This document shows, piece after piece, positions 1-64,000 of a stretch of 64,000 nucleotides of DNA. The notes beneath the pieces were generated by a model. It had not been told where the DNA came from and did not search any database. It was given only the letters and a program-made list of their open reading frames with translations. Each line of letters begins with the position of its first letter. The first letter of the stretch is position 1. The translations under genes and the position numbers were made by a program. Source of the stretch: Desulfatiglandales bacterium (GTDB taxonomy: Bacteria; Desulfobacterota; DSM-4660; Desulfatiglandales; Desulfatiglandaceae); the NCBI GenBank assembly GCA_963662465.1, contig OY759599.1, positions 7,808,001 to 7,872,000 of the forward strand. The letters are read 5' to 3'.

Positions 1-1329
1 GGGGAAGTTACCCGCGTGGATTATGACCTCCCCCTGGACCCGGCCGATTACCTGACAGGCGAAACGGACACCTTCACCCACGATGCCGCAAGCCGGGTCA
101 ATACTACCGGCTACACTTATGACGCCAGGGGTCGGTTGATCGCATCCCCCCGCAACACCTTTTCCTGGGACGGTGCCACCCGGCTGACATCCACTTCTGA
201 TGCCACCCTCACCTACAACGGCCTGAACGACCTCCTGACCCGGGAAGCAAACGGCACCACGCTGCACGGCTATTACAACTACGCCCTGGGTCTGAAACCG
301 ATGGTGGCCGAGAAAAACGACGACACGACCGCATGGGTGCGGTTTTATGTCCTGACCCCGGGCGGCCGACTTCTTTATATGATCGATGCCGCCGACGGCA
401 ATAAGGTCTATTTTTACCATTTTGACAAAATGGGCAATACCCTGTTTTTGACCGATGCATCGGGAACCATCACCGACAAATACGCCTACAGCCCCTACGG
501 CAAACTCCTGGCCCATGAAGGAAGCAATGATCAGCCCTTTACCTTTGTGGGGGCCTGGCAGATACGGCAGGAGGGAAACGCCGGTCTCTATCAGATGCGG
601 GCAAGATATTATGATGCGGTCACGGCCCGGTTTATCTCCAGGGAGTCCCTGTGGCCCAGGGTTGGCAGGCCAATAGCATTGAATCCGTACCAATATGCGG
701 CCCTGAATCCCCTGAAGTATGCGGACAGAACAGGGAATGATTTCGGGGAACCGAACAACGATATCTTCGAATTTGGGGAAGGCGAAATCTGGGGAGAAAC
801 AGCAAACGGAGGTAACTTATTAGGGGCACCGGATAACGATCTCCATGAGTTTGCTGACCATGCCAATACTTGGAGAGATTTGGACGACGGAGGCAGCTTA
901 GGGGTACCGGATAACGATATGTGGGAATATGAAGAAAAGGAAGATAGTTGGGGGGAAGTGGCAAGCGGAGGCAGCTTAGAGGCACCGGATAACGATATGT
1001 GGGAATATGGCGAAGATGATAATACCTGGCAGAAGGTGCCGGGAGGCAGCCTGGGGGTACCGAAGAATGACCTGTGGATATATGGACAGGGTGGAACATC
1101 GTTTCAGAAAGTGGGCGGAGGTGGTTTAGAAGTACCAAAAAATGATTTGTGGGAATATGGCGAAGATGATAATACCTGGCAGAGGGTGCCCGCCCGCCAC
1201 CTGGGGAAACGCAAGGCGGCAAAGAAGCTAAGCAAAAAACTGCCCAAGAGCAACAGAATCGGTATCCATACCCGTTGGAAAGGTTCTGCCCACTCATTGA
1301 AATTGAAGCCACTGCGTTTACACCGCTAA
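1..1329 (+). CDS. RHS repeat-associated core protein, 5'-partial, with C-terminal Kelch-like repeats
   Basis: YD repeats (YTYDARGRL), RHS core (YMRARYYD..TARFIS, LNPYQYAALNPLKYADRTG); frame is open to the window edge. Confidence 0.85.
   Translation, partial: GEVTRVDYDLPLDPADYLTGETDTFTHDAASRVNTTGYTYDARGRLIASPRNTFSWDGATRLTSTSDATLTYNGLNDLLTREANGTTLHGYYNYALGLKPMVAEKNDDTTAWVRFYVLTPGGRLLYMIDAADGNKVYFYHFDKMGNTLFLTDASGTITDKYAYSPYGKLLAHEGSNDQPFTFVGAWQIRQEGNAGLYQMRARYYDAVTARFISRESLWPRVGRPIALNPYQYAALNPLKYADRTGNDFGEPNNDIFEFGEGEIWGETANGGNLLGAPDNDLHEFADHANTWRDLDDGGSLGVPDNDMWEYEEKEDSWGEVASGGSLEAPDNDMWEYGEDDNTWQKVPGGSLGVPKNDLWIYGQGGTSFQKVGGGGLEVPKNDLWEYGEDDNTWQRVPARHLGKRKAAKKLSKKLPKSNRIGIHTRWKGSAHSLKLKPLRLHR
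745..1195 (+). repeat. Six to seven in-frame ~72-75 bp tandem repeats encoding GGSLxxPxNDxWEYxxxxxTW
   Basis: Visible in protein and DNA (ccggataacgatatgtgggaatat and tgggaatatggcgaagatgataatacctggcaga recur). Confidence 0.9.
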
Positions 1330-1398
1330 AGCCCCTGGCGCCATGCGGTCCGCAAGTATGTAAAATGATAACATCACATGAAGGGGGGTAACACGATC

Positions 1399-2088
1399 AT
1401 GAAAACAATAATAACGGTAATGATTGCCTCGCTTTTAAGCCTTTTTATTTGGGCTTCCGCTTTTGCCGGAACCATTCAATACACCTACGACAACGCCGGC
1501 CGCTTGACCGGGGCCGACTACGGAAGCAGCAGAACCATTCAATATACCTACGACAACAACGGGAATCTCTTGACGCGAAACGTATCGGTCCCGGCGACCG
1601 AGTATACTATCACGGTGAGCGCGGACCCGGCGGCAGGCGGCACGGTGTCAGGCGGCGGAACGTACGACAAGGATGCTCAGGTGACGGTTATTGCCTCGGC
1701 GAAAGCCGGCTACAGTTTTTTGAAATGGACGGAAGCCGACACGGAAGTTTCCTCCGACAGCACGTATACATTTTCCGTCACAAGGGCGCGGACCCTCTCG
1801 GCGCAATTCAAAAATACCCTCTATGTGAGTTCCGGTAACTGCGGGGGGCTTAGCCCCTGTTATCACACCATCAATGATGCGATCAGCCAGGCACCGGACG
1901 ATGCCCTCATCAAAGTAGCCGCGGAAATCTTTTCGGGGGATGCGACGGTGGATGCCGGGAAAATTCTGACCATTATTTGGGGGTATAACTCGAATTTCAG
2001 CGCCATCACGGGCGCCACCCAGATTGAGGGTCGCTTCACCGCAAAAAACAAAACGATTATCCGTGGCGGCACGATTCGGGCAAAGTAG
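1399..2088 (+). CDS. Secreted protein: signal peptide, two YD repeats, InlB-B-like beta repeat domain
   Basis: RBS AAGGGGG before ATG 1399; hydrophobic leader ending AFA; YTYDNAGRLT/YTYDNNGNLL; GGTVSGGGTY..VTV.A...GYSF..W. Confidence 0.7.
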   Translation: MKTIITVMIASLLSLFIWASAFAGTIQYTYDNAGRLTGADYGSSRTIQYTYDNNGNLLTRNVSVPATEYTITVSADPAAGGTVSGGGTYDKDAQVTVIASAKAGYSFLKWTEADTEVSSDSTYTFSVTRARTLSAQFKNTLYVSSGNCGGLSPCYHTINDAISQAPDDALIKVAAEIFSGDATVDAGKILTIIWGYNSNFSAITGATQIEGRFTAKNKTIIRGGTIRAK

Positions 2089-2318
2089 GCTGTACGGTTA
2101 CAAGATTTGTTTTTGAGCGGATAGATACAATGTCCGTGGTAATCATGCCATTGCGCTTGGAATGAATTCCACGGTTGTGAGAACAATTAATTCGAGCGAA
2201 GTAGGGTTGGACCATTAGTTCCATGGCATGTCTTAAAAACACTGATGATAAAGAAAATCATAACAATATTTCAGTATATGGTAAATTACTTGCAAATGCA
2301 TTGTTACTGGAGCAGATC

Positions 2319-2792
2319 ATGAATCAAGAAATTTTAAAAAATATGGCCCATATGACGTATGGGATTTACATCCTGACCACGCGGTTTGAAAATGTCATGA
2401 ATGGCATGATCGCCTCCTGGGCGAGCCAGGTTTCCTACGACCCACCGCTGGTTATGGCGGCAATCCACCCCCACCGCTATTCTCACGAGTTGCTGGTGCA
2501 AAGCGGTCATTTTGCACTGCACATCCTTTCCAGGGAACAAAAAGACCTTTTGGCCCGTTTCAAAGGGCCGCTTGCCGGCCAAAAATTTGAATCCATTGCC
2601 TGGGAAGAAGGCATAACCGGATGTCCGATCCTGGGAGACTGCATTGGTTGCATGGAGTGCCGTATTATTCAGCGCCTGGCGCCGGGTAACCATACACTGT
2701 TCGTCGGAGAGGTGGTGAATGCTGTTTTCAACGGGGAGAAAACGCCGCTTTGCACTTTGGATTACGAAGGCTGTTATCTGGGTAAAGCTTAA
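2319..2792 (+). CDS. Flavin reductase family protein
   Basis: GMIASWASQVSYDPPLV, SGHFALHIL, GNHTLFVGEV motifs; GGAG RBS before ATG 2319. Confidence 0.9.
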   Translation: MNQEILKNMAHMTYGIYILTTRFENVMNGMIASWASQVSYDPPLVMAAIHPHRYSHELLVQSGHFALHILSREQKDLLARFKGPLAGQKFESIAWEEGITGCPILGDCIGCMECRIIQRLAPGNHTLFVGEVVNAVFNGEKTPLCTLDYEGCYLGKA

Positions 2793-2817
2793 AGCTTAAA
2801 ACGTAAAACGTAAAACC

Positions 2818-2846
2818 GTGCCTGAACGAGGTTTTCGTTCAGGCAC
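2818..2846. terminator. Hairpin between convergent genes, likely bidirectional terminator
   Basis: gtgcctgaacga-ggttt-tcgttcaggcac, 12-bp perfect stem. Confidence 0.7.
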
Positions 2847-2853
2847 TAATATT

Positions 2854-4452
2854 TTATATACTCTCAAAACAATGGGCAATATGCTCTTTTTCCAAGGGAC
2901 GGGAGAGCAGGCTCACGATGACGGTCACCACCAGGGATATGGGAAGGCCGATCAATATGGGATCCACCACGGGCCAGGGATCCGCGGAAATCAAAAAGGG
3001 TTTTCCGAACAGGGCTTTGCAGATTCCCAAAGGGGCCGCTTCCTTTGCATGGACGAAGAAAAGCCAGAACAGGGCGCTGAACGTGCCGACCACCATGCCG
3101 GCGGTGGCGCCGGCCCGGGTAATCCCTTTCCAATAGATGCCGAGCATAAACATGGGTAGAAATGCTGCGGCGGCAATGCCGAAAAACATGGCCGTGGCCC
3201 TGGCCACAATGCTGATGGGCAGTTGATATCCCAAAATGAGGCTCATGATGATCCCGATCACAATCCCGATTCGAACAAACAAAATCGTATGTTTTGATGT
3301 GGATGCCGTACTCTTTTTCTTGCTGATCTGCTCATAGATGTCTTTCCCCAAAGCCGTGCCCATGGAATGGAAAAGGTTGGAGAGTGTGGAGATCCCGGCG
3401 GCGAGAAGGGTCACCATAAATACATAGGCGAACCATTCGGGCATGGCGGATTTGATGTAAAGGGGAATGATTTTATCAAAGTTTCCGGCCACCGCCGCCA
3501 GGGCCGTTTTGCCTTCCGTATTCATAAAATGGACATTGGAAAGCGCCCCCACAATAAAGGCGACCCCCGTCATGGCAAAAATGAAAACCCCGCCCACCAG
3601 ACAGGCCCGGTTGAGGGATTTTCCGCTTTTAACCGTCATGAATTTAACCGCCAGTTGCGGTTGGGCCAATGTGCCGATACCCACGCCCATGATCAGGGTG
3701 GAAACCAGCACCCACCACAGGTTGGAACCGAACACGGGCATTTGGGTCCACCCCTGATGTCCCATGGCCTTGAGTTTTTCGGGAACCATGGCGGCCATAT
3801 CGGAAAGGGCGCTGTGCGCCTCGGTCACCCCGCCTAACTTCATGTAGGTAAAAATAAGGAGAAAAACCATGCCGAAAAACATGATGCTTCCTTGAAGGGC
3901 GTCTGAATACATGACCCCTTTAATGCCTCCCGTCGTCACATAGACGGCGATCAGGGCGGTAAAGATAATCAGAGATGTGGTGTAGTTGAGGTTGAGAGCG
4001 GTTTCCAGAAAACGCGCGGCCCCGATGAGGACTGCGCCGGCATACAGGGGCATGAAAATAAAAATGATCATGGCGCTGAACATGTGGATGAAAGAGGAAT
4101 TATACCGTTTTCCCATCAGTTCAGGCAATGTCATGGCGTTCAGGTTGTTGCCCATGGTGCGGGTCCGTTTTCCAAAAAACACAAAGGCGATGAAAACCCC
4201 CACAAAGATGGTAAAAAACGTTAGCCAGAGAAGTCCCATTCCAAAAACGCCCGCGGCGCCCCCGAATCCGATAATGGCGGAAGTGCTGATAAAGGCGGCG
4301 CCGTAGGACATGGCCATCACAAAGGGGTTCACATTCCCGCCGGCTAAAATATAATCCCCGGCGGATTGGGTACTCCGGTATCCCAGATACCCCATCAGGG
4401 CGATCATGGCTACATATACAAAAATAATGCTGTTTAATAATGTATAATTCAT
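2854..4452 (-). CDS. Sodium:solute symporter (SSS) family protein
   Basis: About 13 hydrophobic segments; AMSYGAAFISTSAIIGFGG, GGIKGVMYSDALQG, LLAAGISTL. Confidence 0.92.
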   Translation of the reverse strand: MNYTLLNSIIFVYVAMIALMGYLGYRSTQSAGDYILAGGNVNPFVMAMSYGAAFISTSAIIGFGGAAGVFGMGLLWLTFFTIFVGVFIAFVFFGKRTRTMGNNLNAMTLPELMGKRYNSSFIHMFSAMIIFIFMPLYAGAVLIGAARFLETALNLNYTTSLIIFTALIAVYVTTGGIKGVMYSDALQGSIMFFGMVFLLIFTYMKLGGVTEAHSALSDMAAMVPEKLKAMGHQGWTQMPVFGSNLWWVLVSTLIMGVGIGTLAQPQLAVKFMTVKSGKSLNRACLVGGVFIFAMTGVAFIVGALSNVHFMNTEGKTALAAVAGNFDKIIPLYIKSAMPEWFAYVFMVTLLAAGISTLSNLFHSMGTALGKDIYEQISKKKSTASTSKHTILFVRIGIVIGIIMSLILGYQLPISIVARATAMFFGIAAAAFLPMFMLGIYWKGITRAGATAGMVVGTFSALFWLFFVHAKEAAPLGICKALFGKPFLISADPWPVVDPILIGLPISLVVTVIVSLLSRPLEKEHIAHCFESI

Positions 4453-4530
4453 TTAATATTTGTCTCCTTGGATCATTATGGGAAATGTCAGCCTCAAAAG
4501 GGGCACAGGTTTCCACCGGGTGATTGAAAA

Positions 4531-4635
4531 TCAGTCTTTATTCCATTTAATGATGCCGTAAATCACACAAAGCAAAACACTGAGTGTTGTTAAAACATAA
4601 GCCGATAAAATCCATGGATCCGTCAGTCCGAACAT
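4531..4635 (-). CDS. 34-aa symporter small accessory membrane protein (MFGLTDPWILSAYVLTTLSVLLCVIYGIIKWNKD)
   Basis: Read directly from the reverse strand (below ORF-track cutoff); AGGAGG RBS; one TM helix; directly upstream of the SSS gene. Confidence 0.85.
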   Translation of the reverse strand: MFGLTDPWILSAYVLTTLSVLLCVIYGIIKWNKD

Positions 4636-4694
4636 AAAAATATCCCTCCTTTTTTGGAATTGACCCTCTAAATAGCGGATTGAACCCTGATAAG

Positions 4695-4710
4695 AGCAAA
4701 GAGCGCGCCA
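4695..4710 (-). promoter_or_regulatory. sigma54 -24/-12 promoter of the symporter operon
   Basis: TGGCGCG-CTCT-TTGCT against consensus TGGCACG-N4-TTGCW; sigma54 activator gene is adjacent. Confidence 0.85.
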
Positions 4711-4740
4711 AAACGGTATGCTTGACGCTTTAACGATTCA

Positions 4741-4753
4741 TATCAATTGATTA
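4741..4753 (+). promoter_or_regulatory. Putative IHF site
   Basis: TATCAATTGATTA fits WATCAANNNNTTR and lies between the sigma54 promoter and the UAS. Confidence 0.55.
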
Positions 4754-4795
4754 TCTCAGGTGATGTTAAAAACGACGGGCTTTTGGGATAAAACC

Positions 4796-4833
4796 TGTTT
4801 CAGTATGAAAAGGGGAACGTTCCAAAATGAAAA
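4796..4833. promoter_or_regulatory. Two putative upstream activator sites
   Basis: gtttcagtatgaaaagg and gttccaaaatgaaaagg, 22 bp apart, about 90-120 bp upstream of the sigma54 site. Confidence 0.55.
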
Positions 4834-4839
4834 GGTCGA

Positions 4840-6180
4840 TCAGTTGATGGCGATGCCGTGGGATTTAATTTTTCTCCAAAGGGTGGTTCGCCCGATGCCC
4901 AGGTATCTGGCCACCCGACTCTGATTGCCGTCAAACTTTTGAAGGGCCGTGATGATGTGTTCCCGTTCCTGGTCGGCAAGACTGGAACAGTCCTTCGTGT
5001 CTTGGGACTTGCCAACCGGCAGAAGGCCGTGGATATCCTCCCCATTGACCCGATCTTTCTCGACGAGCAGGGTAAGCCTCTCCGCAAAATTTTCCAGTTC
5101 CCGGATGTTCCCCTTCCACTGCCGGGACGTTATGAGATCCAGGGCCCGTGAACTTAATGTCAAAGGGGGCTTGTGAAATTTTTCAGCAAACCGATGGAGG
5201 AAGGTCGTCATCAAAAGGGGAATATCTTCTTTTCGGCTCCGCAAGGGAGGAATATTGATTGGGACCACGCAAAGGCGAAAATAGAGATCTTCCCTGAAGT
5301 TGCCCCTGCTGATTTGGGAAATCAGATCGCGGTTTGTTGCCGCAATGATGCGAACGTCCACCGGTCGGGAAACAGTACTCCCCACGGGCATTACGACCCG
5401 TTCCTGGAGAACGCGCAGCAGCTTGATCTGCATGGCCTGGGGCATTTCGCCCACTTCATCCAGGAACAGGGTTCCCCGGTCGGCCGCAACAAAAAGCCCC
5501 TCCTTGTCCCGGGACGCCCCCGTGAAGCTTCCCTTCATGTACCCGAAGAGTTCGCTTTCAAGGAGGGTATCCGGAAAAGCCCCGCAGTTAACGGCCAAAA
5601 ATGGATGATGTTTTCGATGGCTTTTTTGGTGAACCGCTTTGGCAATGAGTTCTTTTCCCGTTCCCGATTCTCCCTGGATGAGGAGGGTGCTGTCCGTGGG
5701 CGCTACCTTGTCCACGAGGCGCAAAACCGCCATTATGGCTTTACCGCGGCCGATGATTTGTTCACGAGCGTCAGGATATTCAGTGTTTCGTGGGTCGTGT
5801 TCATGGTTTGTCGGGTTGTTCCGCCGCAGGGCGCGATCCACCTTTTGAAGAAACTCCTGGTTGGTGAAACCCTTTGTGATGTAATCAAAAGCCCCCGCCT
5901 TGATGGCGTCCACCGCATTCTCGATGGTGGCGTAGCCGGTCATAATGATCACCGGCGTCGAAGGTCGGCGTGCCTGGGTTGCCCGGAGGACCTCCATTCC
6001 CGCCAATGGGTTGCGCATTCGCAGATCGGTAATGACCAGATCAAAGGGCTCTCTACCCAGATGCTTCGCTGCTTCCGCCCCGTTTTGATCACAGGTTACC
6101 ACGTGCCCATGTCTTTTGAGCAAAATTGAAAGACTGGTTAAAATGGAAGGCTGATCGTCAATCAGCAGAATTCGGGCCAT
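4840..6180 (-). CDS. sigma54-dependent NtrC-family response regulator
   Basis: REC (DLVITDLRM), AAA+ (GESGTGKE, GSFTGA variant of GAFTGA, FLDEVGEM), Fis HTH. Confidence 0.95.
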   Translation of the reverse strand: MARILLIDDQPSILTSLSILLKRHGHVVTCDQNGAEAAKHLGREPFDLVITDLRMRNPLAGMEVLRATQARRPSTPVIIMTGYATIENAVDAIKAGAFDYITKGFTNQEFLQKVDRALRRNNPTNHEHDPRNTEYPDAREQIIGRGKAIMAVLRLVDKVAPTDSTLLIQGESGTGKELIAKAVHQKSHRKHHPFLAVNCGAFPDTLLESELFGYMKGSFTGASRDKEGLFVAADRGTLFLDEVGEMPQAMQIKLLRVLQERVVMPVGSTVSRPVDVRIIAATNRDLISQISRGNFREDLYFRLCVVPINIPPLRSRKEDIPLLMTTFLHRFAEKFHKPPLTLSSRALDLITSRQWKGNIRELENFAERLTLLVEKDRVNGEDIHGLLPVGKSQDTKDCSSLADQEREHIITALQKFDGNQSRVARYLGIGRTTLWRKIKSHGIAIN

Positions 6181-6191
6181 TTTTTGGAACC

Positions 6192-8273
6192 TCAGGAAAC
6201 AATGGGCAATCGAACGGTGAATTGCGATCCTTTTCCCAGGACGCTCTCAACCTGAATAACGCCTTCGTGGGACAAAACAATCTGTTGAACCAGGGCCAGC
6301 CCCATTCCGACGCCGTCGGATTTGGTTGAAAAAAACGGTTTGAAGATCTCTTCCGACAAGGTTTCATCAAACCCCTGTCCCGTATCTTCAACCGTCATAT
6401 AAAGGCTCTTGCGGCGATGGGGGCCTCCAGCGGCCTCCCATCGGGTGGAGATTTTTATAAGGCCTCGCAGAGGGATGGCGTCTCGCGCATTTTGAAGCAG
6501 GTTCCAAAGGATTTGACCCATCTGCCGTCTGTCCAGATACGCCTCCGGCAAATCCGCCGCCAGTGCCTTCTCGATTTGAAGACGCGGCACAAAATCCTCC
6601 CGCTTCATCACAATCCGCAATATTTCTTCTATCAGATCATTTAATTGAAAAAGCGCCGGTTCCGGTCGCGGCGGCTGGGCGTAAACCAGAAATTCTTGAA
6701 TCACTTTCTCCAGTTGGCTGGCTTCCTTGAAAATAATATCGGCCAGGGTTTTTTCTTCCTCATTGTGATGGGGGCTTTCCCGCAGCATCTCAATGGCGGA
6801 ACGGATGGAAATGAGGGGGTTTCGCATCTCATGGGCAATGCCGGCCGCCATTTCTCCCACAGTGGCCAGTTTTTTCGATTGGGTGAGCTTGCGCCTCAAA
6901 CGGGTTTCGGATGTCAAGTCTTTCAGGTAACAGAAGATGTATGGCCTCTCTTCTTTGGACCGGGTTAAAGGAATGGTCAGAACCCCGGCGGAAAAGGCCT
7001 TTCCGGAAGGGGGCGTCAGGTGTTTTTGCGCATTGGCCGGTCTTCCCCGGTTCCAGGTTTCATCCAGCGGACAATCGTCGCACCGACTCTCCCGGCCCAT
7101 GAAAACACGATAACACTCGTGCCCCACAACCTCTTTTTCATTCATTCCGATGCGTTTTGCCACCATGCGGTTGGCGGTTTCAATTCGAAAATCAGGTCTT
7201 AAAATACAGAACCCATCCTCCATGGAATGAAAAATCTCCATCAGGCGGCCCCGGGATCGCTCCTCCATGCGCATGGTATAAATGCGGCGCACCAGAAGCA
7301 TGACCGTGACGCCTGAGCCCAGGATAACGAAGATGACGAATGCCAGGAGAATGCGTTCTTTTCCAAAGGTATTTTGCATGTATTGCTTCACTTCATTCAC
7401 GGGTGCGCAGACCGCCACGGAACATAACTGATCCCCGAGACGAAAGGGGCTGAAGGCCGCATATTTGGTTATATCATGGTAGGTATACCGGCTGATGTTG
7501 GTTTCCCCCTTCTCCATGCGGATAAAGAGGTCCTTCATTTTGTTCTCGCCCGCTTCGCCCAAAAGGATTTGAACATTGCGCCCCTCCATTTCCGGATGGG
7601 TGGGATGAATGATCACCGTTCCCGCCGAGTCCATAAGCCATCCATACCCGGTTTGGGCTACGGTGATGGGCTTGATAAAGCGGTTGCGGATTTGTTCCAC
7701 GCTGACGGTGGCCGCGATCAGTCCGTCAAATTGAGGTGTTTTAGATGGCCCTCGATCGATCAAAATGGGACAGGTCAGCACAAGGGTCCAGTAATGTTCC
7801 CGGACTTGAAGAAATCGGCTGATATGGGGTTTGAGGGACTTTCTGGTTTGCTGGAAGTAGTTGCGATGCGCGAAATTCTCCCCTTTGGCGGAACTGGGCG
7901 GGTATATGTCGATCATTACCCCTTCCCTGTCGAGACGGTAAAAATGGACCACATCCTGATCGTCTTTTTCATAAAACTGTTTCAGCATCCGATCGGTTTC
8001 AGGATTTTCCCCTGTTTTCATTTGAGGATATTGCGCCAGGAGCTTCAAATCTCGGAGGATGTCCACCAGGAATTTTTCAATGCCCGCTGCCGTCTGGCGC
8101 GCCACATTGATCTGCTGGGTATAAAATTGGTCCAGAACATCCTTTACCATGCTGTTTCGATACTCACTTGCCAGGATCAGGGTTTCGACCGCCAGAAAGA
8201 GGGTCACAAGCCCCAAAAGACAGATAATCAGGCTCAGTTTTCGAATATCCCTATGGAAAATCGTGTATCGCAT
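6192..8273 (-). CDS. Sensor histidine kinase (TM-Cache-TM, PAS, HisKA, HATPase)
   Basis: AHEMRNPL H-box, NLLQNARDA, DTGQG, GVGMGLA; start placed at MRYTIF. Confidence 0.92.
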   Translation of the reverse strand: MRYTIFHRDIRKLSLIICLLGLVTLFLAVETLILASEYRNSMVKDVLDQFYTQQINVARQTAAGIEKFLVDILRDLKLLAQYPQMKTGENPETDRMLKQFYEKDDQDVVHFYRLDREGVMIDIYPPSSAKGENFAHRNYFQQTRKSLKPHISRFLQVREHYWTLVLTCPILIDRGPSKTPQFDGLIAATVSVEQIRNRFIKPITVAQTGYGWLMDSAGTVIIHPTHPEMEGRNVQILLGEAGENKMKDLFIRMEKGETNISRYTYHDITKYAAFSPFRLGDQLCSVAVCAPVNEVKQYMQNTFGKERILLAFVIFVILGSGVTVMLLVRRIYTMRMEERSRGRLMEIFHSMEDGFCILRPDFRIETANRMVAKRIGMNEKEVVGHECYRVFMGRESRCDDCPLDETWNRGRPANAQKHLTPPSGKAFSAGVLTIPLTRSKEERPYIFCYLKDLTSETRLRRKLTQSKKLATVGEMAAGIAHEMRNPLISIRSAIEMLRESPHHNEEEKTLADIIFKEASQLEKVIQEFLVYAQPPRPEPALFQLNDLIEEILRIVMKREDFVPRLQIEKALAADLPEAYLDRRQMGQILWNLLQNARDAIPLRGLIKISTRWEAAGGPHRRKSLYMTVEDTGQGFDETLSEEIFKPFFSTKSDGVGMGLALVQQIVLSHEGVIQVESVLGKGSQFTVRLPIVS

Positions 8274-8503
8274 GGGTTGACCTTTTCTATTTATGAATGG
8301 GGAACGCTTGAAATAACCGTATTGAAATCGCAAAGATCTCGCGGCACAATAGGGATGAAAACAATCCCATGTCAAGGAAAAATGAGTAATTTTTCAGACC
8401 GCGCTATTGACTAATGAAAAAGAACGGCTTATGGTGCCGTCCCATAAAGCTTCGGTAAAAAATCACTTTCACATATGGTTTATCTTCCACTGGAACAGAG
8501 CAT

Positions 8504-10456
8504 ATGAACGACTTTCCCCTGCCGCGCATTCTCGATTTTATTCAGAAGGTCTCCCCCTTTGATACGCTCGATGACGAAGAACGCTCCCGGGTCGTGGCCC
8601 GGATGGAAATCGCCTATTATCCCCGCGGTGAAGTCCTTATCAGACGCGGCGACAACCCCCCTGAATACCTCTATATCATTCAGGTCGGTTCTGCCCGGAT
8701 TACCATATCGGACGGTTCCGATGAAGAGGTTCTGGTGGATGTACGGGGGGAGGGGGATGTCTTTGGGTCGTTAAACATTCTGGAATCCAAAGCCGCCCTT
8801 TTGGACGTGACCGCTGACGAAGACATGATTGTTTATCTTTTGCCGGCGGAAGTCCTGAAAAATCTGGTGGAAAGCCATCCGGCATTTAAGCAGTATTTCC
8901 GGTTTTCTTTATTTTCTCTGGCGCGCGACATCAAAAATGTTTACCAGTCCGACGATTCCCGGTTTTCCCAAATGACCGGCATCAAAACCCTCAACCTGGA
9001 CATGTTTCTGGTGGGAAAGCATGTGGCGGATCTCATGGCAACCGATGTTTTAACTTGTACGGCAGCCCGATCCGTACAATTCGCCGCACGGCAAATGACC
9101 CGACGCGGCGCGGGTTCCATTGTCATAAACGATGATTCGGGCGTTCCCCTGGGTATTCTCACGGACAGCGATCTTCGAAAAAAAGTGGTGGCGGAGGGAT
9201 CGCCTTTGGACGTTTCCGTAGCGGAAATCATGAGCCATCCTTTGTATACCATTAATGCCGGCGCTTTTGCCTTTGACGCGTTGCTGGACATGAGCCGATA
9301 CGGCGTAAGGCATCTTCTGGTGATGGAAAATGACCGATTGACCGGCATCATCAGCGATCACGATTTCCAGATGGAAACCGGCAGTTCGCCTGTGGGCGTC
9401 ATTGGCGACATCGACAAGTCCCAATCCGTGGACGAACTGGTGGGCATGCATTCAAAAGTTGACCGCGTTCTGGAGATGCTGTTGCGCCAGGGAGGGTCCG
9501 TCAAAAGAATGGTGGAACTGGTAACGGAGTTGAATGATCGCGTGACCCGGAAATTGCTTTTTCTCATTGAAGGGGAAATGAAAGATGAAGGCCTGGGAGC
9601 GCCCCCTTCACCCTACACCTGGATGGCCCTTGGGAGTGAAGGACGACGGGAGCAGACTCTCTTGACGGATCAGGACAATGCACTTTTTTTTGCCGCGGTC
9701 CCCGAACAAAACGAAGAAGAAGTGAAAGCGTGGTTTTTGAAGTTCTCCAAACGGGTGGTGGACGGTTTGGTGCGATATGGGTTTCCCCCTTGTCCGGGGG
9801 GCATTATGGCTTCCAACCCCCGATGGTGTCAGAGCGAAAGTCGGTGGCTGAAAACCTTTCTGGACTGGATCAATGAACCTGAGCCTTTCACCCTCAGAAT
9901 GGCCACGATTTTTTTTGATTTCCGACCCATTTATGAAGGCGCCGATTTCCTGAACACCTTCAGGCCACAGCTGAGCAAGGCCATTCAGGGCAATCCCCAT
10001 TTCCTGCGCTCTTTGGCCAAAAATGGTTTATATAACGCCCCATTGGGGTTTTTACGACAGTTTGTGGTGGAAAAATCGGGTGAACACAAAAATAAGCTCA
10101 ATTTGAAAGTCAGGGGTCTTGTCCCCATTGTGGATGCTGCGCGGGTCATGGCCCTGGACCTGGGTGTGGAGACCACCAACACCCTGGAAAGGCTGGCCGA
10201 GGTCCACCGAATGGGCATACTGGACACGCAACTTCACAACGATCTGCGGGAAGCGTACAATTTTATTAATCTGCTGAGAATCAGCCGACATCTGGAAGCC
10301 CGGGCCAGGGGCCATGAACCGGACAATTTCGTGGATCCCGTGGAGCTGAACAGCTTGCAGCGAAAAATGCTCAAGGAAAGCTTTGCCGTCATTAACCGGC
10401 TGCTTCACGATCTGGTGGAATGGCGATACCAGGCCAGGGGAATGGAGGATCAATAG
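8504..10456 (+). CDS. cNMP-binding/CBS-pair/DUF294 putative nucleotidyltransferase
   Basis: N-terminal cNMP fold, CBS pair (GILTDSDLR), GSEGRREQTLLTDQDNA, CPGGIMASNPRW, IFFDFRP. Confidence 0.9.
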   Translation: MNDFPLPRILDFIQKVSPFDTLDDEERSRVVARMEIAYYPRGEVLIRRGDNPPEYLYIIQVGSARITISDGSDEEVLVDVRGEGDVFGSLNILESKAALLDVTADEDMIVYLLPAEVLKNLVESHPAFKQYFRFSLFSLARDIKNVYQSDDSRFSQMTGIKTLNLDMFLVGKHVADLMATDVLTCTAARSVQFAARQMTRRGAGSIVINDDSGVPLGILTDSDLRKKVVAEGSPLDVSVAEIMSHPLYTINAGAFAFDALLDMSRYGVRHLLVMENDRLTGIISDHDFQMETGSSPVGVIGDIDKSQSVDELVGMHSKVDRVLEMLLRQGGSVKRMVELVTELNDRVTRKLLFLIEGEMKDEGLGAPPSPYTWMALGSEGRREQTLLTDQDNALFFAAVPEQNEEEVKAWFLKFSKRVVDGLVRYGFPPCPGGIMASNPRWCQSESRWLKTFLDWINEPEPFTLRMATIFFDFRPIYEGADFLNTFRPQLSKAIQGNPHFLRSLAKNGLYNAPLGFLRQFVVEKSGEHKNKLNLKVRGLVPIVDAARVMALDLGVETTNTLERLAEVHRMGILDTQLHNDLREAYNFINLLRISRHLEARARGHEPDNFVDPVELNSLQRKMLKESFAVINRLLHDLVEWRYQARGMEDQ

Positions 10457-10458
10457 GC

Positions 10459-11187
10459 TTGAACCTTCTTTTCCCCCGGATCAAAAATCGGTTCATCAGA
10501 GCCGGTCTCAAGGGCAAGAAACTGCACCCCCTGGCCCGCGCCAACCTGGCCGCCCTCGATCACATCGATCTTTCCCGGAAAGCGCGCTCTCAGCGTTATG
10601 TTGTGGCGGATCTTGAAACCACGGGACTGGATTTGAAGCGGGACCGTGTGGTGAGCGTAGCGGCCCTCCGCGTGGTGGAGGGACGCATTCCATTAAACGA
10701 TATCTTTAACCGGCTCATCAATCCGGGGCAATACATTCCCCCCATCGCCATTAAAATTCACGGCATTGTGCCCGATATGGTGTCGGAAGCCGACTCCGCC
10801 GCAAAGGTCCTGGATGATTTCATGGCTTTTCTGGGGACCGATATTCTGGTGGGGCACCATTCCCGTTTTGATCTCTTTTTTCTGAATAAAGGCGCTCGCA
10901 GGCGTTACGGCATAAAGCTGCAAAATCTGGTGCTGGATACGGTCCCCCTTTGTCGAACCATCGCATTTCCGCCCCATAATTACCCCTACGGCATTGATTT
11001 GGATGATGAGCCTTCAAGTCTGGACAACGTGGCCGAACATTTCGGCATCGACATCCATGAACGGCACACGGCTTTAGGGGACGCGCTCGCCACCGCCATG
11101 ATTCTTCAGCACATATTGGTCCGTGCGGAAAAAACCGGATTGGGCCGGTTGCGAGACCTGGTGAAAGTCGGGGGCATTATGTTGTAA
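10459..11187 (+). CDS. DEDDh 3'-5' exonuclease (DNA pol III epsilon-like)
   Basis: DLETTG, VGHHSRFD, RHTALGDA; GGAGG RBS before TTG 10459. Confidence 0.88.
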   Translation: MNLLFPRIKNRFIRAGLKGKKLHPLARANLAALDHIDLSRKARSQRYVVADLETTGLDLKRDRVVSVAALRVVEGRIPLNDIFNRLINPGQYIPPIAIKIHGIVPDMVSEADSAAKVLDDFMAFLGTDILVGHHSRFDLFFLNKGARRRYGIKLQNLVLDTVPLCRTIAFPPHNYPYGIDLDDEPSSLDNVAEHFGIDIHERHTALGDALATAMILQHILVRAEKTGLGRLRDLVKVGGIML

Positions 11188-11213
11188 GCCCTTGTTTTCC
11201 TATACGACCTATA

Positions 11214-11259
11214 CTCAAAAACGCTTGACTCTCAAGTGAGTTCATGTAAAAGGGAAATT
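11214..11259 (+). repeat. ~46-bp dispersed repeat, copy 1 (promoter/operator-like)
   Basis: ctcaaaaacgcttgactctcaagtgagttcatgtaaaagggaaatt; near-identical copy at 48949. Confidence 0.85.
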
Positions 11260-11368
11260 CTGCGGTCTGAATTGAGCGGGAACAGGATGGAAATCAATCG
11301 GATCTTGACATGTGGACTTATGCGTGCACTATATTGCGCATATTAATGCCCATTGAAGGAGTCATCCT

Positions 11369-11617
11369 ATGCGTGCAGATGTTGTACGAATGAATATTAC
11401 GCTCCCAAAGGAGGTCGCGGAATCATTGAACCGAATGGCCGGCGCCGGAAAACGAAGTCGTTTTATCACGGAAGCCATTGTGGATCGGATCGAACGGAAG
11501 AAGAAAGAGGCTCTTGAATTGGCTCTGGAAGAAGGTTACCGGGCAAACAGAAAACAGGCCCTTGCAATTTCGAAAGAGTTTGAAACCGTTGATCTGGAGG
11601 GGTGGGATGAATATTAG
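11369..11617 (+). CDS. CopG/RHH-family antitoxin
   Basis: RMNITLP..RSRFITEAI RHH pattern; LEEGY and acidic tail; overlaps a MazF-like stub. Confidence 0.8.
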   Translation: MRADVVRMNITLPKEVAESLNRMAGAGKRSRFITEAIVDRIERKKKEALELALEEGYRANRKQALAISKEFETVDLEGWDEY

Positions 11618-11648
11618 GCGGGGGCGATGCTATCTTGCCGCTTTATAA
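11607..11648 (+). pseudogene. PemK/MazF toxin N-terminal stub (MNIRRGRCYLAAL*)
   Basis: GGAGG RBS, overlap with antitoxin 3' end, resembles the MazF start M.I.RG..Y.A.L. Confidence 0.6.
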
Positions 11649-11738
11649 AGATTGCCGTTTTTTGGAAAAAGCGAAAGGCGTTGTTCTTTCCCATGCGTCG
11701 GCGTGGGAACGCATCCTGCACCCGGGAGAAATGACCGA

Positions 11739-12853
11739 ATGAAAATCGACGCCCACTACTATGCGGTTCTGGCCTTTTGCCGCGCCATCGGTTTTAATAG
11801 AGAGAGCGCCTGCACCATTGCCTGTGCCTCACAGTTCGTGGATGATGCCAGGATCAATCATGTGGTGATCGAGGGGGATATTCCCGAAGGCGTCTTGTAC
11901 GACGCCATCGAGGGTAAACCGTCCTTTTTCAATATGGCCACCTGCCATTCCTACACCCGCATCAAGACCTTCAATTACAGCGCCATGATCAACAACACCT
12001 CGGCCTTTCATTTTGTGCCGGGGTGCAGCGGAAACCATTTTGTGAAGCAGTTGCGGTGTATGGAAGAGGGGCCGGTGATCTCTGGGATTCTGAAGGAAGC
12101 CCTTTTGACGGACGATCTCGTCAAGCTGGGCATCGTGCTTCATGCCTGGGCGGATACCTTCTCCCACCAGGGGTTTTCGGGTCTTTTGAGCAAGGTGAAC
12201 GATATCGAACAGGTGCGGATACTGAACGACTCGGGAATCGTGATGGACAAATTCAAATTCATTTTCAAATGGTTGAAGGATGCCGTTTCCGAACAATTCG
12301 ATCTGTTGATCCCCGCCTACGGCCACGGCTAGGCCATGGTCTATCCGGATCTTCCCTATCTGATCTGGCGCTATGAATATGATTACACCGATGAATTTTC
12401 CAGGGGGCTCAAGTCTTCCGGAATCGTTGACAACCGGGAAAGGTTTAAGCGGGCGTTTCAAGGGATGTCCAGGCACCTGACCCGCTATCTGCGGGAGCAT
12501 GGACAATACCGGGGAAAAAAACCCGTCTCGATTGCCTGCAAGCCCTCTTTGATGCCCTTCTGATCCGAAAAATGGACGGCGGCAGAATCCGGAACTGGCG
12601 GAATGTTCTGGTGGATCAGGGTCTTTTCCACCCCGACGATCACGAGGCCCTTGAATATGACCCCATGGGATGGCTGAAGCAGGCGTTTGCCGATTTTGAC
12701 CCAAAGAAGTATGATCAGCGAACGGTCAACGGCGCAAAACTGCGTCCCGACTTTGGGCAATCCAACTGGTATCGGTATTACCGGGCCGTGAAATGGTACA
12801 AGAAACGATTTTTTCATCACTGCGAAAAGCAGGGGCTCATGATCTGCGGTTGA
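11739..12853 (+). pseudogene. DUF6765-like protein with in-frame TAG (12330-12332) and a later frameshift
   Basis: MKIDAHYY, SQFVDD, FHFVPG, LHAWADTFSHQGF, GHG*AMVYPDLPY; split into three consecutive ORFs. Confidence 0.7.
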
Positions 12854-12921
12854 GGGGCGGGCAGGACGTCTGGTGTGCGCCGTGGGGCTGTTATGTTAAA
12901 TGACGAGTGGGGGGGAGCGCT

Positions 12922-13572
12922 GTGTCCTCGGCTGTAAATTTCAGGCAAAAGACCCTTTATCCGGACACGAAAAATGGGTGTTTCACGGTCCGCTCCTTCT
13001 GTACGCCCCGTCAGATTGAAAAACTCTCTTTCATAAAACCGCCACCCGTTCACGGTTCACCCCCTCCTCTGGTTGTGGACAAGGAAAAGCTGATCAAAAC
13101 CGCGTCCCGAAAAGATGTCAACGTCACCCTGGCCTTTAGGGAGGACGGTGTGATTGCGGGTCTGGGAATACTGGAATATCCCGGCCCTCAGGATCGCTGG
13201 AACCTTGTGGGAGACCGGGCCATGATGGAAGTCTCGATTATCGAGGTGAGGCGACCCTGGCGCGGGAACGGCCTGGCCCAAAACATTCTGCACCTCACCG
13301 TGGATCATCCCATGGCGGAAAACCGGATATTTTATATGGTGGGATACTCCTGGACATGGGACCTGAACGGGAACAACGACACGGCCATGGAATACCGCAA
13401 TGCATTGATTCAGCTCTTTTCCGGGGAAGGTTTCAACCTTTTCCAAACCAATGAGCCCAATGTGATGTTGCGATCGGAGAATCTCTTCATGGCCCGTATC
13501 GGAAGTGCCGTTTCATCGGAAATGGTGTATCGATTCAAATTGACAAGGTTCAACCTTTTGAAGTCTGCATAG
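12922..13572 (+). CDS. AcuA-like GNAT N-acetyltransferase
   Basis: IEVRRPWRGNGLA acetyl-CoA motif; YSWTWDL, TNEPNV, NLFMARIG resemble the AcuA family. Confidence 0.75.
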   Translation: MSSAVNFRQKTLYPDTKNGCFTVRSFCTPRQIEKLSFIKPPPVHGSPPPLVVDKEKLIKTASRKDVNVTLAFREDGVIAGLGILEYPGPQDRWNLVGDRAMMEVSIIEVRRPWRGNGLAQNILHLTVDHPMAENRIFYMVGYSWTWDLNGNNDTAMEYRNALIQLFSGEGFNLFQTNEPNVMLRSENLFMARIGSAVSSEMVYRFKLTRFNLLKSA

Positions 13573-13744
13573 GGGATGCTCCGCCGGCCTTTTTTACCAT
13601 GAAAATACATTCACGTTCACTCGGTTCTACCTGTGAGAGAGGCTTGTAGCCTCGACCATCGCGGCGGGACGCCGCTATACCCTGTTACAGCTTCCTGAAA
13701 AAAGATCTGAATGCCGGCCCCTTATGTCCTCATTGCGCATTTAA

Positions 13745-14484
13745 ACCCTAACACTTCTGGGAGAAAATTTGGGAGTCAGCAACTCCCAAATCCATTCCGA
13801 GCTGTACATCAGCGGAAAAAAGCTTATTTCCAATCTTTACGATTTTCTGTCCGTCCTCCATGCCGATAAAAAAATCAACCACGATGTGCGGGTGACCGAG
13901 CAGTTCTTGGATGTGGATGGGAAAACGGTTTTGGCTTTTCATATTGCCGAAAACCCACGAACCCGTAAACCCGTGTACCTGGATGGCGACATCAGACGGA
14001 CCTTTCTGCGCAAAGGCAGTGGAGATTACAAGGCCCAGGTGCAGGATATAGAGCGGATGCTGCGGGATGCCACCTCCGAACGATGGGACAGTCAGCCATT
14101 TGAACGGGTGGATATCGAAGAGGCTTTCAACCCCAGCAGTCTGGGCTGGTATCGTGACCGCTTCCATGCGGTCAACGATAACTTTGACCCCCGCCGGCCG
14201 GACCTGGATTTCCTCTATGACTGGGGGTATGTCATTAAGAAGGATGGCAAAAGGCGACTGCCCACCCGGGCGAAAAGGAAGTCCGCAATCCGGCCATCGC
14301 CATGGCCATGCGCCGTATCGCCATGTGCGAACAGGCCGGCAGCGGTATGCGCATGATGCGCGAGGAATGGCAAAAACTCGGCCATCCCGTTCCCATCTAC
14401 AACAATGACCGGGCATGGAAGGCCTTCGAGTTCTTTATCTGGGAACTGGTGCATCATTCGAACGTCCCTGCACCCTTGTGTTGA
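13745..14484 (+). pseudogene. Fragments of an AlbA_2/ATP-binding (RecG-like) regulator
   Basis: LGVS..RKPVYLDG..RKGSGDY in one frame, MRRIAMCEQAGSGM in another; middle deleted. Confidence 0.6.
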
Positions 14485-14555
14485 GATGGGAATCTGACGT
14501 GTTCTGTGGTATATGAGTCTCGAACTGTCATTTTTGATGTTGAAAGGGGGGCAAA

Positions 14556-15824
14556 ATGATTATTTCAAGTGGTAAGGATGAAAGATTATCTGAAATTGTA
14601 GGATACAGCGCTTTGTGGCGACTGTATAACACTTTTGAATTCTATAAGGATGCTTGCTATATCGCAGAAACCCCAGAGTCGCTGCGGACGTTCAAGAAAG
14701 AGCCGAATTATCTCCCGGAAGAAAAATATGAGACTGTTGAAGTTTCTGTTTCGGATGTGCTTGAAGACTTTTCTTTTTCCAATGGGTGGTATGCTTTTGA
14801 ACCCGGGGCCTTGGAAAAATTCAGGCAGTTGGTTGATAGTATTGGAATTGAGTGCAGGATAACAGCGGATAATTTTGAAAGCGGCCCTGGAGAGAACATA
14901 TCCCGGGTTCATATCCAGGGTCCGGATTATGATCATGATCCTGCTGATATGCTTCGGAGCATTTTGGAAGACCTCACGGTTGCTGATGGGGTGTACAAAA
15001 GGGAGTCTGTTGACGCGGCCATAGAGTATCAGGATGAGATTACCCCTCTGCTACTTGATGTTCTGGAAGAAGTCCTTGCCTCTCCTGATGAGTACGACTT
15101 TAACTCTGATTCCATGCTTCCGACTTATGCTTTGATGCTGCTCGGCCACTTCAAAGAAACAAAGAGCCATACACGGATTATTGGAATTCTTTGTCTCCCC
15201 GATGTTGCTGTCTTTGAGCTTCTGGGTGACATTATTGATGATGACATTCCTGCCGTTTTACTGAGAACTTCCGGCGGTTCATTTGATGAGATTAAATCGC
15301 TGGCACTGAAAAATTCGGCGTGGGTTTATTCAAGGATTGCAGCTTTGAAGGCCATGGTGCTTGGCGTTCTCGAAGGTGTTCTTGAACGTGATGAAGCTTT
15401 GAGATTTCTCAGTTCGCTCGTTCTGGAAAAGAGGGATGATTTTTCAAAAGTATTTTTGACAAATTTTGCGCGGTGTGTTTATGACCTGTATCCGGAAGAA
15501 CTAATGGATACCATAGAAAAGTGCTATGCTGAAGATTTGATTGACAACTTTGTCATAAGCTTACAGGAATTTCAATTCGCTCTTGAACAGGACAAAGAAG
15601 CATTCTTGGAAGAACGGAGAAATGTAAAAGAGCGGCAGTCACTTGACGACATTCATAACGCAATGTCCTGGTGGGCCTGTTTCAATGACCGTGAGGAGGA
15701 TACTCCCCGTATCAGTAGTTCACGGAACATACGCCCTCAAAAGGAAAAAAAATCAAAAACTCAGAAAAAAATGAAGAGCAAGAAAAAATTGAAAAAAGCC
15801 TCCAGAAAGAAAAATCGGCGGTGA
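14556..15824 (+). CDS. DUF1186-family protein with N-terminal extension and Lys-rich tail
   Basis: YALMLLGHFKE, LLGDIIDDDIPAVL, MSWWACF. Confidence 0.65.
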   Translation: MIISSGKDERLSEIVGYSALWRLYNTFEFYKDACYIAETPESLRTFKKEPNYLPEEKYETVEVSVSDVLEDFSFSNGWYAFEPGALEKFRQLVDSIGIECRITADNFESGPGENISRVHIQGPDYDHDPADMLRSILEDLTVADGVYKRESVDAAIEYQDEITPLLLDVLEEVLASPDEYDFNSDSMLPTYALMLLGHFKETKSHTRIIGILCLPDVAVFELLGDIIDDDIPAVLLRTSGGSFDEIKSLALKNSAWVYSRIAALKAMVLGVLEGVLERDEALRFLSSLVLEKRDDFSKVFLTNFARCVYDLYPEELMDTIEKCYAEDLIDNFVISLQEFQFALEQDKEAFLEERRNVKERQSLDDIHNAMSWWACFNDREEDTPRISSSRNIRPQKEKKSKTQKKMKSKKKLKKASRKKNRR

Positions 15825-16062
15825 AATGTTAAAACTTTGTGGAACACGACAATCCTCAGCCCCGGGCTGACGTTGCATTCTACAAAGCAGGCTTTTTAAG
15901 AGCGGCTTAAACAGCAATCCAAAAGAAGGCGTTTTATATGGATTTATATTGACTTATTCAGTAGCCGGGTGTAGGCAATATGATAAACAATTCATGGGCC
16001 GTATTTCTTCTCCAATGCAATGAAGAAAAGAGGATTCAGAATGGTTTTTTTGTCTCACTGAG

Positions 16063-16107
16063 AACCCCGTTACTCCCGTACCGTTGGAGAGCGGGGTTTT
16101 GTATTTT
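16063..16107 (+). terminator. Intrinsic terminator-like hairpin
   Basis: aaccccg..ctcc..ggag..cggggtt followed by ttgtatttt. Confidence 0.5.
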
Positions 16108-16475
16108 GTGCCCAAGGAAAAATGTAACTCGTTAATTTTGTGAGCGTAAAGCGAAGGTGAAGGGATACGGCCGGATGGCCCGGTAAGCATTATCAATGTA
16201 AAATGGAACGGCGATGACGTTAGTGTGGACAAGTTTACTCAATTGATTATGCATTTTCAGCTTTTCGCATTCAGTGCATTTAAATACGCTCTATTCCGTT
16301 GACAAGCACTTATCTTCCTGACACGAATAGACACATGGAATCGGGTCAAAAAGAGTACGGAAAAATTGAACCAACAAATTGATATCAAAATTAAAAGTCA
16401 CATTTATGGCCACGGAAAAGGTTGGGTTGTTTCCCCTGCCCATTTTCCTGGCCTGGAGATGACCGGGGTCCGGTG

Positions 16476-17432
16476 ATGACGATTTTACCTGAGGATCTTC
16501 AGCGCTTGATGAACGCTATGGAAGGTGAAAACCTCGAGTTCAAAGAAGCAAAACAAAGTTATCCCTTCGATAAACTCTTCAAATACTGTGCTGCCCTCGC
16601 CAACGAAGGCGGCGGCAAGGTGATCCTTGGCGTAACGGATCGAAGACCCCGGCGGATTGTTGGAACCCGGGCCTTCACGCAACCTGAACGGACCCGCGCA
16701 GGCTTGATTGAAAAACTCCGAATCAGAGTGGATGTAACCGCGCTCCGCCCCTCTGAGGGAAGGGTTCTCGTCTTCACGGTACCTTCAAGACCCGTGGGCG
16801 TTCCCATACAGGCGGATGGCATCTACTGGGCCAGACAGGGAGACAGCCTGGTTCCCATGACCGAAGAGCAGCTTAGGGACATCTTCGATGAAATCGGTCA
16901 TGACTTTTCGGCGGATGTTTGCCCTGCGGCAACTTTGGAAGACCTGGACCCGGTTGCCATTGAAGACTTTCGGAAACGGTGGATCGAAAAATCCGGAAAG
17001 AGTGCATTAGCCCGGCTGGATCAAAAACAACTCCTTCAGGATGCGGAAGCCGTTGCCGGTGAAAATATTACATACGCGGCCCTTATTCTATTCGGAACGT
17101 ACAAAGCCTTAGGACGGCATCTGGCCCAGTCCGAGGTGGTTTTTGAATACCGATCTTCGGAAGCGCCGGGCCCGGCCCAGCAGCGAAAGGAATACCGCCG
17201 GGGATTTTTCTCCTTCTATGATGAAGTCTGGAACATCATCAACCTTCGTAACGATCTCCAACACTATCAGGACGGATTGTTCATGCGGGATATTCCCACC
17301 TTTGAAGAGCGATCCGTCAGGGAAGCCATCCTCAATGCGGTGAGCCATCGAGATTACCGTCACGGCGGAAACGTATTTGTGCGTCAGTACCCCCGATACA
17401 TCAAAATCGAAAGCCCGAACGGAGGATCTTAA
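16476..17432 (+). pseudogene. AlbA_2 (Schlafen) plus ATP-binding regulator, 3'-truncated
   Basis: EGENLEFKEA, ALANEGGGKVILGVTD, REAILNAVSHRDY; stops at IESP where the HATPase domain normally continues. Confidence 0.75.
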
Positions 17433-17433
17433 C

Positions 17434-17562
17434 ATTGTGCGTTTTGATTGTGCGCGAACAAAGACACCGCACAATCCAAAACCATTGACACCTATAAAAA
17501 TTAAAAAAATCAGCTAATTAAATTTGATCGCTATTGAAATAAAAGTACAATCGACGCACAAT
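17434..17562. mobile_element. Possible 129-bp MITE
   Basis: Terminal inverted repeats attgtgcgt/acgcacaat, internal gattgtgcg/cgcacaatc, TAAC on both flanks. Confidence 0.4.
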
Positions 17563-17676
17563 TAACAAAGCAATAAGGACCGTGAAGCATGACCTGTAAA
17601 AAGAAACGCATCGAAGTCGCCCTTCCGCCGGCATTCGATAAGAGAAAAGATCCCATTCATAAAACAGGGAGTTCAA

Positions 17677-18228
17677 ATGAGAAAATCGGATATCGATAAA
17701 ATTTTATATATTCAACTCATTATTGCCCGTATGGGTGAAAAAGAGTTGATGAACTGGTGGAACACAGATATCGCCTATGAAATGGGAGGAGCTGATTTTT
17801 TGAAAAGACTCCTGGGAGATACCCTCGCACCTCTTTCAGCGGGAGAAGGCATTTTAAAGGCGGCCCAATTAAAAGAGACCCAACTCATCAGCGAGATGCC
17901 GGACAACCAAAAAGTTTATACGTTGTTCAGGCCGGAACCTGAAGTGGATATCGCCATTGAAGAGCGCCTCAGGCATTTCAAACGTTATCCTGAAGACCTG
18001 CCGGAAGAAATTTCACAGATCCTGGCGCCTGAAAAGGATTGGGCGACACAAGAGCTTGCTGATTTGATCTCAACAGAGAAGTATCCCGAATTCACTGGGA
18101 CAAGTTTTGGTAGAGAGATCGAAAAGACAATTGGACTCGGGATGTCTGATGTCATGATAAGCCTTGCCTCAATCATAAAAACGAATGAAAAAGGCAACTA
18201 TGGTTTGTCCTACTACAGAGGGGCATAA
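17677..18228 (+). CDS. brxE: BREX BrxE protein
   Basis: QLIIARMGE..WWNTD..GGADFLKRL motif; first gene of the brx cluster. Confidence 0.75.
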   Translation: MRKSDIDKILYIQLIIARMGEKELMNWWNTDIAYEMGGADFLKRLLGDTLAPLSAGEGILKAAQLKETQLISEMPDNQKVYTLFRPEPEVDIAIEERLRHFKRYPEDLPEEISQILAPEKDWATQELADLISTEKYPEFTGTSFGREIEKTIGLGMSDVMISLASIIKTNEKGNYGLSYYRGA

Positions 18229-18229
18229 C

Positions 18230-19000
18230 GTGCCTCTTCCTGATTGTTATAAAATCGGGCATTCATCGGCCCTGAACAAAATAAGCGGACGATTGCCCGA
18301 AGGACGTGAATTTATAGCGTCCTTTGATATTTTCCTACCCGTTCCGGATAATTCCCGGAAAGCCTATATGAACCGATGGTATGGGAATGCCAGTGAACGA
18401 AAATGCAATGAACTGACCCGGCATTTCAATCAGAGATACATCCTCACACCTGAAAACTTCGAATCTCTTCGACAATATATACTAGGGACTTCCGGTGTGG
18501 ACTTTCCCTGGATCAATCATTTTTACATGCTATTGGATGACCCATACTATCGCTGGGCTGTTGCGGATTTCATACCTGACCGCTATCAAAAGGGGCTCAT
18601 GGAGATCCCCAGGTCCCGTTTTGATCAGGAGTTGAAAAAGCAGCTGCCGGATACAGTGGGCGCCGGGAGCCTTGCCAGATATGGCCAGAACCTGTTAACA
18701 GCCATTCGTGATAACGGCCTGCTCGAAGGAAAGGGAAAAAAGACCATTGTAAGTCCTGGTCTTTCTGTGAAGACAATGGCATTTATGCTTTACACCCTTT
18801 CTGATCTAGGGGTTGGAACTAATGAGTTTGATATGTCTCCATTGTTTTTATCTACCCTCAAAACACGGGATTTTTTGGTTCCCATTTTTTATGAAGGAGA
18901 ACAACTGGGTTACTGGGAATTTACAGGGGACCGTGAAAGGATAAAACTGAACCTGAATCAGCCGGGTCTCAACCATTGGCTGGAGGCGTGCATATTATGA
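18230..19000 (+). CDS. brxA: BREX BrxA-like protein (DUF1819-like)
   Basis: Position between brxE and brxB; NLLTAIRDNGLLEG; GTG start just after brxE stop. Confidence 0.6.
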   Translation: MPLPDCYKIGHSSALNKISGRLPEGREFIASFDIFLPVPDNSRKAYMNRWYGNASERKCNELTRHFNQRYILTPENFESLRQYILGTSGVDFPWINHFYMLLDDPYYRWAVADFIPDRYQKGLMEIPRSRFDQELKKQLPDTVGAGSLARYGQNLLTAIRDNGLLEGKGKKTIVSPGLSVKTMAFMLYTLSDLGVGTNEFDMSPLFLSTLKTRDFLVPIFYEGEQLGYWEFTGDRERIKLNLNQPGLNHWLEACIL

Positions 19001-19611
19001 GTCTGGAATCTAGAATCGATGCGCTGAAAAAGGATCTGCTTAATCCCGCGGGGCCATGTATCAGCACCAATAGAAACTATCCATTTGCCCTTTTTCATTA
19101 CCCGCCACAGGAAGAATTTAAGATGCGGGCCAAATTGGTGGCGCTTCTGGATACCCTTCGCAGTAAGGGATGGACGATTCTGAATGTGGATTTGTTTTCC
19201 ACTCTTGTTGAATACTTGGGAAAACAAGAAGGAGGAGAGCTTATTGAGGCGCTTATCCAGGAAGAAAAACTCCAGTACAAGGCGAGTCGGAAAAATCATT
19301 CAATGCCCTTAAGTGTATTACAAAACAGTCTGGATGTATTTTTGAAAGACACAAAAGAATATCCCAAGGTTGTTTTTGACAGGATTATGGAAAAAACAGA
19401 GCATAGTGATGAGACGAAAACCGTTATCTTTCTATCCAGAATCGGAGCCTTGTACCCCTTTTATAGAACTTCATCATTATTACGCTACTTAGACAAGGGC
19501 ATTCGAGTCCCCACAATAGTACTCTATCCCGGGGAGCGAACGGAACAGTACTACCTCTCTTTTATGGGCGAAATGGATGCCGACAGAGACTATCGCCCCA
19601 GGATCTATTAG
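18997..19611 (+). CDS. brxB: BREX BrxB protein (DUF1788)
   Basis: YPPQEEF, IGALYPFYRTSSLL, VLYPGER, SFMG..RDYRPRIY; ATGA coupling with brxA. Confidence 0.85.
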   Translation: MSLESRIDALKKDLLNPAGPCISTNRNYPFALFHYPPQEEFKMRAKLVALLDTLRSKGWTILNVDLFSTLVEYLGKQEGGELIEALIQEEKLQYKASRKNHSMPLSVLQNSLDVFLKDTKEYPKVVFDRIMEKTEHSDETKTVIFLSRIGALYPFYRTSSLLRYLDKGIRVPTIVLYPGERTEQYYLSFMGEMDADRDYRPRIY

Positions 19612-20993
19612 TGAAGGAGAAAATATGAGCCGGATCAAAGATGTCTTTTTTAGGAACATCGAGGAAAACATCGCGCCTGTAATCTATTTTCATCAGCTTG
19701 AACCGGAGGTGGCCGCCCAGGAAGTGGCGGAATACATATTCACCACCCGCTCTGCATCCCATGGCAACCGGTTGGGAGGAATCCATGAGCAGATGGTGTC
19801 CCTTTTAAATCAGATATCCATTGCCATCGATGAGGGACACAAACTTCCTGCCTCCTGGATATCCGGTTTTTTTGGTTCCGGCAAGTCCTCCTTTGCAAAG
19901 CTCTTTGGATTAGCCCTCGATCATATGGAACTCCCCAATGGGACCACCATGGATAAGGCCCTCATGGAAAGGGATGATACTCCCAACTTCAAAGAACTCC
20001 ATGAGGCATTCGACAAATTAAGCCGTCAGATAAACAGTATGTCTGTGATCTTTGATATTGGCACAGCAGCAAAGAATAATGAGAGCACACCCCATACGGT
20101 TTACCGGCATATTCTGCAAAAGCTGGGATATTCACGCCATGATGGGGTGGCTTACTATGAGGTCGCCCTGGAAGATGAGTCCCGCTACGATGAATTTTTA
20201 AAATTGTACAATGAGCAGTATCAAAATCCCTGGGCGGAAAAATGCAGCTCTGCCTTGGCGCCGCAGCAGTTCCGGGCAATTTATAAAAAAATCTTCCCTG
20301 AACAGGATGACCTTCTGGAGACCAGCACCTTTAACCTGAACTCGTTAAATATCCAGAATATGGTCTCCAATATATACAAGGTTGTAGCGCGACGGGCTCC
20401 GGGAAAGACAATTTTTGTCGTGGTGGATGAGGTCTCTCAATACATTGCCAAAGATCAGAATAAGATGCTGGACCTCCAATCCTTTGTTTCAGAGATAGGG
20501 GGTCGGGTTAAGCCCGGTAAAAGTCCCCTGTGGTTACTGGTTACCGGCCAGGAAAAGCTGGAAGAAGAGAGCAACGAATCAGTCCTTTTTAAACTCAAAG
20601 ACCGTTTTCCTCCCGCCCTGCGGGTACATCTCGACAGGGCCAACGTCAAGGAGGTTGTCAGCCGCAGGCTCCTGAAAAAAACAGCTGGGTCTGAACTGGA
20701 AACCATTGTTTCGGATTCCAATTTAGATAGCCTTAAACTCCATGGATACGAATGCGCAAACGTAACAAAAGAGCAGATCATTGAACATTATCCCTTGCTC
20801 CCGGGGTATATTTCCCTGTTTATGGATATTACGCAATGCATCAGGAGCCGCTCCTCACGTACCCAGAGTGATGCCGGCGGTGTACGATCCGTGCTGAATA
20901 ACATCTGGGACCTGTTTAACCGTGAACCTGTCACCCTTAAGGATCGCCCTCTCGGTAAGCTGATGACCCTTGATATGCTCTACGATATTATCG

Positions 20994-22914
20994 CAGGGTG
21001 AATTTATTCTTCCGAATTATCCAAATAAAATATAAAAGTTGCGCTACATTATGGACAGAAACCCTCGGATGGTGTATATACTGTGACAGGCACCAAACCA
21101 ATTCGGGGTTTAAATTCTTGAACGTTAAGCAAGTCCGCATTCAAATAGTCCGCCCGCTTGAAGAACAACGCTTTCAGCATCTGATGCAGTCGCATCATTA
21201 TTTGGGCGCTCTTCCCAAGATCAGCGAAACCCTCTGGTATACAGCTAGACTAAATAGTGAGTGGATTGCGCTTGTCAGTTTTTCTGCTCCCGCTTTGAAA
21301 TGTACACCAAGGGACAGCTGGATCGGATGGAATTTTCGCCATCAATACGATCGACTGAAACTGGTAACCAATAACAGTCGTTTTCTAATTTTGCCCGAAT
21401 GGCATATTCCGAATCTCGCATCCCGTATCCTTTCATTATGTCGGAAGCGAATGCAGGCTGATTGGCAGGAGCGTTTCGGGCATCCGGTTGTACTCCTGGA
21501 AACCTTTGTGGACCCAAAGCAATTCCACGGAACCGTATATCGAGCGTCTAATTGGATATATGTTGGTAAAACAAAGGGTTTTCATCGAACTCGCCAAGGC
21601 TACAGCGATAAAGCGGATTCACCGAAAATGGTTTTTCTTAAACCATTGGTTTCCAATGTTCAAGCACTGTTATCCCGACCTGTTCTCAAAAAACCATATC
21701 TTACAGGAGGTTACAAAATCATGCTCAGTGCGGAACATATGAAATCTCTACCCGACTTTTTTGCTCAAATTCCCGACCCGCGTCGATCCCAGGGACGACG
21801 TCACAGGCTCTCCACTGTTCTGGCCATTGCCACCGCCGCAACACTGTGCGGAATGCGCGGTTATCTGGCGATATCCGATTGGGTAAATGGTCTTGGACAA
21901 AAAGCCCTTGAGCGTTTCCGTTGCCGATATGAAAATAAGCGCTATGTAGCTCCCAGTCAGTCTACTATCCGTGATGTTCTGGTTCGCGTTGACCCCACAG
22001 AACTCGACAAAGCTCTCCAGCGTTGGAATCTGCTTTACGGTGAACAGGACGAAAGCTTGGCCATCGATGGAAAAACCATGTGTAATGCCATCGATGAACA
22101 AGGTTATCAGACTCACATCATGAGTGCTGTCGGCCATCAAACTAAGACCTGTTACACCCAAAAAAAGTCGGTTCTCTCCCTGTAGAAGGCAAAGACGAAC
22201 TCAAGCGAACCAATGAAATCAAAACGGCTGCCCCTTTACTGGACGCGATCGATATCGAAGGCAAAGTCATTTCAGCTGACGCACTGCTAACCCAAAGGAC
22301 TTTTGCTAAATATTTGGTCGAGCAACGCAACGCCCATTACCATTTCATCGCCAAAAACAACCAGCCCACATTACTTCAAGACATTTCCCTGTATTTTGAG
22401 GGCTGCAACGATCCTGATTTCATACAACACGATGCTCCCGATCATGGTCGCATCGAAGTGCGCAAAATATGGACGACTACCGAACTTAACCTATACCTGG
22501 ATTTCCCGTATGTCGGCCAGGCTTTTATGATCCAGAGAGAAGTTACAAACAAGAAAACCGGTAAATGCACAGTTGAGGTTGCTTACGGCATAACGAGTCA
22601 ATCACCTGATCAGGCGAATCCCGAACGTGTACTTTCTATCAATCGCGGTCACTGGAGCATTGAAAACGAGTGCCATTACATCATCGACTGGAACTACGAC
22701 GAAGATCGAAGCCGAATAAGAACCGGCAATGGTCCTGAAAACATGACCAGGCTGCGTAGATTCGCGGTGGGCGTCATTAAGGCGAAAGGCGTTCGCAGTG
22801 TAGCCCAGAAAATGCGCCAGCTCACGCAGAACGTAAGGGGTGTCTTCGACTATCTCAAGATGACCAAAAATTCAGTGCCCCAAGCGTGATACCTGTTAGA
22901 ACAAATTTACCGTG
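20994..22914 (+). mobile_element. ISAs1-family element, 1921 bp
   Basis: IRs cagggtgaatttattct / agaacaaatttaccgtg (14/17); 10-bp TSD GATATTATCG at 20984-20993 and 22915-22924. Confidence 0.92.
21118..22889 (+). CDS. DUF4338-fused ISAs1 transposase, likely made by -1 frameshift at A-AAA-AAG (about 22161-22167)
   Basis: HHYLG, NNSRFLILP, ETFVDP, YRASNW (DUF4338); IPDPR, AIDGKT; -1 frame gives TNEI, ADALLTQ, KNNQP, HGRIE, HWSIEN. Confidence 0.85.
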
Positions 22915-25900
22915 GATATTATCGGGTCAAGCATTGACAGTGATGTACAGTTGACCCTCCACAAGGTGTTTGAAAAACAAGGACCGGACACATGGGAAAC
23001 CAAGGTGATTAAAGCGATTTCACTCTTGGAGATGAATGCTGAACAGCTGCCTGTGCAGTTGAGGCTTCTTTCCTCTCTTCTCTACCCGGAACTTGGCGCC
23101 CCTTCCGTTGAAGACGAGGTGAAAATCGCTCTCGAAAACCTAAACAAGGATAATTGGATTCAGTATCATGAAAAGTATGGCTGGCGAATTCAAAACAATG
23201 CAGCTCAGGACTGGAGCCGGCAGAAGAGTGAAATATCCATCCCCTCCAGTCGAATCGTTGAGCTTCTTACGGATTTGCAGAAAGATATTGTATCCACTGT
23301 GAATCAACCTACCCTCAATGGCGCCCGCTTTCCCCTGGAATCCTATTGGGGGCTCGAACAGAAAATCACAGGTAAAAACGACTCCACCAAGGTGAAACTC
23401 TGTTTTCACTGGGTTAAAAATACCAGTAAACGCAAGGATCTGGATCAATGGATAAACCTGAGCCGACAGCATAAGAGGATGTTTCATTGGGTATCCGGTG
23501 ATCCAAGCGACCTGGAAAATAAGGTGAGAGAATATGAGCGTTCGCAGAAAATGATACTCCGTTACAAAGGTCAGGGACAGCTGCAACCCCTGCAGCAGCA
23601 GCTCATGTACCAGGAACAGGCGGAAAGTGAACGTCTTTGGGAGGTGATCAAAAAGGATCTCAGACAGGTTTGGATTCGCGGAGTTTTCTTTTTTGATGGC
23701 GACATTTTTGAAATGAGTCAGGCCGGCGTCTCCTTTGAGAACGCATTAAAGACCGAAATAGAAAAGAGGATGGTGCAGCTGTTTCATAAATTTTCTCAAG
23801 GCCATATCTCAATAACGGAATCAGATTATAAGCAGCTCCTGGAAAAGGACACTTCCGGCCTGGGGACCGTGTTTTTTGATGGGGATGGCGCCCTGGGGAT
23901 TGCACAGAACGACGCGGGACGGATCATTTTTAAGTGTGACGGCCAAGTTCCCCGGGAACTATTTCAATATCTCGAAGAAAGAACATACCTGACAGGGGAA
24001 CAACTGATCAAACATTTTGGCGCGGACCCGTTCGGCTATTCAGCCACAGTGGTTAAAGCCTCTGTTTTGGGGCTTTTACGGGAGGAACGACTTCGCGTTA
24101 GTGATCACAAAAAGAATGAAATCACCTCAATTCAGGACCCGGGGGCTAAATCCCTGTTTGAACAGCATCGGGAATTCCTTCGCGCGGAGATTGAAATCAA
24201 CAAGGACACCACTCTGACAGGAAGGGACAGGACCACCTTGCGCCGATTCTTTGAGGATTCCCTGGGCTTGACCCATGTGGACAGTGCATCGGATATACTG
24301 GCAGACCTGGTTTTTAAACACTTCCCCGAATGGAAAGATAAGGTGTCAGAGCTAAACAGCAAACTCGGAAGCCTCAATATTTCCGTTCCCGTGGAGATGA
24401 AAGAATTTAACAAGGCCTTAACCGCCTGTTTGGAAAATCGTCAAGTTCAAAAAACCCTTGAGCGGTTTAAGCGAAATCTCGATGTTATCCAGAAAGGTGT
24501 TGCCAGGGTAAAGGAGCTGGAGGAAAGCCTTAATGAGGATACTGAAAAAGAGCTGCGCCGGTTAAAAAACATACTGGAGGTGCAGGCGAAGCAGTTGGAG
24601 CAGGTGGGGGAAGCATCAGCCGTTCAAGGCTCCATTTCATTCCTTGAGAACCACATGCAGGGCAGTGCCCCCTGGCGGGGATATGCGGATGTAAAGCCCG
24701 GGGCCGAACAGATTATCGTCCAATACAAGCAGATAAGAAGGCTTTACAAAGATCAGCAGCAGGAGGAACTGGACAAGCAACTATCTCAAATTAAGCTAAG
24801 GCCAGATTTTGGGGGCCTTGATCAGGATAAACAGCAGGAGGTTTTACAACGCATCCGCAAGGTATTTGTGGATGTGGACGAAGATGCCGTACAGCCTCAG
24901 CTCTTGCTGATTAAGCAGACCCCGGACAGGATTCGGGAAGCGACATCCGAGGCCCACCTTTTTGTGGACCAGTTGGTCAATGAGGCTGCGGATAATGGAG
25001 AAGATTCTGAAAAAGATCCTCCCAAACCACGCGTGCATACCATACGCCTGGGTTTACGCAACAGGATTATCAGTGATACGGATGAACTGGAGCAGGTTCT
25101 TTCCAACTTAAAAGAGAAATGTCTAAAAGAGTTAGAGGCAGGCATAAAGGTAAGGTTTGAAGAATGACTGGGATACGGGAAACAACCAAGAGAAGCTTTA
25201 AAAATTGTGTCATCGCCATAAGAAACAGGCTGTTGGAAGACTTGGAGCAGGCCTGTTATCAGCGCTATTCCCTGAATGCAAAGGACCGCGGGAAAGTTCA
25301 ATTAACCTATCAGGAAGACCTCCACTACAAAAGGCTTTTTGCCTGGCTGGAAGATTCTGGAAGGTCCCATAAAGATTGGAAATCCAATTTAAAAGATTTG
25401 GTCAAAGAACGGGCCTACACCCTGACGAACCGTCTGGTTATTCTGATGCAGCTGGAATGCCGGGACCTGAGAAAGGTGAAACTCATCAGCCAAGGCATTG
25501 AAAAGTCGGCGTTTCGTACAGAGCAGGAGTTCTTTGTGGCCTTGACCCAGGGCGATGATCAGGGATTTGGTTTTATCCTCCAGCAGGTGTGGGATCAGTT
25601 GGCCCTGGAGCTTCCCGCACTGTTTGAATACAACGAGACCCACGAATGCGTGCCTATGCCAGGACCCACACTGCTTTGGCTGATCCAGGAGCTTAATCGA
25701 GATGATCTTCAAGAGGCCTGGAAGGATGACACCACGTTAGGCTGGCTGTACCAATTCTGGAATGACCCGGACCGTAAAGCCGTGGATGCAAAGCTCAACA
25801 CCACTTCCGGTAAAGTCGAAGCTCACGAAATTTCTGAAAAGACACAGCTTTTTACAGAGCGTTATATGGTTGAGTGGCTGGTGCAGAATTCCCTGGGAGC

Positions 25901-27708
25901 CCAATGGCTTGCAATTTGTGGGAAGCATGGCTGGATTCCTCGCGCCCAGGAAAAGATTGAGAAACTTGAAATCAGAAGAAAAGAGTGGAATCAAAGGATC
26001 GCAAATGAAGAGGTCCTTGAAACTGAGCCAATGCCAATCAACGGCGATGAAGAGCTTTGGAAATATTATGTGGCCCAGGACTTAGCTGAAGAAACTATTG
26101 AATCCGCTCCGTTATCTTTAGACAAGGTTAAGGTTCTCGATCCTGCAATGGGGAGCGGACATTTTTTGGTCTATGTGTTTGATTTCCTATGGGAGCTCTA
26201 CCAGGACCAGGCCCGTCTTCAAGGGAAAGAGTACAATTCCAAACAGACAATAGACTGGATACTGAATAATAACCTTCACGGGATCGATATTGATAACCGA
26301 GCGGTCCAGATAGGGGCGGCGGCGCTTTACATTAAGGCCCAGGAGAATATGCCTGGATACAGGATCGAAGAGCTGAATCTTGTGGCTTCTGATTTGGGCT
26401 TGAGCCATCTTGAAAAAGACAATCCGGCAGTTCTTGGATTCATCAAAATCCTTGAACAAGAGCTGGGGTTGCACCAGGAAATCAGCCTTGAAATTATCAA
26501 TGCCCTGAAAGGGGCTGAGTATCTTGGTTCTTTGCTTCAAGTGGAAAAAGAGATTGAGAGGATAGTCAAGTACTATCATGCTTTCACTATGACTAAAGAT
26601 ATTAAGGAGGTGCAGGAAAAAATCCTTCAGGCGTTAACCGGTTTTATTCATGATCATGATCAGGGGGAAGACTTAGGCGTCAGATCATTGGCTGAGCAAA
26701 TGGGGAAAGGACTTAGACTTATTGAGCTGTTGGGAAAAAAATATGATGTGGTTGTGGCCAATCCTCCCTATTTAGGAATTGCAAAAGCGAGAAAGGAAAT
26801 TGCAGATCAAATTCAATTGCATTATCAGGATGGCAAGGCTGATCTCTATTCTATTTTTATGTTGAGGTCCTTTCAACTTGCACAAGATTATGGAAAAGTT
26901 GCAATGGTAACTCTTCGCGGTTGGATGTTCCTCTCCCAATTTGAAGATGTTCGCATCAAATTGTTAAGAGAGTCAAATTTCATATCTTTTGGAGACCTTC
27001 ATCTTGGAGCTTTTAATGATATGAAAGATGTTTCTGCAACAATGTTTGTTTGTCAGAAATCCAATCTTAAAAGTCTATCCACTAAAATTGTTAGACCAGT
27101 TCCAAAACTTCAGATTCGTAGAGATCAGCATCAGGTTGGTAAAAATGTAAGAGGGCTCATTCGCGCAGATGAAGTCTACACCTTCCTCCAATCCCGTTTT
27201 GCCGAAATCCCCGGTTCGCCAATAATCTATTGGTGGCCCGAAGAGTTTCGCCAGACCTATTTGAAGGCCCCGAAATTGGGTAACCTATCTGATGTTAGAC
27301 AAGGTTTGGCGTCTTCTTTGAATAATCGGTTTCTAAGAAGACCTTATGAGATAGATTTACAGAGTCTTGAGCTAAATCCTCCAAACTTTGTTGATCAAAA
27401 TGTGGATTATTTCAAATGGCAACCATATGTGAAAGGAGCTTCCGGAAAACGATGGTATGAGGGGCTTGTTGATATAATTATTTGGCAGGGAAATGGTCTA
27501 GAAGTAAAAGCATATGCAAGTAAATTATATGGTTCAGCATCAAGATCCCGGGCGGCCACCCAAAATCCCCCACCTGTGGCCACTTGAAAATCCCCCACCT
27601 AAAGAGGTTCAAAATGTAGATTTTTGATCTTCGGCTCAATTCACAAAATGGTGACAGGACGTTATACCATCTCCCAATGCAATTTAATTGAATTGGGAGG
27701 AAGAAAGG

Positions 27709-30393
27709 ATGAACGTTTTGAAGCCGGACAAGAAATCTACCATCATTACCCTACTTAAAAATGGCGTTGGTCAGCGTGAAGTACATCGTAAGACCAATAT
27801 TGACAGGAAAACGATCCGAAAATACGCAAAAGAAAGTGGCTTTTTACCCGAAGATTCCGACTTAAATTCAAGATCCCCCACCCTGGCCACCGGGGCTGAT
27901 TGCATCATCAGTGAAAATCCCCCACCCCGGCCACCGGTAAACAGCACATTCAAGGGAGAAAAACGGGCGATTCCACTCCATGCCAGATCAGCATGTGAGC
28001 CTCACCGAGAATGGATTGAAAAGCAGGTGAAGCTCGGGAGGAATGCCGTAGCGATTTACCAAGATTTGGTCGAGCGATTTGCCTTTACCCACAAATACAA
28101 CAGCGTAAAGCGGTTTGTAAGGGGACTGAGAAAAGAGGACCCCAAGCAATTCGATCGATTGGAGTTTTTACCAGGGGAAGAGGCTCAGGTAGACTATGGC
28201 ACGGGAGCCAAAACGCTTCATTCGACAGGGAAATACCGTAAAACTCGTCTCTTTATAATGACGTTGAAATACTCCAGGCGCTCATTCCGGAAAGTAGTTT
28301 GGCAATCAAGCAAAGAAACATGGGCAAAACTTCATGAGGAGTCATTTCGATATTTCGGAGGTTGCCCCCAATATGTGGTTCTGGACAATTTGAAAGAGGG
28401 CGTCATCAAACCGGATCTTTACGAACCTGAATTGAACACCGTCTATGCGGCCATGCTGGAGCATTACGGGGTTGTTGCAGATCCGGCAAGAGTTAGAGAC
28501 CCAAACCGGAAAGGGACTGTTGAAAATGCCGTACAGCATACCCAAGACACAGCTTTAAAAGGTCGCACATTTGAATCGATTGAACGACAGAATGAATGGC
28601 TTATGCACTGGGAGGAACAATGGGCTGCTCAGCGGATACACGGGAGAACCAAGCGACAGGTTGAAGAAATGTTTCAAGAAGAAAAACCGTACCTTAAACA
28701 ACTTCCCTTAACTGCATTCAGCTATTTCAGCCAAGAAATCCGTACGGTCTGGGATGACGGCGCCATTCAGGTGGGGAAATCCTATTATTCAGCCTTGCCG
28801 GCGCCCCTTTATACAAAGGTTATTGTCAGGATTTATGACAGAGAGATTGAGATTATCAATCCTGTAACAATGGAGATTTTCCGCAGGCACGCCAAGAACA
28901 GCAGGCCGGGATCTGTCAATATACCGCCGGAAGATAGGATTTTTAATCCTTCACGTCAAACAACGTATCTCTTTGCCAAAGCAGAGAGCATTGGTCCCGC
29001 AACTTTAAAATTATGCAAGGTCTTGTTTGAGGAAGAAGGCAGAACCGGTCAAAGACGAATACAGGGGATTGTCAACCTGGTCCGACATTATGAGGCCCGT
29101 TACGTGGAACAGGCCTGCATCAAAGCCAATAATGTGGGGCTGCGCAATTACAAATCCATCCGCAACCTTGTCAAAACGTTAGCCGAAAAAAACCAGGAAG
29201 AAAAGGATTCTGAGGGGCTGATTCAGGAACATAAATTAATACGCCCTCCGGAAGATTATGCTGCATTCTGGGAGCAGCACGCCGCACAGACACCGGTTTC
29301 GGAGGAAGGAGCAAACCGTTTTGTCATGCCCAAAGAGCAACTACCCGCAGTTTGGAAAAATGCAAGCTGGGAGAGAGTGATTGATGTTTTTGGCCTGGAA
29401 GTTGATGGAAACCGCCGCTGTAAGGCCAACGAGACATGGATCAAATCGCCTTTTACAGGCGAAAAAACTGCTTCGCTGCATTTGAACCTGACGGAGAATA
29501 TCTTCAAGGATTTCAGCAGTGGCCTGGGGGCGAAAGTCGGTGTACTCAATTTCTGCCAGGATCTTTTAGCGCTGCGAGGCCAGGCAATGAATTGCTATGA
29601 AGTTGCCTCCTGGATGGTGGAAAATGGAATTTCAAATTTGGATATACGTTCACGCGAGGTTAAAAACCATGTTCCTGAACTCAAAAAACCGAAAGAAAAC
29701 AAACCGATTCAAGTGGATTTAAGGCGTTTTGTACAGCCGCAACATCCAGAATTAAAACATCGACAGGTTTCAGAGGCGACATGTCGCTATCTGGGATGTG
29801 GTTTTCTCCCGGAAAGGCCGAATGGAAACAAACAGTCACCTCTCAATGGCCGGTTGGTGTTTCAAGTGCGGGGAATGTCCGGCGCTATACTGACACATGT
29901 CGGTCGTGCATTGACACTGCAGCAAGAAAAAACGAATGGGAAATACTGGAGCTTTCCGTTCTTCAAAAAACTGGAAATATACAACCAGGACAAACTGTTA
30001 TCAGATGCTTCAGCAAAGGATCAAGTTCAGCGGCTTGGCTTGGTGCTGGTAGAAGGTTTTTTTGATGTGGCAGTTTTGGTCGAATCGGGTTGTTTGAACG
30101 TCGGAGCACTGATGGGGTCGCACATGACCGAACAACAGGCAGCCCGAATAAAGTTAATCAGCTCACACATTGAGATTCCCAAAATTACCGTTTTTTTGGA
30201 CAGGGATGAAGCTGGGAGGATTGGCGCACAAAAAGCAGTTACTGTGCTGCGGAAAAATGGGTTTTCAGCCGAGGCCTTTGACTGGAACCAGACCCTTGGG
30301 TCGTCATTTGTGAAAATCCCAATGGCCGTTATGGATCCAGGCGATATGTCGTTAAGGCAGCTAAAGTGGTTGAGAAAAAAGGGAAACATTTGA
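27709..30393 (+). CDS. istA: IstA DDE transposase fused to a DnaG-like primase module (ZBD-like plus TOPRIM)
   Basis: HTH, PGEEAQVDYG, VVLDNLKEGV, PNRKGTVE; then SPFTGEKTASL..FKDFSSG, LVEGFFDV, GALMGS, FLDRDEAG, DPGD; no stop codon between modules. Confidence 0.88.
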   Translation: MNVLKPDKKSTIITLLKNGVGQREVHRKTNIDRKTIRKYAKESGFLPEDSDLNSRSPTLATGADCIISENPPPRPPVNSTFKGEKRAIPLHARSACEPHREWIEKQVKLGRNAVAIYQDLVERFAFTHKYNSVKRFVRGLRKEDPKQFDRLEFLPGEEAQVDYGTGAKTLHSTGKYRKTRLFIMTLKYSRRSFRKVVWQSSKETWAKLHEESFRYFGGCPQYVVLDNLKEGVIKPDLYEPELNTVYAAMLEHYGVVADPARVRDPNRKGTVENAVQHTQDTALKGRTFESIERQNEWLMHWEEQWAAQRIHGRTKRQVEEMFQEEKPYLKQLPLTAFSYFSQEIRTVWDDGAIQVGKSYYSALPAPLYTKVIVRIYDREIEIINPVTMEIFRRHAKNSRPGSVNIPPEDRIFNPSRQTTYLFAKAESIGPATLKLCKVLFEEEGRTGQRRIQGIVNLVRHYEARYVEQACIKANNVGLRNYKSIRNLVKTLAEKNQEEKDSEGLIQEHKLIRPPEDYAAFWEQHAAQTPVSEEGANRFVMPKEQLPAVWKNASWERVIDVFGLEVDGNRRCKANETWIKSPFTGEKTASLHLNLTENIFKDFSSGLGAKVGVLNFCQDLLALRGQAMNCYEVASWMVENGISNLDIRSREVKNHVPELKKPKENKPIQVDLRRFVQPQHPELKHRQVSEATCRYLGCGFLPERPNGNKQSPLNGRLVFQVRGMSGAILTHVGRALTLQQEKTNGKYWSFPFFKKLEIYNQDKLLSDASAKDQVQRLGLVLVEGFFDVAVLVESGCLNVGALMGSHMTEQQAARIKLISSHIEIPKITVFLDRDEAGRIGAQKAVTVLRKNGFSAEAFDWNQTLGSSFVKIPMAVMDPGDMSLRQLKWLRKKGNI

Positions 30394-30450
30394 TTTCCAT
30401 CGCCACGTTCTCGGTGGCGCGGAAATTTGTTTAACCTAAACGGCCATCCG

Positions 30451-30926
30451 AAGGAATCGGGCTTATGTATAAGCGAATATGGTCGGACTTTTTGAATCTC
30501 GTTACACGATAATCATAGGGCTTGATTGTTTTGGAGGTGAAAATGGGAGGCGGAAAACGTATGGGAGCCAGTCGAAAAAAGAAATCAGATCATTTGAGAC
30601 GTGAACTGCTGACAATTCGATTGCCGAAGTGGATGATTTCACAGCTCAAAAACAAATGTGAAATTGGCTATTTGATCGAGGATCAATTAAGGAATCGGGC
30701 TTATGTATAGGCGAATATGGTCGGACTTTTTGAATCTCGTTACACGATAATCATAGGGCTTGATTGTTTTGGAGGTGAAAATGCGAGGCGGAAAACGTAC
30801 GGGAGCCGGTCGAAAAAAGAAATCAGATCATTTGAGACGTGAACTGCTGACAATTCGATTGCCGAAGTGGATGATTTCACAGCTCAAAAACAAATGTGAA
30901 ATTGGCTATTTGATCGAGGATCAATT
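30451..30926 (+). repeat. 238-bp tandem direct duplication
   Basis: 30451-30688 and 30689-30926 are near-identical with a few substitutions. Confidence 0.92.
30543..30710 (+). CDS. Small basic RHH-like DNA-binding protein, copy 1 (altered C-terminus)
   Basis: GGAGGTG RBS; GGKRMGASRKK, LLTIRLPKW. Confidence 0.55.
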   Translation: MGGGKRMGASRKKKSDHLRRELLTIRLPKWMISQLKNKCEIGYLIEDQLRNRAYV

Positions 30927-30978
30927 GAGGAAGATAGATTTTTTGGATATCCCGGATGACTATGACATTGATAACTGA
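30781..30978 (+). CDS. Small basic RHH-like DNA-binding protein, copy 2 (complete)
   Basis: GGAGGTG RBS; RGGKRTGAGRKK motif followed by a TIRLP beta-strand and helices. Confidence 0.65.
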   Translation: MRGGKRTGAGRKKKSDHLRRELLTIRLPKWMISQLKNKCEIGYLIEDQLRKIDFLDIPDDYDIDN

Positions 30979-31001
30979 AATCGAGAAAGGAGAAACTGAA
31001 T

Positions 31002-31775
31002 ATGCCGATGTCAATGCAGGAAATAGAGAAAAGTCTAGGAACGCTACGTTTAAGCGGTATGCGAGCAACATTAGAAACCCGAGTGATACAGGCAAATCAA
31101 GGAGAATCTTCTTTCCTGGAAGTCTTTTCATGCCTGCTTCAGGATGAGTTAGATTACAGGCGGTCGTGCCTGATAGAACGTAGATTTAATGCTTCCGGTC
31201 TTCGTGAGAGAAAAACATTGACTGAGTTTGATTGGGGCTTTAATCCAAGACTTCCAAAAAAGGAAATTTTTGAACTGGTGACCATCAAATTTATACACAA
31301 CGGTGAAGACGCACTCCTGATCGGTTCTCCCGGGACTGGGAAAAGCCATATCGTTAAAACAATTGCTCATGCTGCAACACAGGCATGCCATCAGGTTGTT
31401 TATCGTGAGGCCCATACTTTCTTTGAAGATGTCTTCGAAGCAGCCCAAACAGGGAAGACAAAAAAAATAACAAAGCTTTTTTCAGAAGCAGACTTGCTAA
31501 TAATAGATGATCTTTTCCTGAGAAAAAGGGTCCCTGAACATGCGGCAGATGATCTTCTTGATATCATACTGAATCGTTATTCCAAAAGAAAAAGTACACT
31601 CATAACATCAAACCGTCCGGTGGAGGACTGGGGTAAACTGCTCAGAGACAATGCCGCATCCTCTGCGATCCTTGACAGGTTGCTCCACCGAGGCCATTTG
31701 CTCAAATTTGAAGGAAAAAGCTACAGGCTAAAGGAGGCTGCAGAAAAACTTGCCATAGGGAAGAAAAAAGAATAA
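31002..31775 (+). CDS. istB: IS21 helper ATPase IstB
   Basis: EFDWGFNP, GSPGTGKSH, LLIIDD, TSNRPVEDW, AILDRLLH, GKSYRL; AAGGAG RBS. Confidence 0.95.
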   Translation: MPMSMQEIEKSLGTLRLSGMRATLETRVIQANQGESSFLEVFSCLLQDELDYRRSCLIERRFNASGLRERKTLTEFDWGFNPRLPKKEIFELVTIKFIHNGEDALLIGSPGTGKSHIVKTIAHAATQACHQVVYREAHTFFEDVFEAAQTGKTKKITKLFSEADLLIIDDLFLRKRVPEHAADDLLDIILNRYSKRKSTLITSNRPVEDWGKLLRDNAASSAILDRLLHRGHLLKFEGKSYRLKEAAEKLAIGKKKE

Positions 31776-33362
31776 AGTGTAACCGTTCTGTCGCTGAAGA
31801 TCTTTCCAATGCCACGGTCAAGATCCTACATGGCCACCTTCACAGGTGGGGGATTTTGGGGTGGCCACAAGTGGGGGATTTTGAAGTGGCCATCCGGGTC
31901 AAGAACAATAAAATCACAAGATAAGTACTTCAAACAAGGCCTAGCCTTCAGCTACATTGGTACTAATGGCTTTCTATGTCGTCTGCGAAAATTCAAATCT
32001 ATCTTTGACGTCTCAGGTTCTTCTATTTTCTGTGATAACCCTGAAAAAATGCAGGTGATTCTCAGTTCTAACTTATCAGGTTATGTCTCACAATCTCTCA
32101 ACCCTACTGTCAATAATCAGGTAGGGGATATTGAGAACCTCCCCGTCCTGGACCAACTTTCAGACTACACCATCTACCTCAAACGAGCAGAAACCCTGTA
32201 TGACCAATTATTTGCCTCCACAGAATCCAACCTGGAATATACATATCAGCACCTGAGCTCAGAAAAGTTTGAAGTGGAAGAGGCTCGCATACGGGATGAG
32301 ATTGATAAGGAACTGCTACAGCATTTTTCCCCGGATAGCGTCCAGGCAATTTATCAAGAGATCGGAGAATCTGCCTTTGATCTCCCTAAATGGGATGGCC
32401 AACAAGAATCAATCCCCCAAGACTTTATAGAAGCCTATCAAGCTGGGGAATCTCTTCTGGCCTTAAGCCGTAAGTATCGCCTTCACCCTGACAGCCTGTT
32501 GAAAATCAAAGAGAAGCTGGGCCTCATCCACGAAGGTCAGCGAAAAGACGAGGCATTTAAAAACCTCTCCTGGGCCATGGGGGTTCTGTTGGGCCGGTTT
32601 GATGCTCAGACTGGAGGCTTGGTGGATCTGGCTGATCAGCGAAGAAAGGAACAGAACATTTCTAAAGATCCCGAAGCGCCACAGGGGCATGGCCATGGCC
32701 TCCTTTATCTATCTGCACTGGATGACCATGAAGGCTTAAATCGTGAAGAGCAACCCAATGTTGGGAAGGCATGTTTGCAGACCTTGAAAGCGATTCTCCA
32801 ATACAAATGGGGCGCTAAAAAATGTACTGAACTCTGGGACGAGATTCAGAATGCCCTTGTGTTGGACTGCCGCACGGACTGGACACCTTCCCAAGGAATC
32901 TACAGGCACTGAGTCCTCCGGAAACGAAAAAACCCTCCATTCTACTCCGTTTTTACTCCCTTTTGGCTGATGTGCCGGCACTTCGGAACGCATATGATCC
33001 AATGCAACGATTGTGCACCGCATACTCCCCCAGCATAAAAGAAAGGGAAACCTCAACCATGTCTGATCCACAGCAAAAGGAGCATCTGCACCCCTAGGAA
33101 GCCGCGAACTATCGCATAGAGGTGGAAGGGTTGCTGGAAGAAAGCGGGTCGGATCGTTTTCCGGGGATGCAAATCCGTTCCCGGAAAAGGGCGGATGGCT
33201 GCCCGGTCGTCTCATGGATCAATCGCAATTATCAGGGGTGTTGAACGGTCTTACGGAACTGAATTTGCCCATCTTGAAGGTTGAAAATATTGATGAAGAG
33301 TTCGGTCCCGAGGTCCTTCTGAATAACGGTTAGTTTTCTTTCAATCCAAAAGGAGGAGCAAA

Positions 33363-34265
33363 ATGAAAAAACTGTATGGAAGAACCCTCTGGGTCTTAAT
33401 GCTCCTGATCCCACTCATAATTTTTAAAGAAACCCCGCATGTTCCGGGAGAAATAAAAATGAGACCACACCGAAGATTTTTACGGATATTCCGTCTGACC
33501 CTCTTTTGTCTCATTCCGGGCGTCTTCTCCGGGTGCGCCCTGGTGGGTCCCAGCTCCATCAGCATGGGACGGGCCGACTACAATGAAGCCATCAACAAAA
33601 CCGAAGACGAGCAGATGCTCCTCTCCCTGGTCAAGGGGCGCTACGGGGAGATCTTTTCGCTTTTGTCCGTTACCGGCGTGGCCGCCAACGTCCGTTTCGG
33701 CTCCAGTGCCGCCGTTCAAGCCGAATTCGGCCCAGCGCAGAATTATTTGGGTGAACTCGTCCCTTTCAGCGCCGGCCTGGCTTACGAGGAGAACCCCACC
33801 ATCACCTATGCGCCGCACTACACGGAACCGGTCCGCGAATATCTGGATCTGCTGGGGCTTTCCATGCCGCCGAATGAATCGGCGGATATTGTCATTCCGG
33901 TCTATTTTTCCGTCAAAGGAAAGCACTTAGACGGCGTTGCCATTACCACCCGTTCCACATACGACCTGATCGAGATCCTTCGGGAATCCATTGATGTGCC
34001 CAAGGCGCACCTTTCCGCGGGCCTGGCAACCGATGGCCGGCCCCCCGGCCTGGCCGGAAATGACATCCGCATCCATTCGTCCAAAGAGAAACCCAGGGGG
34101 ACGGCCATATCCGTAACATACCGGGGATACTGGTACTTTATCCATGATACCGATACGCCCACCAAACGTTTCTACGACATGGTCCGTACCCTGTGGTCCG
34201 TCAGTATCGCCTCGGCCGCCGATCAGAGGGCCGCGCCCGTGCTGACCCTTCCGGTGAGTAACTAA
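33363..34265 (+). CDS. Putative lipoprotein, possibly internally deleted
   Basis: Lipobox-like FSGC (true start may be the later MRPHRR); EQMLLSLV..RY, ENPTITY.P, YRGYWYFI.D.D. Confidence 0.55.
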   Translation: MKKLYGRTLWVLMLLIPLIIFKETPHVPGEIKMRPHRRFLRIFRLTLFCLIPGVFSGCALVGPSSISMGRADYNEAINKTEDEQMLLSLVKGRYGEIFSLLSVTGVAANVRFGSSAAVQAEFGPAQNYLGELVPFSAGLAYEENPTITYAPHYTEPVREYLDLLGLSMPPNESADIVIPVYFSVKGKHLDGVAITTRSTYDLIEILRESIDVPKAHLSAGLATDGRPPGLAGNDIRIHSSKEKPRGTAISVTYRGYWYFIHDTDTPTKRFYDMVRTLWSVSIASAADQRAAPVLTLPVSN

Positions 34266-35728
34266 TGTCTCTTTCAAAAAAAATATTCGGGCTGATGCTG
34301 GCGGTAATGGTCCTTTGTAGCGGAAGCCCACTGTGGGCCCAGGAGCCGAACCCGGTGAATCAAAAAACCGGTGCATCAAAAGAACAGACCCCTTCGGCAC
34401 CGGACCTGGCCAAAATCGTTCCACTGGCAACCGCATTGAACAGCCGCCTGGCGGACCTTGAAAACCAGATCAAGGATGGGCCGGATCTCTCCGACGCGAA
34501 AGAGCGGTACGAGAGAATCGACGCGGACGTTGAGGTTTCCCACCGGGAACTGAACCGGCTCAAGGAGACGGAAGACTACCGGTTCAACCGGCTTTTGGAA
34601 ATCAAGCAGGCCGTCGAACAGGAGAACCAGGCGTTTGAAAAGACCGGCATGCCCATCAGCCGGGCCATTCACGCCCTCGGTACCTGGCGCAAAAAGTGGC
34701 TGAAAGAAAAGGAACAGTGGCAGCAATGGGAGGCTTCCCTTCTGGCCGAGGGGGAATTCGTTCAACTCCGGTCGACGTTTCAACAGGCCCGTGACACCAT
34801 TGAAACCGCGCTTCAACGCATCCTCCGCCAGCTGGAAACCCTGCTTGCCTTTCAGGAAGAGGCCGGTCAAATCCAGGTGAAGTTGAACGCCCTTGAAAGC
34901 GCAGTGGCGGGCTTGCTCACGGAAATACGGCGGGGCGCCTTAATCAGTGCCTCACTGCCCATGCTCTCCTTCGACTATGTTTCCCGGTTGAAAACCGAAA
35001 TCAAAACCGTCCTGAACCACGGCTTTGAGCCCATTGCCTGGCCGGACAGGCAACGCCTTGTGAGAAATAATGGAATACTGCTGATACAACTCCTTCTTTC
35101 CCTTTTCATGGTCATAGCCGTATATGGGAACCGCCGGTCCCTTTCTGAATCCACCCGCTGGTCCTTTATGGCCAAGAGGCCCTTTTCAACCGGTTTCTTC
35201 CTGGGCGGCATGGCGATCATGCTGCTGCAGGAATATGAAGGCGCACCGTCCCTGTGGAAACTGATGACCATGATTATTTTCGTGCTCTCCTTTGCGCGGC
35301 TTGCGGGGGCCCTCGTGGATGTATCCTGGAAAAGGGCGTCCGTTTACGGGCTGATGACCGTTTTGGCGCTCTTCCGTCTCATGGAGGTGTTCGCCCTTCC
35401 CCTGCCCATCTTCCGACTTTATATGGTTTTGGCGGCGCTTGCGGGTCTTCTGTTATGCATGCGGTGGGGCAGGGAGAGCAAAACCGGTGACGCGTCCCGC
35501 CTCTGGACCCTGATTCTTCAACTGGCGGCTGCTTTTTTTGCGGTCGTTATCGTTTTGCAGCTTTGGGGAAAAGCGTCCCTGGGGCGGTTTATGTTTGTCT
35601 CTTTCATGGATTCCACGGCAACGGTTCTTGTTTTCATGCTCCTTTTGTACATGATTCACGGGGGCCTGGAATGGTTGTTTCGCATTTCTTTTTTCACAAA
35701 GGCGGCCCACCGTTTCAAGCGTGAGTGA
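34265..35728 (+). pseudogene. N-terminal part of a large mechanosensitive-channel-like (MscS/MscK) membrane protein
   Basis: Signal peptide, long coiled coil, about 7 TMs, abrupt end; no MscS core seen. Confidence 0.45.
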
Positions 35729-35797
35729 TAGCATTCAAGCGCTGGAACGCTTTGAATCGACACCCAAACAATTCGATCTGGTGATCACCGACCTGCC

Positions 35798-36001
35798 ATG
35801 ACCTTTGTGGTCCCCCTGTGCGTCGGCATTGTAGAACGTCGTGGCGGGATGCTCATCCACGGGGCCATCATTGCCCGAGAGTACGGTCTGCCGTGCGTTA
35901 CAGGAGTGCCTGACGCAACGATCCTGATTCACACCGGCGATGAGATCACCGTGGACGGCTACCTGGGAATCGTCATCGTCGGGTCTGAAGCACTGCTGTA
36001 G
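35798..36001 (+). pseudogene. PEP-utilising enzyme mobile (His) domain fragment
   Basis: GGMLIHGAIIAREYGLPCVTGV..GDEITVDG..GIV. Confidence 0.8.
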
Positions 36002-36066
36002 GTTACTCACGTTCCGTCGTGGCCGTGGGTTTGAACAATCTTTTCATATCTCGAGTAATTAATTGC

Positions 36067-36240
36067 TCAAGCTTCCAGTTGATAATCCCCTTCCTTTGCC
36101 GGTTTCTCTCCCCGCTGAACTGCATAGCTGGCGGCAGCAGGCGTTAAATCAAATCTTCCCGCCAAATCCACCATGGGCATTCCCGATTCCACCGCAGCCC
36201 AATAGCAGAGAGAATCCTTCGTCCGGACCCGATCCTTTTG
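36067..36240 (-). pseudogene. C-terminal HTH fragment of a RAYT-like Y1 transposase
   Basis: LCYWAAVESGMPMVDLAGRFDLTPAAASYAVQRGEK; parallels the tail of the RAYT at 47.4 kb. Confidence 0.6.
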
Positions 36241-36278
36241 CCCTGTCAGATCAGAATGCCCCCCAATGCAATTCATCG

Positions 36279-38264
36279 TTACAGCCCGGGCAGCGTTACA
36301 GTGAACCGGGCGCCCGGGCCCATGTTTTCTACGGTTATGGTCCCTTTCAGGATTTCCTCTATAAGTCTTTTGGCGATATTCAGGCCCATACCCATATGAT
36401 TTTTGCCTTTGTCGCTTACAAAACTTTCAAAGATCCTTTCTGCCGGCTTCAAGGTTATTCCCCCGCCATTATCTGAAACAATGAGCCTTATGCTGTTCCC
36501 GTCTTTTCGAAGATCAAAAATCAGGCGAGGATTCTCTGTGCGGCGACTTTCAAAAGTGTCCAGCGCGTTCACTGCAATCACCAGGAGTGCGTGAGCCAGG
36601 ACCGAAGGACGGGCAGTCAAAAAGATCTGCTCATCCGTCCCGGGCATGATTACCTGTACGTTCAACTGATGGATCCTTCCTCCCGCCATCTCCAGCACCT
36701 GATTCAATACAACCAGCGGATCAAATCTCTCCCTATTCCCGGATCCCGAAAAAAACTGGCTGAAATCATCCACGACATTTATCAGATGATCCATATTGCG
36801 GTTCATTGAAGGCAGGAGCTCTTCTTTAATAAGGGCCAATCTACTTTCAGAAATGGTGCCGTGCTGAAAATAGGCATTGAGTTCTGCTAATTCCGTGCCC
36901 AGACGGGCCAGCGGCGTACGCCATTGATGGACAACCATTCCGATAATCCGGCCCACAGCAGCAAAACGGGACTGTTCCATGGTGGCCTGGCGCTCTGCCT
37001 CCAGCTCTTTTCGGGACTGTCCGGTGATTCTGTTCAGGGAAATTCCCACAATGATTACATGCGCCGCGATAATCCATGGGTATATGAGCAGAATGAAGGA
37101 AAAATGTCCAATGAAGCTTCCAAGACAGGCAAGTACCAACAGGACCGCCAAATTGAACAGGACTGCGTGTCCCATGAGATACAGCCAGCCGTTCATCCGT
37201 CTCTGCCATACGCCCACCACTCCCGCCCAGATAGAAATGGCGCACACCAGCAGCACACAGAGTATCCAGAAGGGGCTTAGCCTGAATACAAAGGGCACCC
37301 ACGGACCGATAAGATAGGAACAAAGGGATATGGTGAGCAGGATCTGAAGGATATTCAGACAGACGTTCGTTAACGGCATGGTTGTTCGTGTCTTCAGGAA
37401 GAATTTGGTAAAAGGAATCCAGAAAAGAACCGAACCAATGGGAAAGAAAAAGCTGCCGGTAAACCAGAGAACAGGAGGCAGGCCAAAGCTCACGATTCGG
37501 TTCAGGCCGTTCAGCGACACAACCGTCAGGGTGAAGAACAGGGAGTAACCGGCCAACAGCCCGAAACGGGGCTGCCTTTGAACGACCCACGAGATCAGAC
37601 CTGCAGTGATCAAGGCCAACATGATTCCCAGGTTCAGTCCCAAAGTGAGGATCTCTAATCTGCTGCGGCGGCTGAACTCGGACACCGTGGCTGCCTCCCA
37701 GCCCAGTTCCAGGCCCCCGGAGGTGCGCAGGCGGGTAAGGATGGTTCGCTTGGCACCCGGCGGCAGTTCCAGGAGAAAGGAGTTCAGGCGGCTGGCAATA
37801 AGATTTTCATCTCCGGCGTCTTGAACCATGAAGCCGAGCCGGATTTCGTTAACGGGCAGACCTTTCTCCACCACGGTTACATCCAAGTAGTTGACCATGG
37901 GCCGCTGGTTGAAGAGCAACACCGAACGAGTCGTGGAAGACGTATTCTCCACCCGCAGGCGGGTCCAGACTGGAATAGCACCATACTCCAGTCCTGGCCG
38001 GCTTATCCCCATCCATTGGTCACTAGCCAGGGCGGTTCGCCAGGTCAGTTTGGCATCGGGATCCGGCAGATACACCATCCAGGGGACAAGAGATTGCGTC
38101 CCACACAGCTCTGCGAGATCAAAGCATCTTTCATTGGGCTTTTCAGAGAGGGCAGCCGCCGGAAGGAATGGATGGAACAGGCTCAAGGCCAGAAGAATCC
38201 AAAAGGGAAAAGTTCGAATGCTTCTAAAGTACACGCTATTCAATATCCTGTAAAGACCTCCCAC
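36279..38264 (-). CDS. 7TM-DISM sensor histidine kinase
   Basis: Periplasmic domain, 7 TMs, HQWRTPL H-box, NALD, DNGGG, GMGL. Confidence 0.88.
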   Translation of the reverse strand: MGGLYRILNSVYFRSIRTFPFWILLALSLFHPFLPAAALSEKPNERCFDLAELCGTQSLVPWMVYLPDPDAKLTWRTALASDQWMGISRPGLEYGAIPVWTRLRVENTSSTTRSVLLFNQRPMVNYLDVTVVEKGLPVNEIRLGFMVQDAGDENLIASRLNSFLLELPPGAKRTILTRLRTSGGLELGWEAATVSEFSRRSRLEILTLGLNLGIMLALITAGLISWVVQRQPRFGLLAGYSLFFTLTVVSLNGLNRIVSFGLPPVLWFTGSFFFPIGSVLFWIPFTKFFLKTRTTMPLTNVCLNILQILLTISLCSYLIGPWVPFVFRLSPFWILCVLLVCAISIWAGVVGVWQRRMNGWLYLMGHAVLFNLAVLLVLACLGSFIGHFSFILLIYPWIIAAHVIIVGISLNRITGQSRKELEAERQATMEQSRFAAVGRIIGMVVHQWRTPLARLGTELAELNAYFQHGTISESRLALIKEELLPSMNRNMDHLINVVDDFSQFFSGSGNRERFDPLVVLNQVLEMAGGRIHQLNVQVIMPGTDEQIFLTARPSVLAHALLVIAVNALDTFESRRTENPRLIFDLRKDGNSIRLIVSDNGGGITLKPAERIFESFVSDKGKNHMGMGLNIAKRLIEEILKGTITVENMGPGARFTVTLPGL

Positions 38265-38445
38265 GGCCCTTTATGTTGAAGGTCTTCATGGATTATGCAA
38301 ATCCTTGCCCACAGAGCAGGATCACAGAAACCCGAAACCTCAAAGCGATAGCTCACCAGCATCCGCCTTTCAGCTTTCAGCCTTCAGCTTCGAGCCAAGG
38401 GACGACGTTGGGTTGCGGGTACGTCCCGCCTTAGTGCTTTTCCCT

Positions 38446-39156
38446 TTACCTCAGCATATATCCCATGTCCCTGGAGCTGAATACGGCCTCCGAACCGATC
38501 TTGGTCCTGAGGCGCCAGACCAGATTGCGCAGGGCCTGGGGGGTAAAATCCCTTTCCACGCTCATGGCAAGGCAGATCTGCACCGGTTCAATGATGCTTC
38601 CCCTGCGCGCAAGCAGGATTTCCAAAAAACGCCGCTCATTACGTGTAAAACGATGAATCTGTCCATCTCTGACTGCCGTTCCGGTTGCCACATTAAGCAG
38701 CGTACCGCCCGCAAGATGCACGTACAGACGGTTCCGCCCTTCCATTTGTTTCAAACACCCCTTCAAGGCCTTTTCGAGCGAGGGCACGCTCACGGGCTTG
38801 AGCAGGTAGTCCATGAGCCTGAGCTGAACCGCGGCCTGCATGTAGGAAAAATCGTTGTGGCACGTCAGAATGATGATGGGCAGGTCAGGGTCCTCTTCCC
38901 TGATGGCTTCAGCCACCTCCAGGCCGCTCAAATTCGGCATGGTGATGTCCAGGATGGCCATATGAGGTGCATGCGCCTCGAAAAGTTTCAGTGCCTGTCT
39001 GCCGTCTTCGGCCGGCAGCACTTTCCGAAAAAACAAGCCCAGGGTCCTGGTGAGGGATTGGCGCATGGCCCCATCGTCCTCGGCCAGAAGGACGCTCATG
39101 TCGCGCAAGGAACCCAGAGAGGAAGCGGTCACTTCATCAATCTCCCTGTTTCGCAA
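38446..39156 (-). CDS. OmpR-type response regulator
   Basis: LLAEDD, LDITMP, YLLKP, winged-helix tail (LVWRLRTK, GY). Confidence 0.9.
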   Translation of the reverse strand: MRNREIDEVTASSLGSLRDMSVLLAEDDGAMRQSLTRTLGLFFRKVLPAEDGRQALKLFEAHAPHMAILDITMPNLSGLEVAEAIREEDPDLPIIILTCHNDFSYMQAAVQLRLMDYLLKPVSVPSLEKALKGCLKQMEGRNRLYVHLAGGTLLNVATGTAVRDGQIHRFTRNERRFLEILLARRGSIIEPVQICLAMSVERDFTPQALRNLVWRLRTKIGSEAVFSSRDMGYMLR

Positions 39157-39296
39157 AAGGAATTTTTACAAGCCATATCATATGCATCGAGCGGTCGAAT
39201 ATATATGGAGAATTGCGTCCGGTCAATCGGAACATGGTCATAAAAGGATAATACTTGAAATCGGTTCTGAAAAAAATCCCTAAATTTTTTTCATTT

Positions 39297-39313
39297 TGGG
39301 ACGATCATGGGAT
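39297..39313 (+). promoter_or_regulatory. Possible OmpR-type direct-repeat box
   Basis: TGGGAC-N5-TGGGAT, 11-bp period, in the divergent intergenic region. Confidence 0.35.
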
Positions 39314-39424
39314 TTAGGGGTTGTATGATGGCTGCAGGTATGGCTGTTTAAAGTTACATACGGATCGTATACAAAAACTCTATGACGGCATTTGTCTTAA
39401 CAGAACAAAGGGAGGGAGTTTAGC

Positions 39425-42082
39425 ATGAAAAAGGGAAAATCTTGGGGACTAACCATTTTGTTGGTAGTGGTAACGGTGTTCTTTGTTGGATGCAGTAGCA
39501 GCAGCGACAACAGCACTCCCTCCCAGGAGCCACAAAGCGCTCAGGATACCTTCAGAAACTACAGCGGAAATCTTCATGACGTTGAATTCAGACAAGCCCT
39601 GCGGAATTCATGGGTCGGAACCTCAGGGACCGGCGAGACCCGGGTTATGGCCCGGAATGATCAGCAGGACAGAATTTCCTTCGGGGGATCCGTGTCGGAC
39701 ACTTTCCTGGATATGGGTAAGCAACTGTGCGAGAAAGTTGTGGGAAAGGGCCTCGTTTACGGCATTGACAGCGCCTTCGGCATTCAAAGCAAATCACAGA
39801 AACAGGCAGACGAGACCAATTTCATAAACAATTCCCTTCTGGGCATCCAACACCAACTCAACGCGATAAGCACTAATTTGACGACCGTCTACCAAAACCA
39901 GACCAAGTCGATGTCCCAGCAAGCCATTAATCAGCTACAGAATATCACGGACCTCGCCAATCTGAGCTCGACGATTTTTGCACTGTCCGGTGTCGAAACC
40001 ACTTTCAACGCCAATTACACCACCTTTATCGAAAATCTTCAGAATACTACCCTCGGCGCGCCGAACTATGATTTGGATTTTCCAAACCTGTGCGGTACGA
40101 GCAGTGACTTCCTTTCCAACAACTACGGCAATCTTGATGAAAACAACAGAACGAACACCATTTTGCAGAACGCCTACGATTTAATGCAAGCGCTGTTCGG
40201 TTCCCCGCAGAACGGGGCCTCACCACAGGATCCAAACGCCGTCGACGCCTTTAACGGCCTTATTACGGACTCGTCTCAATACATGACGGATCTAAAGACC
40301 GCCACAGGCATCAACGTGGTGGCAAACTATTACGCCTACGGGACGCGTCTCGTTCAGGCCGCCTTTGACATAGCAAACATTCTCCAGCAGGCCTATACGG
40401 TATTCGCTTTTACCCTGCAGTTTGCTTCGGAGTGCCCGGCGGTACAAGCCTTCTATTCCGGAAAGGATGGGACTCCAGGCGATATTTATGAGAATATTGA
40501 TATCTCCACAATAGATCAATCCGGAAATCTTCAGCCCGCATTGACTACGCTTGCCACAAATTTTCAAAACCAATATGTTCAAAACGCTATAACCACTTTT
40601 CAACAAATGGCGGCGCCTTTCGGCAATGGAGACGCAACGAAGCTTCTCGCCGACATGGGGGTTTCCCTGTCAACAGATTTTATTACGAGCGGGTGCTTTC
40701 CCCTCACTTTCGTCAGTAACGCAAACGACACTACAAATCTCGACTACCTGACCGCTGAATGCAATTACAATGGCAACTGGACGGTCCTTCAGCTTTATAT
40801 TCCCACCAACAATGGGACTGAGGGGTTGACCAACATACGATACCTTACCGATCCTCAAGATTACGGACTCATCGGGGACATTGAGCCGATCTCAGCATTC
40901 TTTAACCAACCAGATACTATAGCCTCCGCCGGCTCCTGCGATCATCATTACAAAGATATATGTACATGTGGCTTCAGTGACTGCTATGTTGCTCAGAGTT
41001 CCATACAGTTGAATTCGCTTTACGGGGCCGGTGCGATCGATGTCTCTTCTGGCAATATTTATGGTGGGGGGGAGTGTGCGAATGGAGATCAGTGCGGATT
41101 AAATTTTCGCTATATAGATTTGCTTTGGGGCTGTGATCCCGATGACAGTTGTGTTTCGGGTAATAATTACGCTGTTGCAATAACTCCCAATGGGCACGTT
41201 TCTGCAGGGGTCGTCACAGGGACTTTTTGCAGGAATGAGACCGTTCAAACTATGGAGAACACCATTGCCGATTTTGGAATGATGTCATTAACAGAAAAGG
41301 CCAGCCTAAATGGCACCACCCTTACCATTATTGGAGACGGAACAACTATTATTGGTCGCGGACCATCCTCAAATCCAGCGGGTGAAAACGGCAACGATAG
41401 TCCCAACGGCTATGCCGAGTATGGCTTTGGGATGCAGACTCAGAATGCCCCTCAGCCTGACGCGGCGTCATATCCCGTATGCGGGGAAGGCACAAGGATT
41501 TCTCTTGACGCGTTTTATCCTGACGCCAATAACGCCACAGGCAACGTAACAAACGCAACGCAAATCTCCGTGACCCTGGACGACGGCACCGACGCTACGG
41601 GAACATTTTCTTTTGATCCCAACAACGTAACCAGTACACTCACCCTCACCGATAATACTACTGGTGCGGTCTTGTATACCGCGACGAAATATTCCTACAC
41701 GCCTCCCCTGACCTCTTCGGGGAGTCAAGTCGCCCAGGTCGGCACGGATGCCATGCAGGGGCTCTGGGTATATACGGATAAGAAGAATACCCAGGCATAC
41801 GTGAACATCACGTGTGGCAACCCCATAATTTCCGGCACCGTAAGCGTAAGCGGCGATACGGAAAAAGGTATGGCAAATGTGACCATTACGTTAACTCCAT
41901 CCGCTGGAAATACTCAAACCGCAACCACCGATTTCTTCGGACATTATTCTTTTATAGTCGAAGACGGGACCTATACGGTCACCCCGTCTTCAAGCGGGTG
42001 TACCTTCAATCCACCAAGTACATCGGTTACGTTTTCCGGCGTGAATGTTTACAATGTTGACTTCACGGCTACATGTCAATAG
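39425..42082 (+). CDS. 885-aa lipoprotein with C-terminal carboxypeptidase-regulatory-like beta-sandwich
   Basis: Lipobox FVGC; Asn/Thr/Gln-rich; ISGTV..VTITLT..TTDFFGHYSF..GTYTVTP tail. Confidence 0.75.
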   Translation: MKKGKSWGLTILLVVVTVFFVGCSSSSDNSTPSQEPQSAQDTFRNYSGNLHDVEFRQALRNSWVGTSGTGETRVMARNDQQDRISFGGSVSDTFLDMGKQLCEKVVGKGLVYGIDSAFGIQSKSQKQADETNFINNSLLGIQHQLNAISTNLTTVYQNQTKSMSQQAINQLQNITDLANLSSTIFALSGVETTFNANYTTFIENLQNTTLGAPNYDLDFPNLCGTSSDFLSNNYGNLDENNRTNTILQNAYDLMQALFGSPQNGASPQDPNAVDAFNGLITDSSQYMTDLKTATGINVVANYYAYGTRLVQAAFDIANILQQAYTVFAFTLQFASECPAVQAFYSGKDGTPGDIYENIDISTIDQSGNLQPALTTLATNFQNQYVQNAITTFQQMAAPFGNGDATKLLADMGVSLSTDFITSGCFPLTFVSNANDTTNLDYLTAECNYNGNWTVLQLYIPTNNGTEGLTNIRYLTDPQDYGLIGDIEPISAFFNQPDTIASAGSCDHHYKDICTCGFSDCYVAQSSIQLNSLYGAGAIDVSSGNIYGGGECANGDQCGLNFRYIDLLWGCDPDDSCVSGNNYAVAITPNGHVSAGVVTGTFCRNETVQTMENTIADFGMMSLTEKASLNGTTLTIIGDGTTIIGRGPSSNPAGENGNDSPNGYAEYGFGMQTQNAPQPDAASYPVCGEGTRISLDAFYPDANNATGNVTNATQISVTLDDGTDATGTFSFDPNNVTSTLTLTDNTTGAVLYTATKYSYTPPLTSSGSQVAQVGTDAMQGLWVYTDKKNTQAYVNITCGNPIISGTVSVSGDTEKGMANVTITLTPSAGNTQTATTDFFGHYSFIVEDGTYTVTPSSSGCTFNPPSTSVTFSGVNVYNVDFTATCQ

Positions 42083-42163
42083 GCAACAGAACGGATCACG
42101 AGGCTGTCGGCCTTGCATCCGGAGGGACCTGCCCGAGGGTAAGCATTCCTGACTTGGGGCCGA

Positions 42164-42200
42164 TTTGACCAACCGCCCCTTTACGGGGCGGTTGGTCAAA
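42164..42200. terminator. 16-bp perfect inverted repeat after the lipoprotein gene
   Basis: tttgaccaaccgcccc-tttac-ggggcggttggtcaaa. Confidence 0.65.
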
Positions 42201-42420
42201 AATGAGATGAAAATAGGGTACAGGTCAATAGCTTTCGATTAAGCCCAGCCTCAGATTGTAGGATTAATTAAGTTTTACTTTGCCACCTATGAAAACTTGG
42301 TGCCCAGGATAGTGGACTTTAAAAAGCTCCCTGTACAAGACGACAAATTATTGCGCATCCCAATCACCGGCGGGCCTTTTTATGAGGATGTAACGGGGCT
42401 GGCAAAATGAATACCAGCCC

Positions 42421-43437
42421 GTGAAAAACATGTTCCGGACAAATCGGAAAGGTAAGCGGCCATTCGTTCTCATTTTGCAGATCGTGGCGGCGCTTGTTGG
42501 CTTCGCTTCCACTTCATATGCCGATGAGGGCGGCGTACCATTCTGGTTCTCGGGCCAATACGCGAGCCTCGCCGCCGTCCCGACCTCTCCTGGATGGTCG
42601 ATGCCGGTGCAGACCTACTACTACAACGGTAGCGCCTCAGGCGACAAGGAGTTGCGGCGCGGCAAGCAGGAGACGGCCGGGCTGGATACCACTGTTTCGT
42701 TGCTGCTGGCAAATCCGACCTACGCACCCGAGACCAGAATTTGGGGCGGACAACTGGCGTTGGGGTTGGGATTCGGATGGGGCTACAACGGCGTGGACGC
42801 CAGCGTCTCCGTAACAGGATCCATGAACGGATTGTGCCGTAGCGATTCGGTGACCGGCTTTACGGATTTATACCCCATAGCGAGCCTGGCCTGGGCCAAA
42901 GGCAACAACAATTGGATGACCTATGTCACCGGTGACATTCCGACCGGCAATTACAACTCGGACCGACTGGCCTATATTGGCATCGGGCATGGTGCAATTG
43001 ATGCGGGCGGCGGCTACACCTATTTTGATCAGAAGAACGGGCGCGAATTCTCGGCCGTCCTGGGATTCACCTACAACTTCGAGAATAATGATACGAACTA
43101 CCAAAACGGAATCGACGCACATTTGGACTGGGAAGTGTCACAGTTTCTGAACGAACATTGGCAAATCGGGATTGCGGGCTATGTCTATGGCCAGCTATCG
43201 GGCGATTCAGGTCCGAAACCATCCGACGAAGGCCTCAAGTCCGGCATCGCTTCGATCGGTCCGGAAATAGGTTATTCGTTCACAATGAATGGCCGGCCTG
43301 CCTATATCAACCTGCGCGGCTACCGGGAGTTCGCGGCGAAAAACCGCGTTGAGGGCGCCGCAGTGTTTGTCTCGATCTCCATTCCGCTTGGACGCAAGGC
43401 ATCAAAAACCTCGCGATTTTGTGATGTCGTTGACTAA
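42421..43437 (+). CDS. SphA/MetA-pathway-type outer-membrane beta-barrel transporter
   Basis: ADEGGVPFW.SG, GDIPTG.Y...RLA.IG.GH, YNFEN..TNYQNG, IGPEIGY. Confidence 0.8.
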   Translation: MKNMFRTNRKGKRPFVLILQIVAALVGFASTSYADEGGVPFWFSGQYASLAAVPTSPGWSMPVQTYYYNGSASGDKELRRGKQETAGLDTTVSLLLANPTYAPETRIWGGQLALGLGFGWGYNGVDASVSVTGSMNGLCRSDSVTGFTDLYPIASLAWAKGNNNWMTYVTGDIPTGNYNSDRLAYIGIGHGAIDAGGGYTYFDQKNGREFSAVLGFTYNFENNDTNYQNGIDAHLDWEVSQFLNEHWQIGIAGYVYGQLSGDSGPKPSDEGLKSGIASIGPEIGYSFTMNGRPAYINLRGYREFAAKNRVEGAAVFVSISIPLGRKASKTSRFCDVVD

Positions 43438-43496
43438 CGTAAAAAAATGTCGCAGTCATTTTGCAGTGGATGATATAGCTGAAACGATTTCATGAA

Positions 43497-45146
43497 ATGA
43501 TGAAGCAGGATGAAGCCATAACGACCACCCCGTCCGGCGATCCTGTTTCCGAGGTGCGCATGGGTTTCTTATCCAACAAGTGGGTCATTCTCTCTGTCTT
43601 TTGTCTGGTTCAAGTTTCAACAACCATGGACAATACGGCGCTCAGCAACGCCATCTCCGCCATGGTCGCGAGTTTTCACACGTCGGTGGCGGCGCTCCAG
43701 ACAGCCAGTGCCATCTATCCCCTGGTTGCCGGCGCCACCATGGTGGTCTTCGGCATGTTAGGCCTGCTCTGGGGATGGAAACGCCTCCTGCAGCTGGGGT
43801 TGCTCGCTCTGGTTGCAGGGGAAGTGATTGCAGCGGCAAGCCCGGACGTAATCGTTTTCACGTATGTTGCCCGCGTCCTGGCAGGCCTCGGCGCATCCAT
43901 GGCAATCCCGGCTGTCCTTGCCCTCACGGCGAAGCTCTACCAGGGGCGTGAACTGGTCACTGCGTTCGGCGCGTTGGGTGCGGCAAACGGCGTTGCGGCC
44001 GCCGCCGGTCCGATTGGCAGCGGCCTTGTGATCGTGGGGATGGGCTGGAGATGGGCATTCGTGATCCTCGCCGCACTGTTCGTCCTGGGATTTTTGGGTA
44101 CGTTCGGTTTGAAGACTGAGCACGAACGGGCGCCTGCCGTGCGTTTCGACGCCGTGGGCGCCCTTCTCGCGACCATCAGCCTGGTGGCGCTGATATTCGG
44201 ACTTGTCCAGATCAGCAGCTGGGGGATTGCAACCCCCATCCATGCGCCCTTTACCATTTTTGGCCTCTCTCCCTGCATTTATTTGTTGGTGGGAAGCGCG
44301 GTGGTTTTCTGGCTCTTCCTGGCCTGGGAGCGTGACCGTGAGTCCAAGGGGCACAGTGTGTTGATGCCCCAAGCCTTTCTCAAGACCCCGGCCGTACGCG
44401 CCGGCCTCTACATGAACGCGGTGGTATTCTTTGTGCTGGGATCGTTTTCGTTCGTGGTCATCACCTTCCTTCAAATCGTCGTGGGATACGATGCGATCAA
44501 GAGCGGCGCCGTGTTCAGCGTGTATGCGGTCGGCATGGTGATCTTCTCCCTTGCCACACCCATGATCCTGAAGGGCGTAAGCCCTCGGCGGGTCTGCCAG
44601 GCGGGCATTATACTCCTTGCCTTTTCCAGTTACTGGCTGGCCTTCGGCCTGGAAACCTCTGCCACAAACCCGAGCCTGCTGGTGGGACTTTTTCTAGCCG
44701 GAGTGGGCTGCGGGCTCCTTGCCTCCCAGTTCAGTGCGGTGATTGCCGGCGCGGTCCCCCAGTCCCTTGCCGAGCAGTCTGGAGGCGTTCAGGGGACGGC
44801 GAGAAACGTGGGGCAGGCCGTGGGGATTGCCGTCGTGGGGGCCATTCTGATTGCAGGCCTTACACAGTCAATCAAACACCAGACAAACCTGGACAAGGTC
44901 ATCGGGCCCCAGACCCAGGCTCGTGTTGCACTCGTCAAGGAGGCCCGGTTTGTCAGCAACGAGGATGCCCGGCGCTTCCTTGAGGATCTCAAAGTCCCGC
45001 AGCAGCAAGCGGTTCAGCTGATGTATATTAACCAGCGGGCCCGGCTCAGCGCCGCCCGTATGTCGGTTCTGGGGATGGGAGCGCTCTGCCTGCTCTTTCT
45101 CTTTCCCACAACGGGCTTGCCGCATAATAAAGGAGAAAAGTCATGA
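43497..45146 (+). CDS. MFS transporter (DHA2-like)
   Basis: About 14 TMs; ARVLAGLGAS, GP..SG...GWRWAF. Confidence 0.88.
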   Translation: MMKQDEAITTTPSGDPVSEVRMGFLSNKWVILSVFCLVQVSTTMDNTALSNAISAMVASFHTSVAALQTASAIYPLVAGATMVVFGMLGLLWGWKRLLQLGLLALVAGEVIAAASPDVIVFTYVARVLAGLGASMAIPAVLALTAKLYQGRELVTAFGALGAANGVAAAAGPIGSGLVIVGMGWRWAFVILAALFVLGFLGTFGLKTEHERAPAVRFDAVGALLATISLVALIFGLVQISSWGIATPIHAPFTIFGLSPCIYLLVGSAVVFWLFLAWERDRESKGHSVLMPQAFLKTPAVRAGLYMNAVVFFVLGSFSFVVITFLQIVVGYDAIKSGAVFSVYAVGMVIFSLATPMILKGVSPRRVCQAGIILLAFSSYWLAFGLETSATNPSLLVGLFLAGVGCGLLASQFSAVIAGAVPQSLAEQSGGVQGTARNVGQAVGIAVVGAILIAGLTQSIKHQTNLDKVIGPQTQARVALVKEARFVSNEDARRFLEDLKVPQQQAVQLMYINQRARLSAARMSVLGMGALCLLFLFPTTGLPHNKGEKS

Positions 45147-46756
45147 ATGAGAAAACAGATGCCAGGGTACAAATCTTTTCTAACGGAACCATCTATCTGG
45201 ACCCTGTACGAAAAGTGGGGAATATGGTCGTCAAGGACGGAAAGGTTCACGCTCTGGATGTGGATCCGGCCGTGTATAAGGACGCGGACGTCGTTGACCT
45301 GGGAGGTAGTGCGGCATACCCGGGCTTTATGGACAGCCATGTCCACCTGGTAGCCATGGCGGTTGTGGCAGGTAGTGGAATAAGACTGGACGGGACTTCA
45401 AAAGCGGAAGACATCGCCAGGGTTGCCGCCGAGGCATGCGCCAAGCTTCCGGCAGGTATGCCGGCATTGGGGATGGGGTATATGCTGAAAGATTACGATG
45501 CATGGACCCTGGATGACCTGGCAAGGATCGATGAGGCCATAAACGACAGGGCAGTCTTGTTGGCCGATCAAACAGGACACAGTTATATTGCAAACAGCGT
45601 GGCCATGAAGAAGAGCGGCCTCACAGGAGATACTGCTGATCCGCCGGGAGGGAAAATCGTTCGTCAAAACGGTGTGCCCACCGGCATGCTGCGGGAAAAC
45701 GCCGGATACCTGGTGGGAAACAAGGCCATTTTTCCGTTCATTTCGGATGCGATGATTGAAAGCGGCCTCATCAACCTGTTCAATACGTGGGCGTCCATGG
45801 GTTATACCTCCATTCTGGAACTGATGGGGGGGCCGATGGGCAGGATATTCAAACCGGATCTCTGCAAAAAGCTGGAGCGGGAAGGAAGACTGCCGCTTCG
45901 GGTGAATTACGCATTCACGTTCTTTGATGCGAACGAGATTGACGCCCTGGCGGACATGGGAAAGGATACCGAGATGGTCCGCTTTGCGGGTCTCAAGCTC
46001 TTTGTGGATGGAGCGGCCGGTAATGGAGGGGCCTGGACGACGTTTGCCAATACACTTGGCGAAAACGGCCTGTTCGCCGTGTATGATGATGACACCTATG
46101 GTGAAAAATATAATATCAACAGAATCGTACAAAAAGCCGACGAACGGGGATTGGATGTCCATTACCACGTGCAGGGGGATGAAGCCGTCGAGGTGGTACT
46201 GGGGGCCATTGAAGCCGTCCTGGAGAAAAAAGGACGTCTGAACAGTGTTCATACGCTCTACCATCTCGGGTTTGTCACGGACGGGCAGATCGAGCGCATG
46301 AAAAAGTTAGGGGATCACATTGTTGCAGGAGTTCAGCCCGCCATGCACTGGGGTTTCATGAAACAAACCCTCATTGATTTCTACGGGGAACACGGAAGAG
46401 TTTCCTACCCCTACAAGAAGTTCAAGGATGCCGGGATTATCCTGGCGTATTCCAGTGATTACCCTTCAAACAGACTGCCGTTTTGCGGGCCCACCGCAAA
46501 TATGGAGGTCAGTTTGACCGGAGGCGGAGACCCTGTGAGCCATCCGCCGCTGAGCATGGAAGATCTTATTCGGGGTTTTACCACAGGGAGCGGAGCCACG
46601 GTTTGCATGCAGAATACAGGGTTGCTTGACGTAGGCTACAGGGCGGATATGGTTGTATTTGACAAAGACCTCTATTCGATTCCCGTACAGGAGCTGAGCA
46701 AGGATAATCCCAAGGTTCTGTCAACCTGGATCGGCGGTCGCAAGGTGATAGTTTAG
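45143..46756 (+). CDS. Amidohydrolase 3 (YtcJ-like)
   Basis: PGFMDSHVH, DPPGGKI, KLFVDG, HVQGD, SSDYP, G.RADMVV. Confidence 0.88.
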   Translation: MNEKTDARVQIFSNGTIYLDPVRKVGNMVVKDGKVHALDVDPAVYKDADVVDLGGSAAYPGFMDSHVHLVAMAVVAGSGIRLDGTSKAEDIARVAAEACAKLPAGMPALGMGYMLKDYDAWTLDDLARIDEAINDRAVLLADQTGHSYIANSVAMKKSGLTGDTADPPGGKIVRQNGVPTGMLRENAGYLVGNKAIFPFISDAMIESGLINLFNTWASMGYTSILELMGGPMGRIFKPDLCKKLEREGRLPLRVNYAFTFFDANEIDALADMGKDTEMVRFAGLKLFVDGAAGNGGAWTTFANTLGENGLFAVYDDDTYGEKYNINRIVQKADERGLDVHYHVQGDEAVEVVLGAIEAVLEKKGRLNSVHTLYHLGFVTDGQIERMKKLGDHIVAGVQPAMHWGFMKQTLIDFYGEHGRVSYPYKKFKDAGIILAYSSDYPSNRLPFCGPTANMEVSLTGGGDPVSHPPLSMEDLIRGFTTGSGATVCMQNTGLLDVGYRADMVVFDKDLYSIPVQELSKDNPKVLSTWIGGRKVIV

Positions 46757-46805
46757 AAAATCGTTGAATCCCGGGGACGTCCCGCACGGGAAAAGACAAT
46801 GGGAC

Positions 46806-47523
46806 GTTCGTCAGATTATAAGTTACGTTTTGGTTTTTCATTTTTCATTTGTATAGAGTGTCATCATGCCAAGAAAAGTCCGCATAGATGCCCCAGGAGT
46901 GCTACACCACGTTATTGCCAGGGGGATAGGCCGTCGAAAAGGTTTGATGATGATGACGACCGAGATTTTTTTATTGAACGGTTGGGGAAAATTGTTTCTG
47001 GTACGGAAACACAATGTTTTGCGTGGGCGCTGATGCCCAATCATTTCCATTTGCTTTTGAAAACCGGCATTATCCCTATCTCTACGGTGATGAAACGCCT
47101 CTTAACCGGTTACGCCATGCACTATAACCGAAGACACAAGCGGTATGGCCATCTGTTTCAAAACCGATACAAGTCAATCCTCTGTCAGGAAGATTCATAT
47201 CTATTGGAACTGATGCGCTATGTGCATTTGAACCCGTTTCGGGCAAAATTGGTATCTGATCTAAAGGAGTTGGGCGATCATCTTTACAGCGGGCGTAACG
47301 TTCTTATGGGGAGGGTAACCGCGGAGTGGCGGAACAGGACAATCCTCGGGTTGTTTGGCGACAAGGTGTCCGTTGGGCAGCGGCGGTACTTGGAATTTGT
47401 GAAAAAGGGGTTAAGCCGGAAACTGGGGATTTCCCAAGCAGCGGTAAGCCTTTCGGTAGGTAGAGGACGTCGGATTGCATTAGAAAATCACTATGAGATT
47501 GGGAACTTATAAACTGACGAACC
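46806..47523 (+). mobile_element. RAYT (Y1 HUH transposase) unit bounded by inverted repeats; gene 46866-47512 frameshifted and shortened
   Basis: MPRKVRIDAPGVLHHVIARG then frame change; LMPNHFHLL, GHLFQNRYKS, RYVHLNP; IR gttcgtcagattataagtt / aacttataaactgacgaac. Confidence 0.75.
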
Positions 47524-47569
47524 CCCTGGTTTCCCGTATGTGTCAAACGCCTCTGTTGTCATGAAGCAT

Positions 47570-47998
47570 TTATTGTTTTTTTAGGAATTCCAGAAACTGC
47601 CGGACAGTGAAGATGGGGATCTGTTTGTATTCACCCAGATCAAGAAGATGTCGGTCACCACTGACGATGAGGTCTGCTTTTGCATCCAGGGCAGCTGCAA
47701 GGAACATCTCATCGGTGGGGTCTTTGGGAATGGCCCCTGCGACAACCGATAAGCCAGGTACAACGATGGCATCTTTTTCTAACAATAATATAAGTCTTTC
47801 AATCAGGTCGTCGGAAAGGCCATATTTCTCCCGAATGTGAGAGGTTTCAACGACCCTCTTAATCTCGGAGATGATTGACCGGGATGTAATAAGAAGATAT
47901 TGGCCGGCCTGCCAGTTATCGATAACCATGGCAGGACTGCCGGCTTTTGATAGAAGACTACTTACGAAGATGTTGGTATCAAGAACTACCTTCAGCAT
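47570..47998 (-). CDS. PIN-family toxin
   Basis: VVLDTNIFVS, DPTDEMFL, IVSGDRHLL. Confidence 0.9.
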   Translation of the reverse strand: MLKVVLDTNIFVSSLLSKAGSPAMVIDNWQAGQYLLITSRSIISEIKRVVETSHIREKYGLSDDLIERLILLLEKDAIVVPGLSVVAGAIPKDPTDEMFLAAALDAKADLIVSGDRHLLDLGEYKQIPIFTVRQFLEFLKKQ

Positions 47999-48266
47999 GG
48001 GCGCTCCTCAACGCATCGATGGCCTGAATCACGTCCTTTTCAATCTCCTCGGGGGATACATCGGGAAGGTGCGACCGGATCTGATCGAGCACTTCGAAAC
48101 GGGTGCGGCGCTCTGCAACCAGCCGCTCATAAGTGTCAACCGGAATCAGAGCAGCCATAGGGCGGCCGGAGCGCTCCACGATAACTTCTTCGCCCCCATA
48201 ACGGATGCTTCCCATAATGTCGGCAAATCTGTTTCGGGCCTCCCGGGCACTGACGTGTATGGCCAT
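47979..48266 (-). CDS. Phd/YefM-family antitoxin
   Basis: VSAREARNRFA..VIVERSGRPMAALIP; AGGAGG RBS; overlaps the PIN gene. Confidence 0.9.
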   Translation of the reverse strand: MAIHVSAREARNRFADIMGSIRYGGEEVIVERSGRPMAALIPVDTYERLVAERRTRFEVLDQIRSHLPDVSPEEIEKDVIQAIDALRSAHAEGSS

Positions 48267-48387
48267 GGTAAATACCTCCTTGATAGGGTTACGAAAGAGA
48301 CTAAGTCATTTTGCATGTTTTGTCAACTGTGTACGCAATAGCCAAACCCGCTTCTCTCTGAGATCCCTGCGAACTCTGTGAGAGATA

Positions 48388-48622
48388 CCTTGAAAGCTAC
48401 GCCCTGGATGCCATCGACTGGCATGACCAGGACAAAGAACATAAGGCACTCAAAAGCGAAGTTACCAAATTCCAGAAAAAAGCCTCGAGGCTGACGCTGA
48501 AGGCTGGCCGTCCGTGGGTCTTGGCACCGACTTCCGGCTGGAATCCAGGAAGGTGACGGGCTTTGCACTGGCCCTTGATGATCAGCTGAATCACGTCTCT
48601 ATTTTTGCCCGGACAAATGGTC
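48388..48622 (+). pseudogene. Frameshifted C-terminal fragment, tentatively DUF6569/ARPP-1-like
   Basis: LESYALDAID and SVGLGTDFRLESRKVTGFALALDDQ read in different frames. Confidence 0.4.
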
Positions 48623-48705
48623 AGGATAGAGATGCTGCTGATTCAAAAATTGAGAGATTTTCAAGAAGGAGACGGAATCGAAGAGCATAGAGAAAACGGT
48701 TGGGG

Positions 48706-48945
48706 AAAATTGGTATCTGATATAAAGGAGTTGGGTGATCATCCTTACAGCGGGCGTAGCGTACTTATGGGGAGGGTAACCGCGGAGTGGCGGAACACGA
48801 CAATCCTCGGGTTGTTTGGCGATAAGGTGTCCGTTGCGCGGCGGCGGTACTTGGGATTTCCCAAGCAGCGGTAAGTCTTTCGGTAAGCAGAGGACATCGG
48901 ATTGTATTAGAAAATCACTATGAGATTGAGAACTTATAAACTGAC
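48706..48945 (+). repeat. Second, partial copy of the RAYT 3' end
   Basis: Matches 47245-47518 with substitutions and a deletion of about 33 bp. Confidence 0.88.
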
Positions 48946-48948
48946 CCG

Positions 48949-48993
48949 CTCAAAAACACTTGACTCTCAAGTGCGTTCATGTAAAAGGAAATT
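48949..48993 (+). repeat. ~46-bp dispersed repeat, copy 2, with palindrome CACTTGA-ctc-TCAAGTG
   Basis: Near-identical to 11214-11259. Confidence 0.85.
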
Positions 48994-49046
48994 TTTCCAT
49001 GCGCATTTTATCAAAACGGCTGTATCGCCAAACGGAGTAATGAAGA

Positions 49047-50210
49047 GTGCAATTATCAGAAGAAGAAGTCGGGCTTAGGCGGGCCTGGATATCGGAACTG
49101 TACCTTGAGCATGAAGCCATCAGCTGGCAGTACCGGGTCGATCTCCGGAAGCCTTTTATTGAAATTACGAACTCGAAAAGTGAGTGGGGAGCCTGGCATG
49201 TGGGTGCCAGGATAATGAAAATCTCCGGTGTTCTCATCATGGAGCATTCGTGGGATATCACCCTCAATGTGTTCAAGCATGAGATGGCTCACCAGATCGT
49301 TTCGGAGGTCTTTCACAGTAGTGATGGACACGGTCCCTATTTTGACAGGGCCTGTGACATGATCGGCGTGCCGGAGGCGTTCCGGAGCGCAAGTGGGGAC
49401 CTGCCCCGTAAGATTGTTGATTTCAGGGATGAACCGATCGAATCGGAAAACATGAGGATGCTGGAGAAGGTGCGGAAACTTTTATCCCTGGGTCAGTCGG
49501 CCAATGAAAACGAAGCGTTTCTTGCCATGACAAAGGCCAATGAGCTGATTGAGAAGTATAACATCGACCGCATTGAGCGGGATCGCGCCGCCGGATTTGC
49601 CTATGCCGTCATCAATCATAAAAAGAAACGGATGGAAAACTACCAGCGACGGATCGGGCATATCCTTCACGAACATTTTTTTGTCGATATTGTATACTCC
49701 CACCAGTTCGACCCCGGGGATTGCCAGACTTACAGGACCATTGAGCTGCTGGGGACCGTCGAGAATGTCCGCATTGCGGAATATGTCTACTATTTCATGC
49801 TGAACCAGATGGAGATCCTCTGGAAGGCCCATCAGCGAAAGCGAGTGGGGAAGGGCGCCCGGAATAAGCGATCATATCGGCTGGGCGTGATTAAAGGCTT
49901 CCATGAGAAATTGGATCATCAAGCGAAGGAGCGGATGAAGCAGCGTGCGGGAGGGCCAATGGTCCGACGGGGTTTTGATAATGACGGGCACCAGACCATG
50001 AGCGCCCTGATCTGTTCGGAAGACAAGGCATTGAAGTCATTTGTAAACATGCGTTTCCCCCGATTGTCCGGCTACAGGAGTCAGCGGGCGAAGATCGACC
50101 CCGACATGTATCAGGCCGGGGTTCAGGACGGGAAGGACCTCAATCTCCACAAAGGTATTGAACGTCGGGATGGGAACAGGGGCCGATTGCTGCCCGGCGG
50201 GTGCGGATAA
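49047..50210 (+). CDS. SprT-like metalloprotease plus DUF2786 domain protein
   Basis: KHEMAHQ..HGPYF (HExxH); KVRKLLSLGQSANENEA..A..LIEKYNI. Confidence 0.82.
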   Translation: MQLSEEEVGLRRAWISELYLEHEAISWQYRVDLRKPFIEITNSKSEWGAWHVGARIMKISGVLIMEHSWDITLNVFKHEMAHQIVSEVFHSSDGHGPYFDRACDMIGVPEAFRSASGDLPRKIVDFRDEPIESENMRMLEKVRKLLSLGQSANENEAFLAMTKANELIEKYNIDRIERDRAAGFAYAVINHKKKRMENYQRRIGHILHEHFFVDIVYSHQFDPGDCQTYRTIELLGTVENVRIAEYVYYFMLNQMEILWKAHQRKRVGKGARNKRSYRLGVIKGFHEKLDHQAKERMKQRAGGPMVRRGFDNDGHQTMSALICSEDKALKSFVNMRFPRLSGYRSQRAKIDPDMYQAGVQDGKDLNLHKGIERRDGNRGRLLPGGCG

Positions 50211-50227
50211 AGATTCCGCCAAAGGAT

Positions 50228-50378
50228 TTGAAGGTCAAAGCGGATCAGATTCGAACGCTCGACCAGAAAAGGCTGGTGAAATTCATCGGCTCTCTGATTG
50301 TGCCGGGATGCGGCGGAAATCATTTTGTGAAGCAGCTGCGGTGTGTGGAAGAGGGGCCTGTGATTTCCGGTATTCTGA
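50228..50378 (+). pseudogene. MazF C-terminal fragment joined to an 81-bp DUF6765 fragment
   Basis: KVKADQIRTLDQKRLVKFIGSL, then 50298-50378 is homologous to 12013-12093. Confidence 0.7.
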
Positions 50379-50489
50379 CGGTTTTTCAATGAATTATGGG
50401 TTTCCTTAATCTTCCGTTATCCTCTGTTTTTCAACCGTAAACCGGCAACCGTAAACCGTGAACGGTTAGTTGCTAAGGAGAAACATAAG

Positions 50490-51044
50490 ATGAAAAAAAT
50501 ATTCGTTCTGTTGATGACGGCAGCCCTTCTATTTCCGGTGTGCAATGTTGCGGCTGTCATCAACATCAAACTGGCCGTCGTGACCAAACCCGGTTCGGCC
50601 CAGAACATTGTGGCGGGGAAATTCAAGGAACTCATCGAAAAACGCTCCCATGGGGACATCAGGGTCAAGATCTTTCATTCGGCATCTCTGGGGAACGAAA
50701 CGGAAATTCTTCAGCAGGTTCAGATGAACTCCATTCAGATGGCCATTATTACCGGGGGGCCCTTTGATACCTTCGACCCCATGGCCCGGGTGATCAATTA
50801 CCCATTCCTTTTTAAGAATTATGAAGCGGTGGACAGAATCCTGGACGGGCCCCTGGGGGCCGAACTGTTGAAGCATCTTGAAAGTTCCGGTTTCAAGGGC
50901 CTTTGCTTTTCCGAAAACGGTTTTCGAAATCTCACCAACAGCAAACGGCCGGTCAAAAGCGTCGATGACCTCAAAGGCCTTAAAATCAGGGTCATGAATT
51001 CCGCCATTCACAAAGCCATCTGGCAGTCTCTGGGGGCCAACCCT
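50490..51044 (+). pseudogene. dctP: TRAP substrate-binding protein, 3' part deleted
   Basis: ENGFRNLTNSKRPV..DLKGLKIRV..LGANP, then runs into dctQ sequence out of frame. Confidence 0.82.
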
Positions 51045-51048
51045 CTGG

Positions 51049-51492
51049 ATGGAGTATCTGCTGTTCGGGCTCGGTTTTACCATGACCCTTGTGGTGGCCG
51101 TTCAGGTCCTGTGCCGCTATGCGTTCAATTATTCCCTTTTCTGGTCCGAGGAGCTGGCGCGCTATCTCCTGGTCTGGTTGTCATTCCTGGGCGCTTCGGT
51201 GGCCTATCGCCGCAAGGCCCACCCCGGCATCGATATGTTGCAAGCAAAAATGCCGGATGTTCTCCGGAAATTTTCCATCATCACGGTTCACCTGGCATCT
51301 CTCAGCCTGTTTTTCGTCATGATTTTTTCCGGGTGCCGGTTTGCCTATTTTGTGCGGCTTCAGATATCCCCGGCCCTGTATCTGCCCAAATGGATCGTCT
51401 TCGGCATCGTCCCCATCAGCGGTTTTATTTTGATGATCCATTGTATTCATTTTCTGCTGAAGGACTTGGTCCAGGAACGCCGTGACCACTGA
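51049..51492 (+). CDS. dctQ: TRAP small permease, probably 5'-clipped
   Basis: QVLCRY..WSEELARY..W..FLGA..H. Confidence 0.8.
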   Translation: MEYLLFGLGFTMTLVVAVQVLCRYAFNYSLFWSEELARYLLVWLSFLGASVAYRRKAHPGIDMLQAKMPDVLRKFSIITVHLASLSLFFVMIFSGCRFAYFVRLQISPALYLPKWIVFGIVPISGFILMIHCIHFLLKDLVQERRDH

Positions 51493-52762
51493 GATTCTCA
51501 TCTTATCCCTCCTGTTCCTCTTTGCCATCAATGCTCCCATCGCTATTGCCATCGGCGTGGCTTCTCTGCTGGGGATTCTGATACAGGGAGATTTCCCCAT
51601 GATGATGGTGGTGCAAAAAATGTTCGGCGGCATGGATTCCTTCCACCTGATGGCGGTTCCCCTGTTCATGTTTACCGGGGTCATCATGGAGGCGGGGGGC
51701 ATCAGCCGTAGAATTATCGATTTTGCGGACGCCCTCGTGGGATGGTTGCCCGGCGGACTGGCGGCGGTCACCATTGTTTCGGCCATGTTTTTTGCGGGCA
51801 TCTCCGGTTCGGCCGCCGCTGATGCCGCCGCGGTGGGCGCCATTCTGATCCCGGCCATGAAGAAATCCGGCTACGCGTCCGATTTTGCCGCCGCGGTTCA
51901 GGCTTCAGGCGGTTCTATCGGCGTCATTATTCCACCGTCCATTCCCATGATCATTTTCGGTTTTCTGACCGGCGCCTCCATCGGTCGTCTTTTTGCGGGC
52001 GGTATCCTGCCGGGAATCCTTATCGGCGCGTCCCTGATTGCGGTGGCAACCGTTATTTCACGTAAAAAGGGGTATGCGGCTACAAGGGCCTTTACCCTGA
52101 AGGAAATCGGGTACAGATTTAAAAGGGCGCTGTTGGCACTGGGCGCGCCCGTGATTATTCTGGGCGGCATTCTGATGGGGGTTTTTACGGCTACGGAATC
52201 GGCTGCCGTGGCAGTGGTGTATGCCCTGGGGTTGGGGATGCTGGTTTACCGAAAAATTACCCTCAGAGACCTTTTTCCGCTTTTCAGAGACGGCGCTGTT
52301 ACCTCCGCCATTGTCATGTTTATCATCGCCACGGCATCGGTCTTTAGCTGGATTGCCGCCATGGAGGATATCCCCGCTCGCCTGGCCGGTTCCCTGTTGG
52401 GCATCACCACCCATCCCGTGGGCCTGTTGTTGCTGATTAACGTCATTTTACTCATCGCCGGGGCATTTGTGGAAACCACCGCGGCTTTGATTCTTCTGGT
52501 TCCCATGATCACGGCCATGGCCCCCGCCCTGGGGGTGGATATGATTCAACTGGGGGTTATAGTGGTGACCAATCTGGCCATCGGCATGCTGACCCCGCCC
52601 ATGGGCATCTGCCTGATTGTTTCCGCCTCCATCTCGGGGGATAGCCTCACGGCCATCAGTCGGCGGATTTTACCGTTTCTGGCGGTTCTGCTGGTGGATT
52701 TGTTGATCATCACCTTTTATCCACCCTTGACCCTGTGGCTGGCCGGGATCGTGGCGAAATAG
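51482..52762 (+). CDS. dctM: TRAP large permease
   Basis: AVPLF, FAGISGSAAADAAA, IIPPSIPMI, FTATESA, LTPPMG. Confidence 0.93.
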   Translation: MTTEILILSLLFLFAINAPIAIAIGVASLLGILIQGDFPMMMVVQKMFGGMDSFHLMAVPLFMFTGVIMEAGGISRRIIDFADALVGWLPGGLAAVTIVSAMFFAGISGSAAADAAAVGAILIPAMKKSGYASDFAAAVQASGGSIGVIIPPSIPMIIFGFLTGASIGRLFAGGILPGILIGASLIAVATVISRKKGYAATRAFTLKEIGYRFKRALLALGAPVIILGGILMGVFTATESAAVAVVYALGLGMLVYRKITLRDLFPLFRDGAVTSAIVMFIIATASVFSWIAAMEDIPARLAGSLLGITTHPVGLLLLINVILLIAGAFVETTAALILLVPMITAMAPALGVDMIQLGVIVVTNLAIGMLTPPMGICLIVSASISGDSLTAISRRILPFLAVLLVDLLIITFYPPLTLWLAGIVAK

Positions 52763-52768
52763 AGATAA

Positions 52769-52836
52769 AGTCCCCGATCAGGAACCTTTCATTGAAATGG
52801 CCTTGAAAAAATGATAAAAGTCCTCTATCGGCAATT
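52769..52836 (+). promoter_or_regulatory. Putative HipB operator pair
   Basis: Imperfect palindromes tccccgatcagga and tcctctatcggca, each preceded by aaag, upstream of hipB. Confidence 0.45.
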
Positions 52837-52854
52837 TTTTGCAGGGGCGCTAAG

Positions 52855-53085
52855 TTGAAACCTTCAACAAAAATTAATAATCCTAAAGAACTTGGTCAAT
52901 ATATTCTCAAAGAGCGCAGAAATTTAAAGCTAACCCAAAGAGAGATATCAGAATTTACGGATGTGGGTAGAAAGTTTGTTCTGGAGCTTGAAAAAGGGAA
53001 GGCAACCGCTCAAATCGGTAAAATATTTGAAGTCTTGAACGGACTGGGTCTTGAACTTCACCTGATTAAACGTGGAGATAGTTGA
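52855..53085 (+). CDS. hipB: HipB-like HTH antitoxin
   Basis: LTQREIS..VGRKFVLELEKGK; coupled to hipA. Confidence 0.85.
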   Translation: MKPSTKINNPKELGQYILKERRNLKLTQREISEFTDVGRKFVLELEKGKATAQIGKIFEVLNGLGLELHLIKRGDS

Positions 53086-54335
53086 CCTTGGAAAGACTCA
53101 ATGTTTTTTTTAATCAAAATTTGGTCGGTATTCTCAATCTGGACGACAACCGATTGTTTTCGTTTTCATACGCTGAAAAATGGCTTGGGGCGCCTGACGC
53201 TTTTCCATTATCCATTTCCCTTCCTTTGCAGGATAACGAATTTCCCGATCATAAAGTGAAACCTTTTTTTGCCAATTTACTGCCGGAATCTGCTGCCAGG
53301 GTTTTAATCGCCAAGCGGCTTGGCGTTTCTGAAAAAAATGATTTCCTGCTTCTCAAGTTTCTCGGCGGGGAATGTGCCGGCGCCATAACGCTGCTTCCCG
53401 AGTCAATATTGCCCGAATCTTGCGATCAATATCAGTATCGGCCTCTCTCGGAAGAACAATTGGCTGATCTGATAAAAAATATTCCCAAACGCCCTTTACT
53501 TGCCGGTGAAGAAGGTATTCGCATATCGCTTGCGGGAGCGCAGGACAAACTGGCTCTTTTTTATAAAAACCCCGTATTCAGCATCCCATTAAACGGCGCC
53601 CCCAGTAATTGTATTTTGAAACCGGGTATGGCTGATTTCCACTCCTCCGTTGAAAATGAGTGTTTTTGCATGATGCTTGCCGGTTCTTTAAATCTCAATG
53701 TTCCTTTGGTTAAAATTATCGAAAAAAAGCACAAAAAAGCACTATGGGTCCAACGGTATGATCGATTTTTTGATAATGATGCCCTCATCCGTTTGCACCA
53801 GGAAGACTTTTGTCAGGCCATGGGGCTTTCTCATGAATTGAAGTATCAGGCCGATGGCGGTCCCGATCTTAAGAAATGTTTTGACCTGGTCCGCAAATAT
53901 TCCGCAAATCCGATTAAGGACATGCAGCAGCTTCTAAACTGGGTGTTTTTTAATTATTTGATCGGAAATATGGATGCCCATGCTAAAAATTTATCTTTTT
54001 TGTATCACTCAAAACAAATAAGATTAGCGCCTTTCTATGATATGCTTTGTACCCATATTTATGAGGGTTTGTCTCAAAAACTTGCCATGAAAATAGGGAA
54101 TGAAAACAGGCCGAAATGGATAATGGAAAGACACTGGGAGAGATTTGCGGTCGAGATAAGGGTACGTCCTATGGTTCTAAAAAAGCAATTAACGGATTTT
54201 TGTCATCAAATCATTCACCAGATTGAGGAAACCTATACGAATTTTTCAAACGAATATGAACGAAATGATTTTGTACGGGATATCATATCTGCCATAAAAG
54301 GAAGATCAAAGACGACGCTTGAAAAATTGGGATAA
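53082..54335 (+). CDS. hipA: HipA kinase toxin
   Basis: SLAGAQDK, RYDR, HQEDFCQ, GNMDAHAKN, LAPFYD. Confidence 0.95.
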   Translation: MTLERLNVFFNQNLVGILNLDDNRLFSFSYAEKWLGAPDAFPLSISLPLQDNEFPDHKVKPFFANLLPESAARVLIAKRLGVSEKNDFLLLKFLGGECAGAITLLPESILPESCDQYQYRPLSEEQLADLIKNIPKRPLLAGEEGIRISLAGAQDKLALFYKNPVFSIPLNGAPSNCILKPGMADFHSSVENECFCMMLAGSLNLNVPLVKIIEKKHKKALWVQRYDRFFDNDALIRLHQEDFCQAMGLSHELKYQADGGPDLKKCFDLVRKYSANPIKDMQQLLNWVFFNYLIGNMDAHAKNLSFLYHSKQIRLAPFYDMLCTHIYEGLSQKLAMKIGNENRPKWIMERHWERFAVEIRVRPMVLKKQLTDFCHQIIHQIEETYTNFSNEYERNDFVRDIISAIKGRSKTTLEKLG

Positions 54336-54395
54336 TGCTGGGACTCAGATCTCAACAGATATAAATCTTCCTTCATTAGAAAAGGTTTTAAGGAT

Positions 54396-55226
54396 ATGGA
54401 ACATACCTATTACGATTTTAAGGAAGAACAGCCTGAGATCAAAAGGTTATTAATTGCAATCGATGACTTGAAGGCTCAGATTGATCGTGAAAAGTCTTTG
54501 CATAAGGAGCGTTGGATTGCAATTCAGGAAAAGTTGCGTGTTGATTGGACGTACGATTCCAACGCGATTGAGGGCAGTTCTCTGACAAGGGGTGAAACCC
54601 TGTTCTTTTTGAAAGAGGGTTTGACGGTTGAAGGAAAGCCTTTCAAGGACTTCCTGGATGCCAGAAATCATGCCGAGGCCATTGACTGGCTTTATGACGT
54701 CATCAAAAACAATCGTTCCATTTCCCAGGGACTGATCAAAGAAATCAATGCACTGCTGTTGTCAGGCGTAAAATTTACGCCTGCCATGGATGAAACCGGT
54801 CGGAAAGTGCAAAAACCGGCGAATCCCGGAAAATACAAAGTTCTGCCGAATCATGTTTTGAAAACGGATGGAACGATTCATTTCTATACGGATCCGATTC
54901 ATGTATCCGATGAAATGGAAATTTTATGCCGGTGGATTGAGGAAAATATGGAAAACAGGCATCCCCTTATTACCGGTTCGATCGCCCACTATAATATGGT
55001 TAGAATTCACCCTTTTGACGACGGCAACGGTCGCGGGGCAAGAATCCTGATGAATCTGATTTTAATCAAAAAAGGGTATCCCGTTGCCATTATCAAAAGC
55101 GAAGACCGTCGGAAATATCTTGCCGCATTGAATGCGGCGGACAGGGGTGATATTGATGCTTTCTTCGCATTTACGGCCGATTCCCTGATTGATACTGAGA
55201 ATCTTATTCTTGAAGCAATGGGTTAA
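54396..55226 (+). CDS. Fic-domain protein
   Basis: HPFDDGNGRGAR catalytic motif; SNAIEGS inhibitory-helix-like motif. Confidence 0.93.
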   Translation: MEHTYYDFKEEQPEIKRLLIAIDDLKAQIDREKSLHKERWIAIQEKLRVDWTYDSNAIEGSSLTRGETLFFLKEGLTVEGKPFKDFLDARNHAEAIDWLYDVIKNNRSISQGLIKEINALLLSGVKFTPAMDETGRKVQKPANPGKYKVLPNHVLKTDGTIHFYTDPIHVSDEMEILCRWIEENMENRHPLITGSIAHYNMVRIHPFDDGNGRGARILMNLILIKKGYPVAIIKSEDRRKYLAALNAADRGDIDAFFAFTADSLIDTENLILEAMG

Positions 55227-55266
55227 TCGGGAAACCGGGATGTAACGATCATGCCGATCATAAAAT

Positions 55267-56334
55267 TTAACCCGAAACATAGACCCCCCGTTCCTTGCTC
55301 TTGATTTTCCCCTGTTGTCTGGCCCGGTAGATGACGTTTCGGATTTGGGTTTCGCCAAGTCCGGTTTTTTCCCGGATCATGGCCACGGTAACGCCTTTTT
55401 GGCTGTCTCTCACAATCTCCACCACCGATTCAAATAGCGTTTGGGGTGTTTTGGTTTCCGGCAATGTCTTTTTTGGGGTGGCTTTCTTCGCCGATTTTGA
55501 AGCCAAAACTTTGGTTTTGCTCACCTTTGGTATGGGTTTTGATGGTTTTTTTGTCCCCGCTGTTTTCGTCCCGGTTTTCTTTCTTTTCATTTCGGGGGCG
55601 ATGGGACTTTCCATGTCGATGCCGAACACATCCGCAAGATCCGAATCTTCAATGACCCTTGCGGTTTTCTTTCTGGCCTTATCAAGCAATTCGCGGGTTT
55701 TTTCTTCTATCGCCTCTGAAACCAGGTCCTTCATTTTGACCTGTCTCAGTTTGAAAAAAAGCGCCGGGTCCTGGTCGAGTCTGGCGCCGATCCCATAGAG
55801 GGTGGCGGCCACATGTTTGCACATGGTGGCCGAATCCGGGCAGGAGCAGTCAAACGCAATTTCTTTCGGGGAGGGGAAAAGCCCCTTTCCCCGGGTGGTA
55901 AAAATTTCCCCCAGGGCCTTTGGAAATTTTCCCGCCAAAAGCTCCTGCAATGATTCCAGCTTCCCTTCAGCTGCTGTCTTGAGGTCCCGCCAGGTTTTAT
56001 CTCCCATGGCCTCGATTTGGATCGTTACGGAGTAGGGTCTTGATTCTGATCCCTGGACCAGCGAATCAACTTTGCCGGCGCTTATCTGAAGATCAAGGAC
56101 TGCCCCATGGCGAACGTAACTGCGCCCCCTGCCGATGCGGTTGCTGTAGTCTGCATAGGTTTCAAGGTTTTTGTTCCAGGCCTTTCCCCACCAGGTTTTG
56201 GCAATGGCTTTGCCTTCGATCACAACAGGGTTGATATGGGGGTTTTTTTTCTTGAGCTGTTTGAGTTTTTTCTCGGCCTTTGCTCTCTTTTCCGCTACGC
56301 TGACATAAGGGGGGTAGCTCCAATAACTCATCAT
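55267..56334 (-). CDS. SWIM zinc-finger protein
   Basis: NRIGRGRSY, CSCPD..CKHVAATLYGIG; follows the SNF2 gene. Confidence 0.88.
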   Translation of the reverse strand: MMSYWSYPPYVSVAEKRAKAEKKLKQLKKKNPHINPVVIEGKAIAKTWWGKAWNKNLETYADYSNRIGRGRSYVRHGAVLDLQISAGKVDSLVQGSESRPYSVTIQIEAMGDKTWRDLKTAAEGKLESLQELLAGKFPKALGEIFTTRGKGLFPSPKEIAFDCSCPDSATMCKHVAATLYGIGARLDQDPALFFKLRQVKMKDLVSEAIEEKTRELLDKARKKTARVIEDSDLADVFGIDMESPIAPEMKRKKTGTKTAGTKKPSKPIPKVSKTKVLASKSAKKATPKKTLPETKTPQTLFESVVEIVRDSQKGVTVAMIREKTGLGETQIRNVIYRARQQGKIKSKERGVYVSG

Positions 56335-56362
56335 CGTCTCCCTGTGAATTAAAAATGAAAAT

Positions 56363-59137
56363 TTACAATGACAGTTTAAACATATCCAGGAGTTCATCAT
56401 TTTTCATTTCGGTGATCCAACCATCACCGGTACTCGCAATGATTTCCCGGCTTAATTTGGATTTTTCCTCCAGCATCATGTCAATCTTCTCTTCCACCGT
56501 GCCCTGGGTCAAAAACTTGTGTACCACCACATTTTTCTTCTGACCGATTCTGAAGGCCCTGTCCGTTGCCTGGTTCTCCACGGCGGGGTTCCACCACCGG
56601 TCAAAATGAACCACATGGTTCGCTTCCGTCAGGTTTAAACCGATCCCACCGGCCTTGAGAGATAACACCATGAAGGGGATATAGTCCGCGCTTTGAAATT
56701 GTTCAATAATTTTCTTTCGCTTCCCCACGGCGACGCTGCCGTGCAGAATCAACCCCTCTCGATGAAAAACGGCTGAAAGGAGATCATGGAGGGGTTGGGT
56801 CATTTCCTTGAACTGGGTGAAGACAAGGACCTTCTCTCTCTTTTCATAGATGGTTTCGCAGATTTCACGGAGCCTTTGGAATTTGCCGCTCTCCTTTTCT
56901 TCAAACCCGCCGGTCCCCAGGTATTGATCCGGATGATTACAGATCTGCTTGAACTTCATGAGAGAAGAAAGAATCAAGCCTTTTCGTTGAATCCCCTCCG
57001 CTTCTTTGATGGATCTTCGAATATCACCCACAAGCTTTCCATACAACAGCACCTGTTTTTTGGCAAGGGGGGCATAGGTCTTCATTTCCACCTTTTCGGG
57101 GAGGTCGCTGATGACCGATTTATCGGTCTTGAGTCGCCTCAAAATGTAAGGGCTGATGATGTTGCGCAGTCTGGCGTACCCCGATGCATCACTGTTCAGC
57201 TTTTTTGAAAATTTCTTGAACTCCCCGGCGTTTCCCAGAAGCCCGGGATTCAGAAAGTCAAACAGGGACCAGAGGTCCGACAACCGGTTTTCGATGGGGG
57301 TGCCGGTCATGATGATCCGGTTTTCGGCAATGAGCTTTTTGACGGCTCTGGATTGTTTTGTGCCGGGATTCTTGATGGCCTGGGCCTCGTCTAAAATGAC
57401 GTAGTTCCAGGTATGATCCTGAAGCCACGAATACCGTTGAATCAGGGCATAGGTGGTGATGATGAGATCGAATGCATCCAGGTCCCGGTTTTCAGGCAGA
57501 ACGCCATTTTTAAGACCGGCACCATTTTCAGGAGGGCCGCCATTTTTTAGACCCGCACCATTTTTAAGACCGGCACTGGGATGGGCCACGAAGAACCGGG
57601 TGTCGGGTGAAAATCGCTTGATTTCGTTTTCCCAGTTGGAAATCAGGGAGGCCGGTATGACGAGCAGACTGGCCTTGTTTGACTGACCGGTTTTCCTAAG
57701 ATCCGACTTTATGATATTCAAGAAGCCGAGCACCTGAATGGTCTTCCCCAGCCCCATGTCATCCGCCAGGCAGGCCCCGAATTTTAGGGAATGCAGGAAG
57801 TAGAGCCAGTTCAATCCCTTTTGTTGATAACCCCTGAGTTTGGCGGTGAATGTCTTGTGGGGTTTGATCGATGGGACCAAGGCTGGATCCGCCAGCTTCT
57901 GAATTACCGATTCCAACCACTTGCCGTTGGAGATGCCATGATCAATTTCCTCGGAACTTAACCCCAGAAATCGCTCCGGCATCAGTTGCATCCGCATGGC
58001 TTCGGACAGCGTCAGCCCTTCTTTTTCCATCATGCCCCTGGCTTTTTCATAGGCATCGAGGGTCTGGGTCAATTTTTCCCGGTCTACGGCCACCCATCTG
58101 TTTTTGATGAAGGCGAGCCCGTCCGACTCCGCCAGTAACTGTTTTGCCTCTGCCTCCGAAATCTGGGCGCCGCCTAAAAACAGTTGTGCATCGAAACTCA
58201 AAATGGCATTCATCCCGGCCAAGGAGGGTTTTTTATCTCCCAGGCTGAAATTCAATCGGACGCCGGACTGCTTTCCTTTCCACCAGTTGGGGATTCGGCA
58301 CAAAATGCCCGATTCTTCGTAAATGGGGATTTCTTTAAGAAAAGTGAATGCTTCCCTGGAAGTCCAGCCCAGGGGGTGAAACAGCTCGCCGGTTTGAAGG
58401 AGCTCTCCCATGAGCGGGCTTCTTTTTTCGGCTGTATGCACCGTTGCGAGCAGTTCCAGGAGTTTTTCATCATCATTTTCATATTCCTGTAAAGCGTGCT
58501 TGAGGGGGAGATGTTTCGATTTTCCCTGTCGGTTTAATCTTGTGGTGTAGGTGGCCATGAACGCAAAGGGATAGTCGCTGCTTTTGTTTTCTACCAGGTG
58601 AAAGAAGACCCTGCCCACCAGATGAACATTGGGGCTGTAGGTCCTGATAAAGTCCTCAACGGACCCGTTGTAAGATTGAATGGCTTGGGAAAAGGCCTGG
58701 TTTAAGCGGATCCACACGGTTTCAAGCAGGTCTACCTTGAGATACGCCACGCCGGTCATCATGGGCGCCCAGGTCAGATGGGTTTCCAAATCCTCTTTGG
58801 TTACGGGGATGTTCACCTGGTGGCGGAGGGATTCCAGTTCCGGAATCCGGCATAATTTTGCGGCAAACAATCCGGAAAAACGCCGCCAATAATCAAGGGA
58901 AGGGTGAAGTGGAATCTGTGGATCGGAAAACCCTAAGAAAAGGAGCCACAGGTCGGATTTGTCGGAAAACCGGGTATGGATTTCGTTCTGTAACACCCGG
59001 CTGCTTTCGGGGATGGTATCTTGTGTATCCATCCATTCCAGATGCAGCGTGCCGTTTGGCAGAATCACAAGGTTTAGTTCGGGGGTGGTTTTTTGTTCCA
59101 TTGTAACGCTCATTGCCGGAATTGCATCAGACTTCAA
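56363..59137 (-). CDS. SNF2-family helicase/ATPase
   Basis: LADDMGLGKT, DEAQ, TGTPIEN, GLNLT, WWNPAVENQATDRAFRIGQ. Confidence 0.95.
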   Translation of the reverse strand: MKSDAIPAMSVTMEQKTTPELNLVILPNGTLHLEWMDTQDTIPESSRVLQNEIHTRFSDKSDLWLLFLGFSDPQIPLHPSLDYWRRFSGLFAAKLCRIPELESLRHQVNIPVTKEDLETHLTWAPMMTGVAYLKVDLLETVWIRLNQAFSQAIQSYNGSVEDFIRTYSPNVHLVGRVFFHLVENKSSDYPFAFMATYTTRLNRQGKSKHLPLKHALQEYENDDEKLLELLATVHTAEKRSPLMGELLQTGELFHPLGWTSREAFTFLKEIPIYEESGILCRIPNWWKGKQSGVRLNFSLGDKKPSLAGMNAILSFDAQLFLGGAQISEAEAKQLLAESDGLAFIKNRWVAVDREKLTQTLDAYEKARGMMEKEGLTLSEAMRMQLMPERFLGLSSEEIDHGISNGKWLESVIQKLADPALVPSIKPHKTFTAKLRGYQQKGLNWLYFLHSLKFGACLADDMGLGKTIQVLGFLNIIKSDLRKTGQSNKASLLVIPASLISNWENEIKRFSPDTRFFVAHPSAGLKNGAGLKNGGPPENGAGLKNGVLPENRDLDAFDLIITTYALIQRYSWLQDHTWNYVILDEAQAIKNPGTKQSRAVKKLIAENRIIMTGTPIENRLSDLWSLFDFLNPGLLGNAGEFKKFSKKLNSDASGYARLRNIISPYILRRLKTDKSVISDLPEKVEMKTYAPLAKKQVLLYGKLVGDIRRSIKEAEGIQRKGLILSSLMKFKQICNHPDQYLGTGGFEEKESGKFQRLREICETIYEKREKVLVFTQFKEMTQPLHDLLSAVFHREGLILHGSVAVGKRKKIIEQFQSADYIPFMVLSLKAGGIGLNLTEANHVVHFDRWWNPAVENQATDRAFRIGQKKNVVVHKFLTQGTVEEKIDMMLEEKSKLSREIIASTGDGWITEMKNDELLDMFKLSL
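57489..57576 (-). repeat. Five degenerate 18-bp in-frame repeats (AGLKNG/xxPENG) inside SNF2
   Basis: AGLKNGAGLKNGGPPENGAGLKNGVLPEN. Confidence 0.8.
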
Positions 59138-59426
59138 TTTTTCGCGAACATACCATTTTCACGGATCAGGTCAATGCAAATCTGGAAAAATAAAAATTGT
59201 TGATTTTTAAATTGCAGAAGGGGAAGATGTGGATTCAGAAATGGGTCCATCATCTTGCGGATCTTGAAGGGAAACTATTTAAGAATATGGACATGAGAGG
59301 CTTTTCTCTTGAGGAGAAGGATGACGCCATCAAATTCCTGAAAGGTGCATGACAAATTCAGACGCTATCGTTGTGTGGTGTATGAAAATTTGATTTCTCT
59401 AATTTATAATAAGGAGGCAACCAAAA

Positions 59427-60188
59427 ATGAGTCAACCGATTCGAATTATGCCGTGTATGGACATGCAGAACGGACGGGTCGTCAAGGGTGTGCATTTTGT
59501 GGATATTCGAGATGCCGGCGATCCTGTTCAATGCGCACGGGCCTATTGTGAAAATGGCGCGGACGAACTGGCGCTTTTGGATATTACGGCCACGGTGGAA
59601 GGGAGAGCGACCATGGTCGAGGTCGTTAAAAATGTGGCGGAGGTCTCCACTGTGCCGTTTACTGTCGGCGGAGGCATTTCCGATTTGAAATCCGCCGAGA
59701 TGGTGTTGAGCGCCGGGGCCGATAAAGTGTCAATCAGCAGTGCCGCCTTTCGGAAGCCCGAATTGATCCCCGAACTTGTGAAAACGCTCGGCGCTGATAA
59801 GGTGACAGTGGCCATTGACGTGGATCAGAATGAAGCCATGCCCTCCGGTTACGAAGTCTATATTGATGGCGGACGAACGCCTACGGGTGCGGACGCGGTT
59901 GAATGGGCAAAGCGCGTAGACGGCTTTGGCGTACCGGTTATTCTTCCCACCAGCAAGGCGGGAGATGGTGTTCAGACCGGTTATGATTTGCCGGTTATCA
60001 GGGCCATCAAAGAAGCTGTGTCGGCGGAGGTTGTGGCCTCCGGCGGTGCGGGAACATTGGCGCATTTTTATGACGCTGTTCAAGCGGGGGCCACCATTCT
60101 GCTCGCCGCATCGGTCTTTCATTTTGGGCTCATCGGAATTGGGGAGTTGAAGGATTACCTTCGGGGCCGGAAGGTTAACATCCTTTGA
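59427..60188 (+). CDS. hisF: Imidazole glycerol phosphate synthase cyclase subunit (HisF-like)
   Basis: RIMPCMD..RVVKGV, GADEL..LDITA, VGGGI, ASGGAG, AASVFH. Confidence 0.88.
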   Translation: MSQPIRIMPCMDMQNGRVVKGVHFVDIRDAGDPVQCARAYCENGADELALLDITATVEGRATMVEVVKNVAEVSTVPFTVGGGISDLKSAEMVLSAGADKVSISSAAFRKPELIPELVKTLGADKVTVAIDVDQNEAMPSGYEVYIDGGRTPTGADAVEWAKRVDGFGVPVILPTSKAGDGVQTGYDLPVIRAIKEAVSAEVVASGGAGTLAHFYDAVQAGATILLAASVFHFGLIGIGELKDYLRGRKVNIL

Positions 60189-60236
60189 TATTGGAAGAAT
60201 ATCGGTTTTATGAAAATCTAAGACAGGAGGAAAATC

Positions 60237-61703
60237 ATGGATCAAGAGAAAATGAAGCTGACCCACAACTCCGGCGCTCCCGTTGCCGACAACCAGAATG
60301 TGATGACCGCCGGACCACGGGGTCCACAGCTCCTGCAGGATGTCTGGTTTCTGGAGAAGCTGGCTCACTTCGACCGGGAGGTCATCCCTGAGCGGCGCAT
60401 GCATGCCAAGGGCTCCGGCGCCTATGGCGACTTTACCGTTACCCACGATATTACCCCCTACACCAAGGCCAAGATATTTTCCCAGGTGGGCAAGAAGACC
60501 GATCTGTTCATCCGTTTCTCCACGGTTGCCGGCGAGCGGGGGGCGGCGGATGCTGAGCGCGATATCAGAGGGTTTGCCATGAAATTCTATACGGAGGAGG
60601 GGAATTGGGATCTGGTGGGGAACAACACCCCGGTATTTTTTCTGCGTGATCCCCTGAAGTTTCCGGACCTGAACCACGCCGTTAAGCGCGACCCCCGAAC
60701 CAATCTGCGCAGCGCCCGCAACAACTGGGACTTCTGGACCTCTTTGCCGGAAGCGCTGCACCAGGTGACCATCACCATGAGCGACCGGGGAATTCCCTAT
60801 TCCTACCGCCACATGCACGGCTTCGGCAGTCACACCTTCAGCCTCATCAATGCCGACAATGAGCGGTTCTGGGTCAAGTTTCATCTGCACACCCAGCAGG
60901 GGATTAAAAACCTCACCGATGAAGAGGCTGCGGTCATGATCGGCAAGTGCCGGGAAAGCCATCAACGGGATTTGTACGAGAGCATCGAGAAGGGGGATTT
61001 TCCACGCTGGACCCTGTTCATTCAGGTGATGGCTGAGAAAGAGGCCGCCCATTGTCCCTACAACCCCTTTGATTTGACAAAGGTTTGGCCCCACAAGGAC
61101 TACCCCCTCATGGAGGTGGGTGTTCTGGAACTCAACCGCAACCCGGAGAACTATTTTGCCGAGGTGGAGCAGTCGGCTTTCAATCCGGCCAGTATTGTGC
61201 CCGGCATCGGATTTTCCCCCGACAAGATGCTGCAGGGACGGCTTTTCTCCTACGCCGACGCCCAGCGTTACCGGCTTGGCGTGAACCATCACCTGATCCC
61301 GGTCAATGCGTCCCGCTGCCCCTTTCACAGCTACCATCGGGACGGCGCTATGCGGGTGGACGGCAACTACGGCAGTACCCTGGGTTATGAGCCCAACAGC
61401 TATGGCGAGTGGCGGGAACAGCCCGATTTTTCGGAACCGCCCCTGAGCCTCGAGGGGGCTGCCGACCATTTTAATCATCGCGAGGACGACGATTATTACT
61501 CCCAGCCCGGGAATCTCTTCCGGCTGATGGGTCCCTCGCAGCAGCAGGTGCTTTTCGAAAATACCGCCCGGGCCATGGGGGATGCGCCCAAAATGATCAA
61601 GATCCGCCACATCGGCAATTGCCTGAAAGCGGATCCGGCTTACGGCAAGGGGGTTGCCGATGCGCTTGGCATTCCGCTTGACGACGTGCCCGAGGCGGCA
61701 TAA
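60237..61703 (+). CDS. katA: Monofunctional heme catalase
   Basis: [41 protein letters not shown]. Confidence 0.96.
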
Positions 61704-61740
61704 TCCAGACAATCGGTGCGTGTTTACCGATCATGTGGTG

Positions 61741-61773
61741 ATAGGGAGTGACTGTGAGGTGACTCCCTATTTC
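61741..61773. terminator. Hairpin between catalase and the convergent PIN gene
   Basis: atagggagt-N12-actccctat. Confidence 0.55.
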
Positions 61774-61825
61774 AATCAGGTGCTTCGTGGATAAGGAACC
61801 GGTAGCTTCGCTCCATGGGAGGGCA

Positions 61826-62221
61826 TTACCATATGGTCTTTACGTGGGGATAGTTCAAGAGCTTTTCATCCTTGGTAACCAGCGAGATACCCAAGGTCAT
61901 AGCGGTTGCAATAATAATCCGATCAGCCGGATCCTGATGGAGCGGAGGGGACAAGTTGACTGACTTCATTGCTACGGTATTATCAACAGGTACAAACTGA
62001 AAAAACGGCAGGTTTTCGGATTGAGTAACCCAATCTGTGACATCCATTACAAATTTCAACCGTTTTTTAGCAACCAGCAGCGCTACCTCCCATGTACTGA
62101 TGGAGGAAATAAAAAGGCCTTTCTGAGGAATGGATGCATCAATCGCTTTTTTTGCCGTCTTCGAAAGATGTTCCGGGTTACTGATAAACCAGATCCATGC
62201 ATGTGTATCCAATAGGATCAC
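61826..62221 (-). CDS. vapC: VapC-type PIN toxin
   Basis: ILLDTHAWIW, SSISTWEV, HQDPADRIIIATA, VTKD. Confidence 0.92.
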   Translation of the reverse strand: MILLDTHAWIWFISNPEHLSKTAKKAIDASIPQKGLFISSISTWEVALLVAKKRLKFVMDVTDWVTQSENLPFFQFVPVDNTVAMKSVNLSPPLHQDPADRIIIATAMTLGISLVTKDEKLLNYPHVKTIW

Positions 62222-62451
62222 TTCAACAGCTCCCAGTCATCGAGCCCAACGGGCTCTGTGGGATCTTGATATTCGATAACCGAGCCTCTCAGCATTTTCA
62301 GCACTTCAAGAGGTTCTTCGGAGTAGGGAACAATTTTCAAGACCGGCCTACCGCGGTCTGTAATGATGAGTGGTTTACCTGTACTTTCCACTTTCCGGAA
62401 ATACTCCAGCGCATAAGACTTGAACTTTAACTTCGCCACTTGATTTTCCAT
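62218..62451 (-). CDS. Phd/YefM-type antitoxin
   Basis: PLIITDRGRPVLKIVP; ATGA coupling to vapC. Confidence 0.85.
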   Translation of the reverse strand: MENQVAKLKFKSYALEYFRKVESTGKPLIITDRGRPVLKIVPYSEEPLEVLKMLRGSVIEYQDPTEPVGLDDWELLK

Positions 62452-62599
62452 GAGAAGCTCCTCAAGAAGTTTGAAAGTGAAAAACTAAATGACGTAATGA
62501 TGCTACCATAGTTATCCGAGGCGGTCAAATATAAATGGTCCCTGGAAACGATGATGATCTTTTTGTGCGACAAATAAAAAGTGAAGGATTTGCAGCCAG

Positions 62600-62905
62600 T
62601 TGAGTCTTTCTTTAACGCCCCTCGCAGATGATGTGGGCACAATTGCCTGGGGCCCCGTGCCGAACATGAACGCACCGGCAATGTCTTATTTTCTGCCGCG
62701 ATTAATAGAGCTGGCGGTTACAAAAGCTATTGACCGTGATGGTGAGCCCTATATGATGCGGTTTATCAATACGGTTTTGGATGGACCGGATGGTGAACGA
62801 TTTCGTTTGCTGGGTTAGGAGCACAGATATTTGATTTTTGAGATTTTGTTATCTTTGAGAGCGCATTATGATGCGATCGTGAAGGATGAATGTTGGGATC
62901 AGGAA
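62600..62905 (+). pseudogene. Interrupted hypothetical gene fragment
   Basis: ORFs 62600-62818 and 62831 onward share a frame across a TAG (MSYFLPRLIELA..LLG*EHRYLIFEIL). Confidence 0.35.
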
Positions 62906-62912
62906 CGGTCCT

Positions 62913-63257
62913 TTACGCAAAGATCAGTGGGCCAAGCTTTTCTTCGACCTCTTCCAGCACTTGTGCAGGCAGGGTATCAAAATACTTCACGTCTCTTCTT
63001 CGCCAATCGATGCATTTTACGTGATCGGCAAGGATTACCCCTTTGACCTTGTGTTTTTGGGGAATTTGAACCTCAAAGGGGTAGCCTTTTGCTTGTAGTG
63101 TGATTGGAACCACGATGGCAAGACCCACAATCCGGTTATATTCGTCAGCGGAGAGAACAAGCGCGGGCCGATGCCCTCCCTGCTCATGGCCCTTCACCGG
63201 ATCGAAATTGACTCCGACCACATCACCCCGTTTTGGGAAAAAACCATTTTGACTCAC
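62913..63257 (-). CDS. mazF: MazF/PemK endoribonuclease toxin
   Basis: PKRGDVV.VNFDPVKGHEQGGHRPALVLS, VPIT..KGYPFEV, ILADHVKCIDW; GTG start overlaps mazE stop. Confidence 0.93.
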   Translation of the reverse strand: MSQNGFFPKRGDVVGVNFDPVKGHEQGGHRPALVLSADEYNRIVGLAIVVPITLQAKGYPFEVQIPQKHKVKGVILADHVKCIDWRRRDVKYFDTLPAQVLEEVEEKLGPLIFA

Positions 63258-63505
63258 CAGGCCTCCTCCCCAGCGGGAGTTCCCCAATCTGTCTCGGGGT
63301 GGATATTTTCTGCGGTTACGCCTCCGAGCAGGTCCCCGAGCGAGTATTTCCATTCTCTTCTTTGCTGCTTGGGAGCTATGATGAGCTTGCCGTCTTCGAC
63401 CTTGAGATCAACCGTCGAGTTTTCAGACAATTGAAGTTCAGCCAAAAACCCCGTTGGGATTCTAAGCCCAATGCTGTTGCCCCATTTCCTGAGAATCGCT
63501 TCCAT
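63254..63505 (-). CDS. mazE: MazE/AbrB antitoxin
   Basis: KWGNSIGLRIP, YSL.DLL..VT.EN.H.E.DWG.P.GEE.W. Confidence 0.93.
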   Translation of the reverse strand: MEAILRKWGNSIGLRIPTGFLAELQLSENSTVDLKVEDGKLIIAPKQQRREWKYSLGDLLGGVTAENIHPETDWGTPAGEEAW

Positions 63506-63696
63506 GTTCCTGACCTCCTGGATCCTTCAAAGTATAAACAATGTATAATTATGGCGACGCTTTGTCAATTCAAATCATCCAGTTGAGAGGCTGTTGGTTG
63601 CTCAGGCTAACCAAAATAGTTTTCTGATTGTTGCCAAAGACAAAAATATTGATAGGTATGAGGTGGAGACTTTCTGGATAAACTGAACGTCATATT

Positions 63697-64000
63697 TTAT
63701 GGCGATACACGCCGGTCAAAGGCCGGGGCCGACCGTTCCAATGTTTTGATTTCGGAATCGGCGGGGTCGTCCACATAATTGAAGCTGCCCTTGCGGATAT
63801 TGAAAAAAAATAGTTCGGGCAGGCTGTACACGCATCCCTTAAGGCCGTTCAGGGATAACTCACCGCCGTCTACGGGCAGGGTAAAAATGCCCAGGGTTGC
63901 CGCCAGCAGGCCGTAAGCCGTATTGATGGCGCCGTAGAGCGGACGAGGCCAGACCACATCGTCGGTAAAAAAAATAAAGGGCGTATCCCCTTTGGCGCCA
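63697..64000 (-). CDS. Hypothetical protein, 3' end only
   Basis: Frame appears open to the window edge (FIFFTDDVVWPRPLYG..FFNIRKG); no family recognised. Confidence 0.5.
   Translation of the reverse strand, partial: GAKGDTPFIFFTDDVVWPRPLYGAINTAYGLLAATLGIFTLPVDGGELSLNGLKGCVYSLPELFFFNIRKGSFNYVDDPADSEIKTLERSAPAFDRRVSP

Follow-up and report, generated by a model that had tools for sequence, protein, structure and literature searches.

The stretch of DNA that was analysed, hereafter the window, is 64,000 nt long; all coordinates are positions in it, and the plus strand is its reading direction. It holds a complete IS21-family insertion sequence (IS) whose transposase gene, istA, continues in frame into a DnaG-type primase module. 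The features of the locus are as follows.

25164-27546, plus strand: 5' part of pglX, a BREX methyltransferase gene (profiles NF033455 and NF033452)
27540-27546, no strand: left flank TCAAGAT, which together with TCAAGAA at 31899-31905 forms an imperfect target duplication
27547-31898, plus strand: whole IS21-family element, 4352 bp, bounded where the identity between copies ends
27547-27600, plus strand: left end, a terminal inverted repeat and two subterminal direct repeats (..CCAAAATCCCCCACCTGTGGCCAC..; repeat families I1-I3 and D2)
27709-30393, plus strand: istA-primase fusion gene, an uninterrupted frame of 894 codons plus stop
27709-29343, plus strand: IstA part, aa 1-545, with HTH, DDE core, beta-barrel, C-terminal tail and variable linker (about aa 521-545), from NF033546 and the alignment of plain IstA proteins
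29344-29628, plus strand: zinc-ribbon-like domain, aa 546-640, without Cys/His ligands, aligned to the zinc-binding domain of Aquifex DnaG
29629-29712, plus strand: variable inter-domain linker, aa 641-668 (pLDDT below 50 at model residues 107-118; length variable in alignment A1)
29713-30390, plus strand: DnaG RNA-polymerase domain including Toprim, aa 669-894 (TIGR01391, Toprim_2, Toprim_4, 2au3 and Foldseek)
30451-30926, plus strand: tandem duplication of 238 bp, two copies, 98% identical (repeat analysis)
30522-30710 and 30760-30978, plus strand: two copies of a small ORF, of 62 and 72 aa (ORF list)
31002-31775, plus strand: istB, AAA+ helper ATPase, 257 aa (PF01695, E 7.2e-51; NF038214, 212.5 bits, cut-off 200)
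31841-31898, plus strand: right end, an inverted repeat and two subterminal repeats (repeat families D3 and I1-I3; limits from the comparison of copies)
31899-32912, plus strand: 3' part of pglX (same two profiles, NF033455 and NF033452, over ranges consecutive with those of the 5' part)

The element interrupts pglX, downstream of brxC (22912-25167), and when the IS and 7 bp were taken out, a pglX frame of 1129 codons was restored. Repeat analysis of the IS ends gave an inverted repeat of 40 nt, 90% complementary, and two direct repeats per end, with two extra copies at 27868 and 27912. The termini read CCCGGG...CCCGGG and do not carry a terminal CA-3' dinucleotide; since relatives of the clade that have no primase (hereafter plain relatives) end identically, the absence of the CA is a clade trait unlinked to the primase, and the end architecture is common to fused and plain relatives alike. 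The genome, a single contig, contains three copies of the element, all chromosomal, 100% identical and with differing flanks. The other two copies are bordered by clean 5-bp target duplications (TCCAC and CCGTC), and the window copy has TCAAGA on both sides, shifted by one extra T on the left. The first-pass annotation, made from the sequence of the window, had described intact ends with a target duplication and had taken the fused form to have transposed; the ends held up, and three identical 4352-bp copies at different sites show that transposition occurred in the fused form, but the duplication is imperfect at the window copy. The element is thus a functional, recently mobile IS21-family insertion sequence that moved as a fusion, although it departs from the usual description of the family (two genes only, about 2-2.7 kb) in its length, its primase module and its duplicated small ORF.

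Two start codons were considered for the fusion gene, TTG at 27688 (901 aa) and ATG at 27709 (894 aa), both opening a stop-free frame that ends at 30393; the ATG was chosen because MNVLKPDKK, which follows from it, is the conserved N-terminus among relatives. The first-pass annotation had reported one uninterrupted ORF of about 894 codons and had named a stop at about 29290-29325 as one of the observations that would overturn its reading. An independent Logan contig from run X1 covers 27570-30502 with zero differences, and another from run X3 covers 29235-29442, likewise with zero differences, so that there is no hidden stop in the interval and the frame is open in the window and in independent contigs. 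Contigs from RNA libraries (X9 and X11), which may contain DNA, cover portions of the gene's relatives at 90-99% likeness, and none of them bridges 29321-29362. The possibility of an artefact of assembly or annotation, or of a gene that is dead, was refuted by the three identical copies, the identical contig over 27570-30502, hundreds of full-length relatives and purifying selection (see below), and we give it practically no chance.

As had been proposed for the first ~535 aa, the N-terminal part is a complete IstA. The NCBIfam model NF033546, "IS21 family transposase", scores aa 14-333 at 261.6 bits, above its cut-off of 160, and plain IstA proteins align with this part at 50-67% identity from aa 1 to about aa 521-536. 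The catalytic residues D162 (VDYG), D226 (LDNLK) and E272 (KGTVE) are invariant, the DDE triad being kept in every covering row among the best 120 relatives. The Pfam scan did not list rve for the fusion protein, and PF00665 is precomputed for most of its relatives. The relatives are currently named only "IS21 family transposase" in the databases, and under these names the primase is invisible in genome annotation.

The C-terminal half was examined by profile search and structure prediction, the checks that the first-pass annotation had suggested for this region, which it had read as a Cys-less version of the CHC2 domain followed by a TOPRIM domain with intact acidic residues. Profile, PDB and Foldseek matches agree on this reading. 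TIGR01391 (dnaG) was matched over aa 698-861 with an E value of 5.4e-21, at a score (74.9 bits) well under the equivalog cut-off of 283.6, and Pfam Toprim_2 and Toprim_4 were matched over aa 778-858. A profile of alignment A2 run against the PDB retrieved 2au3, the zinc-binding and RNA-polymerase domains of Aquifex DnaG, over positions 12-327 (E 6.5e-39). The AlphaFold model of the module has a pLDDT of 91.9 and a confident zinc-ribbon-like domain, for which Foldseek finds 1d0q, and DnaG RNA-polymerase domains were matched at E 1e-9 to 1e-16. The residue-level alignment to DnaG spans the RxxFxxR, GR..KY, EGxxD, DxDxAG and DPxD motifs, with VEGFFD, FLDRDEAG and MDPGD aligned to LEGFMD, FDGDxAG and MDPCD of solved DnaG structures; the key residues of the RNA-polymerase domain are R715, R721, G732-R733, K745-Y746, E782, D786, D831, D833, D876 and D879. 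In the zinc-ribbon-like domain, KSPFTGEKTASL...FKDFSSG is the aligned counterpart of CPFH...CFGCG, the zinc ribbon of Aquifex DnaG, and S580, T583, D601 and S604 stand in place of the ligands C, H, C and C, so that the CHC2 ligands are absent although both prediction and alignment recover the fold. Only 15 aa follow D879, and there is no helicase-binding domain; the DnaG matches accordingly end at position 337 of 414 in the TIGR01391 profile and, in the 2au3 chain of 407 residues, at residue 321. The host has its own dnaG elsewhere in the genome, in a frame of 632 codons. Going by sequence and structural model, the C-terminal half is the complete catalytic module of a DnaG-type primase that has neither zinc ligands nor a helicase-binding domain.

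Toprim domains act as nucleases in some families, the OLD-family nucleases being an example, and TnsA cuts the non-transferred strand for Tn7. A TnsA-like role, in which the Toprim centre would cut the non-transferred strand at the IS ends and turn a replicative element into a cut-and-paste one, was considered; RNase M5 does appear among the Foldseek matches, weakly, at rank 47 (E 1.9e-2). However, the module is an entire DnaG RNA-polymerase domain, with the motifs of its N-terminal subdomain and a zinc-ribbon-like domain, and not a bare Toprim, and the strong structural matches are all primases: those listed at E <= 0.001 (ranks 1-39, with gaps) are all primases or primase-helicases of the DnaG, T7, T4 or Twinkle type. 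We regard the nuclease role as very unlikely.

The fusion is not confined to this genome, the module-bearing relatives lying mostly in Desulfobacterota-type genomes. A database search found 566 relatives at E <= 0.001, and 95 of the best 120 are full-length fusions of at least 845 aa. Genome contigs were scanned with alignment A1 and metagenomes with alignment A3. The module was present in 19/80 genome loci, with istB directly behind it in 17 of the 19, and in 50/80 metagenome loci, where it adjoins IstA and/or IstB. Sixteen of the 19 module-bearing genome loci are intact, and in all 16 the module is in frame with IstA and never a separate passenger gene; the 15 that were examined for it each have a single open frame of 880-927 codons. 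No close relative was found in the plasmid collection (6 records at 24-31% identity, none covering at least 80% of the query) or in the phage collection (20 records, with 21-29% identity in the 15 listed). Among pairs limited to an IstA dS below 1.6, with L056 left out as a near-duplicate of L011, dN/dS was 0.05-0.26 for the primase domains and 0.08-0.18 for IstA, compared to 0.07-0.80 for the IstA-primase linker (about aa 521-545) and 0.13-1.5 for the inter-domain linker; several dS values in the run were above 2 or given as -1, which are saturated and meaningless. By these sequence comparisons the module is under purifying selection across a whole sub-lineage of IS21 elements. The first-pass annotation had asked whether homologous elements keep the module, whether an IstA-Toprim architecture recurs beside istB in other genomes and what dN/dS the primase part would show, and all three came out in favour of a maintained fusion.

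The same comparisons bear on whether the module still makes primers. With its zinc ligands and helicase-binding domain gone, it might instead serve as a DNA-binding or recruiting module, for example by directing insertion to replication, or coordinating the two in time, through the binding of single-stranded DNA or fork proteins, or by helping the transpososome to assemble. Against this, the six Toprim acidic residues are kept in 115-118 of the best 120 relatives, down to 56% identity, and R715, R721, G732-R733 and K745-Y746, which align to the nucleotide- and template-binding motifs of DnaG, are kept in 119-120 of the 120 (position 745 being K or R in 119), and dN/dS is as low as that of the transposase. 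Since the acidic, basic and aromatic motif residues are conserved and dN/dS is low, a working active site is to be expected, and a module that no longer primes appears unlikely. The four zinc-ligand positions are as strictly kept: in all 120 relatives the first is S, the second T or S and the third D, and in 118 of the 120 the fourth is S. In DnaG the zinc-binding domain takes part in template recognition, and because its ligands are replaced here, primase activity may be altered; a zinc-ribbon-like domain that is free of zinc and yet strictly conserved as S/T/D/S bears on how DnaG-type primases recognize their templates.

The gap between istA and istB is 608 bp at the window copy, where it contains the duplicated small ORF, compared to about 25-60 bp in most relatives. 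A 97%-identical element (L011/L056) has a single copy of the 238-bp unit, and among the genome loci compared the small ORF is absent from the other fused relatives. Judged from these loci, the small ORF is a lineage-specific passenger outside the conserved design.

Relatives of the module that are free-standing, with neither IstA nor IstB, account for 30/80 metagenome loci; free-standing relatives are 35-45% identical to it over the entire 354 aa. Of 12 such loci examined, seven have relaxase and/or MobC/NikA genes no more than 4.5 kb away, with a T4 coupling protein present as well in three of the seven, and two further loci adjoin a serine or tyrosine recombinase. Since the free-standing relatives adjoin relaxase or mobilisation genes, the module was probably captured from the primase of a plasmid or ICE. 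A quick tree of IstA was built from 70 rows, reduced to 66 after four duplicate sequences were dropped; loci had been removed if their IstA match contained a stop or fell short of the span from query residue <=15 to >=505. Within an unresolved 40-row clade the fused elements form two groups, one of 12 rows and one of 7, and the larger has a plain clade from Syntrophaceae/Smithellaceae as its sister (support 87). In this reading of the tree L012, L020 and L079, which carry truncated or decayed primase modules, were counted as fused and not as plain. The two groups may reflect one capture followed by loss, or two captures. Decay is seen in two related elements (L020 and L079), and close plain relatives, with IstA 50-67% identical and the same end sequences, lack a primase altogether and yet occur in several identical copies each, so transposition in this clade does not require the module.

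Another reading is that the primase is catalytically active and serves a replicon or DNA transfer instead of transposition. It could prime the complementary strand on single-stranded DNA entering by conjugation, or aid the replication of a carrier plasmid, having been inherited from mobilisation-linked primases and kept by fusion within a minimal mobile unit. The neighbourhoods of the nearest free-standing relatives (relaxase, MobC/NikA, T4 coupling protein, ParA and Rep3 genes) fit such a role, as does the transposition of plain sister elements without a primase. However, a passenger needs no covalent tether, and fusion ties its dose to that of a tightly controlled transposase; yet the module is in frame with IstA in every intact locus and in one frame in every locus examined for it. 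Furthermore, the three copies studied here are chromosomal, and a protein encoded by the element cannot act until the incoming strand is double-stranded. A role in transfer or replicon maintenance is therefore distinctly unlikely.

The presence of a conserved primase on the tail of a transposase suggests that the element supplies the primers for its own copying. The explanation that we favour, and to which we give an even chance on the sequence evidence, is that the primase, tethered to IstA and independent of a helicase, primes DNA synthesis on transposition intermediates. An IstA tetramer pairing both IS ends would bring four flexibly tethered primases to the intermediate, where they would lay RNA primers on the single-stranded DNA exposed during copying of the element. 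The template might be the strand displaced in the proposed copy-out step or, where forks begin at the strand-transfer joints, their lagging strand, and a host polymerase could then complete the second strand without prior assembly of a DnaB-DnaG primosome. IstB would retain its usual role in target capture and bending and in the activation of IstA. In the available text on the IS21 transpososome (PMC11208146), IstA's C-terminal region is described as flexible, invisible in the structure and with no defined role, and IstB as a close paralogue of DnaC/DnaI that clamps and bends the target duplex DNA and activates IstA, as opposed to loading a helicase. The earlier argument that a DnaC-like IstB makes the pairing with a primase suggestive is thus weak: the paralogy to DnaC/DnaI stands, but the function described for IstB is target bending and IstA activation (PMC11208146, available text). 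A regular-expression search of the genome and 203 loci for a left end no more than 30 nt behind a right end, as in a circle or tandem dimer, found no case, nor was an abutted right-end/left-end junction seen at the joints of assembled contigs, which easily miss rare forms.

Extended to the whole branch, the proposal is that these IS21 elements are self-priming replicative transposons, whose transpososome delivers a helicase-independent primase and starts second-strand synthesis; we hold this tentatively, at a little under even chances. Literature searches turned up no description of an IstA-primase fusion; the first-pass annotation likewise knew of none. To our knowledge, DDE-type transposons rely on the host for all of their DNA synthesis. 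If the proposal is true, the fusion would be the first known case of a DDE transposase that bears a replisome enzyme, and it would show an IS taking over the first replication step at its own intermediate. Toprim point mutants would then offer a genetic handle on the unsettled question of replicative copy-out/paste-in transposition in IS21, since mutation of three acidic residues should alter the transposition products only if DNA synthesis belongs to the pathway.

Compared to known systems, the element keeps the plan of canonical IS21-family elements such as IS21 and IS5376, in which an IstA DDE transposase is followed by an IstB AAA+ helper (both above NCBIfam cut-offs here), with inverted ends, doubled subterminal repeats and short target duplications, whereas its IstA is longer by about 354 aa of primase. 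At 4352 bp it exceeds the other fused relatives, which are about 3.7-3.9 kb by end-repeat matches, and paired copies of three plain relatives give lengths of 2556-2713 bp. Cellular DnaG and the module agree in the fold of their zinc-binding and RNA-polymerase/Toprim domains and in the catalytic motifs of these, but the module is without Cys/His ligands and the C-terminal DnaB-binding domain and scores below the dnaG equivalog cut-off. Primases of conjugative elements are known, RP4 TraC and ColIb Sog being the textbook examples. The short free-standing primases of mobilisable and conjugative elements described above share the two-domain build without a helicase-binding domain, and most of them likewise do not have the full CHC2 ligand set; like the fused module, they presumably prime on single-stranded DNA independently of a helicase. 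They are, however, separate genes of about 340-420 aa, none adjoining IstA or IstB, whereas the module here is fused inside an IS. T7 gp4 and Twinkle resemble the fusion in that a DnaG-type primase is covalently tethered to a DNA-handling enzyme that brings it to the template, but their partner is a hexameric helicase and not a DDE transposase, and the structural matches to them are weaker. PrimPol-type primases are structurally unrelated to DnaG. As presented in the available text of the preprint (bioRxiv 10.1101/2023.06.07.543989), the PrimPol-type insertion-sequence excision enhancer (IEE) is an enzyme of primase type with a functional link to ISs that use circular, copy-out-paste-in intermediates; in contrast to the module here, it is host-encoded, outside the element, and by name of the PrimPol type. 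The ends here (CCCGG.../...CCGGG) differ from the terminal CA given for IS21 in the available text of PMC11208146.

The gene reads as a single open frame on the forward strand (window 27688/27709-30393), encoding 901 aa from a TTG or 894 aa from an ATG, and since MNVLKP.. opens all relatives, ATG 27709 was taken as the start. The N-terminal half matched the NCBIfam model NF033546 ('IS21 family transposase'; 261.6 bits against a cut-off of 160, aa 14-333), and the C-terminal part matched TIGR01391 (dnaG; E 5.4e-21, aa 698-861, profile positions 184-337 of 414) as well as Pfam Toprim_2 and Toprim_4 (both aa 778-858). The rve domain was absent from the Pfam scan results for the fusion protein, yet PF00665 is precomputed for most relatives. 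A Logan contig from sequencing run X1, probably the source sample, covered 27570-30502 with zero differences, and one from run X3 (same organism label, other sample) covered 29235-29442, also with zero differences. These results confirm the first-pass annotation, which had proposed an uninterrupted frame (~894 codons, 27709 to 30393) joining IstA to a DnaG-type N-terminal domain and a TOPRIM domain; the stop at 29290-29325 that it had named as evidence against a fusion is absent, both contigs being identical to the window there. A single polypeptide holds both transposase and primase. The surrounding features are as follows (window coordinates).

22912-27546 and 31899-32912: BREX region; matched by the NCBIfam BREX-6 and BREX-1 models with scores under the cut-offs
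27547-31898: the IS element, 4352 bp
27709-30393 (+): fusion gene
30451-30926: 238-bp tandem duplication separating the fusion gene from istB and carrying a small ORF twice
31002-31775: istB; NF038214, 212.5 bits against a cut-off of 200

The ends of the element were set by identity among three 100% identical copies in G000, the genome carrying the window (a single contig of 8.16 Mb). They are inverted repeats of 40 nt (90% complementary) whose subterminal repeats are doubled, and the 5' part of istA holds two more repeat copies. Intact ends with a target duplication had been claimed for the window copy; the ends are indeed intact, but its duplication is imperfect (TCAAGA on either side, with one extra T on the left), and clean 5-bp duplications flank only the two other copies (TCCAC and CCGTC). 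The element is active and recently mobile. The window copy disrupts the BREX gene pglX, downstream of brxC, and in-silico removal of the IS and 7 bp restored a 1129-codon pglX frame; since pglX encodes a methyltransferase that the IS interrupts, this phage-defence system is probably inactivated in this strain. Elsewhere in G000, a solo left-end fragment of the same IS (C1:2861219-2861783, 565 bp, 100% identity) and two solo right-end fragments (C1:6457888-6458354, 462 bp, and 2544432-2544727, 296 bp; 96-97% identity) are left over from older copies or deletions. Word depth in X1 was 225 inside the IS and 34 in two flanking contigs, about 6.6-fold against three full copies in the assembly, contig depth not being equal to copy number. 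Elements of this clade, fused or plain (IstA and IstB without the module), end in CCCGG.../...CCGGG-type sequences and not in terminal CA (27547-27552 and 31893-31898; also loci L025, L043 and L071).

The small ORF (window 30451-30978) is 62 and 72 aa long in its two copies; one copy is present in the 97%-identical element of L011/L056 and none in the other fused relatives. In the protein atlas its neighbours are small-protein clusters without names (scores 0.92-0.95), and ribbon-helix-helix, CcdA and NikA-like clusters, scoring only 0.86-0.89, offer a tentative lead. L009 is a copy of a second, ordinary IS21 element, and immediately behind its istB is a 69-aa homologue (1497-1706, minus strand). 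About 30 places in G000 resemble that 261-bp stretch at 76% identity, the neighbourhood being known for L009 alone; the small gene may thus travel with two different IS21 lineages in this genome. Adjoining this copy of the second IS21 element, a 349-aa ORF (L009 168-1217, minus strand) appears on sequence inspection alone to resemble a type I Cas7/Csy3-type protein.

When the profile of A2, an alignment of the module and its relatives, was compared with known structures, the best match was Aquifex aeolicus DnaG (2au3; zinc-binding and RNA-polymerase domains; E 6.5e-39, profile positions 12-327), followed by DnaG RNA-polymerase domains from five other species. The AlphaFold model built on A2 had a mean pLDDT of 91.9, with disorder confined to the inter-domain linker, and Foldseek against the PDB again placed 2au3 first (E 2.3e-16), then DnaG catalytic cores, then the T4, T7 and Twinkle primases; 1d0q, an isolated DnaG zinc-binding domain, was also among the matches. 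Residue-level alignment gave the following pairs.

KSPFTGEKTASL..IFKDFSSG (module): NCPFHPDDTPSF..IFKCFGCG
RLVFQVRG (module): RIMFPLKN
GRAL..GKYW (module): GR..PKYLNSPE
VEGFFDV (module): LEGFMDV
FLDRDEAG (module): FDGDFAG
MDPGD (module): MDPCD of M. tuberculosis DnaG

From the first pair, S580, T583, D601 and S604 stand in for the four zinc ligands. Since the protein stops 15 residues past the last acidic motif, the module lacks a helicase-binding domain. The earlier description of a Cys-less zinc-binding-like domain beside intact TOPRIM acidic residues was therefore borne out by structure prediction, Foldseek and residue alignment. That the Toprim centre is instead a nuclease we regard as highly improbable, given these primase matches.

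With aa 540-894 as query, a word-indexed search returned 566 proteins (E <= 0.001); identity in the module is 56-96% for the 120 best. Of these, 95 reach 845 aa or more, and most of the remaining 25 are missing the N-terminus, with gaps at the DDE positions in 12-19 rows. The Toprim acidic residues are kept almost throughout (E782, D786, D831 and D833 in 118/120; D876 in 117; D879 in 115), as are R715, R721 and G732 (120/120). The zinc-ligand-equivalent positions hold S (120), T or S (120), D (120) and S (118), with no Cys or His at any of them in the 120. In a survey of one genome per species (best 80 of 512 confirmed relatives), 19 of 80 loci carried the module, which is intact in 16, truncated at a contig boundary in L012, reduced to a remnant in L020 and fragmented in L079. 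The remaining 61 loci were plain IstA-IstB elements with IstA identity of 50-67%. In 17 of the 19, istB lies directly behind the module, and in each of the 15 intact loci examined the frame is uninterrupted, at 880-927 codons. Most titled records are Desulfobacterota-type MAGs (Desulfatiglandales, Desulfobacteraceae, Desulfospira, Desulfobulbaceae, Syntrophobacter, Desulfobacca), a few being labelled Acidobacteria, Pseudomonadota or Flammeovirgaceae. The dN/dS analysis that had been suggested for the primase part, restricted to pairs whose dS was not saturated, gave 0.05-0.26 for the zinc-ribbon-like and RNA-polymerase domains, 0.08-0.18 for IstA and 0.07-1.5 for the two linkers. The fusion is conserved, and the primase active site is under selection. 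A non-catalytic recruiting module, a reading to which the lost zinc ligands lend themselves and the selected active site does not, retains a small but real chance.

In a phylum sample of 401 genomes, the family was found in only four: G000 (three places, 901-codon frames), G223 (946-codon frame), G366 (389-codon frame) and G279 (three free-standing copies of 347-369 codons, adjoining HTH-type and not IS21 genes). The other matches listed were ordinary dnaG-type (E ~1e-37 to 1e-45, frames mostly ~570-690 codons); the host dnaG of G000 is a 632-codon frame. Searched exhaustively with HMMER, 1.84 billion representatives yielded 2771 proteins with E <= 0.001, of which 70 reached E <= 1e-30; many of the proteins found are free-standing, ~340-420 aa long, and align across the whole module at 35-45% identity. 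Most free-standing relatives also lack the full CHC2 set, and the distant member P0239 retains C..H..C..C. One relative, P0121 (383 aa, 60% identical to the module), begins exactly at the linker (MKASRYIMSRDQMQ..) and could represent a split form or a gene call that was truncated. Of 80 loci kept from a metagenome scan with A3, an alignment of free-standing proteins of this kind, 50 had the fused IS form (IstA and/or IstB beside) and 30 were free-standing, with no detectable IstA or IstB near them. Among the 12 free-standing loci with enough flank, seven (L130, L131, L133, L143, L144, L145, L148) had a MobA/VirD2 relaxase and/or MobC/NikA gene within 4.5 kb, three of these also a T4 coupling protein, L130 and L133 ParA, and L130 Rep3; L142 had a serine recombinase and L128 a tyrosine integrase, and L149, L183 and L187 had none of these genes among the neighbours examined. 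Plasmid and phage collections yielded only distant primases. Such neighbours would suit a module serving a replicon or transfer function, a reading that we consider unlikely. In a quick IstA tree, the fused elements form two groups within an unresolved clade that includes plain Syntrophaceae elements. The simplest history is that one IS21 sub-lineage captured a mobilisation-type, helicase-independent primase.

A possible mechanism was drawn from established knowledge and from PMC11208146, which describes an IstA tetramer assembling on paired ends, an IstA C-terminal region that is flexible, without a defined role and not visible in the strand-transfer complex, and IstB as a DnaC paralogue whose role is nevertheless to activate IstA and to clamp and bend the target. 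A primase on the flexible IstA tail would be placed beside single-stranded DNA arising as the element is copied, and could initiate synthesis of the second strand with no need for a DnaB-DnaG primosome, which fits a module whose relatives act on transferred single strands. Three observations count against priming or leave it undecided: the loss of the zinc ligands, the multiplication of plain sister elements with the same ends and no primase, and the failure to detect an end-to-end junction in the genome, in 203 loci or in the Logan contigs, where rare forms are easily missed. A putative primase role in transposition is plausible and testable. In line with the first-pass annotation, which knew of no such protein, full-text searches of the literature turned up no account of an IstA-primase fusion, and database names, where given, are 'IS21 family transposase', 'transposase' or similar; the element is a real, conserved and recently mobile variant of IS21 with a primase-bearing transposase.
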